IMG/VR virus record: IMGVR_UViG_3300031707_000001 | Location: 62,001-126,000 of that record | Strand: one strand, 5' to 3' | DNA length: 64,000 bases | Part shown: piece by piece, positions 1 through 64,000 of the stretch | How the letters are laid out: each line of letters begins with the position of its first letter | Position numbering within the stretch: the first letter of the stretch is position 1 | The notes under the pieces: model-generated | The model's input: only the letters and a program-made list of their open reading frames with translations | Databases searched by the model: none | What the model was told of the DNA's origin: nothing | Program-made: the position numbers and the translations under genes

Positions 1-308
1 TTCAACAGGCAAAGGTGCTGGAAATGATCAAGCACCAGCAGGAAGTCTATAGCTGGCAGTTCATGTTCCTCGGTGCGAATATTGACGCCATCAAGGTTGC
101 CGCAAGCATCGGCATCAACGTAAAGTCAGCCATGACGTTTGCAGCCAATCATGTCGGCACGTCATCAGCTTATGCTGGCGTATCCCGCTGCCTGACCTCC
201 TACCGTTCGGGTGATATGCAGAATCTGGAGTTTGACAAGCAAAGCTACGATGATCAAGCGAATGCTGGCGCCAATGCTAAACTCAAAGGCAAGAAAACAA
301 CAGCATGA
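1..308 (+). CDS. vWA-domain protein, C-terminal part (truncated by window start)
   Basis: Frame is open from base 3. WQFMFLGANIDA...A..IGI motif is typical of the C-terminus of phage vWA proteins. Confidence 0.6.
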   Translation, partial: QQAKVLEMIKHQQEVYSWQFMFLGANIDAIKVAASIGINVKSAMTFAANHVGTSSAYAGVSRCLTSYRSGDMQNLEFDKQSYDDQANAGANAKLKGKKTTA

Positions 309-514
309 GTGATATCCAAATACGAGGATCGAGTTGGCAGGAAGTGCCGGACAAAGATGTCCGGCACGTCTGGCAGTGTCGCAATGACGATTGCGACGAA
401 CAACCCAGCGTAAACGTTATGCCTGACTATTACCAGGAAAGCGGTACGCCAATGTGCACAGAGTGTAACAAGCATATGCAATACGTTCGAACAGAAGTAC
501 GGAGGAAAGTATGA
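305..514 (+). CDS. small Cys-containing hypothetical protein
   Basis: ATGA overlap coupling with neighbours; CxxxxC/CxxC pairs. Confidence 0.6.
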   Translation: MSDIQIRGSSWQEVPDKDVRHVWQCRNDDCDEQPSVNVMPDYYQESGTPMCTECNKHMQYVRTEVRRKV

Positions 515-819
515 CCAGTTGGGAACGACTCGTATCACAGACAACGTCAGGTCGGTGGTTGCTCACAATTACAGCGGGCATATGCTTGCTGGCGATGACA
601 GCAGCTGATTGCTGGTATGTATGGGTAGGCAAGTTTGCTGCAAACAGTCCCCTGCCCTTCAGCGTTGAAGCCCTGTTGACCATTATCACGGCCGTCTTCA
701 TGGCCTACTTCGGCAAGGAAGGCCAAGCTGGATCTACCAGCAGTAATGGGAATAGCAACGGCAATGGGAATGGCAATGGGAACGGGGATCCCAAACTTCT
801 GACCCAGCACCAGCCATGA
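511..819 (+). CDS. two-TM membrane protein (holin-like?) with (NG)n tail
   Basis: Two hydrophobic segments followed by SNGNSNGNGNGNGNG; translationally coupled. Confidence 0.55.
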   Translation: MTSWERLVSQTTSGRWLLTITAGICLLAMTAADCWYVWVGKFAANSPLPFSVEALLTIITAVFMAYFGKEGQAGSTSSNGNSNGNGNGNGNGDPKLLTQHQP

Positions 820-1040
820 AAGCCTATCTGGCGATCGGTAACAACGAGCTTGAGCATATGCCTAAGCTAAAGAAGACCGAGGAATGTCCATCCTGTGGTA
901 AGAGCCACAGGGTGGATTTCGGTAAAGACAAGGATGGCGACCCGACCGACCTAGGTTTTGTAAAGTGTCCCAAAAGCAAGAAAGCATACTTGGTCGCTAT
1001 TGCCGGGAAACGTATTCCGAACAAGAAGGGCAAGCTGTGA
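816..1040 (+). CDS. small Zn-ribbon protein
   Basis: CPSCG ... VKCP; ATGA overlap. Confidence 0.6.
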   Translation: MKAYLAIGNNELEHMPKLKKTEECPSCGKSHRVDFGKDKDGDPTDLGFVKCPKSKKAYLVAIAGKRIPNKKGKL

Positions 1041-1345
1041 GCGAAAAGCCCTTTTGCATCCACTTTAACGATCGTCGAAAGGTCCTTGAACGTTTGCCTA
1101 AAGACGCCATAGTCTTGGACAATCGCAGGGATTCCTGGATGATCGTACGCTTGCCCGGGATGACATGGGATCAAGCCCGGGACTATTTCAAAGATGATGC
1201 CTTGATTGGTATCTGCGAACAGAAGGAGTATTTGGCAAATGAAAAAGCAGAAGTCGAAGTCGAACCCCACAAAGTCGACGCCGTGTTGGATGCCCATGGG
1301 GGCGGAGATAAAGGACCATGCGGAAAACGTGGCTGTGTCGTATGA
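1037..1345 (+). CDS. hypothetical protein
   Basis: GTG start overlapping the previous TGA; in-frame part of track ORF 965..1345. Confidence 0.55.
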   Translation: MSEKPFCIHFNDRRKVLERLPKDAIVLDNRRDSWMIVRLPGMTWDQARDYFKDDALIGICEQKEYLANEKAEVEVEPHKVDAVLDAHGGGDKGPCGKRGCVV

Positions 1346-1637
1346 TGTTTTCCGTGGCTTCTATTCCCGGTTTCGCAGGAAAGCTGGACTTCCTCCAGCA
1401 CGCAAGGATGCCTATGAAATGACTACCGCCCTGGCCGATAAGCTGGGACGGCTTTGTCGAATCGTCAAGCATCTGGAGCGCAAAGATCCACTCAAGAATT
1501 CCACAGCGATGATGGAAGAATGCGTGGCTGGAATGGTTGTCTATCTGGAGATGTTGGCCCAGCGGTACAAGCTCGACTTGATGTCAGGGTTTGCCCGTGA
1601 GCTGATGAAGGCCGTAGTCCAGCACGGAAATAAATAA
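1296..1637 (+). CDS. MazG-like all-helical protein, apparently degenerate (start uncertain)
   Basis: LADKLGRLCRIVK...EECVAGMVVYLEMLAQRYKLDL follows the MazG pattern LxEExGEL..VK...EELAD..YL..LA...+DL but lacks the first acidic cluster. Confidence 0.4.
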   Translation: MGAEIKDHAENVAVSYDVFRGFYSRFRRKAGLPPARKDAYEMTTALADKLGRLCRIVKHLERKDPLKNSTAMMEECVAGMVVYLEMLAQRYKLDLMSGFARELMKAVVQHGNK

Positions 1638-1642
1638 ACATT

Positions 1643-1760
1643 GGCAGGGTAGCTCAGTTGGTAGAGCACGTAATCGTACAGTTTGTATGAACTGGCTACA
1701 GCAACCAAAATTACCCTTATAAGGTCGTGGTCGTGGGTTCGAATCCCACCCCTGCCACCA
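1643..1760 (+). tRNA. tRNA-like gene (Ile, anticodon TAT, if the insert is removed) with a 42-nt insert in the anticodon stem
   Basis: Acceptor GGCAGGG/CCCTGCC+A+CCA, D arm GCTC-AGTTGGTA-GAGC, T arm GTGGG-TTCGAAT-CCCAC. Removing 1671-1712 gives CGACC-CTTATAA-GGTCG. Confidence 0.75.
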
Positions 1761-1762
1761 AT

Positions 1763-1874
1763 CGGATCGGAGTGTAACGGTAGCACAGCGGTAAATATGT
1801 ACAGATTGTATAATCTGTCTACAGCCATCAAAATGGAACCGCAGGACCAGGTTCAATTCCTGGCGATCCGACCA
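1763..1874 (+). tRNA. tRNA-like gene (Pro-like C1:G72/A73 acceptor) with a 45-nt anticodon loop
   Basis: Acceptor CGGATCG/CGATCCG+A+CCA, D arm GTGT-AACGGTA-GCAC, anticodon stem GCGGT/ACCGC enclosing 1793-1837, T arm CCAGG-TTCAATT-CCTGG. Confidence 0.7.
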
Positions 1875-1876
1875 TT

Positions 1877-1914
1877 CTTAATTTCAGGTGCAAGTGCGTT
1901 ATAATACATGTAGG
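1877..1914 (+). promoter_or_regulatory. repeated promoter-like element CTTAAT-N17-TATAAT (copy 1)
   Basis: CTTAAT 1877-1882, 17-nt spacer, TATAAT 1900-1905, then ACATGTAGG. Same layout at 10384, 16282 and 16729. Confidence 0.6.
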
Positions 1915-2020
1915 AAATAATACTCTCGCCGACCCGGCAGATGAAATCACAAATACAGCTGCCACGGTTTTCGGCAGAGCATCCTACAGAAGAACAGCCG
2001 ATAGGCGTTCTTCTTTCCTA

Positions 2021-2050
2021 TTGACTATCCTAGTACCTACGTGGTACTGT
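2021..2050 (+). promoter_or_regulatory. sigma70-like promoter for the small-RNA/DUF2828 unit
   Basis: TTGACT 2021-2026, 18 nt, TG-n-TACTGT 2042-2050. Predicted start falls just before the first stem unit at ~2059. Confidence 0.5.
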
Positions 2051-2058
2051 TTCTCCTC

Positions 2059-2497
2059 AAAGGCTGTCTACAGCAGACAATCTACACGTAAGTATAGAGT
2101 GTACAGCCTGTTCTCCGATTTTGATGCGTAAGGGTGGATACTGCAAACAAATATCTGGGTAACCAGAATAAATGAAACATGACCGGTGCTTGAAACACTG
2201 GTCCACCCGAGGGTACCTCCGGGTGAGTGGGTACCTCCTGGCCACAGCCATAGGCAATCCTGTGGGACCACTCTGTGCATCGATACTTTTAAGGGTGTCT
2301 GCAGCAACCAATATAGCCTGAAAAGCTAACCATCTGTACACCCTGTTTATGAGCGTAAGGATAACTACCGCAACCTAAAAAATTTGCCTTCAACGCAAAC
2401 CAATGCGTATCCTGTGCTCACCCTCTATTTTTCATTTTAAGGCTGTCTGCAGCAACTCAAAATATCATACCATTCGCATGATATGTACAGCCTGTTT
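2059..2497 (+). ncRNA. cluster of five related small stem-closed RNAs (Y-RNA-like candidates)
   Basis: Units at 2061-2109 (AGGCTGT/ACAGCCT), 2132-2208 (GGGTGGA/TCCACCC), 2292-2344 (AGGGTGT/ACACCCT), 2358-2413 (AGGATA/TATCCT) and 2440-2493 (AGGCTGT/ACAGCCT). Each 5' stem is followed by a CT(A/G)CAGCA-like motif and an A-rich tract. Confidence 0.65.
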
Positions 2498-2544
2498 ATT
2501 TTGTCCACAATACATCAACCTAAACCTAAGGAAGGAGTTGGCCG

Positions 2545-4149
2545 ATGATCAGAGGACACAATAAGGATGTGCTCTACGAGCACACGTTAGACCATGCCCT
2601 GGAATTCTTCAGCAAGGCCGGCAGCTTATACGTCATGGGACCACGGGGTCGTAAGCCCTTTGAGCCCTATGGCGGCGAGCATGCTGAAACGTCTGCGCTG
2701 GCATTGTTCCAGGCCGTTTGGGCCGTCAACTACAGGGAAGCACACCTCGATGCTATGCGGCTGTTGTTCTGGCTGCGTGACTGTCGGGGAGGGGCGGGTA
2801 ACCGTTCCGGCTTCCGTTCTTGTCTTCACTGGCTGGCAACCGATGCCGGTCCGGAGGCCAGGGAGTGGTTGAAGCTAAACCTGTCTCGGATTCCCGAGCA
2901 TGGTCGTATGGATGATCTTGAATGCCTGTTTGGTACGCCTCTGGAACCGGAGGCTGCCAAGCTATGGGCAGCAGGCATCAAAGCAGCCGATCACTACGCC
3001 TTGAAATGGGCCAAGCGGAACATGCGTCCGCTGCAGAAGGTCCTGGGCGTGAACGAAGCCGGTCTGAGAAAGCTTTTGTCAAAGCCGGAGAGAAAGACAG
3101 TTGAGCAGCACATGTGCTCCAACTTGTCCATTTGTCCACATTGCAAGAAACTGACCCACTGGTCAAAGCCATCAACAAAGAACACAGGTAACCCGTGGGA
3201 TCGAGCAGGTGAAGGCACGTTGGCTACCGATCTTTATGCGTGTTCCGAATGCGGGACTATGCAACGAGGGCCAATCAAGTGGGAGCCGATCGAGTACAAA
3301 GCTGTGCCGTCCAAGGCCATGAAGGCATATGCAAAAGCATTTGCCAAGCACGACCCGGAAGGATTTACAGGCTTCAAGGATAAGCTGAAGAAGGGTGAGA
3401 CCAAGGTTAATGCTTCAGTCCTGTTTCCACACGACTGCAAGCATGGGGTTGACAACGGTGATCCCGAAATCGCCGATGCCCAGTTCGATGCTTTGCCCGA
3501 CTACATGGGCAAGACCAACCAGCGCATCATGTGCCTGGTGGATACTTCAGGCAGTATGAGCGCTGCCGTCGCAGGCGGTACAGTCATGCGGATCGACGTG
3601 TCGGTTTCGCTTGGCTTGTATTGCAGTGACCGATTGGGCAAAGAGAATCCACTGTACCGGAAGTATATGGAGTTCTCCTCCAATCCATCCTTCAAGGATT
3701 GGAAAGGCAAGAAGTTCTCTGAAGCTTGTCAGGACCAGGATGGGTGGTGTGGCTCGACTAACATCGAAGCCGCATTGGACTTCCTTCTGGCCTTCGCCAA
3801 GAAGCAGAAGATTCAGCCGGAATATATGATCAATACACTGTTGATCCTATCAGATATGCAATTCGATCAGGGTACGGGAGCAGGCAATACCAATCGAACC
3901 GTGGTAGAGAATTGCATGATACGTTGGGCAGACGCAGGTTACGACATACCTAAAATTGTTTACTGGAACCTCGCTGGGTACGCCGGACAGCCGGCAACTT
4001 CCCAGTCTGAGAATATCGGACTCGTGTCTGGTTTCTCGCCTTCTGTTCTGAAGGCGATCTTGGCCGGTGATGATTTTAGTCCTGTCGCTATCATGCGCCG
4101 AGCCCTGGATAAATACCAGGTAACGGCTCCCGCAAATAAGAGCCGATGA
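2545..4149 (+). CDS. DUF2828-family protein (TROVE/Ro60-like helical domain + C-terminal vWA)
   Basis: LFWLRDCRGGAGNR, IPEHGRMDDL, VEQHMC..W..IEYKAVPSKAM, CLVDTSGSM (MIDAS), GSTN, LILSDMQFD, IVYWNL, GLVSGFSP. RBS AAGGAG. Confidence 0.85.
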   Translation: MIRGHNKDVLYEHTLDHALEFFSKAGSLYVMGPRGRKPFEPYGGEHAETSALALFQAVWAVNYREAHLDAMRLLFWLRDCRGGAGNRSGFRSCLHWLATDAGPEAREWLKLNLSRIPEHGRMDDLECLFGTPLEPEAAKLWAAGIKAADHYALKWAKRNMRPLQKVLGVNEAGLRKLLSKPERKTVEQHMCSNLSICPHCKKLTHWSKPSTKNTGNPWDRAGEGTLATDLYACSECGTMQRGPIKWEPIEYKAVPSKAMKAYAKAFAKHDPEGFTGFKDKLKKGETKVNASVLFPHDCKHGVDNGDPEIADAQFDALPDYMGKTNQRIMCLVDTSGSMSAAVAGGTVMRIDVSVSLGLYCSDRLGKENPLYRKYMEFSSNPSFKDWKGKKFSEACQDQDGWCGSTNIEAALDFLLAFAKKQKIQPEYMINTLLILSDMQFDQGTGAGNTNRTVVENCMIRWADAGYDIPKIVYWNLAGYAGQPATSQSENIGLVSGFSPSVLKAILAGDDFSPVAIMRRALDKYQVTAPANKSR

Positions 4150-4161
4150 TTTGAACCTACC

Positions 4162-4197
4162 GTGTGGCTGGGGGTTTTCCCCAGCCACACTTACTTT
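4162..4197 (+). terminator. intrinsic terminator after the DUF2828 gene
   Basis: 12-bp stem GTGTGGCTGGGG/CCCCAGCCACAC followed by TTACTTT. Confidence 0.75.
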
Positions 4198-4247
4198 GCT
4201 ATTGCATTTTTATGGGTTGCAACCCACCAGCAGCAAGCTGGGTTCCT

Positions 4248-4276
4248 TTGAGTAGAACATCGAACCGTGCCATAAT
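4248..4276 (+). promoter_or_regulatory. sigma70-like promoter of the RAMP-array operon
   Basis: TTGAGT 4248-4253, 17 nt, TG-n-CATAAT 4268-4276. GAGGT RBS precedes GTG at 4300. Confidence 0.55.
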
Positions 4277-4299
4277 TACAAGGCACAATGAGGTGAACA

Positions 4300-5049
4300 G
4301 TGAGTAAGGAAAGCAAGTTGAGTAGTTTGACGAAGTGGGTAAAGGTCCGGTTGACGTTCATAGAAGACACGTTGGCCACGAATCCGGAAGACAAAGAACT
4401 CCACGATCGGTTCATTTCCAGCAAGGCGCCGGACGGTTCCGAGCGCAAGCTGGAGAACGACAGTCTGGAAGTTCGGGAGAAGATGGGCACAACCATCTTC
4501 CTGCGGGATCCCAAGACCGGTCAGTTCTGGATGGGAAACCATATGCTTAAGGGTTTCCTGAAAGCAGCCGGCGAAGTCTTCCGGGTCACCGAAGAAGAAC
4601 CGGAAGTCGCCGAAGAGAAGAAGCCTGAGGAAAATGGGAAGGACAAGAAGCCCAAGAAGGTGTCCAAGCAATGGGGCAACATCACGGGCAAGATCAACCA
4701 ATTGGTGAAAGTATACCCCAAGCAGATGTTCATCAATAGTCCGGGCGACAAACCCACCACGGCGCCGGATAGCATCTTGCAGAGAAGTCTGCGTGCTCAA
4801 ACCCAACAGGGACCCAGAGTAGCCCTGGCAAAATCCGAAGCCGTCCAAGCGGGATCGTATCTGGACGCCACAATCATGCTCATCGGCGACAAGCCGGTGA
4901 CCATGGCCATGATCAAGGAATGCCTTGACTATGGGCTGGTCCACGGTCTTGGACAGTGGAGAAATGCCGGCTACGGCGCCTTCACATACGAGATCCTGGA
5001 GGAAGGTGAAGGTCTTCCCGAGGAAGCCAGAGCTTTCTTGAAAGCGTAA
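4300..5049 (+). CDS. stand-alone Cas7/Csm3-like RAMP-superfamily protein
   Basis: N-terminal strand VRLTFIEDTLAT, helix MLKGFLKAA, thumb-like RSLRAQTQQGPRVALAKSEAV, C-terminal G-rich loop LDYGLVHGLGQWRNAGYGAF. No other cas gene in the window. Confidence 0.8.
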   Translation: MSKESKLSSLTKWVKVRLTFIEDTLATNPEDKELHDRFISSKAPDGSERKLENDSLEVREKMGTTIFLRDPKTGQFWMGNHMLKGFLKAAGEVFRVTEEEPEVAEEKKPEENGKDKKPKKVSKQWGNITGKINQLVKVYPKQMFINSPGDKPTTAPDSILQRSLRAQTQQGPRVALAKSEAVQAGSYLDATIMLIGDKPVTMAMIKECLDYGLVHGLGQWRNAGYGAFTYEILEEGEGLPEEARAFLKA

Positions 5050-5058
5050 CGCTACAAT

Positions 5059-5098
5059 GGGAATAGGGCCAGTCGCCTAGCGTTTGAGCCCTATTCCC
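5059..5098 (+). promoter_or_regulatory. hairpin between the RAMP stop codon and the array
   Basis: Perfect 11-bp inverted repeat GGGAATAGGGC (5059-5069) / GCCCTATTCCC (5088-5098). Confidence 0.7.
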
Positions 5099-5105
5099 TA
5101 CTCTC

Positions 5106-5940
5106 CTTGTGCAGTAAAGCCAATTAAGCGAGAGTTGTGTACGGTGAGGTTTGGTGATGGTGACGTTGGGTGGCGTTTGGTGCGGTGATGTCCGGTGTCG
5201 GTAAAGTGGGGTAACGTCACGTGCTGTATGAGTAGTGTTCGGTCTTGTCCTGCCACGTCTAGTAACAGTGTTGCGCTGCGTGGTTCGGTCTAGTTACAGT
5301 GGTGTGGGGCGCTCTGTAGTCCAGTACTGTCATGGTTATGTGAAATACTGTCTAGTTAAGGTGGAGTAAAGTCCTGTATCGTCAGGTTCTGGTGATGTGG
5401 AGTTTAGTCCCATATCGTCAGGGTGAGGTATTGCCGAGTGATGTGCGGTGACGTAGTGTCCGGTTTCGTGATGCGTAGGTAATGTCTAGCCCGGCATTGT
5501 CGAGCAATAGTGTTGTGTGGTCCGGTACTGCGTGGTCCGGTATAGGTAATGTATAGCACAGTGATGTGATGCATAGTTTTGGTGGTGTTTGCTAAAGCTA
5601 TGTGCAGTAATGGTGGAGTGCGGTCCAGCCATGTTTCGTGTGGGTCAAGTCAAGCCTTGCCAAGTCTCGTTTCGGTTCCTCATATGTGTAGTGATGCGGC
5701 GTTACGGTGGCGTCATGCCATGCGAGGTGATGTGATGGTAGCGTCAGGCAGCGTAAAGCTGAGTGTTGGTGTCGTAAAGTTCAGCCAAGTCCGTGTAGGG
5801 TTCTGTGCGGTCCTGTTGAGGTGTGGCAAAGCGCTGTTAGGCCATGGTTTGGTTGGGTCTAGTCGAGCGGTGTCACGGTCATGTGAAGCCAGGTCGACTA
5901 CAGTGATGGTGTAGTTGAGTCAAGTGTTGCGCCGTGGTGC
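5106..5940 (+). ncRNA. periodic NNN-GY pentamer array with NNN-RGT hexamer punctuation (putative guide-RNA array)
   Basis: Hand parse gives ~160 units. Over 90% of pentamers end in GT/GC (9 exceptions counted), and 24 hexamers end in GGT (20) or AGT (4), with modal spacing 31 nt. Confidence 0.85.
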
Positions 5941-5943
5941 TTC

Positions 5944-5976
5944 GGGCTCCCTGCTGTCGGGGAGCCCTTTCTTTTC
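5944..5976 (+). terminator. intrinsic terminator closing the array
   Basis: GGGCTCCC/GGGAGCCC 8-bp stem followed by TTTCTTTT, 3 nt after the last pentamer. Confidence 0.85.
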
Positions 5977-6016
5977 AAACATTCAACAATTGGTTTTTAA
6001 CTTAGAAAGGAACAGC

Positions 6017-6145
6017 ATGAAGAAAGGATATACGTTGGTTGAAGTAATGATTGCTGTTGTTTTCCTGGCTATAGCGATTGCTGTAGTAATGGGGGCAATA
6101 CAATCAACCGGGTGTGGCCGGTTTATAGGAGATATGCTTCGATGA
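6017..6145 (+). CDS. 42-aa peptide with a type IV prepilin N-terminal cleavage/methylation motif
   Basis: MKKG|YTLVEVMIAVVFLAIAIAVV matches the class III signal G|FTLxE followed by a hydrophobic helix. AAGGAA RBS. Confidence 0.7.
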   Translation: MKKGYTLVEVMIAVVFLAIAIAVVMGAIQSTGCGRFIGDMLR

Positions 6146-6339
6146 TTATAATCCAGGATGGTGTATGGAAATCCGAATGTATAGCTGCAATAGATATGGA
6201 AGACTGTTATGTCCATATCTTTCCATTAAACTGTGCCAATGCTGTGCCCTATGCATTTGATACCAAAGATGAAACTGTAAAAGCATACAAGCAGGCAGTA
6301 CAACAATGGAAGTTTGAGTTAGGATTAACCGAGAACTGA
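6142..6339 (+). CDS. hypothetical protein
   Basis: ATGA-coupled to the pilin-like ORF. Confidence 0.55.
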   Translation: MIIIQDGVWKSECIAAIDMEDCYVHIFPLNCANAVPYAFDTKDETVKAYKQAVQQWKFELGLTEN

Positions 6340-6543
6340 AGGAGTAAACGCTATAAAAACAGCCAAGCATAGCTTCTTGGATAGTAAGGGACGCTGCTGG
6401 ACTGCCTGCTCCGAGTGTGAGCGTGGTGGTAATGGATCTGACACGGACAAGTGTATGTGTGGTTATCACATAAGAAGATTCAATAAACTCGGATGTTTTA
6501 TTGGTATACTGTTAAAAGGAATAAAAGCAAAGGAGTGAAAGGT

Positions 6544-7701
6544 ATGAATTCATCTAGTATTGCAGGTCAAAGGAAGATATGGCCAACTCTCTACAAGAAA
6601 ACTTCTACTGGGGCTGATCAAGCGTGGACAGTTTCAGTAGTCGGGAACCAGATTATTACGAAGTACGGTCAGGTAGGTGGGAAGATACAAGAGACGCCTC
6701 CGACTACTTGTGAAGGCAAGAATATTGGCAAAGCCAACGAAACTACGGCCGAGGACCAGGCGTTGTCGGAAGCCCAGTCGCTGTGGGAGAAGAAGCTAAA
6801 GAAAGACTACAGTGAATCGTTGGACAAGGCTCGCAAAGGTGAAGCCAGTTCATTGATTGAGGGTGGTATCCTTCCCATGCTTGCGAAGCGCTATGACCAG
6901 GACGGTGAGAAGATCGTATGGCCCGCTGTCTGCCAACCAAAGTTGGATGGCCACAGATGTATTGCCATGGTAGACGACAAAGGCAAGTGCACGTTGTGGA
7001 GCCGTACTCGTAAGCCTATCAAGAGTATGCCTCATATTGTGGACGCTATTGAAAAACTGGGATGTGTTGGTATACTCGACGGTGAGCTGTACAACCACGA
7101 TTATCACAACAAGTTTGAAGAACTATGTCACTTCATACGGTCATCTGAATCGGTTAAAGGATGTGAAATTGTACAGTATCATATATACGATACGATTCCG
7201 TTGCCAGCTAACCAGTCAACGGCAACATTTATTCGTCGTATGGGACAACGTGATATAGTACTACGTAAAGCCGATAAAGACATATTGGTGTCCGTGGAAA
7301 CTATTAGGGTAGAAAACGAAGATGAACTTATGGTAGCCTTTGAAAAGTTTCGCAAGGACGGATATGAAGGCGCCATAATTCGTAACGCAGCCGGGTTGTA
7401 CGTGAACAAGCGCTCTTATGATCTGCAAAAGGTCAAAGAGTTTGAGGATACTGAGTTCAAGGTAGTCGATGTTATCGAAGGCAAGGGTAAACTTGCTGGC
7501 CACGGCATCTTTGTTTGCGAAACCAAAACTGGTATGCAGTTCGAAGCTAAGATGATTGGTGAACTGGAAGCACTGAAGAAATTCTGGAAGGATCCCAAGC
7601 TCGCCATTGGCAAGATGCTGACGGTTCAGTTCCAGGGGTATACAACCAAGAACAAGGTGCCTCGATTCCCGGTGGCGCTTAGGTTCCGTGAGGACATATG
7701 A
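6544..7701 (+). CDS. lig: ATP-dependent DNA ligase with WGR-like N-terminal domain
   Basis: PMLAK, motif I QPKLDGHRC (KxDG), LDGELY, YHIYD, GYEGAIIR, KRSYDLQKVKEF, TVQFQGYT...PRFPV. Confidence 0.92.
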   Translation: MNSSSIAGQRKIWPTLYKKTSTGADQAWTVSVVGNQIITKYGQVGGKIQETPPTTCEGKNIGKANETTAEDQALSEAQSLWEKKLKKDYSESLDKARKGEASSLIEGGILPMLAKRYDQDGEKIVWPAVCQPKLDGHRCIAMVDDKGKCTLWSRTRKPIKSMPHIVDAIEKLGCVGILDGELYNHDYHNKFEELCHFIRSSESVKGCEIVQYHIYDTIPLPANQSTATFIRRMGQRDIVLRKADKDILVSVETIRVENEDELMVAFEKFRKDGYEGAIIRNAAGLYVNKRSYDLQKVKEFEDTEFKVVDVIEGKGKLAGHGIFVCETKTGMQFEAKMIGELEALKKFWKDPKLAIGKMLTVQFQGYTTKNKVPRFPVALRFREDI

Positions 7702-7955
7702 GCAAACAAAAGAAGATACGAGGTTGGCGTCCTTGGAAACCAGAGGAAGCTATAGGTAAACGTATACGTGAGACAGATACAGATTGCCTTCACGTAATTA
7801 CTGATGCAGGTGTTGCAGGTTGCACAGTAGGTGGAGAGATTATTTCTTATACGGACATCTTGGACATGTACGAAAGATTAGACGGCACACGCTGTGGCGT
7901 CTATACGTGGATAAAGATACCTAAAGTAGAGCCTGGCTTGGGAGCCATGTGGTAA
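7698..7955 (+). CDS. hypothetical protein
   Basis: Coupled plus-strand ORF. Confidence 0.55.
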   Translation: MSKQKKIRGWRPWKPEEAIGKRIRETDTDCLHVITDAGVAGCTVGGEIISYTDILDMYERLDGTRCGVYTWIKIPKVEPGLGAMW

Positions 7956-7966
7956 AGGAGTAAAGC

Positions 7967-8236
7967 ATGGGTATGTATGATAACGTCAAGTATGAAGCTC
8001 CCTGCCCAAAGTGTGGGGAGAAGATCACGGCTTGGCAGAGCAAGGCTGGTCCTTGTTCGCTAGCTACCTTGGAGCCCTGGGAAGTGGCTAACTTCTATGC
8101 TCCTTGCCTCAAATGTCATGCATGGATAGATGCCAAGGTAAAAGCAGAGATAGAGCACGTTGTAAAACGCTGTGATGTAACACTGTCGGTGGATGAAGAC
8201 TTCTACCTGAGGAAACAAAATGACCAAAGAACGTAG
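7967..8236 (+). CDS. small Zn-ribbon protein
   Basis: MGMYD...CPKCG...WQSKAGPC...CLKC. AAGGAG RBS. Confidence 0.65.
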   Translation: MGMYDNVKYEAPCPKCGEKITAWQSKAGPCSLATLEPWEVANFYAPCLKCHAWIDAKVKAEIEHVVKRCDVTLSVDEDFYLRKQNDQRT

Positions 8237-8687
8237 TAAACAGATATTGGACTACATGGCCAAGCATTCTTCGCCAAAAGATGCCAGGGAAATCATACGC
8301 CGTTGCCAACGGGCCCTGAACAAGCTCTATCAACTTAAAAAGAGATACGATAAGTCTGGTAGATGGAATGCAAAACGTATCGACATTCCTGGTGGTTGTC
8401 CACATTGTCAATATCCCTTTGGAGCAGCCTGTGATGCTTGTCTTTGGACTGTGGCAGTAAATACAATCACAGCTACAAGCACGCATGAACCTTGTACACG
8501 TATTAGGTTCGGAGGATATACTTGGCACGAGGTATTCAACCTAGTAGCACTGAAACCAGATGGCATTAGAATCAACGAAAATTACTTTGATAGATTTTTT
8601 CCAAAGGTGCTGTTTGGAAAAGCTGTGAAGTTCTTACGAGGCCACATCAGATGGGCCAATAGAAAGGATTGGGGAAGTAAACTATGA
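8220..8687 (+). CDS. Cys-rich paralogue family member 1
   Basis: SPK..IIRR; GCPHC..C..CLW; C..IRFGG; FLRGHIRWA..K.WG, all shared with 12478, 13385 and 13858. Confidence 0.7.
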   Translation: MTKERSKQILDYMAKHSSPKDAREIIRRCQRALNKLYQLKKRYDKSGRWNAKRIDIPGGCPHCQYPFGAACDACLWTVAVNTITATSTHEPCTRIRFGGYTWHEVFNLVALKPDGIRINENYFDRFFPKVLFGKAVKFLRGHIRWANRKDWGSKL

Positions 8688-9658
8688 TTGTATTCCACCA
8701 CAACGACCTTGATGGAAGAATGTCTGCAGCGATCATTCATGGATGGGTTGGAATCAAAGATCCTCCTGAGATGGTACATGTAAATGAACACGGAAAAGCT
8801 ATTCTAGGTGCTATGTTCATTGAAATGGACTACGCCAAGCCTATTCCTTGGGATAAGATCAAACCCAACGATCAAGTTTGGATCGTAGACTTCAGTTTCA
8901 GTCCGGAGAACATGAAGAAGCTGTTTGAAATTACCCAGGATGTAACCTGGATCGACCACCACGTAACGGCCATTGAAGAGTTCAAGAATTGGCCCGGTAA
9001 GATCCGTGGTATCAGACAAGGTGGAACAGCTGCCTGTGTGCTGACTTGGAAGTATATCCATTGGTGGACAGCCCGGGGAGAAGGCGAAGAGAACTTTGGC
9101 CTGGGTTGCAAGCCTGGTTTGGAAGTTCCTCGTGCGGTAGCCATGATTGGCGACTACGATGCCTGGCTACATCAAATACCAGATTCAACTGCGTTCTACG
9201 AAGGATGCAAACTGCTCGACAGTACTCCAGGCAGCACTGATATGTGGGAACTGCTGACCGGAGAAGCAGAAGGTGTATTCGGTGATGGAACTCCGCTTCC
9301 CAAGCGAGACGTATGCGGTCCTATCATTGAAAAGGGCAAAGCTGCTATTGCATATCGAGATGCATACTGCAAAGACATGTGCGATTCATATGGCTTTGAA
9401 TCCGAGATCGACGGTATAAAGTGCTGGTTCACGAACATTTACAAGTTCGGATCATTTGGCTTCGCAGACAGGATGAAGAAGTATCCCATCTGTGCGGCCG
9501 GCGTATACAATGGGGAGAGGTGGACCATATCGCTTTACTCAACGACTGTAGACGTATCGGTGGTCTGCAAGAACCACGGCGGTGGAGGCCATACTGGCGC
9601 CGCCGGCTTTGTAACAAAGGACTTTCCCTTTGTAAAGAGTACGTTTGAATGCCTGTAA
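8684..9658 (+). CDS. DHH/DHHA1 phosphoesterase
   Basis: HHNDLDG, IVDFS, WIDHH, C-terminal GGGGHTGAAGF. Confidence 0.88.
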   Translation: MIVFHHNDLDGRMSAAIIHGWVGIKDPPEMVHVNEHGKAILGAMFIEMDYAKPIPWDKIKPNDQVWIVDFSFSPENMKKLFEITQDVTWIDHHVTAIEEFKNWPGKIRGIRQGGTAACVLTWKYIHWWTARGEGEENFGLGCKPGLEVPRAVAMIGDYDAWLHQIPDSTAFYEGCKLLDSTPGSTDMWELLTGEAEGVFGDGTPLPKRDVCGPIIEKGKAAIAYRDAYCKDMCDSYGFESEIDGIKCWFTNIYKFGSFGFADRMKKYPICAAGVYNGERWTISLYSTTVDVSVVCKNHGGGGHTGAAGFVTKDFPFVKSTFECL

Positions 9659-9882
9659 TGAACATATGGGCCCGGGGATGCTTAACTGTATCCTCGGGCC
9701 CTTAATACAGAATTGAGGAGCAATACAATGACTGTAGCTGAATTGAAAGATGAACTGGATGCATACCCAGGAGACTGGAAAGTCTTTATAGACTCCAGTG
9801 GATCGGTTGCAACACTCAAGGTAGAAAATACAAAAAAGCCAGGTGATAAAAACGATATCATCATGGAAGAAGATGACGAAGT

Positions 9883-10095
9883 ATGAAAAAGAAAGCTATG
9901 TGGCGGGACCCACAAAAGAAGATCGTGCCAAATCCAGGAAGCGATGAAGCTCTGGGAAAAGGTTGCAAGTGTCCAGTAATGGACAATGAACATGGAAAAG
10001 GATGGATGGGTCAACGAAATCTATTCGTCATGTCTGGTGATTGTCCACTTCACGGCAAGTTGATGGCTAAAGCCAAGCCAGTACGGAGGAATTAG
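9883..10095 (+). CDS. small Cys-containing phage protein
   Basis: PNPGSDEA..GCKCPVMDNEHGKG...CPLH. Confidence 0.6.
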   Translation: MKKKAMWRDPQKKIVPNPGSDEALGKGCKCPVMDNEHGKGWMGQRNLFVMSGDCPLHGKLMAKAKPVRRN

Positions 10096-10098
10096 ACG

Positions 10099-10482
10099 AT
10101 GTGTAGAGCACACTATTCAGGACCAGGATTGGTTGAGATAAAGCCATACAAGGAAAGGCTCAAACCCAACGGCAGACCGAATGGAACCTTTGTCATTTCC
10201 ATTGACGATGGTTATGTCGAGTACTCCTACGACCTGCGTCTTCGCAGCGAAAAGTATAGTATAGACTATGAAAAGATTTTCTTCAATGTCAGGGACAAGG
10301 ACGGCCGGTTGCACGAATCCAGTTTCATTAGGATGAATTTTGAATCAGATACGCTTTCGTTTGGAAGCTTAGCCCCCAAAGACCTTAATATTCACCCATA
10401 CCCGGCTATAATACATGTAGGTATTATATCTGTACAACTAACAACCAAAAGGAGACAGTGTTATGAAGATCATCGTTTCTAA
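10099..10482 (+). CDS. doubtful mosaic ORF containing sequence copied from the gene at 44025
   Basis: Contains exact copies of 44408-44480 and 44297-44326; runs through a promoter motif. Confidence 0.3.
   Translation: MCRAHYSGPGLVEIKPYKERLKPNGRPNGTFVISIDDGYVEYSYDLRLRSEKYSIDYEKIFFNVRDKDGRLHESSFIRMNFESDTLSFGSLAPKDLNIHPYPAIIHVGIISVQLTTKRRQCYEDHRF
10384..10421 (+). promoter_or_regulatory. CTTAAT-N17-TATAAT promoter-like element (copy 2)
   Basis: CTTAAT 10384-10389, TATAAT 10407-10412, then ACATGTAGG. Confidence 0.6.
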
Positions 10483-10600
10483 CATGACAGCAGCAGCTTC
10501 GGCATTCTCGGCTCAGACGATTGGGTTGCGGACTACAATGCAAAGTACTGCACGGTTGCCGACGTTCCCGTGGAACCGGTTCCCGTGGTCTAAACGTTAG
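10463..10600 (+). CDS. 45-aa small protein (not in ORF track)
   Basis: AAAGGAG RBS, MKIIVSNMTAAASAFSAQTIGLRTT...; lies between a promoter and a terminator. Confidence 0.5.
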   Translation: MKIIVSNMTAAASAFSAQTIGLRTTMQSTARLPTFPWNRFPWSKR

Positions 10601-10614
10601 GGTTGGAGGTGAAG

Positions 10615-10650
10615 GAACGTCCGGGGACTACAACCCGGGCGTTCTTTTCG
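10615..10650 (+). terminator. probable intrinsic terminator
   Basis: GAACGTCCGGG/CCCGGGCGTTC stem followed by TTTT. Confidence 0.55.
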
Positions 10651-10684
10651 CTATCGTAAGTTCAGTAAAGAAAGGAAGGATACT

Positions 10685-11203
10685 ATGAAGGAAAAGATCA
10701 GGCAGCGGTGTTTGGAGCAGGTCGTCAAAACGTGTCAGAGGTTGCGGCCCACAGAACTCTTCGAGAACAAGCAAGAGTTCGAGTTGGCCACGGCCGAACG
10801 AAACATGGCGCTTGAGGCTTGTTTCCCGCACATCACAGTTGAGGCTGTGGCCCGGGCGATCATTCGGGGTGAGCACAGTGTCTGTACAAGCTTGGCCGAC
10901 CACGGTCAATATCGGGATCTGTACGGTACAACGATGATGGTGCTGGAGAACATCTGGCGCAAAGCAACAGACCAGTTTCAAGTGCGTCGGAAGCTGTTCC
11001 TTGAGGAACGTCTAAGGCGCATCAATGCTGCTGAACAGAAGGCCAAGGAAGAAGAGGCTCTTGCAGTGGCAAAGGCCGCCGAAGCTTCCCTGGTAAAGCT
11101 GGTACCTGAAGTGCGGGTGGAGACGCCTGAGGTACTGCCTCCGGAGACAGACAGCGGACTGGGCACCTTGAAGAAGATGTTCAGCTGGATGAGACTGCTG
11201 TAG
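10685..11203 (+). CDS. hypothetical helical protein
   Basis: Strong RBS AAGGA, 172 aa. Confidence 0.65.
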   Translation: MKEKIRQRCLEQVVKTCQRLRPTELFENKQEFELATAERNMALEACFPHITVEAVARAIIRGEHSVCTSLADHGQYRDLYGTTMMVLENIWRKATDQFQVRRKLFLEERLRRINAAEQKAKEEEALAVAKAAEASLVKLVPEVRVETPEVLPPETDSGLGTLKKMFSWMRLL

Positions 11204-11212
11204 GAGGGGCAT

Positions 11213-11449
11213 ATGTGGAAGAGATGCCCAAAGTGTGGTGGACAGCATTGCAACTATGTTGCATGGTGCGCAACATGCATAGAACAAGAAGGGATAAAGG
11301 CACGTAAGCAGAGAGTAAGTACTAGCCTTAGCAAATTCGCTAAGGCTAGACGTGGACTCTTCAATGCCGATATCGAATTGGCTAAGTACGAAAAGGAAAA
11401 GGAAAAAGAGGCGATGGTACGTTACGTTCCAACGTATTCTGGAAACTGA
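11213..11449 (+). CDS. small Zn-finger protein
   Basis: CPKCGGQHC...CATC. GGAGG RBS. Confidence 0.6.
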   Translation: MWKRCPKCGGQHCNYVAWCATCIEQEGIKARKQRVSTSLSKFAKARRGLFNADIELAKYEKEKEKEAMVRYVPTYSGN

Positions 11450-11458
11450 AAGGAGTCA

Positions 11459-11662
11459 ATGCAGATGAAGACGGGAAAGCCCCAGCACGGTTCAGGAAAG
11501 ACCCGGGGAAACCGGATTAAGCGGCCAGGCCAGTCGTGGCTGGACGCAATAGGGAAGGGGTATAGCAAACCCCAACCGCCGGCCGAACCTGTGGAAGAAG
11601 TCATAGTGGAGGTCGTGGAACTGCAGAAGGTCATCGAACTTCCGAAACAAGAAGGAACATAA
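11459..11662 (+). CDS. hypothetical protein
   Basis: AAGGAG RBS. Confidence 0.55.
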   Translation: MQMKTGKPQHGSGKTRGNRIKRPGQSWLDAIGKGYSKPQPPAEPVEEVIVEVVELQKVIELPKQEGT

Positions 11663-11826
11663 ACGATGTCGGTTCCCGGTTGTCGAGGCAAACCGCCAGT
11701 GGCCGTGGATGGGTTCACTCCCATCTGCCCGCCCAAGAAAATAACTGGACTAGTATGCAAAGAGGGACTCCAAATCTTTTCTTTGTGCTGTCTTTAGTAA
11801 CCGCCTCACTCATTTCAAGGAGGACA

Positions 11827-12102
11827 ATGAAATTGCCGGAGAAGTACCAGAGAGTCATGGTGACAGGTTTGTTTGCGGGTATCTTTTCGTCTCACGTCTG
11901 TGTAGTCAAGGACGCCACGGACGAGGAGATATTGAGGGCTTGCAACAGAGAGGATCCCCGGGCAGCCGGGTTTTCCTGGACCAAAGTAATACGTACGAAG
12001 AAGGACATTCAGGATTTGAAGTTGAACGTGGCCAAAGGATTTCAAGGTATTCCGGTGCCTTGCGTGGAGTGTCCCGATCGGATACACATGGTTGTAAGGT
12101 AG
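11827..12102 (+). CDS. hypothetical protein
   Basis: AGGAGG RBS before ATG 11827; C-terminal CVEC...H. Confidence 0.6.
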   Translation: MKLPEKYQRVMVTGLFAGIFSSHVCVVKDATDEEILRACNREDPRAAGFSWTKVIRTKKDIQDLKLNVAKGFQGIPVPCVECPDRIHMVVR

Positions 12103-12214
12103 GCATTGAACGAGGTGGAGCGGCGGCTGCAGCGGCAACGTAACAGGGATCGATGTCAATAAGATCCTTTAACAAATACAATGCCGCTGTGGTCGTTCGC
12201 ACAAGGAGGAAACA

Positions 12215-12481
12215 ATGACAACAGAAGAGAAGATCCTAGCGCTTGTTGCACACTGGTATGATGTCAAGCAGAGGCAACGTCGTTTGCATACCGTAGACAT
12301 ACCCGCACTAATGCAGCGTATATCAGAATTGAAGCGTTCAGAGGGCGAATACCGGCATCAGTTAAAGGGCCAACTGAAGTCTGTGAAGGAAGATTATCGG
12401 CAGTTGCTTGAGTTGGAAGCGGACATACTGGTGCGGCTGGCAACGGTGATGGAGTTGGGGAAGGAAATCGAAAAGCTATGA
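12215..12481 (+). CDS. coiled-coil hypothetical protein
   Basis: AGGAGG RBS; heptad pattern. Confidence 0.6.
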   Translation: MTTEEKILALVAHWYDVKQRQRRLHTVDIPALMQRISELKRSEGEYRHQLKGQLKSVKEDYRQLLELEADILVRLATVMELGKEIEKL

Positions 12482-13026
12482 AAAGACTCACGTTAACAAG
12501 AGAACAACGTAATGCCAAGGTGCTACGCTATGTGGCCGAGCACAGTCCAAAGACGTGGGCTACAGCTATACGTAAGCGCTTCGAAACCGTGCTTAAAGCG
12601 CTGCGTCGGTACGAAGTTGAGCTCAACTCAATCTGCATAACTTTGTTGGGAAACGTTCGGACTAATCCGAACGGAAAGTACTATGATCAGGATCACTTTA
12701 GTTTGGGATGCCCACACTGCAATGACTTTCAGTGTCAGAGTGAAAATGGCAACTGCTTGTATGTTAAGGCGTGCAAGTTATATGGTATACGCTGTTATAC
12801 CTACGACTGTGCGTCGATTAGGTTTGGCGGGTTTACGTTGGATGATGTATCTGGTAGCGATGTTTCAGTTACATTGGCATCAGATGGTGTAAAAACAAGG
12901 GTCGCCGTATTGGGAACCGAAAGAACGACCCGTGTATTAAAGCAATTAGAGCAGTGCGTGGCGTTTTGCAAGGGTCACATTGCCTGGGCGAACAAACCTT
13001 ACTGGGGGAGGAAGTACAAGAAATGA
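12478..13026 (+). CDS. Cys-rich paralogue family member 2
   Basis: VLRYVAEHSPK; GCPHC; CASIRFGG; FCKGHIAWANKPYWG. Confidence 0.7.
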   Translation: MKRLTLTREQRNAKVLRYVAEHSPKTWATAIRKRFETVLKALRRYEVELNSICITLLGNVRTNPNGKYYDQDHFSLGCPHCNDFQCQSENGNCLYVKACKLYGIRCYTYDCASIRFGGFTLDDVSGSDVSVTLASDGVKTRVAVLGTERTTRVLKQLEQCVAFCKGHIAWANKPYWGRKYKK

Positions 13027-13388
13027 GAAGAATCACGATTAAGGAATACAAGGCCGAACTGAAGAAGCAAGGCGTATCACGCAACAACGTATGCTTCGTC
13101 TGTCCGGCCTGCGGCACGGTGCAGAGCGCCGACGACCTGATCAAGGCAGGCGCCGGCAAAAAGTTCGAGGACGTCAGGAAGTACCTGGGGTTCTCCTGCG
13201 TGGGAAGGTTCACCGGAATGAATCAACCTCCCAAGGTAAAGGGAACCCAGGTAGGGTGTGATTGGACCCTGGGAGGGTTGCTTGGCATTCACCAGTTGGT
13301 GGTGATAACTCCGGACGACGAATCGCATCCCTGCTTTGAGATAGCATCTCCGGAGCAGGCGCAGAAACACTTGGAGGCAAAAACGTGA
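13023..13388 (+). CDS. VVA0879-like Cys-rich protein
   Basis: FVCPACGTVQS...FSCVGRF...GCDWTLGGL pattern recalled for this family. Confidence 0.55.
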   Translation: MRRITIKEYKAELKKQGVSRNNVCFVCPACGTVQSADDLIKAGAGKKFEDVRKYLGFSCVGRFTGMNQPPKVKGTQVGCDWTLGGLLGIHQLVVITPDDESHPCFEIASPEQAQKHLEAKT

Positions 13389-13861
13389 ACAGGTACAAGA
13401 CAGACTGGAAGGTGTTGCGCTACATAGCAGAGCGGTCTCCGAAGCACTTTGCAACGCAGATTCGCAAGCGCAATCAGGGATTGCTGGATGCCTTGAACAA
13501 AAGACGGGATAGATTTATATCGTCCGTTGGATGTCCACACTGTGACGGTGATTGCTGTTCCTGCCTATGGTCGGAAGCGTATAAGCATTATCATTCTGAT
13601 AGGTTGCATATCATCATGAACGCCTGCGTTCTCGTGAACTTTGGTGGGTTGCATATCATGAACGCCTGCGTTCTCGTGAACTTTGGTGGGTACAGCATAC
13701 CCGATGTTCGGCAAGTCGTGAGTTATTGGAGTTTCCAGGAACAGGTTAAATCCATTCACGACAGCAACGTCCGGGAAATCATGAAAGCCAAGGCTTTCCT
13801 GAAAGCCCACATAGCGTGGACCAAAAAGCCCTACTGGGGCAGGAAGGTCAAGCATACATGA
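13385..13861 (+). CDS. Cys-rich paralogue family member 3 (with 14-aa tandem duplication)
   Basis: VLRYIAERSPK; GCPHC; HIMNACVLVNFGG duplicated; FLKAHIAWTKKPYWG. Confidence 0.7.
   Translation: MNRYKTDWKVLRYIAERSPKHFATQIRKRNQGLLDALNKRRDRFISSVGCPHCDGDCCSCLWSEAYKHYHSDRLHIIMNACVLVNFGGLHIMNACVLVNFGGYSIPDVRQVVSYWSFQEQVKSIHDSNVREIMKAKAFLKAHIAWTKKPYWGRKVKHT
13613..13691. repeat. in-frame tandem duplication, period 42 bp
   Basis: ATCATGAACGCCTGCGTTCTCGTGAACTTTGGTGGGT at 13613 and 13655. Confidence 0.9.
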
Positions 13862-14343
13862 AGCGAAAGACGCACAAGACAGACTGGGCCGTACTTCGAC
13901 GGGTAGCAGAGCGAAGCCCGAAGAGCTTTGCTCTGCGCATACGCAGGCGCAACGTTGGGCTATTGCGAGCCCTGGAGAAGCACAATTGGGTCTTCTCTTC
14001 CCACGTGGGATGTCCGCACTGTGTCGACTGCGAAACTTGCCTTTGGATAGAGGCAATGAAAGCAGTAAAGAACGTCAACGATGGATGTTGCGGAGTGCGT
14101 TTTGGTGGACTACCCCTACGTAGAATACATATGATTGCATATGATTCTACTTCAGAAAAGGTGTACTCACCAAACACCCTGCCCGGAGATCTGTTTCTAC
14201 GATACTTCAACGACGCAGTACGCTTCGTGAAAGCCCACATAGCGTGGACCAAAAAGCCCTACTGGGGCAGGAAGCTCAATAAACCAAAAAGCCCTACTGG
14301 GGCAGGAAGCTCAATAAACCATGAAGAAACTCAACACACGTGA
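13858..14343 (+). CDS. Cys-rich paralogue family member 4
   Basis: VLRRVAERSPK; GCPHC..C..CLW; CCGVRFGG; FVKAHIAWTKKPYWG. Confidence 0.7.
   Translation: MKRKTHKTDWAVLRRVAERSPKSFALRIRRRNVGLLRALEKHNWVFSSHVGCPHCVDCETCLWIEAMKAVKNVNDGCCGVRFGGLPLRRIHMIAYDSTSEKVYSPNTLPGDLFLRYFNDAVRFVKAHIAWTKKPYWGRKLNKPKSPTGAGSSINHEETQHT
14248..14320. repeat. 35-bp tandem duplication
   Basis: ACCAAAAAGCCCTACTGGGGCAGGAAGCTCAATAA at 14248 and 14283. Confidence 0.9.
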
Positions 14344-14506
14344 TGCACCTCCAGGGTATATGCCGATCGAGGCAACAACCCAAGCTCAGCGGGACTGCAA
14401 AGGATGTGCATTTTCACGTAGTCGTCGATGTGGAATTGACATGCGCTGTATTGCCGGTGAGCGGAAGGACGGCCGCAGCGTCATTTTCAAAAGTAGGTCA
14501 AAGTGA
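14321..14506 (+). CDS. small Cys-rich protein
   Basis: CKGCAF...C...C....RKDG.SVIF. Confidence 0.55.
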   Translation: MKKLNTRDAPPGYMPIEATTQAQRDCKGCAFSRSRRCGIDMRCIAGERKDGRSVIFKSRSK

Positions 14507-14697
14507 TTAAAGCAAGACACATAGCTATAGCCGTACTGTCGGCGATATACACGTCGGCCTGGTGGAGTCTGGCAATGTTTGGATTCCCCGGCAAGGAGCA
14601 GAATACTGGAATGATTCCGGTGATAGTCGTAGCGGTACTGGGATCAATAGGTATTCTGTTTTGTTTGGGTACTACGTTCACTATCGAGGGGGAGTAA
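14503..14697 (+). CDS. two-TM small membrane protein
   Basis: Two hydrophobic stretches. Confidence 0.55.
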   Translation: MIKARHIAIAVLSAIYTSAWWSLAMFGFPGKEQNTGMIPVIVVAVLGSIGILFCLGTTFTIEGE

Positions 14698-14905
14698 ACC
14701 AACAAAGTTTGCAGACTGATTCTCAGTCTAACAAATATTTCAGTCAATAGTCCAGACTGGCATATTTGTAGACCCTGCTTGTATAAGATGTAGGGCCTGA
14801 ACAGGATATGAAACTACACGAAACATAAGCATTTGGGGGCCGGCGTGGGGCAAACCCGGGGTGAAACCTGGGTTCCACGCCCACCCTCATGCGTAAGGAG
14901 GATAC

Positions 14906-15613
14906 ATGACAATGATATCAGGGTTTATCACATTTGGACTGCTGATGTTCCTATGCAAAGCACTCAACGATCTGGTATATCACTTCGTTCATAAGCACCG
15001 TGCCAAGAACGGGATATACTGGATGCTGGCCCACGAACCCTGGGTTCGATGGAGCGTAGGCGGGGCTGTGGGATTCCTGGTGGCATTCATTGTGATGACA
15101 GAGTTTCTAAATGCCAGTGCACCAAGGAATTACGTAGTTCCGGAACCGACTGTGGTAACAAAACCTATCAATAACGCTGTGTTTTGTTACAGTAACATGG
15201 AGAATGTTACCCTGCAAGATAATGTTATCGAGCAGGATAAGGCAGAGGCCCGCAAATGGGCAGCATACGCCATATGGTACGAAGCCAGGGGTGAAGGACC
15301 ACAGGGGCGCCTGGCGGTCGCCAGCGTGCTCTGGAACCGCTCTGGTGGCGAGCCTGGGAACATCCTGGGAGTGCTGCAGAACACCAATTGGCTGGGCCGG
15401 CCGGACCTGCTGGATCCATCCAAAGCCGATCCGGAATGTCCAATATACCAGGAATCCAAGGTATTGGCTCAAGATCTGATAGCTGGGACATTTCGGCCGA
15501 TCGGAAGGTGGACCCACTTCTATGCACCGGCGAAGGCAGATCCTCCCTGGAAGTGGCAGTTGAAGGGTAAGAAACAGATTGGAAACCACGTGTTTGGAGT
15601 ACTACCACAATGA
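14906..15613 (+). CDS. membrane-anchored SleB/Hydrolase_2 cell-wall hydrolase
   Basis: AIWYEARGEGPQGRLAVASVLWNR and THFYAP..PPW...IGNHVF; two N-terminal TM segments. Confidence 0.85.
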   Translation: MTMISGFITFGLLMFLCKALNDLVYHFVHKHRAKNGIYWMLAHEPWVRWSVGGAVGFLVAFIVMTEFLNASAPRNYVVPEPTVVTKPINNAVFCYSNMENVTLQDNVIEQDKAEARKWAAYAIWYEARGEGPQGRLAVASVLWNRSGGEPGNILGVLQNTNWLGRPDLLDPSKADPECPIYQESKVLAQDLIAGTFRPIGRWTHFYAPAKADPPWKWQLKGKKQIGNHVFGVLPQ

Positions 15614-16014
15614 GCAAGCTAGTTGAATATGTCATGACACATGCGGTGCGGGGAGCCTGCAATTGTGGGCGTTGCATTGATGCCCCAACCAATCCCAAGG
15701 AAGAACAACCTACCGGTCACGTGGTGGACCTGACGTTCTTCAAGGTAGCAGCAAGTGGGGGAGATAAAGAAAAGCTGCTGGAGTTGGTGAAAGATGAATA
15801 CCCGCACTACCTGGATGGCAAAGAGCACGGCTACATGGAGATCGGCGCCGAGCTTGGTGACCAGGGTACGGCCCTGATGCTGATCGGGCTGGGGCACGTA
15901 TTGGGAGCGTGGAGAGCCTTGTCCCCGGATACGATGATGCCCAAATTAGCAACAGAGTTGAAACAACAAATGGCTGGTACGGGGATGGTTGCCATGCGTA
16001 CCAAAAACGTGTGA
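15610..16014 (+). CDS. hypothetical protein
   Basis: Coupled ORF with CNCGRC. Confidence 0.6.
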   Translation: MSKLVEYVMTHAVRGACNCGRCIDAPTNPKEEQPTGHVVDLTFFKVAASGGDKEKLLELVKDEYPHYLDGKEHGYMEIGAELGDQGTALMLIGLGHVLGAWRALSPDTMMPKLATELKQQMAGTGMVAMRTKNV

Positions 16015-16024
16015 CGAGGGTACT

Positions 16025-16219
16025 ATGTACAAAGAACCGTTAGCATCAGCACGGACAAACCGTGCCATGGAGCAACGAATCAAACAGAAGATAGAAGCTA
16101 CAGCAGAGAAGATTGCTAATCCGAACTTGAGCGACGAGAAGTTTAATGCAGCACTCTTGGATCTGTGTACGCTCAACAGAATGCGTGACAGTCACAAGGC
16201 TGAAGCGGAAACGAAGTAA
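16025..16219 (+). CDS. small helical protein
   Basis: GAGG RBS; followed by a terminator. Confidence 0.5.
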   Translation: MYKEPLASARTNRAMEQRIKQKIEATAEKIANPNLSDEKFNAALLDLCTLNRMRDSHKAEAETK

Positions 16220-16244
16220 TTGCATGTTTCCTCCTGTTGTGTTG

Positions 16245-16272
16245 TGGGCCCTCCCGTGAGGGCCCATTCTTT
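16245..16272 (+). terminator. intrinsic terminator
   Basis: TGGGCCCTC/GAGGGCCCA followed by TTCTTT. Confidence 0.7.
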
Positions 16273-16281
16273 AGCTATTGC

Positions 16282-16320
16282 CTTAATATTGGATCATATT
16301 CGGCTATAAATATATGTAGG
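16282..16320 (+). promoter_or_regulatory. CTTAAT-N17-TATAAA promoter-like element (copy 3)
   Basis: CTTAAT 16282-16287, TATAAA 16305-16310, ATGTAGG. Confidence 0.6.
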
Positions 16321-16376
16321 AACCTACATTCATAACGATTGCAGGATAGACCTACAAGCCGATCGAAGGAGGACTG

Positions 16377-16643
16377 TTGATGGAAACGTTGTTTATGGGG
16401 AAGATCTTTTCGTGTCAGCGGTGTGGCAAGGTAAGCGTGCTGGCGCTCAAGCAAGAAGACGCCCTGTGCGTAGCCTGCAGGTACCGCAACGGTGGCAACA
16501 TAGCCGAGGATCGGGAACCGTACACTCGGGACCTGATCAGCTCTATGTGCCGGCCGGATGGCACGAAGCTGATAGATGCTTTTGCGTGGCAACAAGGCCA
16601 GGCGGATCATCTTACAGCCAGAGACTGCAGCCAGGACAACTGA
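16377..16643 (+). CDS. small Zn-finger protein
   Basis: CQRCG...CVAC. GGAGG RBS. Confidence 0.6.
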   Translation: MMETLFMGKIFSCQRCGKVSVLALKQEDALCVACRYRNGGNIAEDREPYTRDLISSMCRPDGTKLIDAFAWQQGQADHLTARDCSQDN

Positions 16644-16696
16644 CTGGGCTGCCGGGTTTGGCCAGCACCTGAGAACAGAAGCTGGATGCGAAACCA

Positions 16697-16719
16697 AAGG
16701 GGCGCCTGCCCCTTCTTTT
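16697..16719 (+). terminator. intrinsic terminator
   Basis: AAGGGGC/GCCCCTT followed by CTTTT. Confidence 0.6.
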
Positions 16720-16728
16720 AGCTATTGT

Positions 16729-16767
16729 CTTAATATCCATCCATACTCAGTTATAAGTATCTGTACA
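16729..16767 (+). promoter_or_regulatory. CTTAAT-N17-TATAAG promoter-like element (copy 4)
   Basis: CTTAAT 16729-16734, TATAAG 16752-16757; flanks closely resemble copy 3. Confidence 0.6.
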
Positions 16768-16799
16768 GTACAATATATTGTGTTTCATACACATTCCTG

Positions 16800-17220
16800 G
16801 GAGCCGACTATGAGACTTTGAATATGCTGATTGATATCTAACTAGTGTTTCCGGGGCAGCTGAAACTGCTTACACTGTTCAAACCGGAGTCGTCACCTGA
16901 TGGTCTGGAAAACCAAGTGGTGAGCCTGAGGAAGCAGAGCCTCGATTGATTTGTGATGTCTAATAGTTAGGTTTGCTGTTGGCGAGCTATGGAACCGCTG
17001 CTGAGACCGGCCTGGTATATCTGCATGGCACATGCAGTAATCACTTGCCTACAAAGTAAGTGAGGACGCCACTGCTGTCGGGGGTAAGCATGGATACCGC
17101 TATGGATCATAGGACGTAGTGCCTAAACCGTTTGTAGCAATACGAACGAGGTACGCTGTACTGCTAATCCTATGAGTTGAAGTAGCAGGACCCGGCCTGG
17201 TGTGAATCCGGGGCAGCAAA
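16800..17220 (+). ncRNA. candidate large structured non-coding RNA
   Basis: No plus-strand ORF >=60 aa; several hairpins including a GCAA tetraloop; possible pseudoknot; sits directly behind a promoter. Confidence 0.45.
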
Positions 17221-17250
17221 TCTTAAACATCTAAAGAAAGGAAAGAACGT

Positions 17251-17697
17251 ATGAACGAGGAATTCAAACCTGTATTCACATGTCCCGTGTGTGAGAAACA
17301 CAACCTGGAATATGAACACGATTACGTTGTTGTTATCCAGAAGAAGGAATCCGTATTTTGCAACTGTTATCGTAAAGAGAAGGTTGCTGCCACTCGCCAG
17401 GGTTCGTGCAGGGTTAAGGTATCCGAAAGCGGACACATCACGCCTACGCTGACATTGACCATGGACAAACGATCAAACGGGAAAGCTACAAAGATCGTAT
17501 GGTCCAAACCCAAAGTCTTCTGTTCCTGCTTCGGAAAGGAAGAGAACCCCGATTGGACTCTTACGCAAGAAGTGCCTACCCAAGACGTAGCGAGCCAGTA
17601 TTGGTGTGTGGGGTGTGCTGATTGCAAGGAGCAGATTCCGTTTGCCTGGGAATGTACTCCGAGCGACGGTCCTCGTCAGATTCGACTTCTGATCTAA
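17251..17697 (+). CDS. Cys-rich hypothetical protein
   Basis: CPVC, CNC, CSC, CVGCADC. AAGGA RBS. Confidence 0.6.
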   Translation: MNEEFKPVFTCPVCEKHNLEYEHDYVVVIQKKESVFCNCYRKEKVAATRQGSCRVKVSESGHITPTLTLTMDKRSNGKATKIVWSKPKVFCSCFGKEENPDWTLTQEVPTQDVASQYWCVGCADCKEQIPFAWECTPSDGPRQIRLLI

Positions 17698-17811
17698 TTC
17701 CTAGTGTTTTAGCCCAAGCGGGGTGGGCGGGATGAGTAATCATCCGATCGGCTGGGGAGGCACGGCGGCCCCCTAACCCTGTACCGCCCGTGGGTGTAGA
17801 AAGGAGCGTCC

Positions 17812-17994
17812 ATGAGCCAATGGACCAAAGAGCAAATCCTCAACCGTGTACGTTACGGTGGAGAAGACCCGGCCGAGCTGGGTCGTGCGGGTGGAAGGTC
17901 AACTGCCCGAAAGTGGAAGAAGGACCACCGCTATCGTTTGGTGGCGGAACGGCACAGCGATAAAGAAATACAGGGTATGCCCTGGAACAAGTAA
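17812..17994 (+). CDS. small basic protein
   Basis: AAGGAG RBS; ELGRAGGRST motif. Confidence 0.55.
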   Translation: MSQWTKEQILNRVRYGGEDPAELGRAGGRSTARKWKKDHRYRLVAERHSDKEIQGMPWNK

Positions 17995-18005
17995 GGAGTA
18001 CGCAT

Positions 18006-18335
18006 ATGACGACGGAACAGAAAAAGAGTCTCGAAGAGCGGATAGCGGCACTCGAAGCGAAGACTGAGGCCATGCCGGACCTGAGCAACGAAACCTTCCT
18101 GCAGACATTGGACAGCCATCTGCGGGTAGCCGTTGCCGAGATGGTGCACAACCATATCGAGAAGATCACCGACAAGCAGGCCGAAAGCATCGTCCTTCGG
18201 GGTCTGAAGAGCCTGGGCAAGGAGATCGTGCTCCTGCCGTTCGAGATCGGTAAGCAGTTCTACCTGGGCTGCCGGGACCTCGTGACCAAGAAGGCGCCGA
18301 AGGTTCAGCCCACCGTCGAACCAGCAAAGGCGTAA
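18006..18335 (+). CDS. hypothetical protein
   Basis: AAGGAG RBS. Confidence 0.6.
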   Translation: MTTEQKKSLEERIAALEAKTEAMPDLSNETFLQTLDSHLRVAVAEMVHNHIEKITDKQAESIVLRGLKSLGKEIVLLPFEIGKQFYLGCRDLVTKKAPKVQPTVEPAKA

Positions 18336-18397
18336 GTGGAGTTCAAGCGATAAACGAGAAGACGTCCCATGTGGGCGTCTTCTTTAGATAGGAGCCG

Positions 18398-19024
18398 ATG
18401 AAGCAACGAATTTATTTATCTGTGGATCTGGACTACTGGTGTGCTGGACTTGCTCTTTGGAGCGGTGCTATACGCACAATGCAGAAGCTGATAAAGCTTG
18501 GCAAGCCGATCATTATGGTGGCTGATCATGGAACCATGATAGAGCACATCAACAGTCATCCAGCCGATTGTCTGATTAACGTTGATGCTCACAGCGACAT
18601 CTGGGGCTACGACAGTGTAAGAAGGATCGGAAACAGCGTTGATTGCAGCAACTGGGTCAATGCGGTATCGTGGCAAAAAGGCAAAGAGTATATCTGGTTT
18701 CATCCACACAAGACTGGCGTATGGGATGAGGGATTTTGCCATGGAGAAGATCCAAATCCGTTTAGGAAAAAGAACAGGCCTAAGTATGCGTGGAAAGAAG
18801 CGCACTATCAACGTGGATTTCCTACACAGAAACAAATTGATGCTGCAATTGCTGTAGGTATAGCCATTAGCGAGGATTGGTTGGACAACGCCGATCAGGT
18901 GGAAGCAGCCATAAGATTTGCCTTAAAGCACAACATTAAGTTGCCAGACCTGTACAACCTTGGCCGGTATGAACAGAATCTAAACCAAAAACTATTGGAG
19001 AAAGCGAAGGAGAAGCTATCGTGA
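18398..19024 (+). CDS. UPF0489-like (arginase/deacetylase-fold) metallo-protein
   Basis: LSVDLDYW, VADH, LINVDAHSD motifs. Confidence 0.6.
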   Translation: MKQRIYLSVDLDYWCAGLALWSGAIRTMQKLIKLGKPIIMVADHGTMIEHINSHPADCLINVDAHSDIWGYDSVRRIGNSVDCSNWVNAVSWQKGKEYIWFHPHKTGVWDEGFCHGEDPNPFRKKNRPKYAWKEAHYQRGFPTQKQIDAAIAVGIAISEDWLDNADQVEAAIRFALKHNIKLPDLYNLGRYEQNLNQKLLEKAKEKLS

Positions 19025-19575
19025 TAACAGACCAGGAGATATTGGACGAAGGAAAACGCATCTTTGAGGTGCTGGGACAGAAGGTAGGAACATACAAGGA
19101 GTTCCCATCTTCTATGATTTTATTCCGCCAGGGCGGAGAAAGAATTCGAGTTCCGATTGACCATTTTGCCGGCGAGTTTGGGCAAGATCCCGGGACCATT
19201 GTAAAGACATTGCTTCCGCTTCTGCGTAAGGACAAGCAGTTGATGGGAATGCTGTTCTTTTCAGAGGGCTGGTCTCTCAAAGGAAATATCAAGCAAGTGG
19301 TAGACATGTCATCGGAGGCGAAAGAAGACCTAGAAAAGGTTATGCGTGGAGAGATGAGCGTCTCGGACTCACAGTTCAAGCAAGAATGCCTGATGGTCAA
19401 CGTCGAGACTCGCAGTGGACGAAGGCTCCATTTCATGCGTGAGATTGTTCACGATCAGAATGGAAAGCGTAGCATGGGTGAAGAACAGATATGTTTTTCT
19501 GAGAAAGACCATATGACAGGAAAAACAATTGGATTCTTTGAAGATCCGCCGCCCATGCCAACGAGGTTTGCATGA
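19021..19575 (+). CDS. hypothetical protein
   Basis: GTGA-coupled, 184 aa. Confidence 0.6.
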   Translation: MITDQEILDEGKRIFEVLGQKVGTYKEFPSSMILFRQGGERIRVPIDHFAGEFGQDPGTIVKTLLPLLRKDKQLMGMLFFSEGWSLKGNIKQVVDMSSEAKEDLEKVMRGEMSVSDSQFKQECLMVNVETRSGRRLHFMREIVHDQNGKRSMGEEQICFSEKDHMTGKTIGFFEDPPPMPTRFA

Positions 19576-19865
19576 CCGGTAAAATGTACCTGGTTCGGCG
19601 GACTGACACAGGGGAGTATTTTCGACAGTTATCTTCTGGTTATCTTAAGGACTGGGCTGTGGATGATCCTCGGCGTAAGAACTGGACGCTGGACATTGAG
19701 AAGGCCAAGCCATATTCCTTGAATGGTGCCATTAGCGTGGCGAGTAATCAGAGAAACGACTGCAGTGTTGAAGTCGTAAGGTTAAAGATAACCGTAGATG
19801 AGGTTGTCAGAACATGGAATAAAGGAATACAGAATGACAAAGTGGAAGCCAAGCAAAAGCGATAA
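19572..19865 (+). CDS. hypothetical protein
   Basis: ATGA-coupled. Confidence 0.55.
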   Translation: MTGKMYLVRRTDTGEYFRQLSSGYLKDWAVDDPRRKNWTLDIEKAKPYSLNGAISVASNQRNDCSVEVVRLKITVDEVVRTWNKGIQNDKVEAKQKR

Positions 19866-20076
19866 GAAGTGGATGGAAGACGTTGCCGGATCGCTCCGTG
19901 ACGGTGGCATGTGGGCGGTACCGGCAAACGGATCGTTGTGGTGTGTCCACAAGAATGATAAGGCGGTAAACGTCGTATGTCGTGGACTTGACGACGAACT
20001 GACGGAGAGAATTGTCGTGGCTTTCAAGGCCATTGGATATCAGGTGAAAGACTGTCCTCAACTACAAGAATCTTGA
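19834..20076 (+). CDS. hypothetical protein
   Basis: AAGGA RBS; ends just before a terminator. Confidence 0.55.
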   Translation: MTKWKPSKSDKKWMEDVAGSLRDGGMWAVPANGSLWCVHKNDKAVNVVCRGLDDELTERIVVAFKAIGYQVKDCPQLQES

Positions 20077-20085
20077 GAAGTCTTT

Positions 20086-20113
20086 AGGCGCCCCTTCGGA
20101 GGTGCCTTTTTTA
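20086..20113 (+). terminator. terminator marking the accessory/structural boundary
   Basis: AGGCGCC..TTCG..GGTGCCT followed by a T run. Confidence 0.75.
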
Positions 20114-20125
20114 CCTATTGCAGGA

Positions 20126-20155
20126 TTGACATACCTGGACGTATTAGGGTAACTT
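20126..20155 (+). promoter_or_regulatory. sigma70-like promoter upstream of the structural module
   Basis: TTGACA 20126-20131, 18 nt, TAACTT. Confidence 0.45.
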
Positions 20156-20196
20156 ATACTGTGCTGTAGAGTAACTATTAAACAAGGAGCTTTGCC

Positions 20197-20652
20197 ATGG
20201 AACTCATTCCTGCATCGGTCGATGAGATTGCTGTATTCAAACTTTCCGCCGTTGAAACCTACAAGAAGGCTGGTGTGGATCCCAAGAAAGCAGCTGCTCT
20301 GTTCGAGAAGACAATGGGCAAGCTGGCTGGGGAGCTTGGGTTGGTTACAGAAAAGAAAGCTATCGATCTTGCTCCGGTAGCATCTATAGCAGACGACGTA
20401 GCTACGCTTATTGCAACTCAGATGGGTAAGACCAGAAAGCAGGCCAAGGACAAAGTAGGCGGTCTTGCAGCTAAGATTGCTGAAGTAATCGCATCCAAGC
20501 GGGCCCAGGCCGCAACACCTCCGCAGCCGCCTACCGGGATTACAGCACCATCACAACAACCCATATCCAAACAAAATGTAATGGGCGGCACGGGCATCAC
20601 TGCACCTGCAGCTCCAAAGGCGCCAGCAGCTGCAATGCCCAAGCAGCAGTAA
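20197..20652 (+). CDS. hypothetical virion-module protein, Pro/Ala-rich C-terminus
   Basis: AAGGAG RBS; KxA motifs. Confidence 0.65.
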   Translation: MELIPASVDEIAVFKLSAVETYKKAGVDPKKAAALFEKTMGKLAGELGLVTEKKAIDLAPVASIADDVATLIATQMGKTRKQAKDKVGGLAAKIAEVIASKRAQAATPPQPPTGITAPSQQPISKQNVMGGTGITAPAAPKAPAAAMPKQQ

Positions 20653-20686
20653 CCGAATACAAACAACGAACAACGCAGAGGACGGT

Positions 20687-21202
20687 ATGCGAATAACAAA
20701 CATCCTACCGTGTCCTTCGTACCTTTCCTATGCAGGAACAGGTCCTGGAGGGCGCACACTAAATCCTGGAGAGGCTAGTCCTGTACTTCCGTTCAAAACA
20801 CTGTTAGTGGATCAGCTTTGGAAAGATCTACACAGCGACAAGATCCGGATTCGTCTGGACAAGGGCGACAAGGATTTTATATCGGATATGACAGCCGAGG
20901 ACATTCGTCCTATTGTTGTGAAGAAGATCCCTGTTCCTCCACCCAAGCCAAAGCCACTACCTCGTCCGTCTAATCCGGCGCCGAAAGCTGCTCAGCCTAA
21001 GAATCAAGCAATCAAGAAAGCGTACAAGCCTATTGATGCTATTACAGCCGAAAAGATCAGAAGTGGAGAAGTAAGCATAAAGGATTTGCAGATGCAGAAC
21101 GTTATCAATACCACACCGACGACATCGAGCATACCGTTGACTGATCCTGCGCAGAAAGCTACGCTTAAGGAAATACAAGCGCATATGCACGGGAGCATAT
21201 AA
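20687..21202 (+). CDS. hypothetical protein with Pro-rich linker
   Basis: Coupled ORF. Confidence 0.65.
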   Translation: MRITNILPCPSYLSYAGTGPGGRTLNPGEASPVLPFKTLLVDQLWKDLHSDKIRIRLDKGDKDFISDMTAEDIRPIVVKKIPVPPPKPKPLPRPSNPAPKAAQPKNQAIKKAYKPIDAITAEKIRSGEVSIKDLQMQNVINTTPTTSSIPLTDPAQKATLKEIQAHMHGSI

Positions 21203-21966
21203 TGCCAAAAGTAAAAGCATTCAGATCTGGATACGCCAAAGATGTCATGCCCAGTCGTGTGGAAGCGGAAGAGCAGGCCGGGCTGGCGGTGCCTGTGGCA
21301 TCCGAAAACGGAGCACAGGCGGGGATAGTATCCCCAACCCTGAGAATATACGGTAAAGCGAACTACAAAGCTGTAACTCTAAGAGAAGCGGAGATGAATA
21401 TGGCAAAACGAACACGAGGCGAAATGCCCCCAATCAAGGGTGGCTTGGATGACGACGATACTATGAAGTTCCCCGAGAGCAAGCGGGGTCAGAATAAAAT
21501 AACAGTGGGCAGGCCTGGGTTTGATCCATTGGGGGAAGTACCTGACCCTCAGCCTGGCGACCTGACAGCTGAGGAGCAAGCATTGGGTAGGGAACAACAG
21601 ATGGTGGTAGGCAGGGTTGTGCCTTTGGTGCAGGATCCTGGTGTGGTTACGTCTGCAGGTCCGCTTCAGACGTTTGTGACGGAAACACCTGAGCAGATCT
21701 ACCTGAGGCAGCGTGGCAGGGTTACGCTTGAGATGAATGATGGAACCATGTCCGTGGCTTGTATTGATGTGAAAGAGTCGCAGTATGGAATCACAATCTT
21801 ATTGCCATTGGCTACTGAAGGTGCTACATTTATTCCCAAGCCTGGGTCCGAGATTACAGTGGCCAGCGGATCAAATCGCTGGAAATGTTACTTCCCCGGC
21901 ACGTACTTCGAACTACCCGAACTATCACTGATTGGTCTGGTATTCGTAAAGGCCGAGGAGAAGTAA
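21202..21966 (+). CDS. hypothetical protein
   Basis: TAATG overlap, 254 aa. Confidence 0.65.
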   Translation: MPKVKAFRSGYAKDVMPSRVEAEEQAGLAVPVASENGAQAGIVSPTLRIYGKANYKAVTLREAEMNMAKRTRGEMPPIKGGLDDDDTMKFPESKRGQNKITVGRPGFDPLGEVPDPQPGDLTAEEQALGREQQMVVGRVVPLVQDPGVVTSAGPLQTFVTETPEQIYLRQRGRVTLEMNDGTMSVACIDVKESQYGITILLPLATEGATFIPKPGSEITVASGSNRWKCYFPGTYFELPELSLIGLVFVKAEEK

Positions 21967-21968
21967 CT

Positions 21969-22166
21969 ATGGCTATACAAGATGACATCAGGTTTCTTGC
22001 CAAGGAACATGGCGCCGACAATCTCACCGACGAACAGGTGACAGAACTACAAAAGAAGCTCGGCTGTGCTATAATTGACCAGTGGCTTGACAACTCACAG
22101 TTGTCAAGTATGCCTCCAATTCAAACTCCGGAGAATTCCCATGATGGAAAAGCGAAACGTGGTTGA
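21969..22166 (+). CDS. small hypothetical protein
   Basis: ATG 21969 directly after the previous stop. Confidence 0.45.
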   Translation: MAIQDDIRFLAKEHGADNLTDEQVTELQKKLGCAIIDQWLDNSQLSSMPPIQTPENSHDGKAKRG

Positions 22167-22311
22167 AGAACTTCGAACGCCCAAACAAGAACTGGAACGC
22201 CCTGATGAAGACTGGGACAAGCAGGCTGCTGACAAGTTTGTTCCCGTGATCAAGGTTGAGCCCAAACCAGTCGTACCTGAAACTCCGAAGGGAAGCGTGA
22301 CAAATGGGTGA
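22141..22311 (+). CDS. small hypothetical protein
   Basis: GGAG RBS; MMEKRNVVEE..RTP; overlaps the next start. Confidence 0.5.
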   Translation: MMEKRNVVEELRTPKQELERPDEDWDKQAADKFVPVIKVEPKPVVPETPKGSVTNG

Positions 22312-24295
22312 TTCACAAAGTCTATTTCCTTTTCCATATGAAGCTCCATCGGGTAGTCGCTCAGGGGCAAACAAATACCCCGATCCCTTTTGCGACATTG
22401 CCAGCACGTACGTTCCCCGGGACCTGAACATCATCTTTGAATGGATGGAGTATTTGTATCTGACCATGGGTACCTTCCGCACGGCCGCTCGCCGTGTAGT
22501 CCGCTATTTCCTTACCGAGATAGTTCTGGAAGGAGAATCAGATGCAGAACGTGATAAGTACGAAAAGTTCCTTCACGACGACTTAAACCTCATGAACAGT
22601 CTTGCCAATATTGGCGACGACTACATGGTTTATGGCAACGTATTTGTATCCATTTACTTTCCCTTTGATCGTTGGCTGATCTGTCCGCATTGCGGCATGG
22701 AATACCACTGCAAGACAGTAGACTACAAGTTCAACCTGGCCGACGGCAAGTTCAGCGGTAACTGTATCAAGTGTCACAAGGAACAGGTAGAATTCAAGCG
22801 TGAGGATCGCCGCTCACCCGATCGCAGCCGTGTACGTATCATTCGTTGGAACCCAAAGTTTATGCGTCTGCGTCATCATCCGATCAGCGGCAAGATCGAC
22901 TACTTCCTGGAAATGGAGCCGCTGTTCGTCAACCGCTTGCGTGCCGGCGAGAAGTTCTACATCGACGAGACACCGTGGTCCATGATCGAAGCCTGTCGCA
23001 CCAGCGCCAAGGATGCAGGCCGTGTACTGTTCAAGTTCCGAGACGATGCCATATTCCACTTCCGTGATGCTACCCTGTCTGGTATGGCGCCTACAGGCCC
23101 TCGTGGATGGGCTATTCCGCCTATGATGCCCAACTTCCGCTTGGCCTACTACATTCAATTGTTGCGCCGGTACGATGAAGCTATTGCATTGGACTTCATC
23201 ATGCCGTTCCGTGTGATCTACCCTGATCTGAACAAGGACAAGCAGGGAAGCGATCCGCTATCACTTATGAGCATGGGCAACTTCATTGGCCACATGACTC
23301 AGATGATCGAGAACAAGCGGCGCAACATTACGGATATTCAGATTGCGCCGTTTCCTATTGGCTACCAGATGTTGGGCGGCGAAGCCAAGGAGTTGGCGCC
23401 CAAGGATAGCATTGCCCAGGCTATTGACGAGCTTCTTAATGCCATGGGTTTCCCGGCTGAACTGTACCGGGGCAGCTTGTCCATACAGGCATTTCCAGTT
23501 GCGCTTCGACTGTTTGAAAAGAGCTGGGGCGCACTGGTGGATGGCATGAACGACTTCGTACGGTGGCTGCTTGAGCGTTTGTCCAGACACTTCATGTGGG
23601 GTCCGGTCACCGGGGAACTGCGCAGCGTAACGCTGGCAGATGACATTGAACGTAAGGCATTGGCTTTGCAGGCAGCAGCAGGAATGGATATCTCCAAGGC
23701 CACGGCTTACCGTCCGTTGGGTATCGACTATCTGGAAGAGCAGCGGCGTGTGGTCGAAGAGCAGGAAGAGATCATGAAGCTCCAGCAGGAAGCTATGGAG
23801 CGTCAACAGGCATCGCAGGGAGCGCCTCCAGGCGGTGGTGGCGGTGGACAGCCAGACCAAAGCGGTGGTGGTGGTGCTACTACGCAGCCTGGTGCAACTC
23901 CTGGCGACGTATACGAGCAGGGCAAGGCATTGGCACAGCAGCTATTGCTGCAGACTCCGCCTACAGCCCGTCGTGGCCAGTTGGTACAGATCAAGCATAC
24001 AAACCCAACGCTGCATGCTATCGTGTTGCAGGAGATGAACAACATGCGTCAGCAGTTTGCTTCCCAAGGACAGCAGGCCATGATGCAGCAAGCCGGTGCC
24101 AAGATGGCATCAGCCATAGACAAGCAGCTTGACAAGGTGCCTAGCCCATTCCTGATTGGCATATTGATTAGTGATCAGATATGCGATTATACCCGTAAGG
24201 ATTTGTCGAAGATAGCCATGGACGTAAAATATGGGGTGCCGTATGCCAAGGAAGCATTCCACTTCATATTCGAAAAAGTGAGAGGGCTGACGTGA
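22304..24295 (+). CDS. putative portal protein with Zn-ribbon insertion and Q/G-rich tail
   Basis: 663 aa near the head of the morphogenesis cluster; DYMVYGNVFV and IIRWNP resemble portal motifs; CPHC...CIKC insert. Confidence 0.5.
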   Translation: MGDSQSLFPFPYEAPSGSRSGANKYPDPFCDIASTYVPRDLNIIFEWMEYLYLTMGTFRTAARRVVRYFLTEIVLEGESDAERDKYEKFLHDDLNLMNSLANIGDDYMVYGNVFVSIYFPFDRWLICPHCGMEYHCKTVDYKFNLADGKFSGNCIKCHKEQVEFKREDRRSPDRSRVRIIRWNPKFMRLRHHPISGKIDYFLEMEPLFVNRLRAGEKFYIDETPWSMIEACRTSAKDAGRVLFKFRDDAIFHFRDATLSGMAPTGPRGWAIPPMMPNFRLAYYIQLLRRYDEAIALDFIMPFRVIYPDLNKDKQGSDPLSLMSMGNFIGHMTQMIENKRRNITDIQIAPFPIGYQMLGGEAKELAPKDSIAQAIDELLNAMGFPAELYRGSLSIQAFPVALRLFEKSWGALVDGMNDFVRWLLERLSRHFMWGPVTGELRSVTLADDIERKALALQAAAGMDISKATAYRPLGIDYLEEQRRVVEEQEEIMKLQQEAMERQQASQGAPPGGGGGGQPDQSGGGGATTQPGATPGDVYEQGKALAQQLLLQTPPTARRGQLVQIKHTNPTLHAIVLQEMNNMRQQFASQGQQAMMQQAGAKMASAIDKQLDKVPSPFLIGILISDQICDYTRKDLSKIAMDVKYGVPYAKEAFHFIFEKVRGLT

Positions 24296-25002
24296 ACAAA
24301 ATAGCAAGTTTTCGTTTAGATGCAGATTCTGCCTTGGTAAAGCTGTTAGACCAATTTTCGGCGAATCGGGCAGCGGCAAAAGCAAAGTCTGTCTATGACA
24401 ATGTAATGAAAGCTAAGGCTGTTCAAGACGCTGCAAGACAAGCTAAGGCCATTGAATCATCAGCAAAATCTAGAGTTGCAATGATAGCTCGGGCTATTCG
24501 AGAGGCCAACGAAAAGCTTCATCCTCAGGGAAATATCGGTTCTCAGGAATTAACTAAAGCGGTACCTGCAGTGCTTCCTTCAGAGAGTTTAGAAAAAGAG
24601 CGTATTGCTGCATTGCGTCGGGCTTATGCTGCCAAGACTCCAAGGAAGGAATTCAAACCTATTCCGACAACGTATCCGGTGAATCATGTTGTGGATACTT
24701 TCAAGCATATTGTAGGTACGCCACCGACTCCCACCGTACAGTTACCACCGGGAAAGAAGCCGCCGTTGGGTGATCTGCAAAGTTTGTTGATTACACCTAA
24801 GCAGGGAAGTGTAACACCTTACGAACAAGGTTTCATTACTAAAACGGCTGCGCTTCCACCTGAGGTTCGCTCAAGGCTGATGGTTTGGTTGCGTAAGATG
24901 TTTGGAATGGATAATACATCGCAGGCGCCCGGGGCTACACCTTTGGGATTGCCTGACGTTTCATCCGGATACGATCGTGTGTCGGCTATGCCTGTAAAAT
25001 AA
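24292..25002 (+). CDS. putative virion protein
   Basis: Contains YEQGFITKTAA motif. Confidence 0.6.
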   Translation: MNKIASFRLDADSALVKLLDQFSANRAAAKAKSVYDNVMKAKAVQDAARQAKAIESSAKSRVAMIARAIREANEKLHPQGNIGSQELTKAVPAVLPSESLEKERIAALRRAYAAKTPRKEFKPIPTTYPVNHVVDTFKHIVGTPPTPTVQLPPGKKPPLGDLQSLLITPKQGSVTPYEQGFITKTAALPPEVRSRLMVWLRKMFGMDNTSQAPGATPLGLPDVSSGYDRVSAMPVK

Positions 25003-25012
25003 GGAGCTTACC

Positions 25013-25456
25013 ATGATAATGGTTCTTGGACAGAATCCGCTAGGACATGTGATCCACATGATATCTGGGCCTGAAACTGATTTGTTCCAGGACATCCATG
25101 GAGCAAAGATAATGGATCTGACGGAGCTTATCAAAAGCTTTCAATTAGCAGATCATCTGTTTATGAGCTATACTCGATGCAAGTCTGAGCCTATGACAGA
25201 GGCCATGCTCAAGGCAGCCAACATTCCATACACAAGTTCTTTCAGCGGTATATCTGAAGCTATGCAGGTTGTCGGTGAGCAAAAGAAAGCAGAATCCAAA
25301 ATAGTTCACGAGACAAAGAGTAAGACCAAGTGCCAATACTGCAGTCGTGAAATTGAACTGTTGCCCGTACCGGGATTCAAGATTTGTGCCGTGTGCGCAC
25401 AGATAGAATTGGGACAACTGAAGACCAAGAAAGTAAAGGATACTTCGCATGCATAA
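25013..25456 (+). CDS. hypothetical protein with C-terminal Zn finger
   Basis: CQYC...CAVC. AAGGAG RBS. Confidence 0.6.
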   Translation: MIMVLGQNPLGHVIHMISGPETDLFQDIHGAKIMDLTELIKSFQLADHLFMSYTRCKSEPMTEAMLKAANIPYTSSFSGISEAMQVVGEQKKAESKIVHETKSKTKCQYCSREIELLPVPGFKICAVCAQIELGQLKTKKVKDTSHA

Positions 25457-26747
25457 GCAGGGACAGTATGCTCCGGTACCGCTACCACCCAACCCATTGA
25501 CCAATACTAATCCATTAACTACAGGGTTGCAGGTTGGAGCATTGGGTGCTGCGGCCGGTATGGGTTGGGCTGCCATCCATCGCTCTATTCGAATGAATGC
25601 AGGTAACAATACACCTGTTGCTGTGGTAAAACCACTTATCGTAGGTGCTTTAATAGGATCAGCACTTGGCACAGCTGCAGGGATGGCGGGAAGTGGACGA
25701 ATCGGACCTACGAGGGAACCAACTTGGGAAGGCGTGGAAGAAGACATCATGAACAAAGCATCCAAATACTCCGGACTGAATACTATCGTTGAGAAGCGGG
25801 CAATGACCAAATATGGACTGGGGCCAATCGGTACAGCAGCAGACATTGGAACGTACTTCATTCCCGGTGTAGGTCAAGCACGTATGGGATGGGATGCCGT
25901 GCGTAGTTTTGGAGGATCTTTGGGTTCGTTGTTTAAGGGACAGTTTCGACAGGCAGGCGGCAAACTGCTATCTGGATTGGGTAGCACAGCCATGCTTGGT
26001 GCCTCATTGATTCCTGGTGGACAGCTGTTGACTGGTGCCGGTAAAGCATTGCGTGCAGGGAAAGCTGTAGCTGCAGCAGGCAAAGCAGCAAAACCAGCAT
26101 TTGGATTAGCGGAGCGCATGGGCCGAGTATTTGGTCCACGTGTAGGCGAAGGAGCCATAAGTGGAATGGAACAAGCCGGCGAAGGCATGAAGAATCTGTT
26201 AACCAAGGGGCAGCGCACAGCTGCGGGTTGGGGTTCCGTGCCATTAGCAGTTGGTGGATCTTTGGCTGAAGGATCGCCGACGCAGCAAATGTCTTCTGTG
26301 CCTGGTGCTATGACTCAGGCCCTTGCTTCAAACCGTTGGGGTAGGCGTCCAATACAAATGCCGGAAATGGAAATGCCTGAGATCTTTCGAAAGCGCTCCC
26401 AAGACTACTCTTCGCTGATGTATAACCCGGCGATTGGAAGCCGTACGCTTACGGATTTGTACATGGCCATTAGGGCTGATGCTGGGTTGGAGCCTATGGA
26501 CAAAGGCGAACTAGTAAACCAGATCAAGGCCATGACCGGATACGCCAACGAAAGTACTCCTTTGTCGGCCCTTATGATTAAGGGTCTTGGGGGCACGATT
26601 GGGTGGCTAATTTCAAAGTATTTTGGCATGGGGCCTGTTGGACAGGTTCTATCGGCAATTGGAGGATTCGGTTTGGGTACGGTGATAAATAACCAGTTGA
26701 ACAAGCCGCCTGATCAATACCCGGGTTATCGGACGTTTGGAAATTAA
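25449..26747 (+). CDS. Gly/Ala-rich amphipathic virion (ejection?) protein
   Basis: Several G-rich hydrophobic segments, KRA/KRS motifs and a PT-TG-like stretch. Confidence 0.6.
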   Translation: MHKQGQYAPVPLPPNPLTNTNPLTTGLQVGALGAAAGMGWAAIHRSIRMNAGNNTPVAVVKPLIVGALIGSALGTAAGMAGSGRIGPTREPTWEGVEEDIMNKASKYSGLNTIVEKRAMTKYGLGPIGTAADIGTYFIPGVGQARMGWDAVRSFGGSLGSLFKGQFRQAGGKLLSGLGSTAMLGASLIPGGQLLTGAGKALRAGKAVAAAGKAAKPAFGLAERMGRVFGPRVGEGAISGMEQAGEGMKNLLTKGQRTAAGWGSVPLAVGGSLAEGSPTQQMSSVPGAMTQALASNRWGRRPIQMPEMEMPEIFRKRSQDYSSLMYNPAIGSRTLTDLYMAIRADAGLEPMDKGELVNQIKAMTGYANESTPLSALMIKGLGGTIGWLISKYFGMGPVGQVLSAIGGFGLGTVINNQLNKPPDQYPGYRTFGN

Positions 26748-27291
26748 GATAGGTAAACGTACCATCTTTGGCCAATAGGTGTTCAATATCATGACAGTTG
26801 GGACATACTACTTCGATGTTGTTTGGATCACTGTTTGCGTGGTTATGATCTTTGTGGTGGCGTTTCAATATTTCCGGATATTTATTGAATCCACAGCGTT
26901 CGCATTTAAGCATTTTACTTCTAGGCATGACATCGGAAGGACGAATTGGTTTTGGGGGTTCGTGCGCCCAGCGATACTGATCTGCACAACGCCTAGAGCA
27001 AAATTGTCTAGTTGGTTTGTGGCTTCGATTTACAAACGATTTTTGACATTGAATGCAAATCCATATTTTTATGGGTTTTTTAGGTTTGCAGGCGCAGGCT
27101 CTAGAACAGAACTTGGAAGTTGGAAGTCGTCCAATGAAAATCTTTCCACAACGCAGGCATGCCTTTGGCTTACGAGGTTGTTTCCAACAACTAAAAGAAC
27201 AGTATTTGGAATGTTTTCTACCGATAAATTCAGATCCACACTTCAGGCATATTTTTACGTATTTAACTCGTGGTTTGGTTTTCGTGGTCAT
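26578..27291 (-). CDS. free-standing HNH endonuclease with repeated CxxC..F..(F/Y)CS..C modules
   Basis: CERCGF...RHHKDHNHANSDPNNIEVVCPNCHDIEH; three Zn-binding repeats; antisense to its surroundings. Confidence 0.85.
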   Translation of the reverse strand: MTTKTKPRVKYVKICLKCGSEFIGRKHSKYCSFSCWKQPRKPKACLRCGKIFIGRLPTSKFCSRACACKPKKPIKIWICIQCQKSFVNRSHKPTRQFCSRRCADQYRWAHEPPKPIRPSDVMPRSKMLKCERCGFNKYPEILKRHHKDHNHANSDPNNIEVVCPNCHDIEHLLAKDGTFTYLNFQTSDNPGIDQAACSTGYLSPYPNRILQLPIEPVQQAPCQNTLKLATQSCPQDP

Positions 27292-27397
27292 ATTTGTAGA
27301 CTTGCTATTTGAAAGATGTTTGTGCATACTATGTATCAAGTTACCGTTAAAAGAGTAGTATATTTCTGTTGACTAGTAAAGATAAAAGGGCGTAGTT

Positions 27398-27787
27398 ATG
27401 CTACCGAACATGACAAACGAGGAAGCTTATATGCAGGGATTCAACCATCGGTGTGGTGGAATGGGCGTCGATCCACGTAAACTCCTGGCCAAGTACGGAG
27501 CCCTGGCGCCGATCGGAGATCCGGCACAGCAGCAGATAAGTGGAAATTCGTCGTTGTTGGCAGCCGGAGGTATTTCGAATGCCACACAGGAAGCTATGAA
27601 GCCCGAGCTGTTGAAGAAGCAGTTGCCTGAAATATATCCCCAAGTCAAGATGCCCAAGATTGCCGACCACATCGAGAAACTGAAGAGAGACAGGCTTCTC
27701 AAGGACAGAAAGCCGGAGAGTCAAACTCCTGCAAATTCTATTGCACGTAAATCAATTGGAATGGCCGCAGGGCCCTATGGAACGTAA
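27398..27787 (+). CDS. putative internal head protein (GF..C..G+DP leader)
   Basis: AYMQGFNHRCGGMGVDPRKLLAKYGA. Confidence 0.6.
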   Translation: MLPNMTNEEAYMQGFNHRCGGMGVDPRKLLAKYGALAPIGDPAQQQISGNSSLLAAGGISNATQEAMKPELLKKQLPEIYPQVKMPKIADHIEKLKRDRLLKDRKPESQTPANSIARKSIGMAAGPYGT

Positions 27788-27796
27788 GGAGATACC

Positions 27797-28309
27797 ATGA
27801 TCAAGTTAGCACAGTTGGAAGCTGCGTTGTCGAAGGTTAAGGGCGAAGTTAAAATCAAGAAGAGTTCAGCCAACTCTTTTTACCTGCAAGGTTTCATCCA
27901 GAAGTGTGCTGAAGCAGGTATGGATGCGGGACAGATCAAGCAGGCACTCGTTGACAAATTGATTAATGCGGGCCGACAGGTGGGAAAATATTTTGGTGGT
28001 TTGAAACATCAGTTTCGAGCAGGCAGGGATTATAACAAACTTTGGGGTAAAGATACTTGGGGAAAACAAGGTCCTTTCCGACCAAAAGATTTACCGGATG
28101 TAGCATACGGAGCTGGACACAAATATGACCAAATGCTTCAGAGTCCTGTCGGACAAGCTGTTGGATCAGCAGCCCACGGAGTCAGAGAAAATATGTCCCC
28201 ACTGATCCAATGGATAAAGCAGCATCCTATCTATGCTGGAGGTGTTGGTGTAGGTACCGCTGGAGCCGGCGCTGGACTACAAGCAGGTATTGGTGAAATG
28301 GGGGAATAA
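27797..28309 (+). CDS. putative internal head protein (leader family)
   Basis: FYLQGFIQKCAEAGMDAGQIKQA. Confidence 0.6.
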   Translation: MIKLAQLEAALSKVKGEVKIKKSSANSFYLQGFIQKCAEAGMDAGQIKQALVDKLINAGRQVGKYFGGLKHQFRAGRDYNKLWGKDTWGKQGPFRPKDLPDVAYGAGHKYDQMLQSPVGQAVGSAAHGVRENMSPLIQWIKQHPIYAGGVGVGTAGAGAGLQAGIGEMGE

Positions 28310-29634
28310 TGCCTCAGCCACCATCATATAGGAAAGCAGACGAACCCGGTAAGAACTGTGGTACGTGTAAGTACTTCTATCGGTTGGCCAACAATTGCCG
28401 CCGGTACAACTCTAAAGCGTTTGCCAGCATGGTATGCAGGACTTGGAAAGCAGGAATGCAGAAAGGTGCAGAGATGAAAGAATACTTTGAGACGTTGAGC
28501 AATACTGATCTTTCTTTCCAGGAAGGCTTCATTAAGGAATGCGTTGAGCGTGGAGTAGACCCGGAAGAGATGCTGAAAGTTGCACAGTTTTCTATAACAC
28601 CATCTCCAGGTTGGACGACACCCGTTGGTTCAAATCGAGGTGCTTTAGCTAATGCAGGAAGTGCATGGACAGCTCCTGGCCGAGCTTTAGGCCGTGGATT
28701 TCAAAGAATGAATCCACTCGGTTCGATGCGTTCTCAAGCAGCCGTTTATAACCAACCTATGCCTGGAGCAGGCTTTTCACAAGCAGCGGGATCAACAGCT
28801 GCAGGAACCAGTTCAGCTGATTTAAGAGGTATTCGGCGTAACGTTCAAGCAGGGAAGGCATCTCAGCTGGAACGTGGAATGTATTCTAATGTTCAACGTC
28901 AGGCTCCCGCAGTACCCGGCAAAGCAGCGCCAGCTCCAATTAACCCAACTAATCCACGAGGGGGTATGACTGCTCCAACTGCTGTTGCAGCAAAATCTTT
29001 GTCGCCTACAGCCATACCTGCACCAGCCGTGGCAAAGACGCCAGCTCCAGTTGTTGCTCCAACGCCAGCTGCAGTACCTACGGCACAAGCAGCGCCGGCA
29101 CAGCGAACTACAGGCGTATTCCAAGGTAATACTCCGTGGAGTCCTGGCCAATCGTTTACTCCGAAAAATTTGGGTACATCGCCAGCAGGTGGCGGCTACG
29201 CATATGGTACACGCCCAACTGCTGCACCGATGGCTGCACCACAACAACCTACCCAAACTCCTGCCGTTGCACAAGCAGCACAGCCAAAGCCAGGTCTGAC
29301 GTACCCGGCCGGCCATCTGGTCAATCAAGGAAAGAGTTTTCGTAAGCTGAGTCAGACCCTTGACGTAGACTATCTACGTAAGACGGCCGAGAAGCTTTGG
29401 GGAAAGAAAGCACAGGCTATTGATCCTATAAGAAATGGTGTATACGCAAACCCAAAGGCTATGGCAGTGTGGGGACAAGTGCCTCCGCAGGAACAGCAAA
29501 TGCAAAGCGCAAAGATGCCCGTAGAAGGAAAGCCCAATATGGTCGGTAGCGGAACAGCACCCGCACAGCAATTCAAAGCACAGCTTGCACAGGCAGGACA
29601 GAAGCCTACGCAACTTGACACCCCAACGTACTAA
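28309..29634 (+). CDS. putative internal head protein: 4-Cys N-domain, leader, long Ala/Pro/Thr-rich region
   Basis: CGTCKYF...C...VCRTW; FQEGFIKECVERGVDPEEMLKVA. Confidence 0.65.
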   Translation: MPQPPSYRKADEPGKNCGTCKYFYRLANNCRRYNSKAFASMVCRTWKAGMQKGAEMKEYFETLSNTDLSFQEGFIKECVERGVDPEEMLKVAQFSITPSPGWTTPVGSNRGALANAGSAWTAPGRALGRGFQRMNPLGSMRSQAAVYNQPMPGAGFSQAAGSTAAGTSSADLRGIRRNVQAGKASQLERGMYSNVQRQAPAVPGKAAPAPINPTNPRGGMTAPTAVAAKSLSPTAIPAPAVAKTPAPVVAPTPAAVPTAQAAPAQRTTGVFQGNTPWSPGQSFTPKNLGTSPAGGGYAYGTRPTAAPMAAPQQPTQTPAVAQAAQPKPGLTYPAGHLVNQGKSFRKLSQTLDVDYLRKTAEKLWGKKAQAIDPIRNGVYANPKAMAVWGQVPPQEQQMQSAKMPVEGKPNMVGSGTAPAQQFKAQLAQAGQKPTQLDTPTY

Positions 29635-29643
29635 GGAGACAGC

Positions 29644-30294
29644 ATGAAATTTGATAAGATGACAACTCGACAGTTGGACTACGTGGAAGGCTTCATTAAG
29701 AAGTGTGTTGCGCTGGGGGTGGACCCGGAAGTTGCAATAAAGAGTGCTGCTACCCCATACGATATCCCGGGTATGCCATGGGCAAACAATATGAGTGGCT
29801 CGTCTTCTTTGGAGACGGCACCAACATTTTCACAACAGCTGGGAAGAGGTTGGGGAAACGCAATGTCTTCATTGGGTAAAAGAATGGCCAAGCCGGATGT
29901 AAGCGGAAGCGTTGAAGGTTCTGGATGGGATCCACGTACCTGGGGAAGACGTTTGGGAAGAGGAATGTATAATTTATCCGAAGAGGGACGATTCCTGGAA
30001 GGTGCCAGAAATCCCACAGAACAGAAGAGCATGTTCAACATTGCTGGGCAGCAGGGTGCTGAATCTGGAACCCGGGCCGTAAGACAGATGTCAGATCTGG
30101 CAAGACGCCAGAAGGAATACGAGAGAACCACGGGCGGATTGTCCGGCCGTCAGTTCGTAAAAGGATCGCCCTATGCTCTTGGCCAGCCCAAGGCGCAATA
30201 TGGTGGCAAATTGCAACAGTACGAACCGCCAAAGAGAGTTGAACCGCCCAAGCTGCCATCCAAGCGTACGCCTGGGGCGCCTGTAGCGTTTTAA
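29644..30294 (+). CDS. putative internal head protein (leader family)
   Basis: YVEGFIKKCVALGVDPEVAIKSAA. Confidence 0.6.
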   Translation: MKFDKMTTRQLDYVEGFIKKCVALGVDPEVAIKSAATPYDIPGMPWANNMSGSSSLETAPTFSQQLGRGWGNAMSSLGKRMAKPDVSGSVEGSGWDPRTWGRRLGRGMYNLSEEGRFLEGARNPTEQKSMFNIAGQQGAESGTRAVRQMSDLARRQKEYERTTGGLSGRQFVKGSPYALGQPKAQYGGKLQQYEPPKRVEPPKLPSKRTPGAPVAF

Positions 30295-30308
30295 CCAAGG
30301 AGACACAA

Positions 30309-30827
30309 ATGAAGTTAGCAGAAATGAGCAATATGGACCTGGCCTACATCGAAGGATTCATTGAGAAGTGTGCTGCACACAAAGTGGATCCAGAACTGTT
30401 CTTGGAAGCATTGATGAGAAAATCGGCACAGGTTGAAGTACAGAAGCCTATGCCTGGTGGATCAGATACAGGACCCGCACAGTCTCCAGCCAAAGATCCG
30501 TCTACATACGTGCCATCTAACAAAGGTATTGGACGGAAAGTCAGCAAAGTTATAACGCTTCCCAAGTTGGGCGCCGCCGAGGAAGACGGACCTGATTATG
30601 AAGGTAGACGTCGGAAGACAATCGTAGGACTTGGTGCCGGACTTGGTGCAATTCCGGGAGGAATGGCGGGTGCTGCAGCAGGCGGCCGTCATCCTGGAAC
30701 TGGCGCACTTGTAGGTGCTGGAGTCGGAGCAGGATTGGGCGGAGGTGCAGCAATGATCTACAACGCAATCCGGAACTCTCTTGGATTCAGTGCTATGGGT
30801 ATGCCAGTCACAGAACAGAAGAAGTAA
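30309..30827 (+). CDS. putative internal head protein (leader family) with glycine-zipper segment
   Basis: YIEGFIEKCAAHKVDP...RKSA; GLGAGLGAIPGGMAGAAAG. Confidence 0.6.
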   Translation: MKLAEMSNMDLAYIEGFIEKCAAHKVDPELFLEALMRKSAQVEVQKPMPGGSDTGPAQSPAKDPSTYVPSNKGIGRKVSKVITLPKLGAAEEDGPDYEGRRRKTIVGLGAGLGAIPGGMAGAAAGGRHPGTGALVGAGVGAGLGGGAAMIYNAIRNSLGFSAMGMPVTEQKK

Positions 30828-30829
30828 CT

Positions 30830-31174
30830 ATGAACAAACCAGCATACATTTCATTGTTGACCCCCGAGGAACGTGCCGCATCTGTAAAGATGGGTGCTAT
30901 GCTGAAGTGCTCTGAACTAGGCATCAAGCAATCGGCCGTATCAGACGTAATCAATCCCACTAATGCTATGAAAGCCGTGGCTGTTGCCAGTTTGCTTACT
31001 GGCGTGCCCTTGGGCGTTGCCGCTCACATTATCGGGCGTCGGCTTACCGGTGTTGAGAATCGTGAGAAAGAGATGCAAGAGAAAATCAAATACTATCGAA
31101 ATGCAACACGTGGCCTGGAGACGGGTTTGGAAGCACCGGCCCGAGAAGATACGACTGAGAGCAGCGCTACGTAG
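30830..31174 (+). CDS. putative virion protein (degenerate leader)
   Basis: VKMGAMLKCSELGIKQSA followed by an amphipathic helix. Confidence 0.6.
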   Translation: MNKPAYISLLTPEERAASVKMGAMLKCSELGIKQSAVSDVINPTNAMKAVAVASLLTGVPLGVAAHIIGRRLTGVENREKEMQEKIKYYRNATRGLETGLEAPAREDTTESSAT

Positions 31175-31197
31175 TTCCGAACACGAAGAGGTGAACC

Positions 31198-31563
31198 ATG
31201 CTCGCAGGAATGGGCGGTCCGTCAATGTTCGAAAACCTTATGCCGAATCTCGAACCTACGGCAAAGGACATGGAAGACCAGGCGAAAGAGATTCAGTATC
31301 AGCGTACGATAAAGCTGACTGGCGCATACGTAAAGACGTACGACACTGGTAACGCAGACGAGGCCAAGAAATATGCCAAACTTCTGGAGGAAATATTTCA
31401 TGGTATTCAGGCTCGCACCCATGTTATCATTCATAATGATAGACAGTTTGTAAGCACCGACGGGAATCCTCGATGGATTGCCCACATCGAATGGTTGGAA
31501 TTTGAACTGAAGGTAAAGCCAAACCCAGCGGTTGGCAAAGCCAAGGAGAATAGCGATGTATAA
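31198..31563 (+). CDS. hypothetical protein
   Basis: GAGGTG RBS. Confidence 0.6.
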   Translation: MLAGMGGPSMFENLMPNLEPTAKDMEDQAKEIQYQRTIKLTGAYVKTYDTGNADEAKKYAKLLEEIFHGIQARTHVIIHNDRQFVSTDGNPRWIAHIEWLEFELKVKPNPAVGKAKENSDV

Positions 31564-32992
31564 GCAGTCTGTAGATTGGCCAACTGTGGGACGTTATGCT
31601 ACTGGCGGACTGGTGACAGGAGCTGGTACGGCAGCATTGTTGAATCTCATGCGTTACATCCACGAGATGTATAGGGAAAAGAAGGAGCAAGAGGTTCCTG
31701 CAGAAACCAGTGAGAATACGATCGTCGTAAATTTACCAAGGAAGGTTGCCGAAATTAACCCGAGCAAGACGACTACAATGACCAAGACGCTTACCGGGCT
31801 GGGAAAACCTGCAATGCAGCCACGCCGCCACTCAGGTCAGCTGGGACCCAGTACAGTTTCGAATACAAACAGTGCTATGAAGCTGGCAGCTGGATGGCCC
31901 ACACTCACGTTGTCGGCTGTTGCTGCGCTTGGCGGTGGTACATTGGGCGCCATGCTGGTCAATAAGATCTATCAGAATCGTCGCATGAGTCAATTGGAAG
32001 ATGAACTGAATGCAACACAACAGCAATACCTGTCCAGCCTGCCAATGAAAGGTGCTGAGTTCCTGGGAGGTATGTTCGATCTTCCCGCAAAGATGGCTGA
32101 CAGCGATGGTAGTGTATTCGGCTTTGTAAACTATCCGTTGGCAACTATGGCCTTATTGGGTCTGCTGGGAACAGGTGGATCAGCCTACATCACCAAGCGT
32201 GTGCTGGATGAGAAACTGCGTGCGGCTTCGGAAGAGGGTTTGGAACTGCCTAAGGTCAAGCGTATTGTATTTCGATCACAACCGGGGACTGAACCGGCTA
32301 AGCAGGCTTCGGCCGAAGACATTGAGTGCGTAAAAGCAGCTGTAGGCGTCATGTTGGACCGGCTGGACAGTACGACAAAAGTACTGAATATGCCCTATGT
32401 CAAATTGGCTATGGACAAGGCCAATACCAGCGCCATGATGCTGATGAAGGAGGCTAGCGATATTGATACGCTGATGGCACACCTGCAAAGCAATCCAGAA
32501 CTGCGCAAGATGATCATACGTGCGGGTATGGAATCGCATCCTATGCTTAAGCATTTCAAGTGGGCATATGGTCTTCCTGGGGTTCAGGGAATGGCTGACA
32601 AGGCGCTCTACGGTCGTGTTGGACAGGCACTCAATCCTCAAATGCAGAACAGTGCTAGAGCTATTGGTGGCAGCGAAGGCCATACCAACATGGCGGAAGC
32701 CCGGGCAGAGGGCAGTGAGAAGCAGGCCGACCTGGCTGGCAGTGCATTGGCAGGCATGGTGGGTTCAGCCATCTCCGGTCAGAATGCCCGCAAGGAACTG
32801 GTCAGTGCTTTAGCTGAAGCTGAAAAGTCCATTGAAACAGAACGTCAGCGAAAGAAGAGACTTCCGCCGGCGGAAACTGCCGCACAAGTACAACTTGAAG
32901 CCAAAGATCCTGCCGCACAGGCTTACCTGGATGCCAACAAGCAGAAGGTGATGAAGGTCCTCCAAGGTCTGGCAGCTGCCGGCAAGATATAG
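31556..32992 (+). CDS. putative virion protein with several amphipathic G/A-rich helices
   Basis: AAGGAG RBS before ATG 31556; recurring KQS/KVA/KLA/KGA/KMA/KQA motifs. Confidence 0.65.
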   Translation: MYKQSVDWPTVGRYATGGLVTGAGTAALLNLMRYIHEMYREKKEQEVPAETSENTIVVNLPRKVAEINPSKTTTMTKTLTGLGKPAMQPRRHSGQLGPSTVSNTNSAMKLAAGWPTLTLSAVAALGGGTLGAMLVNKIYQNRRMSQLEDELNATQQQYLSSLPMKGAEFLGGMFDLPAKMADSDGSVFGFVNYPLATMALLGLLGTGGSAYITKRVLDEKLRAASEEGLELPKVKRIVFRSQPGTEPAKQASAEDIECVKAAVGVMLDRLDSTTKVLNMPYVKLAMDKANTSAMMLMKEASDIDTLMAHLQSNPELRKMIIRAGMESHPMLKHFKWAYGLPGVQGMADKALYGRVGQALNPQMQNSARAIGGSEGHTNMAEARAEGSEKQADLAGSALAGMVGSAISGQNARKELVSALAEAEKSIETERQRKKRLPPAETAAQVQLEAKDPAAQAYLDANKQKVMKVLQGLAAAGKI

Positions 32993-33001
32993 GGAGGATC
33001 C

Positions 33002-36000
33002 ATGCCTCAGCTTCCGGAAAATCTCCGTGAGTTCGACGATACGGATAAGACCAGGGAACTCATTTACTCCAACGTAATGGATTCGCTGCAGAAGCGTTTT
33101 CCTATTGAGGACAACGAGTATCGTTTGGAACTATCCGGCCTGAAGTATTCTGGTCCTCAGCACTTTTCCCTTGACCAACAGAAACAAGCCCTGATGAAGG
33201 ATCGGCACTTGCACACTCCGATTACAGGGAAGTGGCGCTTGATGGACAAGGCCAACAATGCTGTACTTGGCGAGAAGGAAGACGTTGTAATGAACGTCCC
33301 GTACTACACGCCACGGGGAACATTCATCTTCAATGGCAACGAGTACAGTACAGTCAATCAGTCCCGTTTGAAGCCTGGTGCCTATACTCGTAAGCGTAAG
33401 ACGGGCGAAGTGGAAACGCAATTCAACGTACGGCCTGGGACCGGCCGGCCGTTCCATTTGCGTCTGGAACCAGAAACGGGTATCTTCCGCATCAGCGTTG
33501 AACAATCGAACATTCCTCTCTATACCCTGTTGAATACACTGGGCGTATCTGATAAGGAACTCATGCAGGCATGGGGTCCAGAGATGCTTGAAGCCAATAT
33601 CAAGAAGCAAGATAAGCGGGCCCTTCCAAAGATGTACGAACGTTTTTCGGGGTATAAGTACGATCCCAATGCCCGGGAAGACCAGATGAAGCAGTACATC
33701 AACGAGGCTTTGGCAAAGTTTGAATTGGACCCGGACGTCATGGCTCGTACGCTTGGCATTCGTGACACGAAGAACGTTACGCCACAGGCTCTTATTAGAG
33801 CCACGCAGAAGATGTTGAATGTATCCAAAGGCACAGAGGAGCCAGACGATCGTGATGCTCCAATGTACAGCAACATCTACAGCGTTGAAGATTTACTTCA
33901 GGAGCGCATAGACAAGGATGCCGGAAGACTGGCCAAGACATTACTGTATAAAGCACGTCGTACAAAGAACTTAGACCATGTACGTCGTGGGGCACTAGAT
34001 CCATACATCATGGGACAGAACGGGTTCCTTCTGGCCTCTCGATTGACAATGCCGTTGGAAGAAACCAATCCGCTGCATACGCTGGAGCAATCCGCCCGCA
34101 TTACCAAGTTGGGACAGGGCGGTATAAGCTCTGCCGAATCCATTACTGATGCAGCCCGGGACGTGAACAATGGGCAGTTTGGATTCGTTGACCCGATCAC
34201 TGGACCAGAGCACATCAACGTGGGTATTGACGTGCGTGCCGCTTACAAGAGTTTCAAGGGCAAAGACAAACAGATCTATGGGGAGTTCAGACATCCTGGA
34301 AGCGGAAAGATGTTCTACCTAAGACCTGAAGACGTAGCAGACAAAGCCGTGGCGTTTCCTGGCGAAATGAAGAAGCCAGGAGATACGGCTGTCGTTATGC
34401 AAAACGGGAAAATCAAACGAGTTGCGAAGCCAGAGGTTGACTTTGAGGTTCCATCCTTTGGTCACATGATGTCTTCGCATACGAACATGAATCCTATGCC
34501 AACAGCCGTCCTTCCTGGTCGGCAATTCTATGGCGCAAAATTCTGGAGTCAGTATCTGCCTATGGTAGACGGGGAAACCCCGTTGGTGGATTCTTTAACG
34601 CCAGAAGGCAAACAGACATTCGGTGAATACTACGGACGTAAGGTAGGAGCGCTGAATTCGAAGGTTGCGGGAACTGTAGCGAAAATCACAGATAACAGCA
34701 TTACCGTTGTTGGTGATGATGGTCAAAAACACGTTACTGAATTGGTGAAGGACTTCCCGTTTAACCGACTGACCGGGATCAGTTATTTCCCGGCCGTGAA
34801 GCCTGGAGACAGGGTGAATGTAGGTGATATGGTAGCTCACTCCAACTTCACGGACTCCAAGACGGGAGGGATTAACATGGGCCGCAACCTGAAGACCCTG
34901 ATGATGCCGGCCCGAGGTATGTCTTACGAAGATGCATATGTTATCAGCGAATCGGCCTCAAAGAAAATGACAACGGAGCGACTATATGGATTCGACCAGG
35001 AAAGCAGACAGGGCGTCGATATTGGAAAGAACAAGTTCATTTCAACCTTTGCCCAGAAATTCACCAAGGACCAGGTGTCCAACATTGACGACGAAGGCGT
35101 GGTCAAGCCCGGCACCGTTGTCAGCAAGGGCGATCCTCTCATCCTCGCTGTTGGACCTAAACTCCTTACCTCCGCCGACGCACAACTGGGCAAGCTGCAT
35201 AAAGTGCTGCGAAACGCCTTTACCGACAAATCCGTGATATGGGAATCCAACTATCCTGGTACAGTTACAGATGTGGCTATGACCGGGCATGGTGCCCGTG
35301 TGAACGTAAAGAGCATTCCGCCCGTTCAAGTCGGCGACAAGTTGTCCACACGGTTTGGACTGAAGGGTGTGGTTGGCCGTATTCTACCGGACGATCAGAT
35401 GCCCCGGGATCTGGTAACCAATGACCCCTATGATATGCTGCTCAATCCTATGGGCGTGCTGTCCCGTGTGGCGCCAAATCAGATCATTGAAATGAATCTG
35501 GCCAAGATTGCCAAGAAGACCGGCCAGCCTATTCGTTTACCCCAGGAGCCTCCTCCAGAAGGTTGGGCTGCTTGGGCCAAGAAGCAAATGGATGCAGCTG
35601 GCATCAAGGAAGACAATGACATCTTCGATCCAGTTACGGGAAAGACCATTAAGGGCGTATCAGATGGGTTTGTGTATACAGCGGCATTCCACCACTTGGC
35701 GGAAAAGAAGCTGTCTGCCCGTGGAGAGTCGGGTGCCTATACAATCGACGAACAGCCAGCCAAGGGTGGATTCGAAGGCGCCAAGCGATTCAGCCAGATG
35801 GACGTGAATGCTACGCTGGCACACGGTGCGCCCGAAGTCATTCGGGACGTACAGTTGATTCGTGGTACCAAGAATGAAGAGTTCTGGAAGGCCCTGAAGT
35901 TGGGCCGGCCACTACCCGAACCAACAGTTCCTTTTATCTATGACAAGTTCCTCAATACGCTTCGAGCAGGTGGCGTCAACGTGCAGGAAAAGGGGGACAT

Positions 36001-37393
36001 AGTATCGCTCATGCCTATGACCGATGCTGACGTAGATAGCTTGTCTAAAGGCAAACTGGAGAGCAAGCGTCCATTCGATATGGTAACGCCTGACTTTGAA
36101 CCTATACCTGGTGGGCTGTTCGACATGGGCAAGACAGGTGGCATGAACGGCAATCGCTGGACCCATATCGATCTTGTTGAACCTTTGCCCAACCCTGTGA
36201 TGGAGGAGCCTATTCGCCGAATACTTGGCTTGAAGGTACAGGAACTCAGGGATGTAGTTTCCGGCAAAGCATCCATCAATGGCTTGGCCGGTGGACGTGG
36301 ACTGCAGGAAGCCCTAAAGAATATAGACATTGATGCTGCCATTGAAGAGCACAAGGACAAGGTCAAGTCGCTGCGTGGATCCAACCGTGACAATTCCGTA
36401 AAGGTATTGGGATATTTGTCAGCAGCGAAGAAGCAGGGTGTGCATCCTTCAGCCTGGATGATCACCAAGGTACCCGTACTTCCACCTAAGTTTCGACCCG
36501 TATCACGTATGGGCGACGTTGCATTGATTACCGATCTAAATGAGCTATATGCCTCAGTCATGGAAGTAAACAATAACATCCGTGACATGCGCAAGGTATT
36601 GCCGGAGAGTGAGACAGCAGAACAGAAAGAGTTGCTATATGATGCAGTCTCGGCCGCATTTGGTTTGGGCGATCCCATTACTACAGAAGGTAAGTCCAAG
36701 CGTTTGAAGGGCGCCATTCGTCAGATTATTGGGGCCAGCCCAAAGTCTGGAATGTTCCAATCCCGGGTTATCTCTAAGACTGTAAGCGATGTAGGGCGTG
36801 GCGTAGTAACGCCCGATCCTAATCTGGATATGGACAGCATTGGCATTCCAGAGGATTCAGCGTGGAGTCTCTATAAAGACTTTGTAATGCGCCGACTGGT
36901 ACGTCGGGGTTATCCGTCCGTACGATCGTTGGAACTGATTGAGAAGAAAGATCCAGTTGCCAAGGAAATGTTGGAAGCTGAAATGGCTAGCCGGCCTGTA
37001 TTGGTGGACCGGGCCCCAACGTGGCACAAGTTCAATCTGTTGGCTATGTATCCACACATTTCGGACGGCAATACTATCCGTGTATCGCCACTGGTGACCA
37101 AGGGATTCAACATGGACTTCGACGGCGACCAGGCCAACTTCCACGTTCCCGTGAGCGATAAAGCTGTTGAACAAGCCAAGAACAAAATGCTACCATCACG
37201 CAATTTGTTCAGCTTGACCGATTTGAAATCGGTACGTCACTCTCCATCCATGGAGATGACATTGGGTCTATATTGGCTGACCCGGGAAAAGACAGGTAAG
37301 GCACCGTTGCGGTTTGCTTCGCTTACAGATGCTAAGAAAGCATACCACGAAGGCAAGATTGGGTTGAACGATCCGATCACAATAGGAGCATAA
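33002..37393 (+). CDS. rpoB: phage multisubunit RNA polymerase: beta subunit fused to the N-terminal half of beta' (contains the catalytic DFDGD)
   Basis: Beta motifs GTFIFNG, MSYEDAYVISE, GDKLSTRFGLKGVV, LLNPMGVLSR, HLAEKKLSARG. Beta' motifs WMITKVPVLPPKFRP, DLNELY, VLVDRAPTWHK, FNMDFDGDQANFHVP. Confidence 0.95.
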   Translation: MPQLPENLREFDDTDKTRELIYSNVMDSLQKRFPIEDNEYRLELSGLKYSGPQHFSLDQQKQALMKDRHLHTPITGKWRLMDKANNAVLGEKEDVVMNVPYYTPRGTFIFNGNEYSTVNQSRLKPGAYTRKRKTGEVETQFNVRPGTGRPFHLRLEPETGIFRISVEQSNIPLYTLLNTLGVSDKELMQAWGPEMLEANIKKQDKRALPKMYERFSGYKYDPNAREDQMKQYINEALAKFELDPDVMARTLGIRDTKNVTPQALIRATQKMLNVSKGTEEPDDRDAPMYSNIYSVEDLLQERIDKDAGRLAKTLLYKARRTKNLDHVRRGALDPYIMGQNGFLLASRLTMPLEETNPLHTLEQSARITKLGQGGISSAESITDAARDVNNGQFGFVDPITGPEHINVGIDVRAAYKSFKGKDKQIYGEFRHPGSGKMFYLRPEDVADKAVAFPGEMKKPGDTAVVMQNGKIKRVAKPEVDFEVPSFGHMMSSHTNMNPMPTAVLPGRQFYGAKFWSQYLPMVDGETPLVDSLTPEGKQTFGEYYGRKVGALNSKVAGTVAKITDNSITVVGDDGQKHVTELVKDFPFNRLTGISYFPAVKPGDRVNVGDMVAHSNFTDSKTGGINMGRNLKTLMMPARGMSYEDAYVISESASKKMTTERLYGFDQESRQGVDIGKNKFISTFAQKFTKDQVSNIDDEGVVKPGTVVSKGDPLILAVGPKLLTSADAQLGKLHKVLRNAFTDKSVIWESNYPGTVTDVAMTGHGARVNVKSIPPVQVGDKLSTRFGLKGVVGRILPDDQMPRDLVTNDPYDMLLNPMGVLSRVAPNQIIEMNLAKIAKKTGQPIRLPQEPPPEGWAAWAKKQMDAAGIKEDNDIFDPVTGKTIKGVSDGFVYTAAFHHLAEKKLSARGESGAYTIDEQPAKGGFEGAKRFSQMDVNATLAHGAPEVIRDVQLIRGTKNEEFWKALKLGRPLPEPTVPFIYDKFLNTLRAGGVNVQEKGDIVSLMPMTDADVDSLSKGKLESKRPFDMVTPDFEPIPGGLFDMGKTGGMNGNRWTHIDLVEPLPNPVMEEPIRRILGLKVQELRDVVSGKASINGLAGGRGLQEALKNIDIDAAIEEHKDKVKSLRGSNRDNSVKVLGYLSAAKKQGVHPSAWMITKVPVLPPKFRPVSRMGDVALITDLNELYASVMEVNNNIRDMRKVLPESETAEQKELLYDAVSAAFGLGDPITTEGKSKRLKGAIRQIIGASPKSGMFQSRVISKTVSDVGRGVVTPDPNLDMDSIGIPEDSAWSLYKDFVMRRLVRRGYPSVRSLELIEKKDPVAKEMLEAEMASRPVLVDRAPTWHKFNLLAMYPHISDGNTIRVSPLVTKGFNMDFDGDQANFHVPVSDKAVEQAKNKMLPSRNLFSLTDLKSVRHSPSMEMTLGLYWLTREKTGKAPLRFASLTDAKKAYHEGKIGLNDPITIGA

Positions 37394-37394
37394 C

Positions 37395-37610
37395 ATGACG
37401 GTAAAGCAAGCATACTTGTGTGGGTTTATTGAGAAACTGGCTGCTCCCCTGCTTGGCCTGGGATCATCTGATCCCCGGTTGATAAAGCAGATTGCAGATC
37501 AGCTACGTACGCTTATGCGAACCAACCCGATTGTTCCTCGTCCGGCATTACATCCAGCATACGCACAATTGGAGAACAAATACAGACCCGTCAAACTTTC
37601 GGACAGGTAA
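37395..37610 (+). CDS. small protein with leader-family motif
   Basis: KQAYLCGFIEKLAA. Confidence 0.55.
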   Translation: MTVKQAYLCGFIEKLAAPLLGLGSSDPRLIKQIADQLRTLMRTNPIVPRPALHPAYAQLENKYRPVKLSDR

Positions 37611-38057
37611 GTGAAATTCATAACTACGAACATGTGCACGGCCCGGCAGTACTGCCTGGTGTGCCGGCAGAAAGACGAAGGACGTGAATGGCGGACGCTG
37701 ATAGGTCGCATTTACGAAACGGAAGGTATTGACTTTCCTTGTCCAAATGGAATGCCGTGGATTGAACAAGGACAGACATTCGATCCGTTTGCCGTCGAGG
37801 TAAAGCCCCAGATTCAGTTGCCGATGGACTACGGAAACCTGGGTGACCTGGTTAGAAAACACGCAATCGAACTGAAAAAGCTGTTGCCTGATAGCCGGCT
37901 GAATGTAGCTTTGGATGAAGTCATAGCCTCCGAGAATAGTGGTACCTGTACCGGTTGCGTGAGGGGAAAGATGTTGCGGAAACTAGGTGAATTCGTGCGG
38001 ACGTTGCCTGAAGAAGAGAAGTTGGTTATCAGCAAGATAGTTGCCTATAAACCATAA
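37611..38057 (+). CDS. Cys-rich hypothetical protein
   Basis: CTARQYCLVCR, FPCP, CTGC. Confidence 0.6.
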   Translation: MKFITTNMCTARQYCLVCRQKDEGREWRTLIGRIYETEGIDFPCPNGMPWIEQGQTFDPFAVEVKPQIQLPMDYGNLGDLVRKHAIELKKLLPDSRLNVALDEVIASENSGTCTGCVRGKMLRKLGEFVRTLPEEEKLVISKIVAYKP

Positions 38058-38305
38058 TGAGGCATACAATGTGTAAGTGTGGCGTAAACAAGCTGTGCTT
38101 GGTGCCGATAGATGCCCGGGATTCACATATTAAGCTTGCGTATTGGACACTAAAGGGTATAGATGCCTGCATAGCCGATAAGGTGAATGCATTGAACAGA
38201 GCAGGCAAGCTTACACGGTGTTCCTGTTGTGGGCACGGAAAGGTATCCGGAAGTATAATGCTGCACGACAACACGGTCATCTCAACAGGTATGGCTAAAG
38301 TTTAG
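38057..38305 (+). CDS. small Cys-rich protein
   Basis: CKCG..CLVP; CSCCG. Confidence 0.5.
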   Translation: MRHTMCKCGVNKLCLVPIDARDSHIKLAYWTLKGIDACIADKVNALNRAGKLTRCSCCGHGKVSGSIMLHDNTVISTGMAKV

Positions 38306-38360
38306 CCTTGTAGCTGAATATACGTTTGAAGTATAGTATTGTTGAAAAAGGAGAAGCTGA

Positions 38361-38945
38361 ATGAATAATGTAAATCGTTTGGACCGAACTCTGCTGGAAG
38401 AAGTCAAGAAAGCTTTTGTATCTATGCCTGGCGGTGCTGATCCCTCCATGGGTGCTGGACCTGTAGCTGGTGGCGGAATGCTTACCCAGGCACAAGCTTC
38501 TCCAATGGGCGGAACTCCGCCTATGGATCCTTCCATGATGGGTGGTGCTGGCGGCGGTGGGGCACCTATGGACCCCTCAATGGCCGGCGGTGGAGCACCT
38601 ATGGATCCTTCCATGATGGGTGGCGCTGGTGGACCTCCACCTGATGCTGGTGGTGGAATGCCTCCTCCAGATGCAGGAGCTATGCCGCCTGATGCAGGCG
38701 CAATGCCTCCTCCTCAAAGTCAGATCACAATGTCTGTTCCTGATCTCATTAGTTTGATACAAGCTCTGGGCCCGGCCGGAGCCAAAGCGAAAACACCCAA
38801 AGCCGAAGGCGGAGGCGCTGCCCCAGCCGCTGGTGGCGGTAATACATCAGGACTTGAAGCCAAGATCGATCAGTTGACTCAGATGTTGGCTGGACTTGGC
38901 GGACCTGCTGCTGGTGGATCTGCTGGTGGTGCTCCGGCACAATAA
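38361..38945 (+). CDS. low-complexity Gly/Pro/Met-rich protein
   Basis: Repeated PMDPSM(M/A)GG and MPPDAG units. Confidence 0.65.
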   Translation: MNNVNRLDRTLLEEVKKAFVSMPGGADPSMGAGPVAGGGMLTQAQASPMGGTPPMDPSMMGGAGGGGAPMDPSMAGGGAPMDPSMMGGAGGPPPDAGGGMPPPDAGAMPPDAGAMPPPQSQITMSVPDLISLIQALGPAGAKAKTPKAEGGGAAPAAGGGNTSGLEAKIDQLTQMLAGLGGPAAGGSAGGAPAQ

Positions 38946-39205
38946 TGTCCGAACTAGGAAAAAGCCGAATAGTCGTTCGTGGGTCGAATATTCTCAAGCC
39001 GCCGTTGTTAGAGACTTCGGATGCCAGCATCATAGAATTCTACGACGGCTACAACGAATTGATGGCACTATTGGTGCGGGTGCTTTCAACTAATGCTTGG
39101 GGATTGGTAACCAAGAACGATCCAGACTGGAACGAAACCAAGATCCGTTACGGCTACATGAACGTATCGAAACCCTTTGGTGAAGTTATACGCACAGGAC
39201 TGTGA
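38945..39205 (+). CDS. hypothetical protein
   Basis: TAATG coupling. Confidence 0.55.
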   Translation: MSELGKSRIVVRGSNILKPPLLETSDASIIEFYDGYNELMALLVRVLSTNAWGLVTKNDPDWNETKIRYGYMNVSKPFGEVIRTGL

Positions 39206-39215
39206 GGTAATACTT

Positions 39216-39746
39216 ATGGACAACCCACAATTGGGATTTACCCAAAGGCTCGATGTTGAATTGAAATCTTGTAGTATGCCATCGCACGATCCTCGAAGAG
39301 GTTCAACGGAAGAATTGATTCGTGACATGCATAGGATCCTCACAGGCAACGGAGACTTCAACCACGGTTTGATCTTCAAGGTGGCGTCTGCCAATACCAA
39401 CCTGGGAATGCTACAGGAAAGTGTAAATGGTATGTCAACCAAACTAGATGGTCAGATTACAAAATGTCTGGCGATACAGAATGCCCACGCACTTGAGGCG
39501 GCAGAGAGGACGACAGTAGCCAAGGTAGGAAGAGCCATATGGGAAAACAAGTCCTTGATTTTTGTGATTGTTCTTGGAGCTTTAGTATACTGGGGAACTA
39601 TTACCAAACAGGCAGCGGCGGGCATTGGAGAAGAAAAGCTGGCGAAGTTGGTTGATGCTCGAATAGAGAAAATTCTTCCCGGCGGCACTTCGTTATTGCC
39701 ATCCAAACAGCAACCCAATCCAACCAAACAAATCAAGACACCTTGA
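39216..39746 (+). CDS. coiled-coil protein with one C-proximal TM helix
   Basis: SLIFVIVLGALVYWGTI. GAGGT RBS. Confidence 0.55.
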   Translation: MDNPQLGFTQRLDVELKSCSMPSHDPRRGSTEELIRDMHRILTGNGDFNHGLIFKVASANTNLGMLQESVNGMSTKLDGQITKCLAIQNAHALEAAERTTVAKVGRAIWENKSLIFVIVLGALVYWGTITKQAAAGIGEEKLAKLVDARIEKILPGGTSLLPSKQQPNPTKQIKTP

Positions 39747-41602
39747 TGAAGCCTACCACCCTCGGACAAATCCTAGTCAATGACGCTCTTCCAGAAAAGT
39801 TCAGGAACTATGATCGTGTCCTGACCAAGGCAGAAGCAGATACGTTATTGACACAGATAGCCAAGGAAGTTCCCGATCAGTACAAGCATATTTCGTGGGA
39901 ACTTGTACAATTGGGAAAGGAAGCTGCTTTCACAGAAGGAAGCACACTCAAACTATCCGATCTACAGCCTGTATTCGACAAGACTGATCTACTCAAGCAT
40001 GTTGAACAGCAGGAGAAAAAGATCAAAGCCAGCAAAAGCATGACCGAGGAAGAAAAGCAGCAAGCCCTGGAAACAGTTTATACAGAAGTGCAGAAACTTA
40101 TCGTGGATCAAACATATGATTCGGCTTTAGCCAACAACAATCCGTTTGCCATTCAAGTAAAGTCAAAAGCTCGTGGTAACAAGTCGCAGTTGACGGCACT
40201 ACTGTCAACCCCATCTGTCTATCAGGATGCACAGGAACGCACCATACCGGTATTCATTCGTCGGAGCTATTCCGAAGGACTCGATCCTCACGAATACTGG
40301 GCATCTACATATGGCGCCCGCAAGGCCATTATCGCCACCAAGTTTGCAACCCGGGATGCTGGTGCGTTGGGTAAGCAGCTGGGAGTAGCTGTATCCAACT
40401 TGGTTGTGACTCAAGACGATTGTGGTACACCAGCCGGCATTCCGGTACCTACGGACGATAAAGACAATGTCGGAGCAGTTTTGTCCAGGAATACTGGACG
40501 CTATCCAGCCGGAACTGTAATTACCAAAGAAGTCTTAGCCGATTTGAAGCAGAAGAAAATGGACGAGATTGTTGTGCGTTCACCTATGACCTGTAGTTTG
40601 GCGGAAGGCGTTTGCAAACGGTGTGCCGGCTTACGGGAAGATGGAAACTTCCCACCAATCGGTTATCATCTGGGATTGAATGCTTCATCGGCTTTAGCTG
40701 AACGTATTGCACAGGCATCTCTTAATCAGAAGCATACAGGTGGACAACGTGATCCCAAAGGACACATCGTTTATGCTGGATTCGATGTGATTAACAACCT
40801 GGCCCAGGTTCCAAAGAATTTCCCAAATCGTGCTACAGTTGCAGAACACGAAGGTACAGTCGATAAGATTGAGGAAGCGCCACAGGGTGGTTGGAACGTA
40901 ATCATTGATAACAACGCCCACTACGTTCCGGCCGATCGGCCATTGCTTGTGAAGGAAGGTGACAAAGTAGAGCAAGGCGATACGCTTTCCGAAGGTATTG
41001 TCAATCCCGCTGATGCGGTACGTTTGAAGGGTATAGGAGAAGGCAGACGCTATTTTGCTGAGCGGTTTACCAAAGCTTTCAGGGAATCAGACTTTGAAGT
41101 CAACCGAAGAAACGTTGAAGCTGTAGCCAGGGCATCCATCGATCATGTAAGCGTAGACGATCCAGAAGGCGTCGGTGACTTCCTGCCCGGAGACATCATT
41201 TCGTATAGCGGGGTTGCACATTCTTATCGTCCTCGTGCAGATGCCCAGCAGTTGGATCCAGCCAAAGCCAAAGGTATGTATCTGGAACAGCCCGCATTAC
41301 ACTATACGATTGGTACACGGCTTACAGGTAAAATGGCTGAGGCATTAAAGAAGCACGGAGTGGGTAGTGTAATCGTACATCCACAGCCTGCAGGGTTCAG
41401 TTCTACCATGGTTGGTGTAACCAAGGTTCCGGCGTATACAGACGACTGGATGGCCAGATTGGGCTCTACATACTTGGAATCCCGCCTACTTGAAGATGTT
41501 CAACGTGGTGCAAAATCCAACGTGCACGGGCTAGAACCGTTGCCTGGTATTGCGAAAGGTGTTGAATTCGGTCAGCCGAAAGGTTCAAAATTTACTTACT
41601 AG
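39746..41602 (+). CDS. rpoC: phage RNA polymerase beta' C-terminal half
   Basis: TTLGQILVN, SKARGNKSQ, SYSEGL..EYWASTYGARK (bridge-helix region), VTQDDCGT, VRSPMTC..VCKRC, ASSALAERIAQASLNQKHTGG (trigger-loop region). Confidence 0.93.
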   Translation: MKPTTLGQILVNDALPEKFRNYDRVLTKAEADTLLTQIAKEVPDQYKHISWELVQLGKEAAFTEGSTLKLSDLQPVFDKTDLLKHVEQQEKKIKASKSMTEEEKQQALETVYTEVQKLIVDQTYDSALANNNPFAIQVKSKARGNKSQLTALLSTPSVYQDAQERTIPVFIRRSYSEGLDPHEYWASTYGARKAIIATKFATRDAGALGKQLGVAVSNLVVTQDDCGTPAGIPVPTDDKDNVGAVLSRNTGRYPAGTVITKEVLADLKQKKMDEIVVRSPMTCSLAEGVCKRCAGLREDGNFPPIGYHLGLNASSALAERIAQASLNQKHTGGQRDPKGHIVYAGFDVINNLAQVPKNFPNRATVAEHEGTVDKIEEAPQGGWNVIIDNNAHYVPADRPLLVKEGDKVEQGDTLSEGIVNPADAVRLKGIGEGRRYFAERFTKAFRESDFEVNRRNVEAVARASIDHVSVDDPEGVGDFLPGDIISYSGVAHSYRPRADAQQLDPAKAKGMYLEQPALHYTIGTRLTGKMAEALKKHGVGSVIVHPQPAGFSSTMVGVTKVPAYTDDWMARLGSTYLESRLLEDVQRGAKSNVHGLEPLPGIAKGVEFGQPKGSKFTY

Positions 41603-41679
41603 TGCTTGCAAATGGCTAGAAGCTTATGATATAAATAGAGTTGGCATATAGCTTGGATCAGAACAAGGAGCACCGTAAC

Positions 41680-44025
41680 ATGTCAAAGTTTACTTCGTTG
41701 CTAGCGAATCTGCCCGTCGGACTTACCAAGAACGCCGATATTGAAAGTCCAGATGAGGTACAACTGGAACAAGATTTTGCACGTCTGGCCTATACATTCC
41801 TCAAGGACCGGGCTGCAGGTTTGATTCCATATCTGTTGGGATTTGAAGTCGTCGAACGTGAAGAGGACGGATCGAAGGCCGTAGGAATGTTTGGTTTCAA
41901 GATCGGTAAGGACTATTACTACGTGCCGGCTTTCTTCGTGAACAACCAGATCAAAGGCATGGATCTGCTATTTTCGAAGAGCACTAATATGTTCGTGCCG
42001 CTTCGTGAGCCGTGGATCAACCACATCATCAATCGGCAGACCATTCAGTTGGGCGGACCTATTTCTGAGCCAGAGCCTCTTCTTCGCCGGCAGTTTGAGC
42101 GTCCCCGTTTCGACTTCCTGGCCACACCACCTACGTTTCCTACAGGTATTCCAAAGGCATCAGAAGTCAAGTCAGCTGAAGCTATCCAAGCTGGGTTCAG
42201 TGCTTGGAATGACTTGCAGCAAGCTATTATAGATTCCGTCGAAAAAGATGCCGAGTTTCAGAAGGCGTGGGCAGGTGCTATTGCTCGTCTGGAGGGCACA
42301 CCGCTACCGTTCGAAAAGACGGCCGAAGGAAGCCGGTTGATCGATTGGATTGAAAAGAAGGGTGGAGTAAAAGCCGTCAACGTATTGTTCAAGACGATCA
42401 CAGAGAATCCAGGATTTGCCAAAGCAGCGTTGACGTTCTATCCCAATATTGAATCCTTGTTCGTAACGAAGTTTGCTGCTGAACTGGCGCCAGTGAAACA
42501 AGCTGCGAAGATTACAGTGATCACTGAAAAGACTGATTGGGTAGACGGTAAGGAAAAGAAACGCTTGGTGCGGGACGGGTTTACTATCCACGATACACGG
42601 GAACCTTCGGAGAAGTCCGAGACCTACGAGGTGGATTATGTCAAACGCTTCACAGCTCCAGATAAACCGGGTTTGTACAACGTGCTGCTACGTAACGGTG
42701 GGACGACACAGGCTTGGGTCTTCATGCCCTCTGCAGCGGCAAAGAACAAGTATTTGCTCGTTGTCGATACCGACGCCAAGAACTACTTCATGGCCGAACC
42801 CGGAGCACTATTTGTCCGAGATTCAGACATTATCGAAGGTCCCAATGCTTACTCAAAGGCCATAGATTTGTCTGATATGAAGATTGGGCACAAGTACATT
42901 ATGATCAATGCCCACGGGGAAGCATCTGTGCCAGTTGAAATCCGAAGCATCGTTGCTGAAGACGGTAAACGCATAAAGATGCACGTATACCATTTGAGTG
43001 GACCAAAGTATGAACGCCCAACTTACGGGCACGACTTCTCCACGCTGAAGACACACAGCAATATGGAACTGCAGAACGGGCCTGGCATTTGTGATCGGGA
43101 CTACATCCAGTTGGCTGACTATGAAGGCCGCAACTTGGCACAGGCTGGCCGTGATACAATCATTGTTCCAAGCAATTGGAAAGCATTGGAGATTCAGCCG
43201 GGCAACAAGGACATGGAAAGTTATGAGGCCAAGAACGTACAGGAAGACATGTTCCAGCCTGGCTCACAAACTGACGTAATGGATGCTTTGGCAAAGAACG
43301 CCTTCCACAAGGTTACGGTTGGATCCGATGACAAACTAGAGTATTACATCCAGATGGACGATAGCTTCGTGGACGGTAAGCCCATGAACTATAAGACAGC
43401 CATGGTTCGACTCGTATCCAAGTATGGCCTGGGTGTGGATGATTCAGAAACCATGCTCAAGGAAGCCAAGGATAACTTCAAGTCCAAGCGTCTCGTCAAG
43501 TTTGCACAGAGCCCAATGGTTGGTGTATACATGCCTCCAGAACAGCCTGTGACATATGGAATAGACGAGTTCAGTGGCGTAACAGAACAGCCGGCGCAGA
43601 ATCAGTTTATGCATGGCCAGATGACCGGCGTAGTTCCTCCACAGAACACAATGCGTCCTGGGTTCAACATTGGTGGTGAAACAGCCATGGACCTACAGGC
43701 AGCAGGGTTAGGCCAGGAAGCCGCAGGCGCCGGGCAGAAACAAGTATTCGACCACTCTACAATCGGGGGGCTGTCCAAGGTCTACGATTCCGGTGCAGTG
43801 ATTGATTCCTATGTTCCGGAACTGATGAAGTCCTTGGACCGTTTGGGACGTATCCTGTTCTTGTTCTATTGGAAGAACGAAGAGTTTACAGAACGCTATG
43901 GCAACGAAGACATGGCGGAAATGGAAGATACCATTCGGGGCGTGTTCAAGAGCTTTGGCGACCTGGTACTGCAGCTTCGTGAGAAGACCATTGGTTCCGA
44001 GGAATCAACGAACACGATCATATAA
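41680..44025 (+). CDS. large putative head/core structural protein
   Basis: AAGGAG RBS; KNA/KAS/KQA/KFA motifs; position in the head cluster. Confidence 0.6.
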   Translation: MSKFTSLLANLPVGLTKNADIESPDEVQLEQDFARLAYTFLKDRAAGLIPYLLGFEVVEREEDGSKAVGMFGFKIGKDYYYVPAFFVNNQIKGMDLLFSKSTNMFVPLREPWINHIINRQTIQLGGPISEPEPLLRRQFERPRFDFLATPPTFPTGIPKASEVKSAEAIQAGFSAWNDLQQAIIDSVEKDAEFQKAWAGAIARLEGTPLPFEKTAEGSRLIDWIEKKGGVKAVNVLFKTITENPGFAKAALTFYPNIESLFVTKFAAELAPVKQAAKITVITEKTDWVDGKEKKRLVRDGFTIHDTREPSEKSETYEVDYVKRFTAPDKPGLYNVLLRNGGTTQAWVFMPSAAAKNKYLLVVDTDAKNYFMAEPGALFVRDSDIIEGPNAYSKAIDLSDMKIGHKYIMINAHGEASVPVEIRSIVAEDGKRIKMHVYHLSGPKYERPTYGHDFSTLKTHSNMELQNGPGICDRDYIQLADYEGRNLAQAGRDTIIVPSNWKALEIQPGNKDMESYEAKNVQEDMFQPGSQTDVMDALAKNAFHKVTVGSDDKLEYYIQMDDSFVDGKPMNYKTAMVRLVSKYGLGVDDSETMLKEAKDNFKSKRLVKFAQSPMVGVYMPPEQPVTYGIDEFSGVTEQPAQNQFMHGQMTGVVPPQNTMRPGFNIGGETAMDLQAAGLGQEAAGAGQKQVFDHSTIGGLSKVYDSGAVIDSYVPELMKSLDRLGRILFLFYWKNEEFTERYGNEDMAEMEDTIRGVFKSFGDLVLQLREKTIGSEESTNTII

Positions 44026-45014
44026 TGGAAATAGGTACTAAAACCGACAATGTTGTGGTTTGGACCCCATACGATGCGCTGTATCCGCAATTCGATTCAA
44101 GTTGGCGACATGGCGTGGCAAAAGGCATGGTCGACCATTCGAATTGGATATGTGCACTCCCAGAAATTGGTAAAGATCCTTGGGTCAGGGATCTCAAGGA
44201 CTATTTGGCTCAGTGTCGTAAATGGGGGCCTGATAGTTGTTTGGATAAAAGACTTTGGCCTTACCGCTATGTTATGGCCTGGCATGATCCAGGAAATTTG
44301 AATCAGATACGCTTTCGTTTGGAAGCGTTGTTGCTGACTGGAGCACCGTTCGATGTTATCAGCATGGACCTATCAGGTGGAGAATTGCCACCACAGCTAT
44401 TTCAGCTCTATGAAAAGATTTTCTTCAATGTCAGGGACAAGGACGGCCGGTTGCACGAATCCAGTTTCATTAGGATGAATGCGGCGCTGCCTGGAGGCCA
44501 GGCGTTGGATCGGAATACCCCGGCTGATGTGCTGTGGAAGTACATTGGCATGCGTTACGGGTATACCGGGTTGGTGTGGTACTGGGGAATGCCCAATCCA
44601 CACGGTAAATTGGAACACGATACGTTGATTATGGACGAGTTATGGCGTACAGCCCAGGCTATCATGATGGAAAGCGTGTTGCGACGAACCATAAATAACT
44701 TTGACCTGAACCACAATTTAGGCCAATATATAGATTATCAGCGTATGAGACACGAAACCGGAAAATCGACCGCAAAAGAAAATCAGGCCGAACTTGTTCT
44801 GTTGCAAGTCCTGCAGAAGTTTGCGCCCACTATGTTGGCAGCAAGCACCGAAATTGATAAGCAGCACGAGCGCACGGAGGCTATACGTAATCGACTGGCT
44901 GCCCAGGCGAATGTGGCGCAGCAGGTCATACCTGATTTTGGTAAGGATGTCGGGATGATTGGAATTGACAATTACATCAAACAGCACTTCAAAGAGGCTG
45001 ATCCGCAGAAGTAA
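44025..45014 (+). CDS. hypothetical protein (source of the sequence duplicated at 10266-10368)
   Basis: 329-aa coupled ORF. Confidence 0.7.
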   Translation: MEIGTKTDNVVVWTPYDALYPQFDSSWRHGVAKGMVDHSNWICALPEIGKDPWVRDLKDYLAQCRKWGPDSCLDKRLWPYRYVMAWHDPGNLNQIRFRLEALLLTGAPFDVISMDLSGGELPPQLFQLYEKIFFNVRDKDGRLHESSFIRMNAALPGGQALDRNTPADVLWKYIGMRYGYTGLVWYWGMPNPHGKLEHDTLIMDELWRTAQAIMMESVLRRTINNFDLNHNLGQYIDYQRMRHETGKSTAKENQAELVLLQVLQKFAPTMLAASTEIDKQHERTEAIRNRLAAQANVAQQVIPDFGKDVGMIGIDNYIKQHFKEADPQK

Positions 45015-45025
45015 GGAGCAAACTC

Positions 45026-46495
45026 ATGCCAGTACCAACGTTCAAAGAATCATTGATGAATGCACTGCATTCGTCGGTTCGTTATTTCAATGAAGGGGTA
45101 GATCCGAACCGGGCCGTTATCAAAGCGGCACAGGATTTTGATTTCAATCCTGATCAGACTACTCGTTTGGTGGAAACGTTCAACACAGCCCGTACGATCT
45201 ATCATTATAAGAGTGCTGCCGATCGTACACTGCCATTCAGCATTGCTGACTCTGCAGTAGTAATTCCTGCCATTTTCGAGACGAAGAAAACAGCAGAAAA
45301 ACCGTCTCAATCTACGCACGATTATTCGGGATATGAAATTCCTGAAGCCGATTATCGTGACAGTACGATGATCAAGGCTTCCGTTGGTGTGAATGATGTT
45401 GATATCCCTGCACCTCGTGAATATCTCGATACCAACCTGAACTCACAGGGCATTCGAGCCATGGAGATGATCCGGACACAGCGCAAACTGGCGGAAGCAG
45501 CCCGTGATGAATCTAGGGTCCATGCTACCAAGGCAGCCACAATTTTCACAGCCGTGGCTAATGAACTGTCCCGGGGCTACGAAGAACAATGCCAGGATAA
45601 GTACAACCGTCTGGTTGGCGGTTACCAGAAATATGCATCCAAAGACATGGTAGAGTTCTGGAACCCAGTATTGACCAAGCTGGGTGAATTCATGCCCAAG
45701 TGGATGGTCAAAGGCGCCGAGGCCGTAAAAGAGGAAACGGTATATGATGATCGTGATCTTACGGCGTATACGGACTTGTTGAAAGAAGCCAAGGGGCTTA
45801 TGGAGATCGAAGCTGAAATGTTGGCCGTGGCCAGTGTCCTGGAAAAGGAAGCTTCTGATTTCGAACGGGAATGGATGGAAGCAATTGCTCCCGTTCTGCC
45901 AAAGGTGACTAAGAAGGAGGCCGCCTCCCTCACGGATTTTATTGATTCTCGTCTGCTGAAGGCGGCAGACGAGACTGTTTCTACCGAACGTGATACCCAA
46001 AGTTGGTTGACGGGTGAACCGGTCAAGATCAAGACGCAGAAGACGACAGGTAAGCCCAGTGATTCCGTGGTAGGCAAGGCAATGACTGAAGCTGTTACTG
46101 AACCTGTATCCGGTATGGTAGGCACGGGCATTGATTCTGCTTTGCGGAGTATAGTGATGGCGCCCTCCAAGAAACAGAATGTACAGTTGTCTGAACGTCT
46201 AAAGAACGTGCAGCGCCAGCTCATACTTGAAGATTTGATGACCAATGATCCAGTATTGAGCGAAGAGAATCCCGAGACCGTATCACAGGCGTATTCAGCT
46301 GTGCTGAACATGGCGCCGGAGCTGTCTGCCAATAAGGAAATTGTGCGGGCCATTCTTCGCCAGGCCGTTCATTCCGTGGCTATCAGCCCATTCGAAGCTG
46401 AGACCTGGACCAAGCTGGAACAGAATATTCGCAACATAGCCGGGAAGACAGATGTTCGTGGCCGGCCGATAGAAACTGGGGGAGAACGCAAATGA
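45026..46495 (+). CDS. putative head structural protein
   Basis: AV.KAAQDFDFNPDQTTRLVETFN N-terminus; KSA/KTA/KEA/KAA motifs. Confidence 0.65.
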   Translation: MPVPTFKESLMNALHSSVRYFNEGVDPNRAVIKAAQDFDFNPDQTTRLVETFNTARTIYHYKSAADRTLPFSIADSAVVIPAIFETKKTAEKPSQSTHDYSGYEIPEADYRDSTMIKASVGVNDVDIPAPREYLDTNLNSQGIRAMEMIRTQRKLAEAARDESRVHATKAATIFTAVANELSRGYEEQCQDKYNRLVGGYQKYASKDMVEFWNPVLTKLGEFMPKWMVKGAEAVKEETVYDDRDLTAYTDLLKEAKGLMEIEAEMLAVASVLEKEASDFEREWMEAIAPVLPKVTKKEAASLTDFIDSRLLKAADETVSTERDTQSWLTGEPVKIKTQKTTGKPSDSVVGKAMTEAVTEPVSGMVGTGIDSALRSIVMAPSKKQNVQLSERLKNVQRQLILEDLMTNDPVLSEENPETVSQAYSAVLNMAPELSANKEIVRAILRQAVHSVAISPFEAETWTKLEQNIRNIAGKTDVRGRPIETGGERK

Positions 46496-46851
46496 AGATT
46501 CGCACCTTTTACAGACTTGAAAACGATGTTTACTCCGTGAGTATCTATACTCAGGATTGGAGTGAGGGAGATAAGAATTTGATGCAGGAGTTTGGTGAAC
46601 CTCAGATCGATCTTGGTGGTACCTTTGGTACAGGACCTAACACCTTCACATTACCCAATCGTTTGGCAAGTATTCTTACCAACAGCCCGTTTACCCAGAA
46701 TTTTGATTCTCGTGATTATCCGACAACTCCGACAGCCGAGGATTGTGCTAATACGTGGGCGACAACAATTGCATCCAGATTAGCGTCTGCTGTTACAACT
46801 CTTCGTGCCAACGTTGACGACTATAGTCGGGAAACTGTGGAGACAGTCTGA
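46492..46851 (+). CDS. putative virion protein
   Basis: Coupled ORF in the head cluster. Confidence 0.6.
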   Translation: MKIRTFYRLENDVYSVSIYTQDWSEGDKNLMQEFGEPQIDLGGTFGTGPNTFTLPNRLASILTNSPFTQNFDSRDYPTTPTAEDCANTWATTIASRLASAVTTLRANVDDYSRETVETV

Positions 46852-47762
46852 TGAAAGAAAAATCTGCTCAAGACTTCATGGAATCTATGCGCCGTGGCGT
46901 ATCGCAGGTTCCTGGTATGGCTTCCCAGGCTGGCGGGGCCATAAAGGATTGGTACAAGAATTTGAATCCAGATGCCCGCAATGCTGTCATGCGTGGTTTG
47001 ATGGGTGCTGGCATTGGTGCGGGGGTGACAGGCGGACTTTCTGCTTTGTCCCCACACGATCCCGAAGAAAAACGGCCTATAATGGGCCCGGCATTGATAG
47101 GTGCTTTGATGGGCGGCGGCGCCGCAGCCGGCATACCTTATGGCTTGAAACTACTGGCCAATAAGGCGCAGTTGCCTGGGGAAGAAAGCCGTCCGCTTGG
47201 GGCAAACATACTCGAAAAAGCAACAGGGCCTATTTTTACCCATCCTGCAACAACAGCCGGAGCCGCACTCGGAGGTGGAGCTCTTTATGCAGCCGGAAGA
47301 AAAGTCAAAGGTGAAAAACCAGGAACATACGTTCAGAGTGAATTGGGAAGAACGTGGGAATCAACTAAGGCACCTGTTGTTTCCAAACCTTCAATAGTCG
47401 AGTTGGCAAATAAGCTTAAGACTATGTATCACGGGGAAAAGGGGGAATTGGAAACTATGTGGGAATTGGCTTCTCGTTCCCCATCCGAATTGTTATCGTT
47501 GACTGTGCACGAAGATCCTACAATAAGAAATGTTGCCAAAACTATACTGTCGAATAAGGCTAAGCAATTGGCAAATCCTCAGACCTATACATCAGCGGCT
47601 AGGAAAGCACCCGGACAAATAACTCGGGGAGCGTTGGATTTGACTCGACGAATTAGGGATACCTGGAGGGCTAAGCCCGCAGGTAGAGCGTCCATGTTGG
47701 CGATTCCTGGAGGTATGGCCGCAGGAGCACTTCTGGATAGATATCTCAAAGGAGAATACTAA
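46851..47762 (+). CDS. Gly/Ala-rich amphipathic virion protein
   Basis: KSA at the N-terminus; glycine-zipper segments. Confidence 0.6.
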   Translation: MKEKSAQDFMESMRRGVSQVPGMASQAGGAIKDWYKNLNPDARNAVMRGLMGAGIGAGVTGGLSALSPHDPEEKRPIMGPALIGALMGGGAAAGIPYGLKLLANKAQLPGEESRPLGANILEKATGPIFTHPATTAGAALGGGALYAAGRKVKGEKPGTYVQSELGRTWESTKAPVVSKPSIVELANKLKTMYHGEKGELETMWELASRSPSELLSLTVHEDPTIRNVAKTILSNKAKQLANPQTYTSAARKAPGQITRGALDLTRRIRDTWRAKPAGRASMLAIPGGMAAGALLDRYLKGEY

Positions 47763-49183
47763 TGATTAAGTTGATTTACTCATCGGCGTTTGACACAACC
47801 GTGGACGTTGGTATGCGGTTGATTGAGGATCCTAGACAACTTAGCAAGTCTGCTTCAACAGTGTTTGATTGTGACTATGATACGATAAAGCCCGATAAGG
47901 ATCACCTGGGGATTCATTTGGTGGCCTTGGGTGACTTCGAGCACTATGGTATCAATCGCAATGGGGACGGATTCCCGAAAGCAGCATGCGCTAAGTATCA
48001 CGATACGTTTGTAAAGAATGGCGCTCTTTTCCGTCATCACCGCAATAAGGATCGTGAAGCCCGTTTGGGACAAGTCGTAAAGTCAGCTTACAATGAGCCA
48101 ATGGGACGCATCGAATTGTTCATTCATGCACATAAGGAAAAGGCTCGTGATGAATTGCAGAAGCTGGCGACTGAGGGTGATATCCCATTCAGCATGGCTT
48201 GCAAAGTAGCTTTTGATCGGTGTACAGTATGTAACACACTTCGGAAATCCTCAAAAGATCCAGATCAGTGCGAACACGTACTCATGAATTTAGGTAAGGT
48301 GGCCGACGACGGCAAAGTGACTGGCACCCAAAACGATGAACCTAACTTCTTTGACATCAGTTTCGTAACACGGCCGGCTGACCGGATTGCGTGGCATCTA
48401 AAGGCCGCATCCAACGAGATCATTGATTCAGTAAAACTGGCAGAAGCAGAAGGAATCTGGGTGCCAGATCACCTCGTCATTGTATCCCCGGAAGCACAGG
48501 ACAAGTTGGAACTGTTGAAGAAGTTGGCTGAGGAAGAACTCCACTATAAAGGCAGGGTTTGTGGTTGGATTGGTGCCACTGCCCGTCAACGCTACGATTG
48601 GGAGCTTCGAAAGGCAGCATCAACTCCAATGGATGACAAGTTGATTGAGGAATTACGTAAGCATGAACCCAAAGACGTCTTTTACAAATTGGCGTCAAAG
48701 GGCATCATCATGGATGTACGTTCTTTCTTTAAGTATGCCATGGGTTTGGATTTTGGTGATATCGCCGGATATGTGGATCAGGTACAGAAGCGAGCAGGAG
48801 GCGTATATACCCGAATGGTTGAATCCGGCCGTTGTCAGGAAGCATGCAACGATCGATTATTCGATGTTGATGTTTCTACCGGCGGTAACGACGTGCCGTC
48901 TATTACGACCAAAATAGCAGAGGAACTTACATTAGTTGGTCCTTGTATGGAACAACGCATTATCGAAACAACGATTAAGTATGGTGAAGAATTCAAACCA
49001 CAGATAGTGGTTGACACGAAACACGAAATAGAGTCTAATGATACTTTGACGGTAGATGCATTGGCTGAAAAATATGCTGCCTACAAATTGGCAGCCATTC
49101 AGGCCGTGCGAGCTATCAATAAGAATACTGATACGGATGCGCTGATTGCGATTGCGGCAGCGCAGAACTTGTTCACTAACTAA
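47762..49183 (+). CDS. putative prohead maturation protease with Zn finger
   Basis: NRNGDGFP, LFRHHRNKD, FSMACKV..D.CTVC...C.H, FFDISFV..PAD; directly upstream of scaffold, decoration and capsid genes. Confidence 0.65.
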   Translation: MIKLIYSSAFDTTVDVGMRLIEDPRQLSKSASTVFDCDYDTIKPDKDHLGIHLVALGDFEHYGINRNGDGFPKAACAKYHDTFVKNGALFRHHRNKDREARLGQVVKSAYNEPMGRIELFIHAHKEKARDELQKLATEGDIPFSMACKVAFDRCTVCNTLRKSSKDPDQCEHVLMNLGKVADDGKVTGTQNDEPNFFDISFVTRPADRIAWHLKAASNEIIDSVKLAEAEGIWVPDHLVIVSPEAQDKLELLKKLAEEELHYKGRVCGWIGATARQRYDWELRKAASTPMDDKLIEELRKHEPKDVFYKLASKGIIMDVRSFFKYAMGLDFGDIAGYVDQVQKRAGGVYTRMVESGRCQEACNDRLFDVDVSTGGNDVPSITTKIAEELTLVGPCMEQRIIETTIKYGEEFKPQIVVDTKHEIESNDTLTVDALAEKYAAYKLAAIQAVRAINKNTDTDALIAIAAAQNLFTN

Positions 49184-49196
49184 CGGAGATAGATCC

Positions 49197-50645
49197 ATGT
49201 CAACAATGCAGGAAATTCTCGCTTCTACACGTAAACTTATCGAAGTCAAGAAAGCAGAGTTCAATAGTACTCTGAAGAAGGCTGACGATAAGGCACTGAA
49301 CAACACAGGGGCGGGCGATGATAGCCCAATCACTCGTGGTCATGCGTTGGATGCTACGCAGTCAGCGCTTGAACCTACAAAGAAGCCCTTGATTACTTCT
49401 GATGCTATGACAGCACAGCCTCCTTCGGACGGTAAAGGCACAAAGGCTGATCTGAAGGGCAAGAACGAAGGCAACGTGACAGACCGTGCTGACAAGTTGG
49501 AAGCCGGCGATGCCGTTCTGGAGCCTAAGAAAGAGCCCTTGATTACATCAGATGCAAAGGCCGATCCCGAAGCAGGAGCCTCGGGTCAGACAGCAAAGCA
49601 AGCCACAGCAAAGTTGGCCAATGAGATCCTGAAGGACATTCGGGAATATCAGCAGAAGCAAGCTGCGCCGAAGGCTAAGCAGGACGTGAAAGCGGATGCA
49701 AAAGTAGCTTCGACGAAGAAAGCTGATCCAGATCCGGACCCCGATCCAGATCCCGATCCAGATCCGGACCCTGATCCCGATCCAGATCCGGACCCTGATC
49801 CAGGCAAGGGAAAGAAAGGCAAGAAGGTTGTAAAAGAGGAAGATAAGAAGGAAGCTTCTGGTCCTCAGCTTGAGTTGACAACTGACGTGTTGGCCAAGAT
49901 TGCCTCGATCGTACTTTCTTCTGAAGAAGGTGCACAGTTTGTGGAAGGCCAGCTTGCCAAGGCAGCCGGTGCAGAAGCTGCACAGGAGACTTTGGCTTTT
50001 TTGGCAGAACAGTCCGAACTGGCTGAAAAACAGGCTGCTTTCGAGCAGGGTCAGGCGGACGCCGAAGCATTGATTCAGCAAGCGCTGTATCAGGCCGGTC
50101 GGGAAGCGGGCCAAAAAGAAGCAGCGGCAGCTCAACAGAATAAGTTGATGGCGGGTCTGGGACAGAAAGTTGCCCAGGCAGGCATCGATGAAATGATGGG
50201 CGCTGGTGCTGCTCCTATGGAAGGTGGCGCTGGTGGAGCCGGCGGACCGGATGTTGGCGCCGCAGAACTAGCTGGTGGAGCTGGTGGAGCTGGTGGCGTT
50301 GGTGGAGCCGGCGAAGCTGGTGGGGAAATCACAGAAGAAGATCTGATGATGGCTCTTCAAGCATTGGTGCAGGAAGGCACAATTCAGCCCGAGGAAGCTC
50401 AGGCGGTTGTGGAGGCCTTGACGGGCGGCGGAGCGGGTGGTGAAGCGGCAGGAGCAGCTCCTGCAGCAGCCCCTGAGGCAGCTCCTGCGGAAGCACCAGC
50501 TGCAGTAGGTGGTGCAGAACACGAGGCATCTGAAACTCCTGAAAAGGAAAAGAAAGAAGAGAAGGAATCTTCTGAAAAGTCAGTTGAGAAGAAAGCCGCT
50601 GCTCTTCTGGATGCCATCCGTCAGGTCCGTGCAAGTCGTAAGTAA
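49197..50645 (+). CDS. putative scaffolding protein with (DP)13 repeat
   Basis: Charged, low-complexity helical protein between protease and capsid genes; duplicated LE....LEP.K.PLITSDA. Confidence 0.6.
   Translation: MSTMQEILASTRKLIEVKKAEFNSTLKKADDKALNNTGAGDDSPITRGHALDATQSALEPTKKPLITSDAMTAQPPSDGKGTKADLKGKNEGNVTDRADKLEAGDAVLEPKKEPLITSDAKADPEAGASGQTAKQATAKLANEILKDIREYQQKQAAPKAKQDVKADAKVASTKKADPDPDPDPDPDPDPDPDPDPDPDPDPGKGKKGKKVVKEEDKKEASGPQLELTTDVLAKIASIVLSSEEGAQFVEGQLAKAAGAEAAQETLAFLAEQSELAEKQAAFEQGQADAEALIQQALYQAGREAGQKEAAAAQQNKLMAGLGQKVAQAGIDEMMGAGAAPMEGGAGGAGGPDVGAAELAGGAGGAGGVGGAGEAGGEITEEDLMMALQALVQEGTIQPEEAQAVVEALTGGGAGGEAAGAAPAAAPEAAPAEAPAAVGGAEHEASETPEKEKKEEKESSEKSVEKKAAALLDAIRQVRASRK
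49725..49802 (+). repeat. 13 x 6-bp GAY-CCN coding repeat (Asp-Pro)
   Basis: gat cca gat ccg gac ccc ..., 13 dipeptides counted. Confidence 0.95.
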
Positions 50646-50677
50646 TTGATAGGTCCTACTTAAAGGAGGGCCTAGCT

Positions 50678-51049
50678 ATGGACCAGGATACAAAGGCCAT
50701 TATGACAAAGGTAGCTGCGTACATCGAAAGTACGCAACCTTTGCTTGACAAACAGAACGAAACGAGAGACAATTTTCTTAAAAGGGCACACCAGGTAGCT
50801 GGTGTCCTGGCGAACAGGGGGCTAATCTCCCACGATGCCATCGAGGCATTCGTCGAGAAAGTAGCCTCTGACGAAGGTGAAAACGAGGTCTGGAAACTGG
50901 TGGAAGTGCTGGCCAGCGCAGTAAGACCCGACGAGTTCGGGGCAGTTGCAAAGGTAGCGGCTTCCGGTAAGATCACGGATCCTTTTGAGAGGCTTGTACT
51001 CTTTGGGGATGCGAGAGCTGAAACCAGAGTTTCAGGTATGGTAGACTAA
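50678..51049 (+). CDS. small head-associated protein
   Basis: GGAGG RBS; KVA motifs. Confidence 0.6.
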   Translation: MDQDTKAIMTKVAAYIESTQPLLDKQNETRDNFLKRAHQVAGVLANRGLISHDAIEAFVEKVASDEGENEVWKLVEVLASAVRPDEFGAVAKVAASGKITDPFERLVLFGDARAETRVSGMVD

Positions 51050-51067
51050 CAACTAAGGAGCAAAACC

Positions 51068-51598
51068 ATGGGATGGTTTAATGTACTGAAGGGTGCGTAT
51101 CCCACTTTGCAGCAGATCGACAAGACCTTGGATGTCGGTGCTCGCACGGTAGGAATTGTGCGTGGCTCTCTCATGTATCAAGCCTCCACCAACGTATGGG
51201 CGCTCGCCGGTGCGGGAGACGATTCGGATGCTGAAAAGTATCTGTATTTCGCTCTCCAAGCACAGACAGACCTGGTAGCAGGTATGGCGGGTACCATCGG
51301 ACAGGGTGTGGCTGGTGGCGTAGCCCGGGTAACGGGCCTCGCAGTGGGAATGCCATTCGAGTTCGAAACAGATCAGTTCGTAATGCCGGCTTCGTATTAC
51401 ATCGGTCAGTTGCTGACCGTGGCGAATGGCGGCAAACTGGCCGATCACTCATCGGGGAAGAATTGCGTGGCGCAGGTCACGAAGGCTGTATTCTCCCGTT
51501 ACGTCAACGATGCAGTGGCGGTTACAGGTTGGAGAACTGGTGCCAATGTAAACGTGCTTACAGCACGTACACTTTGGATTCCTAAATTGGTGGCGTAA
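51068..51598 (+). CDS. putative capsid decoration/cement protein
   Basis: 176 aa, beta-rich, immediately upstream of the major capsid gene. Confidence 0.55.
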   Translation: MGWFNVLKGAYPTLQQIDKTLDVGARTVGIVRGSLMYQASTNVWALAGAGDDSDAEKYLYFALQAQTDLVAGMAGTIGQGVAGGVARVTGLAVGMPFEFETDQFVMPASYYIGQLLTVANGGKLADHSSGKNCVAQVTKAVFSRYVNDAVAVTGWRTGANVNVLTARTLWIPKLVA

Positions 51599-51622
51599 GC
51601 CTCTAAAAGGAGTATAGATACA

Positions 51623-52576
51623 ATGGATACACAGAATGTACCAGTATCAGTCATCAATGCGAGAATCCTGGAGCACCTGGATCGTGATGAGGTAAAGAAG
51701 GCTCAGGACGCTGCTACGGATTACACCCGTATGCAAGTCCGTGAAGAGTCTTTTGCCTTCAAGATTCTTCCGCCTGAAAAGGCGACAGACGACATGCTCG
51801 ATAGAGATATCGACGAACGTCTGCGTATCATCTGGGAAAAAGAACCAGACAACCCACCTTCTAAGTGGGTGCCTCTGCAAACGATTCCGGACGGTGAATA
51901 TATCACGGGAAGCCGTTATATCATTCCGTTCGCTCGTGTTCTGACTCCCAAGTTCGTAAAGGACATCGATGAGTTGCGTACTTATCGGTTGGACATCCGC
52001 AAGATTCTGACCGACAACTCGATCAAGGACGCTTTGGCCGAGATCGACAGCAAGTTCATCGCCACGGTCAACTCGATCGTACGGAATACGATGAGTGGTG
52101 GAGCTGGATCGCCTCAGAAAGAGACGAAAAAGGTCCAGTGGATCGACGTGACGGATCCGTTGAATCGTCAGTCCTTTGCGGAAGCAAAGAAAATGCTGCC
52201 TCGTGGCAACGCTAACGGCAAGTACCGTCTGCGCAACTACATCGCTCTGATGAACGATGTAACCGCACAGGACTGGCTGAAGCTTGACAGGTTGGCAGTC
52301 GGCGGTGATCTGGCCCAGGACTTCTTCAAGAACGGTCTGACAACAGATACGTTCTTCGGCGTGAAGGCAATCTTCACGATCAAGGATAACCTGGTTCCAG
52401 ATAACTACGTGTACTTCTTCGCAGCACCGGAATTTCTGGGCAAGTGCTTCTACTTGACAGACTGGACGATGTTCATGAAGAAGGAAGCGTATTTCATCGA
52501 AATGTTCAGCTACTGGCTGGGCGGATTTGCATTCGGTAACATCGCAGGATGTGCCCTTTGCCGGTTCAATCAGTAA
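51623..52576 (+). CDS. major capsid protein (HK97-like fold, inferred)
   Basis: 317 aa, AAAGGAG RBS, C-ending codon bias, follows protease/scaffold/decoration, and is followed by a strong terminator. Confidence 0.7.
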   Translation: MDTQNVPVSVINARILEHLDRDEVKKAQDAATDYTRMQVREESFAFKILPPEKATDDMLDRDIDERLRIIWEKEPDNPPSKWVPLQTIPDGEYITGSRYIIPFARVLTPKFVKDIDELRTYRLDIRKILTDNSIKDALAEIDSKFIATVNSIVRNTMSGGAGSPQKETKKVQWIDVTDPLNRQSFAEAKKMLPRGNANGKYRLRNYIALMNDVTAQDWLKLDRLAVGGDLAQDFFKNGLTTDTFFGVKAIFTIKDNLVPDNYVYFFAAPEFLGKCFYLTDWTMFMKKEAYFIEMFSYWLGGFAFGNIAGCALCRFNQ

Positions 52577-52595
52577 GTACTGGATTCGGTGAAGT

Positions 52596-53306
52596 TCAAA
52601 CACGAATATATCGGGGAGCCAGGACAGCCTGGCTCCCCTTTTTAATCGAAAGCCATGCTTTGAACTTTCCATCCTTCGCTAGAAGGTGATCGATGCTATG
52701 ACAGTTAGGGCAAACAACTTCTATGTTTATTGGATCGTTGTTGCTATGGTTTCGATCTTTATGATGTCGTTCCAAAATTTCAGGATATTTGTCAAAACCG
52801 CAACGGTCACATTCGATCATTTGTGTTCGAGGAACCGTTTTGGCAGGATCTGTTTTTCGAATATACCCTACGAACCGGTGAAGAGATCCACAACGCCGAG
52901 AACAGTATCTATGGGTTTTTCTGGAAGTTGTAAATATCTTATTACAGTATTCACACGTTTTTGTTATGAGTGGTTTTCGCAAGCGTTGAGTTCGGCATTC
53001 TTGACTACAACAGAATTGTTTCGAACTACTAGGAACAGTTGCGAATTGTTTACCACAAACAATACAGTTCTTTGTTATTTTCGTAAGTATCTTTCCACGT
53101 CTGGAAGCAAAACTTGGCCGGGCACAGGCAATAGAACAGAACTTGTTCTTAGATGTAAATTCCTTGTTGCATGTCGGACACCTTTTAGTTATGATGTTCT
53201 TGCGCTTGAAAAGGCCGGCGCACTTTCGTGAACAGGCTCGTTTGTGAGGATGCTTGGAATCCACAAACGGAAGATGACAGGTGATACATAGTTTAGTAGT
53301 TTTCAT
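52596..53306 (-). CDS. free-standing HNH endonuclease, paralogue of 26578-27291
   Basis: CDRCGFDKYPEILERHHKDRNHSNNDPINIEVVCPNCHSIDH; four CxxC..F..CS..C repeats. Confidence 0.85.
   Translation of the reverse strand: MKTTKLCITCHLPFVDSKHPHKRACSRKCAGLFKRKNIITKRCPTCNKEFTSKNKFCSIACARPSFASRRGKILTKITKNCIVCGKQFATVPSSSKQFCCSQECRTQRLRKPLITKTCEYCNKIFTTSRKTHRYCSRRCGSLHRFVGYIRKTDPAKTVPRTQMIECDRCGFDKYPEILERHHKDRNHSNNDPINIEVVCPNCHSIDHLLAKDGKFKAWLSIKKGSQAVLAPRYIRV
52613..52643 (+). terminator. intrinsic terminator after the major capsid gene
   Basis: GGGGAGCCAGG/CCTGGCTCCCC followed by TTTTT. Confidence 0.8.
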
Positions 53307-53323
53307 GATAGGAGATTACCAGT

Positions 53324-53941
53324 ATGCCACTAACAAGTAAAGGTAAAAAGATACTTTCTGCTATGGAGCGCCCGGAATCTGAGGGCGGCTATGGTACTAA
53401 GAAGGGTAAGGAAGTATTCTACGCTTCGCAGAACAAGGGCACCATCGAAGGTACGCACAAGACCAGTGAAGTACACAGCCCACAATGGCTTGAAGGATTT
53501 ACCAAAGCCGCCAACGATTTAGGTCTGACAGATCCGGATCAGGTTGTAGCACTATTGAAGACAGCACAGCGTTTGCACTTCATGCATACGCATCCTGATG
53601 CTTTTGACGCCGGCTATACAGCTGAGATGACAAAGAAGGGAATGAACAAAGAAGCCGGTCCTTGGGGTGCTATGAAGACTTTGGGTCTTTTGGGCGCCGG
53701 CGCAGCGGGCATGGTGGGAGCACAGGCCGCAGGACGTAACATGGGCATACGGCCATTCAATCGTCAGCTTTGGACAGTCGAAGATTTTCAAAATGCTGCA
53801 AAAGAATATCAGGACATTGCCGGCCGAGTACGTCCGCATACGAGTCCGTTTGGAATGATGGGGCAGCAGGGTATGTACGGTGGCCCGAATCGCATGGGTT
53901 ATTTCTCTCCGACCGGCGGCTACTACACCAGTCCATACTAA
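53324..53941 (+). CDS. putative internal head protein (MPLT.KGKKI N-module + leader motif)
   Basis: WLEGFTKAANDLGLTDPDQVVALLKTA; KEA followed by an amphipathic segment. Confidence 0.6.
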   Translation: MPLTSKGKKILSAMERPESEGGYGTKKGKEVFYASQNKGTIEGTHKTSEVHSPQWLEGFTKAANDLGLTDPDQVVALLKTAQRLHFMHTHPDAFDAGYTAEMTKKGMNKEAGPWGAMKTLGLLGAGAAGMVGAQAAGRNMGIRPFNRQLWTVEDFQNAAKEYQDIAGRVRPHTSPFGMMGQQGMYGGPNRMGYFSPTGGYYTSPY

Positions 53942-53955
53942 GCTAAGGTGCAGTC

Positions 53956-54402
53956 ATGGCAGAGCCAGTACCTCTCGGTAACAAGGGGTACATTACCGAG
54001 CTGGATATTCGAATCTGGCTTAGGGATAATGACCCCGATGCCAACAATCTAATCAAGGACTATGAATTTTCGCCCGAGGAAATTCGTACAGCAATGACCT
54101 TGGTTGTAGATCGTTGGAACGATACTCCGCCACACTTAGTCAATCACAACTTTACCATCAATACATTTCCCTATCGCAGTGCGTTTATTCGGGGTACTGC
54201 CGCCAATTTGTTGTTCATTGCTGCCAATCGCTTTCGTAGAAATTCACTGAAGTACAACGTGCCCGGGGGTGTAGTGGCTGATCAAGAGAAGTATCAGGAA
54301 TACGATTCAGCCGGCGAAAGACTGTGGCAGGATTATACACAGTGGATATTCAGCGAAAAGCGGTCGATTAACATGGAAGAAGGATTTGCAGTGGTTCACT
54401 GA
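53956..54402 (+). CDS. putative head-tail adaptor/neck protein
   Basis: Position after the capsid gene; helical 148 aa. Confidence 0.5.
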   Translation: MAEPVPLGNKGYITELDIRIWLRDNDPDANNLIKDYEFSPEEIRTAMTLVVDRWNDTPPHLVNHNFTINTFPYRSAFIRGTAANLLFIAANRFRRNSLKYNVPGGVVADQEKYQEYDSAGERLWQDYTQWIFSEKRSINMEEGFAVVH

Positions 54403-55220
54403 TGAACGACGTGTTCACACAATTCCAAATCCTTCCGGGGTATGCTACCGGTTTTACGTTCACGTGGGCAATTACTCAGTCTCTTACCGATCCATTACCC
54501 TGGAAGTTCTACATTGACGAAGGTCCCTCAAGCGTGGGTCCATGGGACACTATTTCTCCTGCTTTAACCAATCTCTATTCCTGGTTCGACGGCAAGAAGA
54601 GAGTCGTCAACAAGGATCCTGTCCTGTACTTCAGGATAAGACTACAAACACCGAAAAACGAATACATATCCTTCATCAAAACACCGTACGCTGACGTGAC
54701 CCGTCGTGAATACCTTATTGTTCAAGACATCATGCGGCGAGAACTTCTGCAACAAAAAGACATGGCGGCCGTTCCAGGTAAGCTATGGATCAGGGCGACG
54801 TTTGGTCCAAAGTGTCCGTACTGCAAAGATCCGGTGACTGGTGAGGTAACATCGTCGAACTGCAAGTATTGCTTGGGTGTGGGCCGGCTGCCGCCCTTTA
54901 ATGGTCCTTATGACATGTGGGTTACATTCTCGCCCACACAACGAAACTTGGAATTGAAACCGGACGGCACCGGCCTTGCCCAACCTTACACCTGGTACCT
55001 GCGCATCATTGGAACTGTGCTTGCAAAAGATAATGACATCGTTATTGATACTCGATCCGATAAACGGTATATTGTTGATGGGGTAAATAACGAATTGGAG
55101 ATTCGGCGTGTACCTGTGATTCAAATGGCACATGCACGAGAGTTACCGGTAAGTGATCCTCTGTATCGTTTGGGAACCTCTGCACAAAGCGAGGAAGGTT
55201 GCGTTTTAGATAATGTCTGA
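54402..55220 (+). CDS. putative head-closure/neck protein with Zn finger
   Basis: CPYC...CKYCLGVG; D.VID..SDKRY.V; position. Confidence 0.5.
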   Translation: MNDVFTQFQILPGYATGFTFTWAITQSLTDPLPWKFYIDEGPSSVGPWDTISPALTNLYSWFDGKKRVVNKDPVLYFRIRLQTPKNEYISFIKTPYADVTRREYLIVQDIMRRELLQQKDMAAVPGKLWIRATFGPKCPYCKDPVTGEVTSSNCKYCLGVGRLPPFNGPYDMWVTFSPTQRNLELKPDGTGLAQPYTWYLRIIGTVLAKDNDIVIDTRSDKRYIVDGVNNELEIRRVPVIQMAHARELPVSDPLYRLGTSAQSEEGCVLDNV

Positions 55221-55914
55221 TCCAACTGCCAGATTAGCATCCAATACCCCGTTGCCCGTCAAAGACGAACGGCTGATGCCAGAGGGTATTTCGGAAAAGG
55301 TAGATATGCTATGTCATATCCGGAAGACACCCGTTGTATTGTATGGTATCTTCCTAGAATTGACTCGACAGTTTTACTCCAATGCCGCTAATCTATCCAA
55401 CGACGTTTGCGCTACCTGGGACCCCGATCCAGCCAAGACTCAAATATGGCTTGATACAGAATACAATTGGGACGAGGCGGTAGTAGAATTTCGTCCAGCA
55501 ATCTATATCAAGTTGGGGCCTATAACCTATGCCTCGATTACCGGAAGGCATGACAGCCTTTACAGCATTGATCTTGAGCAAGGCGAATATCATTTTACAC
55601 GAAGTGGAACAGGCACTGCCATGTGGGTTCACGTTGCCACAACTAAATCCGAAGCCGTAACGCTTTCAGGCACAACATTGGACTACTTGGATGCGTTTTC
55701 CAAAATCATCAAGGAAGATTTCAAATTTCAAACGTTTGAACTCGTCCAGATGGGTAGTTTGGAGACAGAAAAGGAGTCCAGAGAGAGATACAGAAGTACG
55801 GTAACAATGTCGTTTTCATTCCAAGATGCCTGGTCCTTGAAGCTGGAAAGTCCGAAGTTAAAGAGAATAGTCTTTAACGCTGGACAAGCTTTGTTGGATC
55901 GTGGTATATTGTGA
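55213..55914 (+). CDS. putative tail terminator/completion protein
   Basis: RPAIYIKLG motif; directly upstream of the sheath gene. Confidence 0.5.
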   Translation: MSDPTARLASNTPLPVKDERLMPEGISEKVDMLCHIRKTPVVLYGIFLELTRQFYSNAANLSNDVCATWDPDPAKTQIWLDTEYNWDEAVVEFRPAIYIKLGPITYASITGRHDSLYSIDLEQGEYHFTRSGTGTAMWVHVATTKSEAVTLSGTTLDYLDAFSKIIKEDFKFQTFELVQMGSLETEKESRERYRSTVTMSFSFQDAWSLKLESPKLKRIVFNAGQALLDRGIL

Positions 55915-55954
55915 TGATTGAATGTTGAAAATTAACTCGTAAAGGAGTATTGAA

Positions 55955-58900
55955 ATGCCATACGTTCTACCACAAGTTCAGGTATTCCAGGAATTCCGTG
56001 TTCTTCCCTCTGTCGTGGTGAGGAACCTTAACGCCTTTGTGTTTGGCCCGCACTATCAGCTGTTCCGCTATGAAGAAGCAGCTGAGAAAGCATTGATCGG
56101 CCTGGGGGCATACGACAAGAGCAACGACACGGATTATTCTTATCCAAATTTGCCAAGTGGATCAACCGTTGATCAAAGCTACGTAAAGCTCTACATGGAA
56201 AACGTGTGGGCGCAGTACGCAGCCATTTCGGCAAGCAGCGCCAATCCCCTTAACGTAGTCAGCACAGCTGAGCTGAACAAGCTGCGTGCTGCACCCGTAA
56301 TCGGGGCATGCGTAGTTGGCACCAACGGCGGATCACCCATTGCGGGTGTAAATCCCGTTTCTGGTGGGTATCTTCGGGCTGGCGTCACAGCCGCAGAAGA
56401 CTACTATATGTGGCCTTACGGAGGTTGGGATGGCGGAGCCAGTGCATGGTCGGCTTCCAAGTTGGTTATGGCTGTGGACAGTGCCGCTCAGCAAGGCCGC
56501 ATGAAGTTCCTGACCAACACGGGCGCCAATGGCACATTCGTTGTTACAGGCAATGCTACGATGCCTCATTGGGATATTGGCCCGGCCGGCATTCGTCTTC
56601 AAATGGTAGCAGGTGTCGACAACGACATCCACGCTCCGGTTAAAGTCACTTTCGGTGATGGCGCCGGCAACGAATTGCTTGTTGAATTGGACGAGAGCAA
56701 GATGGCCACGCTAATTAACTGGGCCATCGATCTGCAGAAGCCAGTAAAGATCATAATCAACCTGGCAGCAGGAACAACGTCTATAGTTTGGGAAGCAGTT
56801 GCAGGCAGCAAAACGCTGACCGTTAATCTGAAGCCGGCAGACGCAACAACGTTGAACGGTTTGAAATCGGCGTTGGAAGGTATCAGCACTGTTGCTACCT
56901 ACTTCAACATCACGTTGACTGGTTCAGGCACGGGTGTTGTTAGTACAGCTGTAGATCAGGTTGGTACGGACATTTCGGCCGCAACGACTACGTTACTGCG
57001 TGATTCGTTCCGTATTCACGTCACGCCGAATCCTTACGTGTTCAAGACGGCAAACGGAGTCAATCACTCCGTACAGTTCTTCAACCGTGATGTGCAGGTC
57101 GGCGATCGGGTACGCTATACAGTAACGGACGGCAGTTCGGTGGTTCATACCGGTACAACCAAGGTTGTAGGGTTTGAAGCCGATCCGGCACTGGCCTATC
57201 TGGGCGATCCTACTCCAAAAGATACGAATGCAGCATCACAGGCTGCTGACGATCTTTCTGCAGTGGTTGCTTCGCTCGTTCCAGCAGCAGGCAATGCCCG
57301 CACAATGGATAACACAGGTGCAGGCGTTATTGCATTGGATGGTACAATCCAGCAATACCCGGTCGATTTGAAGAACGGTGTATTGAGCGAGAGCGTTACG
57401 ATCACGATTACCAAGGACGGTCTGAAGGACGTTGCTGAAGCCACGGTTGAAAGCGCCAGCGGAAACTATGTTCGTACAGGCGTAAAGATCGAAACTGGAG
57501 TCGGTGGCGATGATGGCGAAATCTACGTCGGACAGAATATGGTTGTGCGTTTCGTCCAGGGCGGAACCGATCCGGATGCAATATTCCAGGTTGGTGACGT
57601 CTATACGCTTGATCCCAAAGTCAAGGGCGGATACACGGTAATTGATAACCGCTTTGTGGTCAAAGGTGGCGCATATGCGGGTCCGATCGATACTACCTAT
57701 GTAGTTGAAGTCGTTCGTGGTGGAGTATTCAACCGGACAGTCAACGTGATTAAGGGTCTGCAGGACCCCTATCCCGCTGTAGCGGTGCTCAGTGCCAGCG
57801 TAAACTGGGATGATTGGTTGGGTGGTGATGTGGACGACGAATACGTATTGGTCTGCACATCAGCCGGTGACATTGCCAGTGCACAGTTCCACCTTAGCTC
57901 GCAGTTGGGCGAGTTGGAATCTGGCATCGTATTCGGTGTAGCAGCGACGGACATTGCCTTGGGTGATAAAGGCTTGATGGCACAGTTCGATGTTGATGAT
58001 ACCTTTTCAGTAGGCGACTACTGGATCATCAAGGTAAACGGCTGCCGTCCCCAGGTTAAGATATTCGATACGGCCGGCGTGGACACTGGTGGTTATTTCA
58101 CAGTGGAAGCCGGTGGTGTATTGGATCTGGGCGGATACGGCGGAACCATAACGTTCGAGGCAAACCTGAACGAATTGGGTGGTTTTGCTCCGGATGGTGG
58201 TCTGGTTGTCGGAGACGTATTCTACGTCGAAGCGGTTGCAGCAACTGACGGAGCAATCCGGACGTTGGTGCTTGCAGACGATCTGCCTTCAGAAGCAATC
58301 CCGGGTATCGACTCGGCAACAGATATGACCAATACAGCGCCCGATAAGTTTGGTTCGTGGTTGTATCTCGTACAGGCAACCACGGCGATCGAGTCTGAAC
58401 GTATTCAGTCTCCGCCAGATTACAACTGGTTGGCTGATGCTGGTGGCATAACCGTCTATAAGAACCTGCAAGTTCAGGATTCTTCTTGGACGAATTTGCT
58501 TGGCGAGATGATGTGGATGAATGTCTACAGTGCTGATATGTACGTTGAGTACAGAGCATTGCTGTCAACCTACACAGATACGCTGCATTTCATTGCAGAC
58601 ATCGCCAACGTGCCAACAGAGTTGGGCACCGTATCTCCGGATAATCCGTTGTCACAGGGTGTGTATAACGCTCTAAGCAACAGCGGAAACCGTGGCGTAT
58701 GGTACATGGGTGTTCCAAGCGTTGACCTGGCTGGTTTCAGCACGGTGCTGGATCGGGCCTCGTTGACTGATGAGGTTTATAACTTCGCTCCGTTAACACG
58801 AGATATGCAGATTCTCGATGCTGTAGAAGCGCACGTCAACGACATGAGTTCGGAATCGAACAAGCGTTGGCGTATTGCCTTCGTTGGTACAGATATGCCA

Positions 58901-59893
58901 ACGATTCATGCGGTCTACAACAAAGCGGACAATCCGGTCAACAAGGAATTCTATGCTTTGGTCAGCGATGATCCAAGCGTTCCTGGTACCCAATACACAG
59001 TGGTAACGTTCGTTCCGGCTTCTGGTGAAAGTTCGCCTTACACGAACTGCTTGGCAGACGTGAAGGCTGGTGACAAGGTCCGGATCAACTTTGCTACCGA
59101 TGCATGGGGTACAGCCAGCTATGAGGAATACACGGTGGCTTCAGTTTCGTCCAATACGCAACTGAAGTTGACAACGGGCCTCGCAGCCCCGGTGATCGTG
59201 GCAACAAAGATTGAAGTATGGCATCCATACAGCGTGGCTGAAATGGCTACAGCTGTGGCAGCCATCTCGTCTGGGTTTGCCAACCGCCGCATGTATCACG
59301 TCTTCCCGTCTCGCTTGGGCGCCTTTGGTGTCCAGGAGACAGCGGAATTCGGAGCAGCAGCAATTGCAGGGCTATGCAGTTCAGTGGCTCCGCAGCAGGG
59401 TCTAACGAATATCGAAGTAAACGGATTCGATGATCTGCCGATGGTGTACAGCATGTTCAATCGTGCTCAGCTTAATGAAATGGCTGGAGCAGGTACGTTG
59501 ATTATCATGCAGGACATCGCTGGTGGTACAATCTACGTCCGTCATCAGGTGTCGACGAAGGCCGCAGATGAAGACCTGAATACGACAGAACTGAGCATAA
59601 CAAAGAATCTGGACAGTATCAGTTACTTCTTTGACACTCGGTTGAAGCCGTATATCGGCCGGTTTAACATCACTCAGGCGTTGATCGATGTTATCGAAAC
59701 AGAGATTAACGATGGTTTGATGTACCTCGGCTCGCTCACGAGCGTGGGCTTGCTTGGGCCGCAGATCGTTCTGAACGGCACGTCGATCAGAAGTATTCAA
59801 CAGCATCCGGTGTTGCTGGATCACCTGATCGCATATGTGGACGTGGTACTGCCTTATCCGTTGAACGTGATGGAACTGCATTTGGTTGTATAA
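55955..59893 (+). CDS. contractile tail sheath protein (1312 aa)
   Basis: N-terminal PQVQVFQE; C-terminal PQQGLTN...LN..AGAG.LII.Q...YVRHQVST...ELSITKNLD...YIGRFNI. Confidence 0.8.
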   Translation: MPYVLPQVQVFQEFRVLPSVVVRNLNAFVFGPHYQLFRYEEAAEKALIGLGAYDKSNDTDYSYPNLPSGSTVDQSYVKLYMENVWAQYAAISASSANPLNVVSTAELNKLRAAPVIGACVVGTNGGSPIAGVNPVSGGYLRAGVTAAEDYYMWPYGGWDGGASAWSASKLVMAVDSAAQQGRMKFLTNTGANGTFVVTGNATMPHWDIGPAGIRLQMVAGVDNDIHAPVKVTFGDGAGNELLVELDESKMATLINWAIDLQKPVKIIINLAAGTTSIVWEAVAGSKTLTVNLKPADATTLNGLKSALEGISTVATYFNITLTGSGTGVVSTAVDQVGTDISAATTTLLRDSFRIHVTPNPYVFKTANGVNHSVQFFNRDVQVGDRVRYTVTDGSSVVHTGTTKVVGFEADPALAYLGDPTPKDTNAASQAADDLSAVVASLVPAAGNARTMDNTGAGVIALDGTIQQYPVDLKNGVLSESVTITITKDGLKDVAEATVESASGNYVRTGVKIETGVGGDDGEIYVGQNMVVRFVQGGTDPDAIFQVGDVYTLDPKVKGGYTVIDNRFVVKGGAYAGPIDTTYVVEVVRGGVFNRTVNVIKGLQDPYPAVAVLSASVNWDDWLGGDVDDEYVLVCTSAGDIASAQFHLSSQLGELESGIVFGVAATDIALGDKGLMAQFDVDDTFSVGDYWIIKVNGCRPQVKIFDTAGVDTGGYFTVEAGGVLDLGGYGGTITFEANLNELGGFAPDGGLVVGDVFYVEAVAATDGAIRTLVLADDLPSEAIPGIDSATDMTNTAPDKFGSWLYLVQATTAIESERIQSPPDYNWLADAGGITVYKNLQVQDSSWTNLLGEMMWMNVYSADMYVEYRALLSTYTDTLHFIADIANVPTELGTVSPDNPLSQGVYNALSNSGNRGVWYMGVPSVDLAGFSTVLDRASLTDEVYNFAPLTRDMQILDAVEAHVNDMSSESNKRWRIAFVGTDMPTIHAVYNKADNPVNKEFYALVSDDPSVPGTQYTVVTFVPASGESSPYTNCLADVKAGDKVRINFATDAWGTASYEEYTVASVSSNTQLKLTTGLAAPVIVATKIEVWHPYSVAEMATAVAAISSGFANRRMYHVFPSRLGAFGVQETAEFGAAAIAGLCSSVAPQQGLTNIEVNGFDDLPMVYSMFNRAQLNEMAGAGTLIIMQDIAGGTIYVRHQVSTKAADEDLNTTELSITKNLDSISYFFDTRLKPYIGRFNITQALIDVIETEINDGLMYLGSLTSVGLLGPQIVLNGTSIRSIQQHPVLLDHLIAYVDVVLPYPLNVMELHLVV

Positions 59894-59947
59894 TGATTTG
59901 TGGTGGCGGGGGTATATGCCTCCGCCACCCAATTAAGGAGAACTGAA

Positions 59948-60538
59948 ATGGCTGGACTAGGAAATGATATCTTTGGATATAAGAGACAGCCGAAGCCTTC
60001 TGGCGTATTCTCGTCTGAAGACTCCGTGTTGATCATCGGCGGCGGTAATAACCAATCAACGGACGTGAGTGCCAAGAACAAGCTGGGCTACCTTGTACAG
60101 AACTGGAACGTCAGTTATGCACAACAGGTCCAGGAACTGTTTGAACTTGGTTCGAACACCTTGTATTGGGCAAAGGGTCGCCCGGTTGGACAGGGGGCCC
60201 TGGGACGTGTACTGGGAGGCCAGGACGCTGAAGGATCAGGCGAAACCGACAGAGCCGGATTCATGCCACAGGAAGCTTACGACATTTGCGACGGTGGTGC
60301 AACAATGACGTTGCAGGCTCGTGGCGGCGCTTGCGAAACACCGATCAAATCTACGGATGGTGTACCTGTAGTTCAGGGTGGCCTGAAGAAGGGTATTGAG
60401 ATCACCATGTCGGGTGTAGTCGTAACAAGTATTGGATTCACGATGCAGGTTGGCGACGTCCGATTGTGGGAAAATATCACATGGCGTTTTGCCTTCATGA
60501 ATCTCAAGAGCAAGAACAATCTGCATCCGCAGACTTAA
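59948..60538 (+). CDS. tail tube protein
   Basis: LVQNWNVSYAQQVQELFELGS...GRP.G..LGRVLG; follows the sheath gene; AAGGAG RBS. Confidence 0.7.
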   Translation: MAGLGNDIFGYKRQPKPSGVFSSEDSVLIIGGGNNQSTDVSAKNKLGYLVQNWNVSYAQQVQELFELGSNTLYWAKGRPVGQGALGRVLGGQDAEGSGETDRAGFMPQEAYDICDGGATMTLQARGGACETPIKSTDGVPVVQGGLKKGIEITMSGVVVTSIGFTMQVGDVRLWENITWRFAFMNLKSKNNLHPQT

Positions 60539-60596
60539 TGTTTGGCTGATTACAGCATAGCTGGGGCCGAAATACGAAATCGTCCGTTTGAGCACT

Positions 60597-60633
60597 AACC
60601 CCAGCCTGGATACTTTCTAGGCTGGGGTTTTTC
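60597..60633 (+). terminator. intrinsic terminator after the tail tube gene
   Basis: AACCCCAGCCT/AGGCTGGGGTT followed by TTTCTTT. Confidence 0.75.
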
Positions 60634-60634
60634 T

Positions 60635-63124
60635 TTGGAGCCCGTATCGATGTGGTACGTAGATACATATCTTCGAGACTTAACTAATTCTCTGCCTCGT
60701 ACTGCCCGTGGCGGCAACCAATCTGAAAATATTGCCGCCCAGTCACAACATGAAGTGCTTTCGACCTATCCGGGGCAGTTGTTTTCCGGCGTAGTTACCC
60801 GAGCAGGTGCCGGCACATACGACGTAGCAGTGATGGTTTCCAAAGATGGAAAACCGATTGGCTGCAACGTTGTTTGCAGTACGGTTTCATATCTGCAAGG
60901 CACCTCAGACTGTCATCTTCCAACTGAAGGTTCGGAAGTTATCGTATTCAAGAGTTTCGAGAATACGGGGTACGGTGTGATTATAGGTACTGTACCGCCA
61001 TCAGATAAACTGTCACCTTTGAGCGCAGACAACAAGATGCCGCAAAGCTATGTGCATTTGTGGGATTGTGAACCGGGTGCCGGCGGAGGGACGGAAGCCG
61101 CATATGTTGTTCCGTTTCAAGATGCTAAGAATCCCGGATCTGTTAATGCCCACGCTGGACGGCCAAATGACATACTTCCAGGCAACCAGGCCTGGATTAA
61201 CGAGCAGGGCGTGGGGATGGCCGTCCTGAACCTCATATTGAGCCTTAAAGGCTCCGACAGGGCCCGAATAGACCTGTCCTGCCTGGATGATACCATAAGG
61301 CTTATATCGGGCTATTATAGGCATATACACGCCCAGGGAGAGGACCAGGTCTATAATGACGGAGGCCGGCTGACCCGGGAAGTGTACGGAACGTCAAATC
61401 AGTGGGAAAAATACGGGCAATCCAGTTTGGGACCCAACCTGTGGGCATATCAGAAAGACGATCCGGCATTCCTCGGAACCGCCCGGGAAGCCGTATGGGA
61501 GTCGGTAGCAGCACAGCCTTTGGCGTCCAAAAAACGTTTCCAGATCTTTACAGGTTACTTAGGCGATCTAATCAACCTGTTTATAGCTACACCTGATCCT
61601 ACCGTTAAGCAAGAGACCCAGGATAACGATTCTATGGATCAGGGCCTCATGCACACGCATATAGACGAGACAGGTAGAATGCAGGTTCGAAGTGCGTCTG
61701 GGATATCCATTGAGCGTTGCGATCGTATTCCGGTGCCCAAGAAAAAGCACGAACCGTGGGATCCGGAAGGCGACAAGATGGAGGATATAGATAAGGTTGA
61801 GGCAAAAGGTCCGTATGTCTTTACCAAGGATTATCCTGGGGCCCGGGCCTTACAAATGCAGAATGCCCGGGCCTGGCGCAACAAGCAGGCCTACCAGCGA
61901 CTGCATGAGCAGGCACAATCTTCCGGTCGTAAGGATTTCTATTTGCCGGAAGAAAAGGAGATGCGAACTCCCGACGATCTGGTTGACGAGGCCAATCAGG
62001 TTACGGCCGACTTCAGTAAGAATGCCAATCGCAAGGCGTATATCAATGTCGAGGACGATGGCAGTATTATCATGCGGGATGCTTGGGGCTCTGAGATCAT
62101 CATGGGCTATGGTGGTATTACCATCAACTGTGCCGGCAACATTATGATTCGAAGTGGACAGAGTACGGTAGTATTGGCCGGAAAAGACTTCATTGGCAAA
62201 GCTAAGAATTGCATGGACCTGTCAGCGACAGACAAGGATGTACGTATCAAGGCCGAGAACAATATGCAGATTCATGGCAAGGGTGTATTGGTGGAAAGTA
62301 CAGCTACGGTTGAATCTGCAGCAGCTGACAACCCTACTGGAGTTATTTTGAAGGCCAAAGATTCTCGTATCCTGGCAATCGGTAAGAAGGTGCATCTTGC
62401 CGGTAAGGAATCTGTGCTTGTTGACGGGAAAGACGATCAAGGCAAGATGCAAGGTAATATGTATGTGGCAGTGAAAGAATTCAATGTCATAGCTACAGAG
62501 ATGGCAAACGTTATAGCGGGCAAGGAAGCCGGGTTGCTTATGACGCCTCGTTCTGCCGCTCTCGCTGGCGGAGATGCTTCCCTTGTTGGTGGTGCCAACG
62601 TTGCCGTATTGCATGGTGCAAAGGCGTGGGTTCCTTTGTACGAAGCAGATATGACTAGTAATTTCTATGCGATCTTAGCACAATATTTCGTCACCATATA
62701 CAACATCTATATCACAGGAAACGGCTGGCTTGATCCGTTCAATCCTAGTAACCGGTACAACGTGGAGTTTTTGTTCCGTTCATCTTCAGAATATGGTACA
62801 TTACAAGCAATGACGTTGGAAGGCGCCAGTGAGTTTCATGTCTATCAGGCTACGTGGACTTGCTTGGCTAACCAACACCAATCGATGCTTTCAGGTGTTA
62901 CGGTTGTACCATGGAAAGAAAATAGTGTGAACGATACATATCCGTGGCCGGGTGCGGATATCTATGACAGAGAATCAGGATATGTAAAAGTCGATCCTGA
63001 ATCCAATAAGTCAAATATCGAGGATTTTCAAAACGAAATAGCAAAAATACGGAAGGAGGTTGTCAATCAGGTTGACAATCTCAAAGCAGTAGGATTCGAC
63101 GAATACGAAGTCGCACAAACATAA
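60635..63124 (+). CDS. gp5/VgrG-like baseplate spike protein
   Basis: OB-like HLPTEGSEVIVF and short beta-repeat region DDGSIIMRDAWGSEIIMGYGGITINCAGNIMIRSG. Confidence 0.55.
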   Translation: MEPVSMWYVDTYLRDLTNSLPRTARGGNQSENIAAQSQHEVLSTYPGQLFSGVVTRAGAGTYDVAVMVSKDGKPIGCNVVCSTVSYLQGTSDCHLPTEGSEVIVFKSFENTGYGVIIGTVPPSDKLSPLSADNKMPQSYVHLWDCEPGAGGGTEAAYVVPFQDAKNPGSVNAHAGRPNDILPGNQAWINEQGVGMAVLNLILSLKGSDRARIDLSCLDDTIRLISGYYRHIHAQGEDQVYNDGGRLTREVYGTSNQWEKYGQSSLGPNLWAYQKDDPAFLGTAREAVWESVAAQPLASKKRFQIFTGYLGDLINLFIATPDPTVKQETQDNDSMDQGLMHTHIDETGRMQVRSASGISIERCDRIPVPKKKHEPWDPEGDKMEDIDKVEAKGPYVFTKDYPGARALQMQNARAWRNKQAYQRLHEQAQSSGRKDFYLPEEKEMRTPDDLVDEANQVTADFSKNANRKAYINVEDDGSIIMRDAWGSEIIMGYGGITINCAGNIMIRSGQSTVVLAGKDFIGKAKNCMDLSATDKDVRIKAENNMQIHGKGVLVESTATVESAAADNPTGVILKAKDSRILAIGKKVHLAGKESVLVDGKDDQGKMQGNMYVAVKEFNVIATEMANVIAGKEAGLLMTPRSAALAGGDASLVGGANVAVLHGAKAWVPLYEADMTSNFYAILAQYFVTIYNIYITGNGWLDPFNPSNRYNVEFLFRSSSEYGTLQAMTLEGASEFHVYQATWTCLANQHQSMLSGVTVVPWKENSVNDTYPWPGADIYDRESGYVKVDPESNKSNIEDFQNEIAKIRKEVVNQVDNLKAVGFDEYEVAQT

Positions 63125-63134
63125 GGAGCAGGTC

Positions 63135-63842
63135 ATGGACCTAAAAGAAAAACTAGCAGAAAGACTGGCACAAGGTGGAGCAATTGGTTCAGCAGACGTG
63201 GCTGAATTTTCCACCCCTGCCAAAGATAAAAAAGAGGTTAGTGGTGATGTTAAAACGCCTCTAACCGAGAATGCCAAAAAGGATCCTATCCTGAAAGCAT
63301 CAAATGATGGCGGAGTTGCCAGGGCGTTGGCGGATGAAGTTTCAACGTCTGCAATTTCCGAACCTGTGGTAATTTCGGACAAGGATAGAGAGGCGTTCTT
63401 GGATGCCTTGGTATCAGGCGCCCGGTTCGAATTGCCTTTCGAACTATTCAGAGGAAAAATCAAAGGACGTTTTCGTTCCCGTACTCAAGCTGAGACAGGG
63501 GCCGTTATATCCTATGTCAGCTATGAATGTAGGAAAGAAAAGGTCATCACAGGTATTGAATATTCCAATCGCCTGCGTAATATGCTGCTAGCAACACAGG
63601 TGAAGGAACTCAATGGTTTGGCATTTCTACCATTGAAGGATCCGCTCTTACGCACTATGGATGGCGAAAAGGCTATTGAACCTGGGTGGTTGGATCAGGT
63701 AACATATTGGGAAAAGCAGGGTGATGGTTTGGTCAACGCAATTTACAAGGAATTGCAAATATTTGAGCGGAAGTATTGGACAATGGTCGACAACGCCGGA
63801 GATCAAAATTTCTGGAATCCCGCAGGATCTACCTCCAAGTAG
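63135..63842 (+). CDS. putative tail assembly chaperone with a -1 slippery site near its 3' end
   Basis: Position in the tail cluster; A AAT TTC at 63806-63812; -1 frame is open to the window end. Confidence 0.5.
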   Translation: MDLKEKLAERLAQGGAIGSADVAEFSTPAKDKKEVSGDVKTPLTENAKKDPILKASNDGGVARALADEVSTSAISEPVVISDKDREAFLDALVSGARFELPFELFRGKIKGRFRSRTQAETGAVISYVSYECRKEKVITGIEYSNRLRNMLLATQVKELNGLAFLPLKDPLLRTMDGEKAIEPGWLDQVTYWEKQGDGLVNAIYKELQIFERKYWTMVDNAGDQNFWNPAGSTSK

Positions 63843-64000
63843 CGACTCTCCTGCGGGCAAGCCATGCTCCATTACAATTTGAGCATAGACACTCAGCATT
63901 GAGTATGCAGCTGAGAATGGACGTACACGAGTCGGTACTGTACCAGGAAGCCGGGCTAAGTTACATGATAGCCCTGGCGGCCTTGCATGCTCATGAAGAT

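What the first reader, a model, noticed from the sequence alone, without database searches (positions are those of the whole stretch)
2059..2497. Array of five small stem-closed RNAs sharing a CT(A/G)CAGCAA motif, upstream of a Ro60/TROVE-like gene, and a circular permutation of the tRNA inserts
Seen: each unit reads (T/A)AAGG-stem, motif (CTACAGCA, TACTGCAA, CTGCAGCAA, CTACCGCAA, CTGCAGCAA), A-rich tract, variable inner hairpin, GT, complementary stem, then usually GT(T). The stems covary (AGGCTGT/ACAGCCT, AGGGTGT/ACACCCT, AGGATA/TATCCT). The tRNA inserts contain the same junction (GT-stem...stem-CTACAGC-AAAA), with the outer stem closed by a loop and the tRNA body in the inner-hairpin slot. 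Established: Ro60/TROVE proteins bind Y RNAs encoded next to them and act in RNA quality control. Inference: a phage-encoded DUF2828 ribonucleoprotein system with several cognate RNAs, possibly protecting or repairing tRNAs.
Basis: partly seen in the sequence, partly recalled or inferred. Interest (0 to 1): 0.8.

Follow-up and report, generated by a model that had tools for sequence, protein, structure and literature searches.

The report
Partner RNAs of phage Ro60-like protein
The five repeats are genes for small stem-closed RNAs of a widespread family, absent from Rfam, that sits beside a Ro60-like (DUF2828) gene in many phages; it often displays tRNA anticodon-arm look-alikes, is also built into some phage tRNAs, and closely resembles the unexplained Class I RNAs of Dictyostelium.

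Summary
Window 2058-2496 carries four strong units and one degenerate unit. Each reads (A/U)AGG-stem, U-N-CAGCAA, A-rich linker, variable hairpin, stem-CCUG(U).

A covariance model built from 16 such units found 197 matches around DUF2828 genes in two independent collections. 196 were on the gene's strand. In viral loci, 102 of 114 hits fell in a flanking zone that is 5.8% of the search space.

The DUF2828 protein models as a Ro60-type HEAT ring plus vWA domain; its top nine PDB fold matches are Ro60/Rsr. Binding is untested.

New points:
- About a quarter of the units carry an anticodon-arm mimic, and others a T arm or a whole permuted tRNA-like domain.
- The same handle, circularly permuted, is inserted after nucleotide 28 of phage tRNAs, mostly Lys-UUU.
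- The handle has the defining sequence features of Dictyostelium Class I RNAs (AAG start, short end-joining stem, UUACAGCAA, CUGU end), and RF01414 is repeatedly the best non-tRNA Rfam match, always below threshold.

Function is inferred: protein-stabilised tRNA-arm baits in the phage-host conflict over tRNA.

The parts
1643..1760 (+). tRNA (anticodon arm reads UAU, Ile-type) carrying a 42-nt insert (1671-1712) after nucleotide 28 of the anticodon stem. The insert holds hairpin 1679-1694, CUACAGCAA 1696-1704 and linker 1705-1712. The anticodon arm follows at 1713-1725, then C-G at 1726-1727. CCA is at 1758-1760.
   Evidence: Rfam tRNA scores 51.9 bits with a 55-nt insertion between pairs 27-28 and 42-43. 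ARAGORN misses it. The same architecture appears in Serratia phage BF tRNA-Lys and in 10 other distinct phage sequences.
1763..1874 (+). tRNA-like RNA with acceptor stem, T arm and CCA but no canonical anticodon loop. The capped handle (hairpin 1801-1818, CUACAGCC 1819-1826, then AUCAAAAUGGA) sits between GCGGU 1788-1792 and ACCGC 1838-1842.
   Evidence: Sequence reading and fold. Rfam tRNA scores only 16.6 bits. A homologous arrangement, with the same AAUGGAACCG stretch, occurs in L023 3755-3875 and L048.
2058..2112 (+). Unit U1, a small stem-closed RNA (handle plus a 4-nt-loop inner hairpin)
   Evidence: R1 41.5 bits, E 1.7e-7; fold
2128..2211 (+). Unit U2, a degenerate or divergent member (UACUGCAA, no 3' CUG). 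Its second inner hairpin is an anticodon-arm mimic with loop CUUGAAA.
   Evidence: R1 13.8 bits, E 0.5; fold
2289..2347 (+). Unit U3. Inner hairpin has the anticodon-like loop CUGAAAA.
   Evidence: R1 53.3 bits; loop scan
2355..2416 (+). Unit U4. Inner hairpin is a 5-bp stem plus loop CUUCAAC, an anticodon-arm mimic.
   Evidence: R1 43.6 bits; RF01414 16.9 bits, aligned full length; loop scan
2437..2496 (+). Unit U5
   Evidence: R1 52.2 bits
2545..4149 (+). Gene for a DUF2828 + DUF7788 protein (534 aa): a Ro60-like HEAT ring plus vWA domain. The MIDAS motif is intact (DTSGSM 333-338, T405, D437). A CPHC...CSEC zinc-ribbon-like insert lies at residues 197-236.
   Evidence: Pfam; PHROG 850 'RNA-binding protein'; AF2 model pLDDT 83 with Foldseek top hits Ro60/Rsr; invariant columns; translation
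4162..4190 (+). Terminator-like hairpin that closes the tRNA / small-RNA / DUF2828 block
   Evidence: 13-bp GC-rich stem followed by a T-rich tail

Best explanation
The array encodes small RNAs of about 55-80 nt. They belong to a large family that phages co-encode with a Ro60-like ring protein (DUF2828 + vWA), in the way Y RNAs are co-encoded with Ro60.

Each RNA has two parts.

1. A constant 'handle'. It is the helix that joins the two ends (5' (A/U)AGG..., 3' ...CCU), the near-invariant single strand U-N-CAGCAA that follows the 5' strand, and an invariant G (usually GU) after the 3' strand. I infer that this handle is the docking site for the DUF2828 protein, which would also stabilise the RNA.

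2. A variable 'display' module. It lies 7-12 A-rich nucleotides after the motif. It is very often a copy of a tRNA part: an anticodon arm, a T arm, or a whole tRNA-like domain with a capped acceptor stem, as in YrlA.

The same handle exists in a circularly permuted form. There its stem is capped by a loop, and it is inserted after nucleotide 28 of real phage tRNAs, directly before their anticodon arm. A genuine anticodon arm then sits where the mimic sits in the free units.

Most likely function (inferred): the particle presents tRNA arms as abundant, protein-protected baits or scaffolds. These would engage enzymes that act on tRNA anticodon arms, meaning host anticodon nucleases or tRNA repair and turnover enzymes, during the phage-host conflict over tRNA.

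Shown here: the RNA family, its structure, its linkage to the gene, the Ro60-like fold, the tRNA-part mimicry and the permuted tRNA form.

Inferred: protein binding, processing and the biological role.
For: **Family and linkage.**
- Model R1 gives 120 hits in the window and 80 viral loci, 119 on the gene's strand. 60 of 80 loci have at least one hit. Hits lie a median of 74 nt upstream or 60 nt downstream of the gene.
- 102 of 114 hits fall in 5.8% of the search space, binomial P about 1e-111.
- 77 of 77 hits are on the gene's strand in independent prokaryotic contigs.

**Structure.**
- The terminal helix is 98-99% paired, with compensatory changes at 5 of 7 pairs in the seed set and 7 of 7 in the independent set.
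- CAGCAA is 90-100% conserved, and the 3' G 98-100%, over 188 distinct hits.

**Protein.**
- Pfam finds DUF2828 + DUF7788.
- The AF2 model has pLDDT 83.
- The top 9 Foldseek PDB hits are all Ro60/Rsr, including Thermus phage phiLo Ro60.
- With DUF7788 clusters excluded, the nearest Atlas clusters are TROVE/vWA_Ro60.
- MIDAS residues are invariant.

**Precedent.** Ro60 binds Y RNAs encoded next to it on the same strand, including in phages (PMC4201824, PMC12135203).

**tRNA mimicry.**
- 42 of 175 units have a stem of at least 4 bp with a 7-nt [C/U]U-NNN-R-N loop, against 5.3 +/- 2.0 (maximum 10) in shuffles.
- Whole permuted tRNA-like modules occur in L005, L081, L048 and L164.
- The L005 module hits YrlA at 32 bits through its tRNA-like part only.

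**tRNA-embedded form.** 11 distinct phage sequences have the layout CG|UA-hairpin-UNCAGCAA-linker-anticodon arm-CG. Six of them are Lys-UUU.

**Genomic setting.** The genes lie inside tRNA/tmRNA clusters. An RtcB ligase gene lies 1.3 kb downstream in Listeria phage LP-125.

**Expression hint.** Listeria phage CKA15 has highly transcribed non-coding regions within 2 kb upstream of its DUF2828 gene, and its authors guessed these were Y RNAs (PMC12282133). A TTGACA-17-TATCAT promoter sits directly before the three units there.
Against: - No binding, expression or end-mapping data exist for this phage.
- I could not confirm from the text that the units are among the highly transcribed CKA15 regions. 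The most abundant CKA15 transcript region (26,236-26,727) is a different non-coding stretch, about 650 nt further upstream.
- About three quarters of the units did not pass the anticodon-like loop screen, so 'tRNA-arm bait' cannot be the whole story.
- In Eneladusvirus jumbo phages the gene locus from Yersinia phage fHe-Yen9-04 has no model hit, while units and the tRNA-embedded handle sit in a tRNA block of Serratia phage BF. Adjacency is therefore not universal.
- 20 of 80 viral loci gave no hit at E <= 1.
- The handle looks nothing like the Ro60-binding helix of Y RNAs, so the analogy rests on architecture and gene linkage alone.
Confidence: 0.7

Rival explanations
1. The units are cis-acting leader elements of the DUF2828 mRNA, for example autoregulatory sites where the protein binds its own transcript. 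They would not be free-standing trans-acting RNAs.
For: Most hits lie just upstream of the start codon on the same strand, at a median of 74 nt. In the window the last unit ends 49 nt before the ATG. No promoter was found between the array and the gene.
Against: - 22 hits lie downstream of the gene, as do all units in E. coli phage EC6 and mycobacteriophage Rumpelstiltskin.
- A single locus holds up to 7 copies.
- In Serratia phage BF units sit in a tRNA block with no gene annotated as DUF2828 or RNA-binding protein in the 12 kb fetched.
- Many units carry tRNA-like domains.
- L023 and CKA15 have promoters directly in front of units.
- This reading also assumes that the protein binds the handle, so it is a variant of the best explanation rather than a contradiction of it.
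Confidence: 0.12
2. The handle is a processing or splicing signal. In tRNAs it would mark an intron-like insert that is cut out and the halves religated. In units holding permuted tRNA-like modules it would mark ends that are joined. The free minimal units would then be by-products or decoys of that machinery, and DUF2828 would be a cofactor of it.
For: - The insert always lies at the same site, after nucleotide 28. Removing it restores a perfect 5-bp anticodon stem and a canonical 7-nt loop.
- An insert there should be incompatible with decoding. This rests on established knowledge of ribosomal contacts with anticodon-stem pairs 29-41 and 30-40.
- A second, unrelated insert type with conserved GUUACU occupies the same site in other phage tRNAs. 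That suggests a general insertion and removal mechanism.
- Both gene orders occur, normal and permuted.
- RtcB is encoded nearby in a Listeria phage.
Against: - No splicing endonuclease was recognised in the window among the ORFs scanned.
- I could draw no bulge-helix-bulge motif at the junctions, though this was by inspection only.
- The acceptor stems of the permuted modules are capped by short loops without CCA, as in YrlA, so they do not look like tRNA precursors.
- Most units contain no tRNA at all.
- No read data could be obtained to look for spliced joints.
Confidence: 0.13
3. The conserved junction is a small self-cleaving ribozyme. Its natural circular permutations and tandem arrays would serve to cut polycistronic tRNA and small-RNA transcripts.
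For: - Near-invariant nucleotides sit at a helical junction.
- The element occurs in circularly permuted forms.
- It occurs in tandem arrays between tRNA genes.
Against: - No Rfam ribozyme family matches, even at E <= 10.
- The invariant residues lie at the very ends of the predicted mature RNA rather than around an internal cleavage site.
- The look-alike Dictyostelium Class I RNAs are stable, abundant, full-length RNAs transcribed from their own promoters and keep both conserved ends (PMC7919456).
- A ribozyme would not explain the tight linkage to one protein family.
Confidence: 0.04

Closest known systems
Y RNAs and their Ro60/Rsr partner, especially bacterial and phage YrlA (Rfam RF02553) and the Thermus phage phiLo Ro60-Yrl pair
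   Same: - Small RNAs closed by a stem joining the 5' and 3' ends.
- Encoded next to, and on the same strand as, a ring-shaped HEAT + vWA protein, often in several copies.
- A second module that can be a tRNA-like domain with a capped acceptor stem. L005 5452-5566 hits YrlA through that module.
- Present in phages (PMC4201824, PMC12135203).
- The protein's best fold matches are Ro60/Rsr.
   Different: - The protein is DUF2828 + DUF7788, not Pfam TROVE, and phmmer finds no similarity to any PDB chain.
- The handle (AGG stem, UNCAGCAA, CUG) is unrelated to the Ro-binding bulged helix or the GNCGAA/CGAA motif of Y RNAs.
- YrlA scores only 15-32 bits against a gathering score of 69.
- Most units are about 60 nt and carry just an anticodon-arm-like or other hairpin.
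- A permuted form is embedded in real tRNAs.
Dictyostelid Class I RNAs (Rfam RF01414; Kjellin et al. 2021, PMC7919456)
   Same: - The length is about 60 nt.
- A 6-7-bp stem joins the ends; its sequence varies while its pairing is kept.
- A conserved motif directly follows the 5' strand: CCUUACAGCAA in Dictyostelia, U-(A/U)-CAGCAA here.
- An A-rich variable interior.
- A conserved AAG start and CUGU end, in which the G pairs with the C.
- RF01414 is the best non-tRNA Rfam match, full length and in register, for units from four unrelated phages.
   Different: - All scores (14.5-21 bits) are below RF01414's gathering score of 41.5.
- Class I RNAs are eukaryotic, transcribed singly from DUSE promoters, and were reported as unique to Dictyostelia.
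- Their known direct binder is the RRM protein Rnp1A/CIBP.
- I could not establish whether Dictyostelium has a DUF2828 protein, nor whether the uncharacterised pull-down protein DDB_G0281243 is one.
Non-canonical and permuted tRNA genes (archaeal bulge-helix-bulge introns at non-canonical sites; permuted tRNA genes of Cyanidioschyzon)
   Same: A short insert inside the anticodon stem rather than at position 37/38. Normal-order and circularly permuted tRNA-like arrangements of the same elements coexist.
   Different: - The setting is a phage.
- No recognisable bulge-helix-bulge motif and no splicing endonuclease gene were found.
- The insert carries a conserved motif that is also found in free RNAs linked to one protein family.
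- The permuted modules have capped acceptor stems.

Membership tests
Y RNA / YrlA (RF02553) | Encoded within a few kb of a Ro60/TROVE gene, on the same strand | tested here: met
   196 of 197 model hits are on the strand of the adjacent Ro60-like (DUF2828) gene. The gene is Ro60-like by fold only.
Y RNA / YrlA (RF02553) | Long terminal stem carrying the conserved Ro60-binding helix (GNCGAA-type motif / bulged helix) | tested here: not met
   The terminal stem is 7 bp with a different conserved motif, UNCAGCAA plus 3' CUG. In the YrlA alignment of L005 the outer stems are mismatched.
Y RNA / YrlA (RF02553) | Reaches the Rfam gathering score (69 bits) | tested here: not met
   14.8 bits (window), 32.1 bits (L005), 21.4 bits (L164)
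Y RNA / YrlA (RF02553) | tRNA-like domain (T arm, D arm, capped acceptor stem) | tested here: inconclusive
   Present in a minority of family members. Absent from the five free units in the window, which carry hairpins or anticodon-arm mimics.
Y RNA / YrlA (RF02553) | Bound by the Ro60-type protein | not testable with these tools
   Needs EMSA or RIP
Dictyostelium Class I RNA (RF01414) | 42-65 nt RNA with a short (6-bp) stem joining the 5' and 3' ends, in which structure but not sequence is conserved | tested here: met
   U1, U3, U4 and U5 are 50-58 nt with 6-7-bp stems. Covariation holds family-wide. The ends are predicted, not mapped.
Dictyostelium Class I RNA (RF01414) | Conserved 11-nt motif CCUUACAGCAA adjacent to the 5' strand of the stem | tested here: inconclusive
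   At the same position the phage consensus is U-(A/U)-C-A-G-C-A-A, and the last 8 of the 11 nt match the consensus. The window units read CU(A/G)C(A/C)GCA(A/G).
Dictyostelium Class I RNA (RF01414) | Conserved AAG start and CUGU end, with the G pairing with the C | tested here: met
   Family consensus is (A/U)-A(87-91%)-G(96% in the viral set; 69-82% at the two G positions of the less well aligned prokaryotic set) ... C(95% in the viral set)-U(91%)-G(98-100%)-U(70-75%). This holds at the sequence level only.
Dictyostelium Class I RNA (RF01414) | Reaches the Rfam gathering score (41.5 bits) | tested here: not met
   14.5-21.0 bits. Dividing the reported E-values by the 4227 families, which is my own arithmetic, gives family-specific E of about 3e-5 to 2e-3 in the follow-up loci.
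Dictyostelium Class I RNA (RF01414) | Dictyostelid gene with a DUSE promoter about 60 nt upstream | tested here: not met
   The genomes here are phage genomes, and the units lie in arrays or tRNA clusters.
Ro60 / TROVE protein family | Pfam TROVE (PF05731) domain | tested here: not met
   Only DUF2828 and DUF7788 match, in the window protein and in four cultured-phage homologs.
Ro60 / TROVE protein family | HEAT-repeat ring followed by a vWA domain with a MIDAS motif | tested here: met
   AF2 model pLDDT 83. The top 9 Foldseek hits are Ro60/Rsr over about 600 aligned columns at TM 0.44-0.52. DxSxS...T...D is invariant in 23 homologs. This is a predicted model, not a solved structure.
tRNA introns (bacterial group I; archaeal bulge-helix-bulge) | Group I: a self-splicing core of more than 200 nt in the anticodon loop. 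BHB: two 3-nt bulges separated by a 4-bp helix at the junctions. | tested here: not met
   The insert is 42 nt and lies in the anticodon stem after nucleotide 28. I could draw no BHB, by inspection only. No intron family appears in the Rfam scans.

The most novel reading that the evidence does not exclude
The Class I RNAs of dictyostelid social amoebae are abundant, developmentally regulated, of unknown mechanism, and were reported as unique to Dictyostelia. On this reading they are eukaryotic members of the same RNA family as these phage RNAs. Their conserved AAG / short stem / UUACAGCAA / CUGU module would be the docking handle for a DUF2828-type Ro60-like protein. That protein might be DDB_G0281243, the uncharacterised protein pulled down with Class I RNA DdR-21.

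DUF2828 with its RNAs would then be a second, Ro60-parallel ribonucleoprotein lineage running from phages to eukaryotes, perhaps acquired by the bacterivorous amoebae through gene transfer.
Probability: 0.35. Interest if true: 0.9.

Novelty: new variant of a known kind. Interest (0 to 1): 0.8.

Why it matters
DUF2828 is a large protein family. The library searched held no paper on its function.

Pairing the family with a defined, easily recognised RNA partner makes it an experimentally tractable ribonucleoprotein in model phage-host systems. The display of anticodon arms, and the handle built into tRNA-Lys(UUU)-type genes, point at the tRNA-cleavage arms race, an active area of phage defence research.

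The permuted tRNA-embedded form, and a second insert type at the same site, show that some phage tRNA genes are interrupted in a way that tRNA finders miss. ARAGORN found none here.

If the Dictyostelium link holds, it gives a concrete protein-partner hypothesis for an RNA class whose function has been open since 2004.

Tried and rejected
- **ARAGORN.** It found no tRNA in the window, and both tRNA-like genes had to be read by hand and by Rfam. The Rfam gathering scan gave only one tRNA, so the family is absent from Rfam 15.
- **PDB sequence search.** The protein found nothing. The relation to Ro60 appears only at the fold level.
- **Sigma-70 promoter scan.** It gave nothing meaningful near the array. 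That fits a phage that encodes its own multisubunit RNA polymerase.
- **Single-sequence folding.** The z-scores of the units are weak. The case rests on comparative data.
- **Other CTRCMGCAA matches.** Those at 6078, 18849, 23945 and 49152, all on the minus strand, are not units, because R1 gives no hit there.
- **Ribozyme reading.** Considered and rejected, for the reasons given under rivals.
- **Bulge-helix-bulge intron reading.** Considered; no such motif could be drawn.
- **Identity of DDB_G0281243, and DUF2828 in Dictyostelium.** The only paper that names the protein gives no domain. Avesson et al. 2011 is not held. The supplements contain nothing on it. Literature searches for DUF2828, PF11443 and UCP015417 returned only plant and tardigrade mentions. 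The protein tools list top hits only and cannot be filtered by taxon.
- **Supplementary phage list of Chen et al. 2014.** It is not held. I therefore cannot say whether some tRNA-like members, for example in cluster L mycobacteriophages, were already counted there as YrlA.
- **CKA15 highly transcribed regions.** Their mapping onto the units is only partly resolved.
Full report
**What is in the window.** The stretch 1643-4190 is one block on the + strand. It holds two tRNA-like genes, five short repeats, a 534-codon gene and a terminator-like hairpin.

RNAfold closes every unit with that terminal stem, but the single-sequence z-scores are modest. The motif occurs more often than in shuffles, and its copies cluster at 1696-2455.

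The gene at 2545-4149 matches Pfam DUF7788 (3e-34) and DUF2828 (3e-17). The contig is IMGVR_UViG_3300031707_000001, 210,732 bp. The window encodes multisubunit RNA polymerase pieces, so this is a jumbo phage.

**Is it more than chance?** I fetched 80 viral loci that encode relatives of the protein, each oriented with the gene on the + strand. A plain motif count already showed copies piling up just before or just after the gene.

I aligned 16 clear units from 8 sources, the window and 7 other loci. The terminal helix is 99% paired, with double changes at 5 of 7 pairs. These seeds were chosen for having a stem, so that figure is partly circular. I then built covariance model R1 from them.

The R1 searches gave these results:
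- In the window and the other 79 viral loci there were 120 hits at E <= 1, with 119 on the gene's strand and 60 of 80 loci hit.
- 95 hits lay upstream, at a median of 74 nt from the estimated start. 22 lay downstream, at a median of 60 nt from the stop.
- 102 of the 114 hits in the 79 non-window loci fall in a flanking zone that is 5.8% of the strand-specific search space, binomial P about 1e-111.
- In an independent collection of 80 bacterial and archaeal contigs that encode a homolog, there were 77 hits, all on the gene's strand and next to the gene.
- In that second set, which contains no seed sequence, the helix is 98% paired and all seven pairs show compensatory changes. That alignment is fitted to the model.

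Run without filters on the whole window, R1 finds only the array. U3, U5, U4 and U1 score 42-53 bits, and U2 scores 13.8 bits.

**The family consensus.** Over 188 distinct hits the near-invariant positions are as follows:
- The 5' end reads (A/U)-A-G-R.
- A U:A pair sits at the fifth position of the stem.
- U-(A/U)-C-A-G-C-A-A follows immediately after the 5' strand. C, G, C and A are 99-100% conserved.
- The 3' end reads C-U-G, usually followed by U. The G is 98-100% conserved.

A-rich stretches follow the motif and precede the 3' strand.

**The protein.** An AlphaFold2 model built on 23 homologs has mean pLDDT 83. Its nine best PDB fold matches are all Ro60/Rsr: Deinococcus Rsr, Xenopus Ro60, Thermus phage phiLo Ro60 and Ro60 complexes with misfolded pre-5S rRNA. 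They match over the full length at E 2.5e-7 to 8.5e-5 and TM 0.44-0.52. After them come only vWA domains.

The ESM Atlas points the same way. One structural neighbour cluster mixes TROVE, DUF7788 and DUF2828 annotations. With DUF7788 clusters excluded, the nearest clusters are TROVE/vWA_Ro60.

The MIDAS motif is invariant among homologs. The window's protein carries an extra CPHC...CSEC insert.

By Pfam this is not a TROVE protein. No TROVE match appears for it or for the homologs from four cultured phages, including the 'Ro-like RNA binding protein' of mycobacteriophage Rumpelstiltskin. 'Ro60-like' is therefore a statement about fold and architecture.

**Cultured phages and expression.** Homologs occur in 686 phage records. 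R1 finds units in several of them:
- E. coli phage EC6 has them downstream of the gene, interleaved with tRNAs.
- Listeria phage LP-125 has three directly upstream of the gene, with an RtcB-like ligase gene 1.3 kb downstream.
- Mycobacteriophage Rumpelstiltskin has three downstream. Their terminal pair is U:A rather than A:U, and the middle unit holds a tRNA-like domain.

A multi-omics study of Listeria phage CKA15 reported three very highly transcribed non-coding regions within 2 kb upstream of its DUF2828 gene. Its authors speculated that these might be Y RNAs, and they found the protein in purified virions (PMC12282133).

In CKA15 the three units lie in the unannotated gap directly upstream of the gene and are preceded by TTGACA-17-TATCAT. 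That matches the promoter type the paper describes for highly transcribed unannotated regions near tRNA genes. I could not confirm from the text that this gap is one of those regions. The single most abundant region is a different stretch further upstream.

**What the variable part is.** The inner hairpin is frequently an anticodon arm in miniature. 42 of 175 units have a stem of at least 4 bp closed by a 7-nt loop of the form [C/U]U-NNN-purine-N, against 5.3 +/- 2.0 (maximum 10) in shuffled interiors. Typical loops are CUUGAAA, CUCAUAA, CUGAAAA and CUUUUAA on 5-bp stems. Window units U2, U3 and U4 are of this kind.

Other units carry a T-arm copy or a complete tRNA-like domain in permuted order: T arm, then an acceptor stem capped by a loop, then the D arm. 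That is the architecture of bacterial YrlA. One such module hits the YrlA model at 32 bits through its tRNA-like part only, with the outer stems mismatched.

The genes and RNAs usually sit inside phage tRNA and tmRNA gene clusters.

**The tRNA inserts.** Gene 1643-1757 is a good tRNA for Rfam if 55 nt are skipped between pairs 27-28 and 42-43.

Read by hand, a 42-nt insert follows G28. It consists of UA, a few more nucleotides, a capped hairpin, CUACAGCAA and an 8-nt A-rich linker. After the insert come the last three pairs of the anticodon stem with loop CUUAUAA, then C-G. Removing the insert restores a perfect anticodon arm.

Serratia phage BF and related Erwinia jumbo phages have a 74% similar gene, annotated tRNA-Pseudo or tRNA-Lys. 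It has an insert at the same place: a hairpin followed by CUUACAGCAA, and then a Lys-UUU arm. A DUF2828 gene is present in the same genus, in Yersinia phage fHe-Yen9-04.

I searched viral contigs for the shared D-arm plus the first insert bases and obtained 72 loci:
- About 16 loci, 11 of them distinct sequences, are tRNAs with this handle at this position. Their hairpins differ in sequence but all pair. Six of the 11 distinct sequences are Lys-UUU. The others include Asn-GUU, Arg-CCU and the window's UAU.
- About 20 loci are the other topology. The same D arm and C-G-U-A are followed by an A-rich stretch and then the 3' strand of a unit ending CCUG. This is a unit with a permuted tRNA-like interior.
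- 11 of the 72 loci include a DUF2828 gene in the few kb fetched, and 65 R1 hits occur in them.

The same elements occur either with the RNA ends at the handle stem, or with the handle stem capped and the ends at the tRNA acceptor stem.

The second window gene (1763-1874) and its relative in L023 have the capped handle but no canonical anticodon loop. I read them as tRNA-like rather than decoding tRNAs.

Whether the inserts are ever removed is unknown.

**Comparison with known families.** The closest functional analogue is the Ro60-Y RNA pair. Y RNAs are stem-closed, encoded beside Ro60 on the same strand, present in phages, and can mimic tRNA (PMC4201824; PMC12135203). The handle here is different, and YrlA scores stay far below threshold, so these RNAs work like Y RNAs but are not members of the YrlA family.

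The unexpected resemblance is to Dictyostelium Class I RNAs. A permissive Rfam scan of the array returned RF01414 for U4, aligned over its full length.

The published definition of that class is an RNA of about 60 nt with a 6-bp end-joining stem whose pairing, but not sequence, is conserved. An 11-nt motif CCUUACAGCAA lies next to the 5' strand, the interior is variable, and the ends are a conserved AAG start and CUGU end in which the G pairs with the C (PMC7919456). Each of these sequence and structure features is mirrored by the phage consensus; only the last 8 of the 11 motif positions match.

As a follow-up test I scanned short arrays from three other phages. RF01414 was again the best non-tRNA family, full length and in register:
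- L004: 21.0 and 20.9 bits.
- E. coli phage EC6: 19.7 and 16.9 bits.
- Mycobacteriophage Rumpelstiltskin: 18.9 and 14.5 bits.

All are below the gathering score of 41.5, so this is a resemblance and not membership. Divided by the 4227 families, which is my own arithmetic, the E-values of these targeted tests are about 3e-5 to 2e-3.

The preprint version of the Class I paper lists the four proteins pulled down with Class I RNA DdR-21: GuaB, NdkC, the RRM protein CIBP/Rnp1A and DDB_G0281243, 'function unknown'. I could not find out what DDB_G0281243 is, or whether Dictyostelia have a DUF2828 gene. The papers found show DUF2828 only in plants and in a tardigrade gene-transfer analysis.

**How it most likely works.**
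- Shown: a conserved handle tied to one protein family, a Ro60-like fold, display of tRNA parts, and the same handle placed immediately before genuine anticodon arms.
- Inferred by analogy with Ro60 and Y RNA: the protein docks on the handle and stabilises the RNA, and the display module engages a second factor.
- Because the displayed parts are anticodon arms, T arms and tRNA-like domains, and because Lys-UUU dominates the tRNA-embedded set, I think the likeliest partners are enzymes that recognise tRNA arms. These would be host anticodon nucleases, with the units as decoys or baits, or repair and turnover enzymes, with the units as scaffolds. The genes also lie in tRNA clusters, sometimes near RtcB.
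- I give about 0.7 to 'cognate RNAs of the DUF2828 protein' and much less, roughly 0.3, to the specific bait role.

**Rivals.** They are a cis-acting leader or autoregulatory site, a processing or splicing signal, and a ribozyme. They are weighed in the rivals section. The splicing reading deserves a direct test for the tRNA-embedded copies, because an insert at 28/29 should block decoding and because a second, unrelated insert type occupies the same site in other phage tRNAs.

**Novelty.** The family is not in Rfam 15. The literature searches found no description of it or of DUF2828 function. The nearest prior statements are the CKA15 authors' guess, and the 2014 YrlA survey, which may have counted some tRNA-like members in phages. 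Its supplementary list was not available. The principle, a Ro60-type protein with neighbouring small RNAs, is known. The handle, the anticodon-arm display, the tRNA-embedded permutation and the Class I resemblance are new. I rate it a new variant of a known kind.

Noticed in passing
window 5100-5975: An 850-nt stretch without a convincing ORF, strongly G- and T-skewed (GC skew +0.25 to +0.37, AT skew about -0.3). It is built of degenerate repeats of about 26-37 nt and ends in a strong terminator-like hairpin at 5944-5967. It lies 1 kb downstream of the DUF2828 gene and could be a long non-coding RNA.
   Followed up: partly
L167 4110-4236, L169 297-421, L187 4102-4223, L199, L202, L208, L227 (viral contigs): A second kind of 45-90-nt insert occupies exactly the same site (after nucleotide 28) in other phage tRNAs, mostly Asn-GUU. 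It lacks CAGCAA and has a conserved GUUACU just before the anticodon arm. This suggests a general, undescribed way of interrupting phage tRNA genes, which tRNA finders miss.
   Followed up: partly
L166 2840-3390 (- strand) = Listeria phage CKA15 26,236-26,727: The most highly transcribed region of CKA15, up to 67% of phage transcripts according to PMC12282133, is another non-coding stretch with its own TTGACA...TATAGT promoter. It lies about 650 nt upstream of the three units. R1 does not match it, and its nature is unknown.
   Followed up: no
Listeria phage CKA15, CKA15_055 (L166 296-1816, - strand): The DUF2828 protein was detected in purified virions at 57% sequence coverage (PMC12282133), so the protein may be packaged and delivered with the genome.
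   Followed up: no
window 33002-37393 and 39743-41602: ORFs with RNA polymerase beta (Rpb2) and beta-prime (Rpb1) domains. The first ORF carries both in one 1463-aa product. The phage therefore has its own multisubunit RNA polymerase, which may explain why no sigma-70-type promoters appear near the array.
   Followed up: partly
window 3133-3252 (protein residues 197-236): The window's DUF2828 protein and its closest relatives (about 530 aa) carry a CPHC...CSEC zinc-ribbon-like insert inside the HEAT region. It is absent from most homologs (about 470 aa), and part of it (residues 213-226) is modelled at low confidence.
   Followed up: no
L007 8147-8223, L014 7682-7755, L051 2314-2390, L062 1670-1744: Several DUF2828-bearing phage contigs carry a tRNA with anticodon CUA, which ARAGORN labels 'Pyl'. 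It is a likely amber suppressor and hints at stop-codon recoding in those phages. tmRNA genes also occur in L038, L040 and L051.
   Followed up: no
L023 3741-3875: A UUACAGCAA motif directly overlaps the 5' acceptor strand (AGCAAGG) of a handle-bearing tRNA-like gene, so one tRNA-like gene is associated with two motif copies.
   Followed up: no
L001 11523-11587 (Serratia phage BF): A free unit whose inner hairpin copies a Lys-UUU anticodon arm (loop CUUUUAA). It lies in the same tRNA block as the tRNA-Lys that carries the inserted handle.
   Followed up: no

What the first reader, a model, noticed from the sequence alone, without database searches (positions are those of the whole stretch)
4248..5976. 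Self-contained operon: lone Cas7-like RAMP gene plus an ~835-nt NNN-GY pentamer array (candidate non-CRISPR RNA-guided system)
Seen: promoter (4248-4276), RAMP-fold gene (4300-5049, G-rich loop GLGQWRNAGYG), 11-bp hairpin, then ~160 short units in one register (e.g. tgtgt acggt gaggt ttggt ... aaagt ggggt aacgt cacgt gctgt), then an intrinsic terminator. Over 90% of pentamers end in GT/GC while the first three bases vary freely. No cas1/2/3/5/6/10 genes and no classical repeats occur in the window. Established: Cas7-family RAMPs polymerise along a guide RNA at a fixed number of nucleotides per subunit. Inference: each subunit clamps a constant GY and presents the variable bases, so the target is read by a discontinuous code, probably against competing phages or host genes. 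From memory (not verifiable here), viral RAMP + GGY/NN pentamer systems (VIPR) were reported recently. This copy differs in having a variable third base (NNN-GY) and a higher-order period.
Basis: partly seen in the sequence, partly recalled or inferred. Interest (0 to 1): 0.97.

Follow-up and report, generated by a model that had tools for sequence, protein, structure and literature searches.

The report
Phage VIPR guide-RNA system, variant repeats
A 210-kb sediment phage carries a small Cas7-like protein gene followed by an ~840-base array of five-base repeats; this is a member of the VIPR family of phage RNA-guided DNA-silencing systems first reported in 2026, so it is real and interesting but not a new kind of system.

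Summary
ORF 4300-5049 is predicted to fold as a Cas7-type RAMP. Bases 5106-5943 are a strand-specific array of 133 NNNGY pentamers (95.5% end in GY; the three N positions carry 1.93-1.98 bits each). The array is not in one register. Twenty-five NNN(G/A)GT hexamers shift the phase by +1 about every 31 nt.

All 80 homologous loci fetched from IMG/VR carry a co-directional period-5 array abutting the gene, and those arrays show the same GG-hexamer punctuation. A profile comparison links the family to the characterised SUSP1 Vipr over its full length. The residues that hold G2 and Y3 are kept (W220, R221). The two that read G1 are changed (H17 to T27, D177 to Q219), which fits the loss of the first G.

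This is therefore a VIPR system. The 2026 preprints already list YNNNG and NNNNG repeats and "staggered" arrays, so I file it as a new member of a known kind.

Three things remain open:
- the decoding rule (two or three bases read per unit),
- what the hexamers do,
- what the array targets.

No target was found in any search, and no RNA data were listed. Stop-like triplets TAA/TAG are depleted across the family's arrays, which hints that the third N is not free.

The parts
4162..4190 (+). Terminator-like hairpin that closes the upstream gene and marks the 5' boundary of the unit
   Evidence: 13-bp stem followed by a T-rich tail. Folding gives -26.6 kcal/mol, z -4.4. Conserved in the relative L082.
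4248..4276 (+). Sigma-70-like promoter candidate (TTGAGT, 17 nt, CATAAT, with TG before the second hexamer)
   Evidence: 9/12 consensus match. Such matches are not more frequent here than in shuffles. Only partly conserved in L082. The phage encodes its own multisubunit RNA polymerase, so promoter use is inferred.
4290..4295 (+). Shine-Dalgarno-like GAGGTG, 4 nt before the GTG start codon
   Evidence: Read directly from the sequence.
4300..5049 (+). vipr gene: a 249-aa single-RRM RAMP with a beta-hairpin thumb (about residues 158-182) and G-loop GLGQWRNAGYG (216-226)
   Evidence: AlphaFold model has pLDDT 84.5 and pTM 0.81. The top 50 Foldseek PDB hits are all Cas7/Csm3/Cmr4/Cas7-11; the best is type VII Cas7 at E 1.7e-8. 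Profile against PDB Cas7: E 3.4e-5. hhalign against the SUSP1 Vipr clade: 81% probability, E 1.3e-5, 181 columns. 1,344 clusters at 50% identity match at E<=0.001.
5059..5098 (+). Hairpin between the gene and the array, with no U-tract after it
   Evidence: -26.7 kcal/mol, z -4.2. It lies in a 38-nt insertion that is absent from L082, so it is not a conserved part of the system.
5104..5135 (+). Conserved array leader, already in pentamer phase
   Evidence: Nearly identical in L082. Retained in a variant strain contig whose array then differs (run X3 record 6).
5136..5902 (+). Hypervariable array body: NNNGY pentamers grouped by NNN(G/A)GT hexamers into modules of mostly 6 units (31 nt)
   Evidence: 12 of 24 modules have 6 units. 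The content is wholly different in L082 (protein 81% identical) and in variant strains, while the flanks are kept. The RNA has no significant structure (z -1.8) and no Rfam match.
5203..5233 (+). Example of one 31-nt module: five pentamers followed by the hexamer ATGAGT
   Evidence: checked.
5361..5432 (+). Two adjacent modules that are 75% identical: a diverged tandem duplication of one module
   Evidence: family D1. The differences fall mostly in the N positions.
5903..5943 (+). Conserved array trailer (the last repeat units)
   Evidence: Partly conserved with L082.
5944..5976 (+). Intrinsic terminator: 10-bp GC-rich stem followed by TTTCTTTT
   Evidence: -25.7 kcal/mol for the 61-nt 5925-5985 fold that contains it, z -3.1. 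Conserved with changes in L082 and in the variant strain contig (run X3 record 7).

Best explanation
This is a VIPR (Viral Interference Programmable Repeat) locus of a ~210-kb phage. It holds one Vipr-family RAMP gene and, on the same transcript, a long vrRNA array without tails.

Proposed mechanism. The first two steps are inferred from homology; the rest are inferred by analogy with the characterised SUSP1 system or are open.
1. Vipr protomers polymerise along the RNA, one per five-base unit.
2. The conserved G and Y of each unit sit in the pockets that hold G2 and Y3 in SUSP1 Vipr (W220, R221, L217, H81/M82). The pocket that reads the first G has lost its specificity (T27, Q219), so that base is free to vary.
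3. The variable bases specify a DNA target in a competing mobile element or host, and binding silences it.
4. GG-containing hexamers divide the array into modules of about six protomers. These are most likely individual guides or processing units.

Shown here: the RAMP fold, the array grammar, the invariable gene-array linkage across the family, and hypervariable array content between conserved flanks.

Not shown: transcription, RNP formation, the pairing rule, or any target.
For: Fold. The model is confident, and all 50 top-listed PDB Foldseek matches are Cas7-class RAMPs.

Sequence. The G-loop matches Cas7 and Csm4. The full-length profile match to the SUSP1 Vipr clade has E 1.3e-5. I located SUSP1 Vipr at NC_028808 28474-29061, and it fits the published residue numbers H17, K33, D177, W178 and R179.

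Array statistics.

Family linkage. All 80 IMG/VR homologue loci have an abutting period-5 array. In the 74 of the 80 whose arrays were re-parsed (period-5 region at least ~180 nt), the arrays are co-directional with the gene, G4 is 71-96% in all but one short weak region, and 46-100% of hexamers contain GG in all but one locus. The modal module size is 6 units.

Substitution rates between homologous arrays: N1 0.096, N2 0.107, N3 0.114, G4 0.023, Y5 0.063.

Covariation. The G-loop variant GLG goes with a strict pyrimidine at position 5, while GIG tolerates A. Helix-1 HM/HV goes with T and YQ with C. These are the positions that form the Y3 pocket in SUSP1.

Hypervariability. Related strains keep the leader, trailer and terminator but carry different array content.

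Context. The contig is viral. The window encodes an RNA polymerase, a DNA ligase and a cell-wall hydrolase. No cas domain was found in the ORFs scanned, and there are no CRISPR repeats.

Literature. VIPR biology, the YNNNG/NNNNG variants and staggered arrays are described in 10.64898/2026.04.26.720920.
Against: - The sequence link to a characterised Vipr is only moderate (81% probability), and no solved Vipr structure was among the listed PDB matches.
- No vap accessory gene is conserved next to the gene.
- There is no per-guide 3' tail or pseudoknot as in SUSP1, and no ribozyme.
- No RNA-seq run was listed.
- No target was found under any of 7-10 decoding rules in about 1.4 Mb of local sequence (both strands counted). 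Nine exact pattern scans drawn from family arrays also found nothing in IMG/VR, JGI metagenomes or GTDB genomes.
- The array has about 160 contiguous units, far more than the 9-16 repeats of characterised vrRNAs.
Confidence: 0.8

Rival explanations
1. Triplet-reading variant. Only G and Y are sequestered. All three N bases of each unit pair with the target, so the code is three bases per protomer. The target is then read either contiguously (whole codons) or with a one-base skip (period 4).
For: N3 is as variable as N1 and N2 and evolves at almost the same rate (0.114 against 0.096 and 0.107).

Across the family, TAA and TAG triplets are depleted (77 observed, 117 expected, z -4.4, 0 of 2,000 per-array shuffles). 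TAC and TAT are not (85 against 91). TTA/CTA are mildly depleted (z -2.4). So N3 is not independent of N1N2, and the triplets look partly codon-like.

A six-unit module would specify only 12 bases under a two-base rule, but 18 under a three-base rule.
Against: - The residues for the G2 and Y3 pockets are kept and only the G1 pocket is altered. The simplest reading is that N3 still occupies the old G1 site and is not available for pairing.
- Other triplets unrelated to stop codons deviate as strongly (AGT, GTC, TTT).
- Stops do not cluster clearly by module (z 2.1 and -0.9).
- Contiguous and period-4 patterns found no target.
Confidence: 0.22
2. Same protein-RNA filament, but not a guide. The long array would be a scaffold or sponge, for example a decoy that soaks up host RAMP complexes or a structural nucleoprotein of the phage, and the N bases would be merely unconstrained.
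For: The array is very long (about 160 units) and has no tails. No targets were found. No accessory effector gene is present.
Against: - Array content turns over completely between close relatives while the flanks stay conserved. That is the pattern of a specificity element, not a scaffold.
- The N triplets show non-random, codon-like biases.
- Characterised relatives are programmable guides.
- A positive control with a SUSP1 vrRNA found nothing in IMG/VR. It found one likely true in-frame target only in the genome collection, so the negative target searches are weak evidence.
Confidence: 0.05
3. An orphan or degraded CRISPR-Cas Cas7 gene next to chance or simple-repeat DNA, with no functional link between them.
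For: One JGI record names a homologue Cmr6/Cas7. The best PDB matches are CRISPR Cas7 proteins.
Against: - The gene-array pairing recurs in 80 of 80 viral loci with the same strand and the same grammar.
- The periodicity is far beyond that of shuffles.
- There are no CRISPR repeats and no other cas genes.
Confidence: 0.01

Closest known systems
VIPR type II (Escherichia phage SUSP1 and Pseudomonas fulva prophage; bioRxiv 10.64898/2026.04.26.720920 and 10.64898/2026.04.26.720927)
   Same: - A small single-RRM RAMP with thumb and G-loop, encoded by a phage and sitting next to arrays of five-base repeats on the same strand.
- The W-R pair of the G-loop and the helix-1 positions that hold G2 and Y3 align.
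- Hypervariable positions alternate with a fixed G-pyrimidine core.
- No cas genes and no CRISPR array.
   Different: - The repeat is NNNGY (YNNNG in the paper's notation), not NNGGY. The G1-reading residues are replaced (H17 to T27, D177 to Q219).
- There is one continuous array of about 160 units, rather than separate ~100-nt vrRNAs of 9-16 repeats each capped by a pseudoknot tail.
- Hexamers shift the register every ~31 nt. The SUSP1 vrRNA I read has 16 units in one register.
- No vap gene was found.
- Protein identity is very low; the match appears only at profile level.
Non-canonical VIPR arrays: YNNNG, NNNNG and NNNGG repeats and "staggered" arrays (10.64898/2026.04.26.720920, methods and fig. 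S17-S18); WGT/NN and TGH/NN cores (10.64898/2026.10.21.760802)
   Same: A relaxed first position of the fixed trinucleotide, and contiguous arrays in which one vrRNA ends where the next begins. This is most likely the very class to which the window's locus belongs.
   Different: I could read only text and legends, not figures or data tables. So I cannot confirm that the hexamer punctuation, the modal six-unit module, or this protein clade is what those papers describe. The window's contig is from IMG/VR, whereas the first paper's set came from NCBI.
Cas7 backbone subunits of class 1 CRISPR effectors (type VII Cas7, type III Csm3/Cmr4)
   Same: The same fold (Foldseek E 1e-8 to 1e-5, TM 0.5-0.6 normalised by target length) and the same G-loop motif. 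By inference, the same mode of polymerising along a guide RNA at a fixed step.
   Different: The step is five bases rather than six. There is no repeat-spacer array, no Cas5, Cas6, Cas10 or Cas14 partner, and no adaptation genes. The genome is viral.

Membership tests
VIPR | Vipr protein: a small single-RRM RAMP with a G-rich loop and a thumb | tested here: met
   Model pLDDT 84.5. All of the listed top PDB fold matches are Cas7-class. The G-loop GLGQWRNAGYG matches Cas7 and Csm4. A beta-hairpin lies at residues 158-182.
VIPR | Sequence homology to a characterised Vipr (SUSP1) | tested here: met
   hhalign of the family profile A1 against the SUSP1-clade profile A2 gives 81% probability and E 1.3e-5 over 181 colinear columns. 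The strength is moderate. The single-sequence comparison matched only the G-loop.
VIPR | An adjacent same-strand array of tandem five-base repeats, with a fixed core and hypervariable positions | tested here: met
   for the window. for all 80 homologue loci, and for the 74 of them whose arrays were re-parsed.
VIPR | The canonical GGY/NN repeat | tested here: not met
   The position before GY is G in only 24% of pentamers. The repeat fits the YNNNG alternative that the defining paper accepts.
VIPR | Not associated with a CRISPR array or cas genes; usually viral | tested here: met
   The contig is an IMG/VR entry of 210,732 bp. No CRISPR-like repeats. No second RAMP. No cas domain in the Pfam-scanned ORFs, that is the neighbouring genes and 19 of the largest ORFs. 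Smaller ORFs were not all scanned.
VIPR | A vipr-accessory (vap) gene in the operon (typical, not universal) | tested here: not met
   No neighbouring gene is conserved across the 82 loci clustered. The neighbours here are a DUF7788/DUF2828 protein and a 42-aa prepilin-like ORF, both outside the promoter-terminator unit.
VIPR | Each vrRNA capped by a conserved structured 3' tail | tested here: not met
   There are no tails between modules, only an array-level leader, trailer and terminator. There are no inverted repeats in the array, no significant fold and no Rfam family.
VIPR | The vrRNA is expressed and co-purifies with Vipr | not testable with these tools
   No RNA run was listed for this sequence. 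Only DNA metagenome runs hold it.
VIPR | DNA recognition by the variable bases with a one-base skip | tested here: inconclusive
   No match above shuffled controls under 7-10 rules. Nine remote scans with family-array patterns returned 0 hits. A SUSP1 positive control gave 0 hits in IMG/VR. It gave one in-frame hit with the skip at the wobble base in a Citrobacter genome.
CRISPR-Cas class 1 (Cas7 of type III/VII) | A repeat-spacer CRISPR array and partner cas genes | tested here: not met

The most novel reading that the evidence does not exclude
This large Vipr clade may use a recognition grammar different from the published two-bases-plus-skip rule. Each protomer would present three bases, read as whole codons. 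The conserved GG hexamers would delimit guides one helical turn long, of about six protomers. That would be a mini repeat-spacer architecture (6-nt punctuation plus a 25-nt variable block) which evolves by module duplication without Cas1/Cas2.
Probability: 0.2. Interest if true: 0.75.

Novelty: new member of a known kind. Interest (0 to 1): 0.45.

Why it matters
VIPR is a newly described way of recognising DNA with a non-contiguous RNA code, and only the GGY/NN type has been characterised experimentally.

This locus represents a very large clade: 1,344 clusters at 50% identity match at E<=0.001. In this clade the first fixed base is free, the arrays are long and have no tails, and a GG hexamer punctuates every five to seven units.

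Working out the pairing rule and the role of the hexamers would show how flexible the code is. It would also show whether short guides of six protomers suffice for specific targeting.

The substitutions mapped onto the G1 pocket, and the covariation between pocket residues and the fifth repeat base, give direct and testable predictions about how repeat specificity is set.

Tried and rejected
1. Pfam and PHROGs on the protein gave nothing useful.

2. tblastn against GenBank phages found only unannotated gut phages. SUSP1 was not hit.

3. BFVD fold search found family members and two archaeal-virus proteins, but no characterised Vipr.

4. Self-targeting and local targeting. Exact gapped-seed searches under 10 rules, and mismatch-tolerant searches under 5-7 rules, were run against the window plus 81 loci (about 1.4 Mb counting both strands). 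They gave no excess over shuffled-unit controls. The apparent hits under the period-5 rule were array-to-array homology with unmasked arrays.

5. Remote exact scans all returned 0 hits:
- the 11-unit hexamer-free run at 5426-5481 as N1N2x in IMG/VR, JGI metagenomes and GTDB genomes;
- the same run as NNNx in IMG/VR and as N1N2xx in JGI metagenomes;
- long runs from L003 and L010 as N1N2x;
- two window modules read as contiguous codons.
A SUSP1 control also gave 0 hits in IMG/VR but 1 likely true hit in the genome collection. The negatives therefore mostly reflect database coverage and the need for exact matches.

6. Frame-specific codon-usage likelihoods were uninformative. The array triplets still include some stops, and these dominate the score.

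7. Two other weak period-5 signals in the window (about 11401 and 37201) are noise.

8. I could not BLAST the decoded 495-nt concatenation against public collections, because it has no reference and cannot be typed in.

9. The type (I-VII) could not be assigned, because the figures and data tables of the defining paper are not held.
Full report
**What is there**

The window is part of IMG/VR contig IMGVR_UViG_3300031707_000001 (210,732 bp), from sediment metagenomes. The unit lies between two terminator-like hairpins, at 4162-4190 and 5944-5967. In order it contains:
- a sigma-70-like promoter match at 4248-4276 (9/12, no more frequent than in shuffles);
- a GAGGTG ribosome-binding site at 4290-4295;
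- a GTG-started ORF at 4300-5049 (249 aa);
- a strong hairpin at 5059-5098 with no U-tract after it;
- about 840 nt of periodic sequence ending at the terminator.

**The array**

Autocorrelation peaks at lag 5 (0.42) and at lags of 5n+1, with lag 31 the highest (0.45). Tracking the phase of GY shows that it advances by one about every 31 nt.

A dynamic-programming parse gives 133 pentamers and 25 hexamers downstream of 5130.
- Pentamers are NNNGY: G 96%, then T 77% or C 22%. N1-N3 carry 1.93-1.98 bits each, and N3 is G in only 24%.
- Hexamers are NNN(G 76%/A 16%)GT.
- Shuffled sequence reaches a GY fraction of at most 0.56, against 0.94 observed.

The "one register" description is not. The array is a string of modules, typically five pentamers plus one GG-type hexamer; 12 of 24 modules have six units.

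The RNA has no inverted repeats, no fold better than shuffles (z -1.8) and no Rfam match. One adjacent pair of modules (5361-5396 and 5397-5432) is a diverged duplicate at 75% identity.

**The protein**

Pfam and PHROGs give nothing useful. The G-loop region matches type VII Cas7 and Csm4 chains weakly (E 1e-3 for the single sequence and 3.4e-5 for the profile).

An AlphaFold model built on 38 homologues is confident (pLDDT 84.5, pTM 0.81). Its top 50 PDB fold matches are all Cas7-class RAMPs: type VII Cas7 at E 1.7e-8, then Csm3, Cmr4 and Cas7-11.

The family is large, with 1,344 clusters at 50% identity matching at E<=0.001. Invariant residues concentrate in the thumb (R162, R165, T168, Q170, G171, R173) and the G-loop (G216, Q219, W220).

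**Linkage of gene and array**

All 80 homologous loci fetched from IMG/VR have a period-5 region abutting the gene. I re-parsed, anchored on G alone, the arrays of the 74 of these loci (plus the relative L082) whose period-5 region was long enough, at least about 180 nt. They lie on the gene's strand. G4 is 71-96% in all but one short weak region, and the fifth base is a pyrimidine in 44-100%. Hexamers recur every five to seven units, and 46-100% of them contain GG in all but one locus.

**Evolution of the array**

Between homologous arrays the substitution rates per position are:

| Pentamer position | Rate | Hexamer position | Rate |
|---|---|---|---|
| N1 | 0.096 | h1 | 0.063 |
| N2 | 0.107 | h2 | 0.036 |
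| N3 | 0.114 | h3 | 0.151 |
| G4 | 0.023 | h4 | 0.022 |
| Y5 | 0.063 | h5 | 0.009 |
| | | h6 | 0.055 |

In the hexamers the GG is the most conserved part of the whole array.

A relative whose protein is 81% identical (L082) has the same gene order, a 90%-identical upstream region, a conserved ~30-nt leader, a partly conserved trailer and a conserved terminator. Its array body is completely different and shorter. Variant strain contigs in another sediment sample likewise keep the leader and the terminator and then diverge into different NNNGY units. Conserved flanks around fast-turning content are what a specificity-encoding array should look like.

**Comparison with what is known**

Two April 2026 preprints describe VIPR systems. 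These consist of phage-encoded Vipr RAMPs and vrRNAs of GGY/NN pentamers that bind dsDNA with a one-base skip and silence competitors. Seven types are defined. YNNNG, NNNNG and NNNGG repeats are listed as alternatives, and "staggered arrays" are mentioned. An October 2026 preprint adds WGT/NN and TGH/NN cores.

I located SUSP1 Vipr at NC_028808 28474-29061; it fits the published numbering for H17, K33, D177, W178 and R179. A profile-profile comparison of the window's family with the SUSP1 clade gives 81% probability and E 1.3e-5 over 181 colinear columns.

In that alignment:
- the contacts for G2 and Y3 are kept or conservatively replaced (W178 to W220, R179 to R221, V175 to L217, E71/M72 to H81/M82);
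- both contacts for G1 are changed (H17 to T27; D177 to Q219, which is invariant in the family).

This explains in a simple way why the repeat is NGY rather than GGY. The explanation is an inference from an alignment of moderate confidence.

Covariation supports the same geometry. Loci with GLGQWRN have a strict pyrimidine at position 5 (0.83-0.99 in 10 of 13 distinct cases), whereas GIGQWRN loci tolerate A. HM or HV in helix 1 goes with T, and YQ mostly with C. These cases are not phylogenetically independent.

**What remains open**

(a) The pairing rule. The parsimonious model is that N3 sits in the relaxed G1 pocket and that N1N2 pair with a one-base skip.

Against full independence of N3, TAA and TAG are depleted among 3,661 non-redundant family triplets (77 observed, 117 expected; z -4.4; 0 of 2,000 per-array shuffles). 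TAC and TAT are not depleted. TTA/CTA are mildly depleted, and ATG is enriched. This is codon-like and favours some templating of N3. However, other triplets deviate as much, and the stops do not sort cleanly by module.

(b) The hexamers. They may be processing sites, guide boundaries or per-turn register adjustments. The published binary filament has six subunits per turn, which matches the modal module size. But module sizes range from about 4 to 9 units, with a minor tail of longer runs, so I treat that match as a coincidence to be tested.

(c) Targets. Nothing was found locally or remotely. A SUSP1 positive control missed in IMG/VR. In the genome collection it hit one Citrobacter gene with 13 of 16 units matching, in frame, with the skipped base at the wobble position. 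So the method works, but its sensitivity depends on database coverage.

(d) Expression. No RNA run was listed.

**Context**

The window encodes:
- a fused Rpb2/Rpb1-like RNA polymerase ORF and a further Rpb1-domain ORF;
- an ATP-dependent DNA ligase;
- a cell-wall hydrolase;
- a DHH-family protein (a match below Pfam's curated cutoff).

No cas domain was detected. No vap-like neighbour is conserved across the family.

**Verdict**

This is a genuine VIPR locus of the YNNNG class. It is a new member of a known kind, with a well-defined array grammar that deserves an experimental test of its decoding rule.

Noticed in passing
Family arrays in L001-L082; window 5136-5902: Among the variable triplets, TAA and TAG are depleted (z -4.4 against per-array shuffles) while TAC and TAT are not. 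TTA is also low. ATG, TTT and TGC are enriched. In the window itself CTA is frequent, as ctagt, often just before a hexamer.
   Followed up: partly
window 2545-4149: The upstream gene encodes a 534-aa DUF7788 + DUF2828 protein. A homologue sits in the same position in L082 and about 2 kb from the vipr gene in the distant locus L022, so a loose association with VIPR loci is possible.
   Followed up: partly
window 6017-6145: A 42-aa ORF just after the terminator carries a prepilin-type N-terminal methylation motif (PF07963, E 1e-4). It is conserved at the same place in L082.
   Followed up: partly
window 33002-37393 and 39743-41602: One 1,463-aa ORF combines Rpb2 (beta-like) domains with Rpb1 (beta-prime-like) domains 1-2. 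A second ORF carries Rpb1 domain 5. This is a phage multisubunit RNA polymerase with an unusual fusion.
   Followed up: no
window 5047-5092: The strong hairpin between the gene and the array lies in a 38-nt insertion that is absent from the 81%-identical relative L082, so it is strain-specific.
   Followed up: yes
window 13613-13691 and 14248-14317: Two perfect tandem duplications: 37 nt twice with 42-nt spacing, and 35 nt twice head to tail.
   Followed up: no
window 49725-49814 and 50202-50322: Coding-type short repeats: GATCCN units of 6 nt (Asp-Pro-like) and GGTGSWGCT-rich runs (Gly/Ala-like), inside large ORFs with no Pfam match.
   Followed up: no
L010 4561-5540: In this relative the module ends are strongly conserved (acagc AATGGC, agggc GAAGGC, gcagc AAAGGC), and whole modules are duplicated with single changes. 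Modules therefore behave like units with a short 3' handle.
   Followed up: partly
L083 6386-6432 (Citrobacter sp. ANG330, NZ_JASJUI010000001.1): A SUSP1 vrRNA decoded by the published one-base-skip rule matches 13 of 16 units on the antisense strand of a 374-aa ORF, with every skipped base at the codon wobble position. This is a likely natural target outside E. coli.
   Followed up: partly

What the first reader, a model, noticed from the sequence alone, without database searches (positions are those of the whole stretch)
5156..5910. Second-level periodicity: an NNN-GGT hexamer punctuates the pentamer array about every 31 nt
Seen: 24 six-nt units end at 5161, 5202, 5233, 5269, 5300, 5336, 5362, 5393, 5424, 5480, 5511, 5547, 5583, 5614, 5645, 5676, 5708, 5739, 5770, 5801, 5822, 5848, 5879 and 5910. 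Twenty end in GGT and four in AGT. Spacings are mostly 31 (5 pentamers + 1 hexamer), and nearly all others are 31 +/- multiples of 5. Inference: the hexamer marks guide boundaries, processing sites or a fixed filament length of about six subunits. The array would then store about 25 guides of roughly 18 variable nt each, gaining or losing whole pentamers by slippage.
Basis: partly seen in the sequence, partly recalled or inferred. Interest (0 to 1): 0.85.

Follow-up and report, generated by a model that had tools for sequence, protein, structure and literature searches.

The report
Hexamer-punctuated VIPR guide RNA array
The 31-base rhythm is real: this jumbo phage carries a recently described VIPR RNA-guide system (a small CRISPR-like protein plus an RNA made of 5-base repeats). 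Here the long repeat tract is cut into about 25 short modules by a 6-base NNN-GGT unit, and related phages swap these modules much as CRISPR arrays swap spacers.

Summary
Observation confirmed. Thirteen of 23 spacings are 31 nt, against 1.6 expected for random placement (P<1e-5).

The array lies directly downstream of a 249-aa Cas7-like RAMP gene (4300-5049) and ends in a strong terminator. It matches the VIPR systems (Vipr protein plus pentamer-repeat vrRNA) described in 2026 bioRxiv preprints.

The hexamer punctuation is family-wide. Of 91 homolog loci, 87 carry a 5.0-5.35-nt periodic array. In 96 distinct arrays the hexamer spacings peak at 31, then 36 and 26 nt. In gut-phage relatives the hexamer is a conserved AA-N-GG-Y motif followed by a purine.

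Modules behave as units. The closest relative shares only the leader, the terminator and exactly one hexamer-bounded module with the window.

Target searches gave one suggestive module-limited match for a relative. For the window they gave only a chance-level candidate. RNA processing is untested.

The characterised SUSP1 vrRNAs have no hexamers and carry 3' tails. I therefore rate this a new variant of a known kind. It may be the "staggered array" of the preprint's Fig. S18, which I could not see.

The parts
4248..4276 (+). sigma-70-like promoter candidate upstream of the RAMP gene
   Evidence: Consensus scan, 9/12 matches with an extended -10 TG. Weak: such sites are no more frequent here than in shuffles.
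4300..5049 (+). vipr-like gene: 249-aa single-domain RAMP (Cas7-like)
   Evidence: More than 670 homologs; one is JGI-named Cmr6/Cas7 RAMP. AF2 model has pLDDT 87.8. Top Foldseek hits are type VII Cas7 (E 3.8e-9) and Csm3. The family profile hits Cas7 at 1e-5 and SUSP1 Vipr at E 0.1. hhalign against SUSP1 Vipr gives 74.5% probability, E 2.7e-5, over the G-loop.
5059..5098 (+). 11-bp inverted repeat (hairpin) between the gene and the array, with no T-run
   Evidence: Read directly from the sequence. It is not evident in the relative L005. Role unknown.
5100..5135 (+). conserved leader of the array
   Evidence: 86% identical to L005 1884-1920, while the array bodies differ.
5136..5935 (+). vrRNA-like array: about 130 NNN-G-Y pentamers cut into about 24 modules by NNN-[G/A]GT hexamers
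5910)
   Evidence: sequence of each; independent parse.
5425..5480 (+). longest module (10 pentamers plus hexamer GTAGGT), used for the target searches
   Evidence: The 22-position pattern found nothing in the viral or metagenome collections. The 20-position pattern hit one gene family: a 681-aa ORF, 6 metagenome contigs and 1 Gemmatimonadaceae MAG. The skipped base falls on the wobble position there. Two unrelated genome hits show this is chance level.
5548..5583 (+). the one module shared with the closest relative's array
   Evidence: blastn 5545-5583 versus L005 2080-2118, 87% over 39 nt. The neighbouring modules are unrelated.
5944..5977 (+). intrinsic terminator closing the array transcript
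   Evidence: 10-bp stem (8 GC) followed by TTTCTTTT. Conserved in L005.

Best explanation
The region is the guide-RNA array of a VIPR system in a ~211-kb phage.

Transcript (inferred). The RAMP gene at 4300-5049 and the array at 5136-5935 appear to be transcribed on the + strand up to the terminator at 5944-5977.

Protein-RNA contacts (by analogy with the SUSP1 cryo-EM work). One Vipr protomer binds each 5-nt unit. It holds the constant G-Y and leaves the first two variable bases free to pair with DNA, skipping every third target base. In this clade the first G of the canonical GGY is free to vary. This fits an invariant Gln at the position of the SUSP1 Asp that reads that G.

Role of the hexamer. 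The hexamer is a full GGY preceded by three variable bases instead of two. It acts as punctuation. It divides a tail-less, back-to-back array into about 24 independent guide modules, mostly 5 pentamers plus 1 hexamer (31 nt, six protomers, about one turn of the free filament).

How the break could work. The extra base breaks the strict 5-nt register between neighbouring protomers. The filament therefore ends or kinks there, or the site is cut by a nuclease.

Shown: the pattern, its conservation, the RAMP fold, gene-array linkage and modular turnover.

Inferred: protomer binding, the reading rule in this clade, and what physically happens at the hexamer.
For: The pattern is real and far from chance.

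Gene identity and linkage:
- The gene has a RAMP fold.
- G-loop alignment to SUSP1 Vipr reads GQWRN versus GDWRP. W and R are kept, and Asp is replaced by an invariant Gln.
- 87 of 91 homolog loci carry a periodic array of 5.0-5.35 nt.
- 49 of 50 well-parsed arrays lie on the gene's strand.

Match to the literature: the published VIPR description and structure fit.

Punctuation is family-wide:
- Hexamer spacings: 31 nt (336), 36 (191), 26 (183), 41 (89).
- Modal module size is 6 units, and 76% of modules have 5-8 units.
- Hexamer position 4 is G in 80%, against 24% at the equivalent pentamer position.
- A purine follows the hexamer in 85% of cases.
- In gut phages the hexamer is a fixed AAAGG[C/A] motif.

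Modules behave as units:
- Window and L005 share one module only.
- Gut-phage arrays carry the same modules with different neighbours.
- Homology-run ends are enriched at module edges: 24% versus 16-17% expected, z about 5.

A strict one-extra-base-per-turn rule is unlikely, because runs of 10 or more pentamers without a hexamer exist.

Target evidence: an 11-unit module of relative L006 matches a viral ORF at 22/22 read positions. The match is in frame, with the skipped base on the wobble position. Both flanking modules match at chance level.
Against: - No RNA data: neither transcription nor processing is shown.
- A typical 6-unit module would specify only about 10-12 nt. That is shorter than any characterised vrRNA (9-16 repeats), so single modules may not bind specifically on their own.
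- Target evidence is thin. Six long modules were searched in the viral collection and one hit was found. My rough chance estimate for that outcome, including the frame requirement, is 0.01-0.1.
- The window's own candidate target is no better than chance. There were two unrelated genome hits for the same pattern, and target GC is 67% against 49.6% for the phage.
- A test for strand coherence within modules showed excess coherence, but shifted partitions scored about the same. It therefore gives no sharp boundary signal.
- Enrichment of homology breakpoints at boundaries is modest, 1.4-1.5 times.
- Substitution rates at the three variable positions are similar, so they do not single out a two-base code.
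Confidence: 0.6

Rival explanations
1. One continuous guide or scaffold. The ~800-nt RNA is used unprocessed and coated by a single long Vipr filament. The hexamers are hinges or slack, about one extra base per helical turn. They relieve strain or keep register and do not separate guides.
For: Modal spacing of six units equals the six-protomer turn of the free SUSP1 filament. No tail or cap elements lie between modules. Strand-coherence scores do not drop when partitions are shifted. The upstream module matches the window's candidate target at 7/12 positions in phase.
Against: Spacing varies from 21 to 56 nt in the window, and runs of 10-13 pentamers without a hexamer occur. Modules are exchanged individually between arrays and have different neighbours. 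The hexamer is a conserved sequence motif, not merely an extra base. The one perfect target match stops at both hexamers. A contiguous ~470-bp gapped target is implausible.
Confidence: 0.2
2. The hexamers are neutral indel noise from replication slippage in a pentamer repeat, with no function.
For: Module lengths vary by multiples of 5. Occasional 4-mers and 7-mers occur in relatives.
Against: Spacing is far too regular (P<1e-5). Insertions are almost always +1, never drift to -1, and carry a specific motif: G at position 4, A/T at position 2, purine after. The pattern recurs in 96 arrays from proteins only 31-45% identical.
Confidence: 0.03
3. A DNA-level signal. G-Y every 5.17 bp is two per 10.3-bp helical turn, so the tract would be a phased protein-binding or curved-DNA element (origin, packaging or partition site) rather than an RNA.
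For: 31/3 = 10.33 bp is close to the B-DNA repeat. The tract lies among replication genes (ligase, DHH).
Against: The tract has strong strand asymmetry and is G+T rich. It has a same-strand terminator and a conserved leader. It is tightly linked to, and co-oriented with, a RAMP RNA-binding gene in 87/91 loci. The three interspersed positions are hypervariable, which is unlike iterons. Published VIPR RNAs of the same design are expressed and co-purify with Vipr.
Confidence: 0.03

Closest known systems
VIPR systems, type II as in Escherichia phage SUSP1 (bioRxiv 10.64898/2026.04.26.720920 and 10.64898/2026.04.26.720927)
   Same: Phage-encoded small RAMP next to RNAs built of 5-nt units that have a constant G-Y core and hypervariable bases. 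The G-loop W-R residues are conserved. The locus lies next to a DNA ligase gene in both phages. One relative's module obeys the published one-base-skip, wobble-aligned rule.
   Different: SUSP1 vrRNAs are separate ~100-nt RNAs of 9-16 NNGGY units in one unbroken register, each ending in a structured pseudoknot tail. Here about 155 units run without tails. The core is NGY rather than GGY. A six-nt NNN-GGY unit recurs about every six units. Protein similarity to SUSP1 Vipr is confined to the G-loop (hhalign 74.5%).
'Staggered' VIPR arrays and non-canonical repeat types (YNNNG, NNNGG, NNNNG; WGT/NN) mentioned in the VIPR and Evo-PIN preprints
   Same: The YNNNG consensus is the same unit as NNN-G-Y read one base later. 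The preprint describes back-to-back vrRNAs in which the end of one marks the start of the next.
   Different: The legend speaks of 1-nt overlapping positions, and the figure is not held, so identity cannot be checked. No text in the four papers I searched mentions a hexamer, a 31-nt period or ~6-unit modules. Staggered arrays were not among the architectures confirmed by RNA-seq.
CRISPR arrays with Class 1 (Cas7 backbone) effectors
   Same: RAMP backbone protein. An array of short variable guides separated by a constant element. Guide content turns over rapidly between close relatives, while the leader and terminator stay conserved.
   Different: The 'repeat' is only about 6-9 nt. The guides themselves carry an internal 5-nt protein-binding rhythm. 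No cas1/cas2 or other cas genes are nearby. Pairing is gapped rather than contiguous.

Membership tests
VIPR system (Vipr + vrRNA) | Small single-RRM RAMP protein with G-loop and thumb | tested here: met
   AF2 pLDDT 87.8. Foldseek hits to type VII Cas7 and Csm3 with E down to 3.8e-9. Invariant GLGQWRN..G motif.
VIPR system (Vipr + vrRNA) | Sequence homology to a characterised Vipr (SUSP1) | tested here: inconclusive
   Profile versus PDB chain 36pp_D gives E 0.1. hhalign gives 74.5% probability, E 2.7e-5, over only 48 C-terminal columns. The Foldseek library predates the Vipr structures.
VIPR system (Vipr + vrRNA) | Tandem pentanucleotide repeats with a constant core and hypervariable bases, next to the gene | tested here: met
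   132 NNN-G-Y pentamers begin 77 nt after the stop codon. Same in 87/91 homolog loci.
VIPR system (Vipr + vrRNA) | Canonical GGY/NN unit | tested here: not met
   The first G is unconstrained in pentamers (G in 25%), and GGY appears only in the hexamers. The preprint allows a 'related consensus' including YNNNG.
VIPR system (Vipr + vrRNA) | Structured 3' tail after each 9-16-repeat tract (type II) | tested here: not met
   No non-periodic inserts within 5136-5935. No Rfam family or ribozyme in the tract. The SUSP1 tails are plainly visible for comparison.
VIPR system (Vipr + vrRNA) | Targets matched by NN with a one-base skip, the skip falling on the codon wobble position | tested here: inconclusive
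   Relative L006: 22/22 match, in frame. Window: the candidate is at chance level. Four other long modules gave no hits.
VIPR system (Vipr + vrRNA) | vrRNA expressed and co-purifying with Vipr | not testable with these tools
   Needs RNA-seq or pull-down.
CRISPR-Cas | Direct repeats of 20 nt or more with unique spacers, plus adaptation genes (cas1/cas2) | tested here: not met
   No such repeats in the tandem or direct repeat output. Neighbouring genes are a TROVE-like protein, a ligase and a DHH protein.
Staggered VIPR array (preprint Fig. S18) | Adjacent vrRNAs derived from positions overlapping by 1 nt, without spacers between them | not testable with these tools
   Only the legend is held. 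The +1 register shift seen here may or may not be what is drawn there.

The most novel reading that the evidence does not exclude
The NNN-GGY hexamer is a minimal 'repeat' that turns a VIPR transcript into a CRISPR-like array of about 25 one-turn mini-guides. Each mini-guide would be ~31 nt with six Vipr protomers and only ~10-12 specified bases. The extra base would end each filament, replacing the 3' pseudoknot cap of characterised vrRNAs. That would be the shortest natural RNA guide unit known, and a repeat-spacer logic inside a phage system proposed to predate CRISPR.
Probability: 0.4. Interest if true: 0.7.

Novelty: new variant of a known kind. Interest (0 to 1): 0.5.

Why it matters
VIPR is a months-old discovery. 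Its characterised guides are discrete, tailed RNAs of 9-16 repeats.

This clade has more than 670 protein homologs and hundreds of viral contigs. If it really packs dozens of ~6-unit guides head to tail, separated only by one extra base in a GGY unit, three things follow:
- It defines how filament length and guide boundaries are set without a cap structure.
- It lowers the minimal guide size for programmable DNA binding.
- It gives a concrete intermediate between a repeat-coded guide and a repeat-spacer array, which bears on the proposed VIPR-to-CRISPR origin.

It also gives annotators a simple rule (a period of 5.1-5.2 nt rather than 5.0) for recognising and segmenting such arrays.

Tried and rejected
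- Tandem Repeats Finder sees almost nothing here, only a 24-nt fragment. blastn of the array against phage records finds nothing. The array is visible only by periodicity.
- A GT-only periodicity scan missed the relatives' arrays, because their core is G-C or G-A. An all-base scan found them.
- Local decoding test: windows of 6-8 consecutive units from all the parsed arrays were compared with 1.8 Mb of fetched loci under nine reading rules. No rule beat shuffled controls. The only excess came from unmasked array remnants at 5-nt spacing.
- Stop-codon depletion in the variable triplets was uninterpretable, because of mixed strands and parses.
- Per-position substitution rates in homologous modules do not separate a two-base from a three-base code.
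- The strand-coherence test gave no sharp boundary signal.
- Exact-pattern scans returned nothing for the window module with 22 specified positions (viral and metagenome), L002, L014, L009 and L044.
- Other modules of L006 and of the window do not hit the candidate target contigs above shuffled controls.
- The candidate target ORFs have no Pfam, PHROG or phage-record match.
- Two other assemblies with the identical protein carry an identical array, so they show no within-lineage turnover.
- Protein-coding, CRISPR and tRNA-array readings of the tract were rejected on sight.

Full report
**1. The observation**

The sequence between about 5126 and 5935 on the + strand is a run of units ending in G-T, or less often G-C. 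Distances between successive GT dinucleotides are mostly 5, with 17 sixes.

I tiled the tract with a dynamic-programming parse. It allowed units of 4-7 nt and scored only the last two bases. It gave 132 pentamers and 25 hexamers. It places one hexamer at 5796 instead of 5801. It also adds a unit ending at 5687, which explains the single 32-nt spacing.

Thirteen of 23 spacings are 31 nt, and nine of the other ten differ from 31 by a multiple of 5.

Placing 24 hexamers at random among the units gives on average 1.57 spacings of 31 and a coefficient of variation of 0.84. The observed values are 13 and 0.19, and none of 100,000 trials reached either. The GT signal has its Fourier maximum at 5.16 nt, which is 31/6. 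Nothing comparable occurs elsewhere in the window.

The composition is as follows:
- Pentamers are N-N-N-G-Y with three fully variable positions.
- Hexamers are N-[A/T]-N-[G/A]-G-T.

A hexamer is therefore a unit with a full GGY (or AGY) core preceded by three variable bases.

**2. What the tract belongs to**

It starts 77 nt after the stop codon of a 249-aa ORF (4300-5049, +). It ends at a 10-bp GC-rich hairpin followed by a T-run (5944-5977).

The ORF has no Pfam, PHROG or NCBIfam match, but it has more than 670 homologs, one of them JGI-named Cmr6/Cas7 RAMP. Several lines place it among the RAMPs:
- An AlphaFold2 model built on 35 homologs has pLDDT 87.8.
- Its best structural matches are Cas7 of type VII and Csm3 of type III systems, with E down to 3.8e-9.
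- The family profile hits Cas7 (1e-5) and Csm4 in the PDB sequences, and more weakly the chain named SUSP1 Vipr protein (E 0.1).
- hhalign against the SUSP1 protein taken from the phage record gives 74.5% probability over the C-terminal G-loop.

**3. Linkage of gene and array**

Every one of the first eleven homolog loci has a stretch with 5.10-5.20-nt base periodicity next to or near the gene. Among all 91 loci fetched up to that point, 87 have such an array of 200-1000 nt. In the 50 best-parsed arrays, 49 lie on the gene's strand. The window itself is part of IMG/VR contig 3300031707_000001, which is 210,732 bp.

**4. The literature**

A full-text search found four 2026 preprints.

The first (10.64898/2026.04.26.720920) defines VIPR systems:
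- A phage-borne ancestral RAMP (Vipr) works with vrRNAs of 9-16 YNNGG pentamers followed by a structured tail.
- The NN bases pair with double-stranded DNA while one target base per unit is skipped, usually the codon wobble base.
- Seven types are listed, with alternative consensus units including YNNNG.
- "Staggered" and ribozyme-interspersed arrays are also mentioned.

The second (10.64898/2026.04.26.720927) gives structures:
- One protomer binds each repeat.
- The free filament has six protomers per turn, and the DNA-bound filament has five.
- G1 of the GGY is read by His17 and Asp177, G2 by Arg138 and Trp178, and Y3 by a pocket that includes Arg179.

In my family alignment the corresponding G-loop reads G-Q-W-R-N, against G-D-W-R-P in SUSP1. 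The Trp and Arg that hold G2 and Y3 are kept. The Asp that reads G1 is an invariant Gln. This fits units in which G-Y is constant and the preceding base is free. That link is my inference.

NNN-G-Y is the published YNNNG unit read one base later. The pentamer array as such is therefore a member of a known, very recent kind.

**5. Is the hexamer punctuation known?**

None of the four papers contains "hexa", a 31-nt period or modules of about six units. The structural paper says natural vrRNAs reach up to 30 repeats.

The legend of Fig. S18 in the first preprint describes staggered arrays. In these, vrRNAs come from positions overlapping by 1 nt, and the end of one marks the start of the next. 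This may be the same thing, but the figure is not held, and that architecture was not among those confirmed by RNA-seq.

The SUSP1 vrRNAs, read directly from the phage record, are NNGGT units in one unbroken 5-nt register followed by a hairpin tail. They have no hexamers.

**6. The punctuation is family-wide**

The same parse applied to relatives gives the following:
- L005 (81% identical protein, same synteny and terminator): NNNGGT hexamers at 31, 36 and 51 nt.
- L105 (64% identical): the same pattern.
- L001: NNNGG[C/A] hexamers.
- L006 and many gut-phage arrays: a fixed AAAGG[C/A] hexamer followed by A.

Over 96 distinct arrays the spacings are 31 nt (336 cases), 36 (191), 26 (183) and 41 (89).

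In the 50 best-parsed arrays:
- The modal module is six units, and 76% of modules have 5-8 units.
- Hexamer position 4 is G in 80%, against 24% at the equivalent pentamer position.
- The pentamer before a hexamer ends in a pyrimidine in 97% of cases.
- The unit after a hexamer starts with a purine in 85%.

The punctuation is therefore a conserved motif, not merely an extra base.

**7. Are modules units?**

Against its closest relative, the window's array shares only three things: the leader (5100-5135), the terminator, and one 36-nt stretch (5548-5583, 87% identical). That stretch is exactly one hexamer-bounded module flanked by unrelated modules.

Gut-phage arrays share individual modules with different neighbours. 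One module, for example, is present in six arrays in one context and in L079 in another.

Two breakpoint tests agree:
- Ungapped similarity segments end at the hexamer and start at the conserved motif before it.
- In a unit-level analysis, 24% of homology runs end on a hexamer and 24% start on the first unit of a module. About 16-17% is expected, giving z of about 5.

The enrichment is real but modest, because many runs end through point divergence.

**8. Do target matches break at hexamers?**

Typical modules have too few read positions for an exact-pattern scan, so I searched only long ones.

Relative L006. Its 11-unit module matched one viral contig at all 22 read positions. The match is in frame in a 586-aa ORF, with the skipped base on the wobble position. 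The third variable base agrees with the skipped base in only 3 of 11 units. Both flanking modules match at chance level at every offset tried.

The window's 10-pentamer module (5425-5480):
- It found nothing with the hexamer included.
- Without the hexamer it hit six homologous metagenome contigs and one Gemmatimonadaceae MAG. The hits are antisense to a 681-aa ORF, with the skip on the wobble position, and the flanking modules do not match.
- The same pattern also hit two unrelated genomes, and the target contigs have 64-69% GC against 49.6% for the phage. This candidate is therefore no better than chance.

Four other long modules gave nothing. Taken together, the target evidence is suggestive for the published reading rule and for module-limited pairing in this clade. 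It is not proof.

**9. Mechanism**

The best-supported reading is a tail-less, back-to-back VIPR array in which the NNN-GGY hexamer separates independent guide modules.

A purely structural "one extra base per turn" role is unlikely, for three reasons:
- Spacing ranges from 21 to 56 nt.
- Runs of 10-13 pentamers without a hexamer exist.
- The hexamer carries sequence information.

What happens physically at the hexamer is not shown. It could be a nuclease cut, the end of a filament, or a kink.

The main difficulty is that a six-unit module would specify only about 10-12 bases.

**10. Verdict**

The object is a new architectural variant of the recently described VIPR systems, and it may correspond to an unverified supplementary figure in the preprint. 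Interest is moderate.

Noticed in passing
window 1643-1757 (+) and 2545-4149 (+): A 115-nt tRNA-like element matches all 71 positions of the Rfam tRNA model (51.9 bits), but has 55 nt where the 13-nt anticodon arm should be, and ARAGORN calls no tRNA. It lies 790 nt upstream of a 534-aa DUF2828+DUF7788 protein (PHROG 850, 'RNA-binding protein'). This looks like a phage Ro60/TROVE-vWA-type protein with a tRNA-like (YrlA-like) partner RNA.
   Followed up: partly
window 6017-6145 (+): A 42-aa ORF directly after the array terminator carries a prepilin-type N-terminal cleavage/methylation domain (TIGR02532, 21.6 bits, cutoff 16.3). It is conserved at the same place in L005.
   Followed up: partly
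window 6493-7701 (+); L102 29511-30611: An ATP-dependent DNA ligase gene follows the VIPR locus here. A DNA ligase gene also abuts the VIPR locus of phage SUSP1. This may be shared synteny or coincidence.
   Followed up: no
L045, L047, L054, L056, L065, L068, L090 (arrays about 5600-6100): Gut-phage arrays repeatedly contain a hexamer immediately followed by a 4-mer (AAAGGC TATG), which restores the pentamer frame. This suggests the local motif matters rather than the cumulative frame.
   Followed up: no
L009/L010 2101-2670 and 6801-7110; L014 5901-6210 and 6321-7030; several others: Some homolog loci carry two separate periodic arrays, one several kb from the RAMP gene.
   Followed up: no
window 14248-14321: A perfect 35-nt tandem duplication, 2.1 copies.
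   Followed up: no
window 49725-49803 and 50270-50499: In-frame-looking 12/18/24-nt and 9-nt tandem repeats (GATCCAGATCCG... and AGCTGGTGG...), probably low-complexity repeat regions of a structural protein.
   Followed up: no
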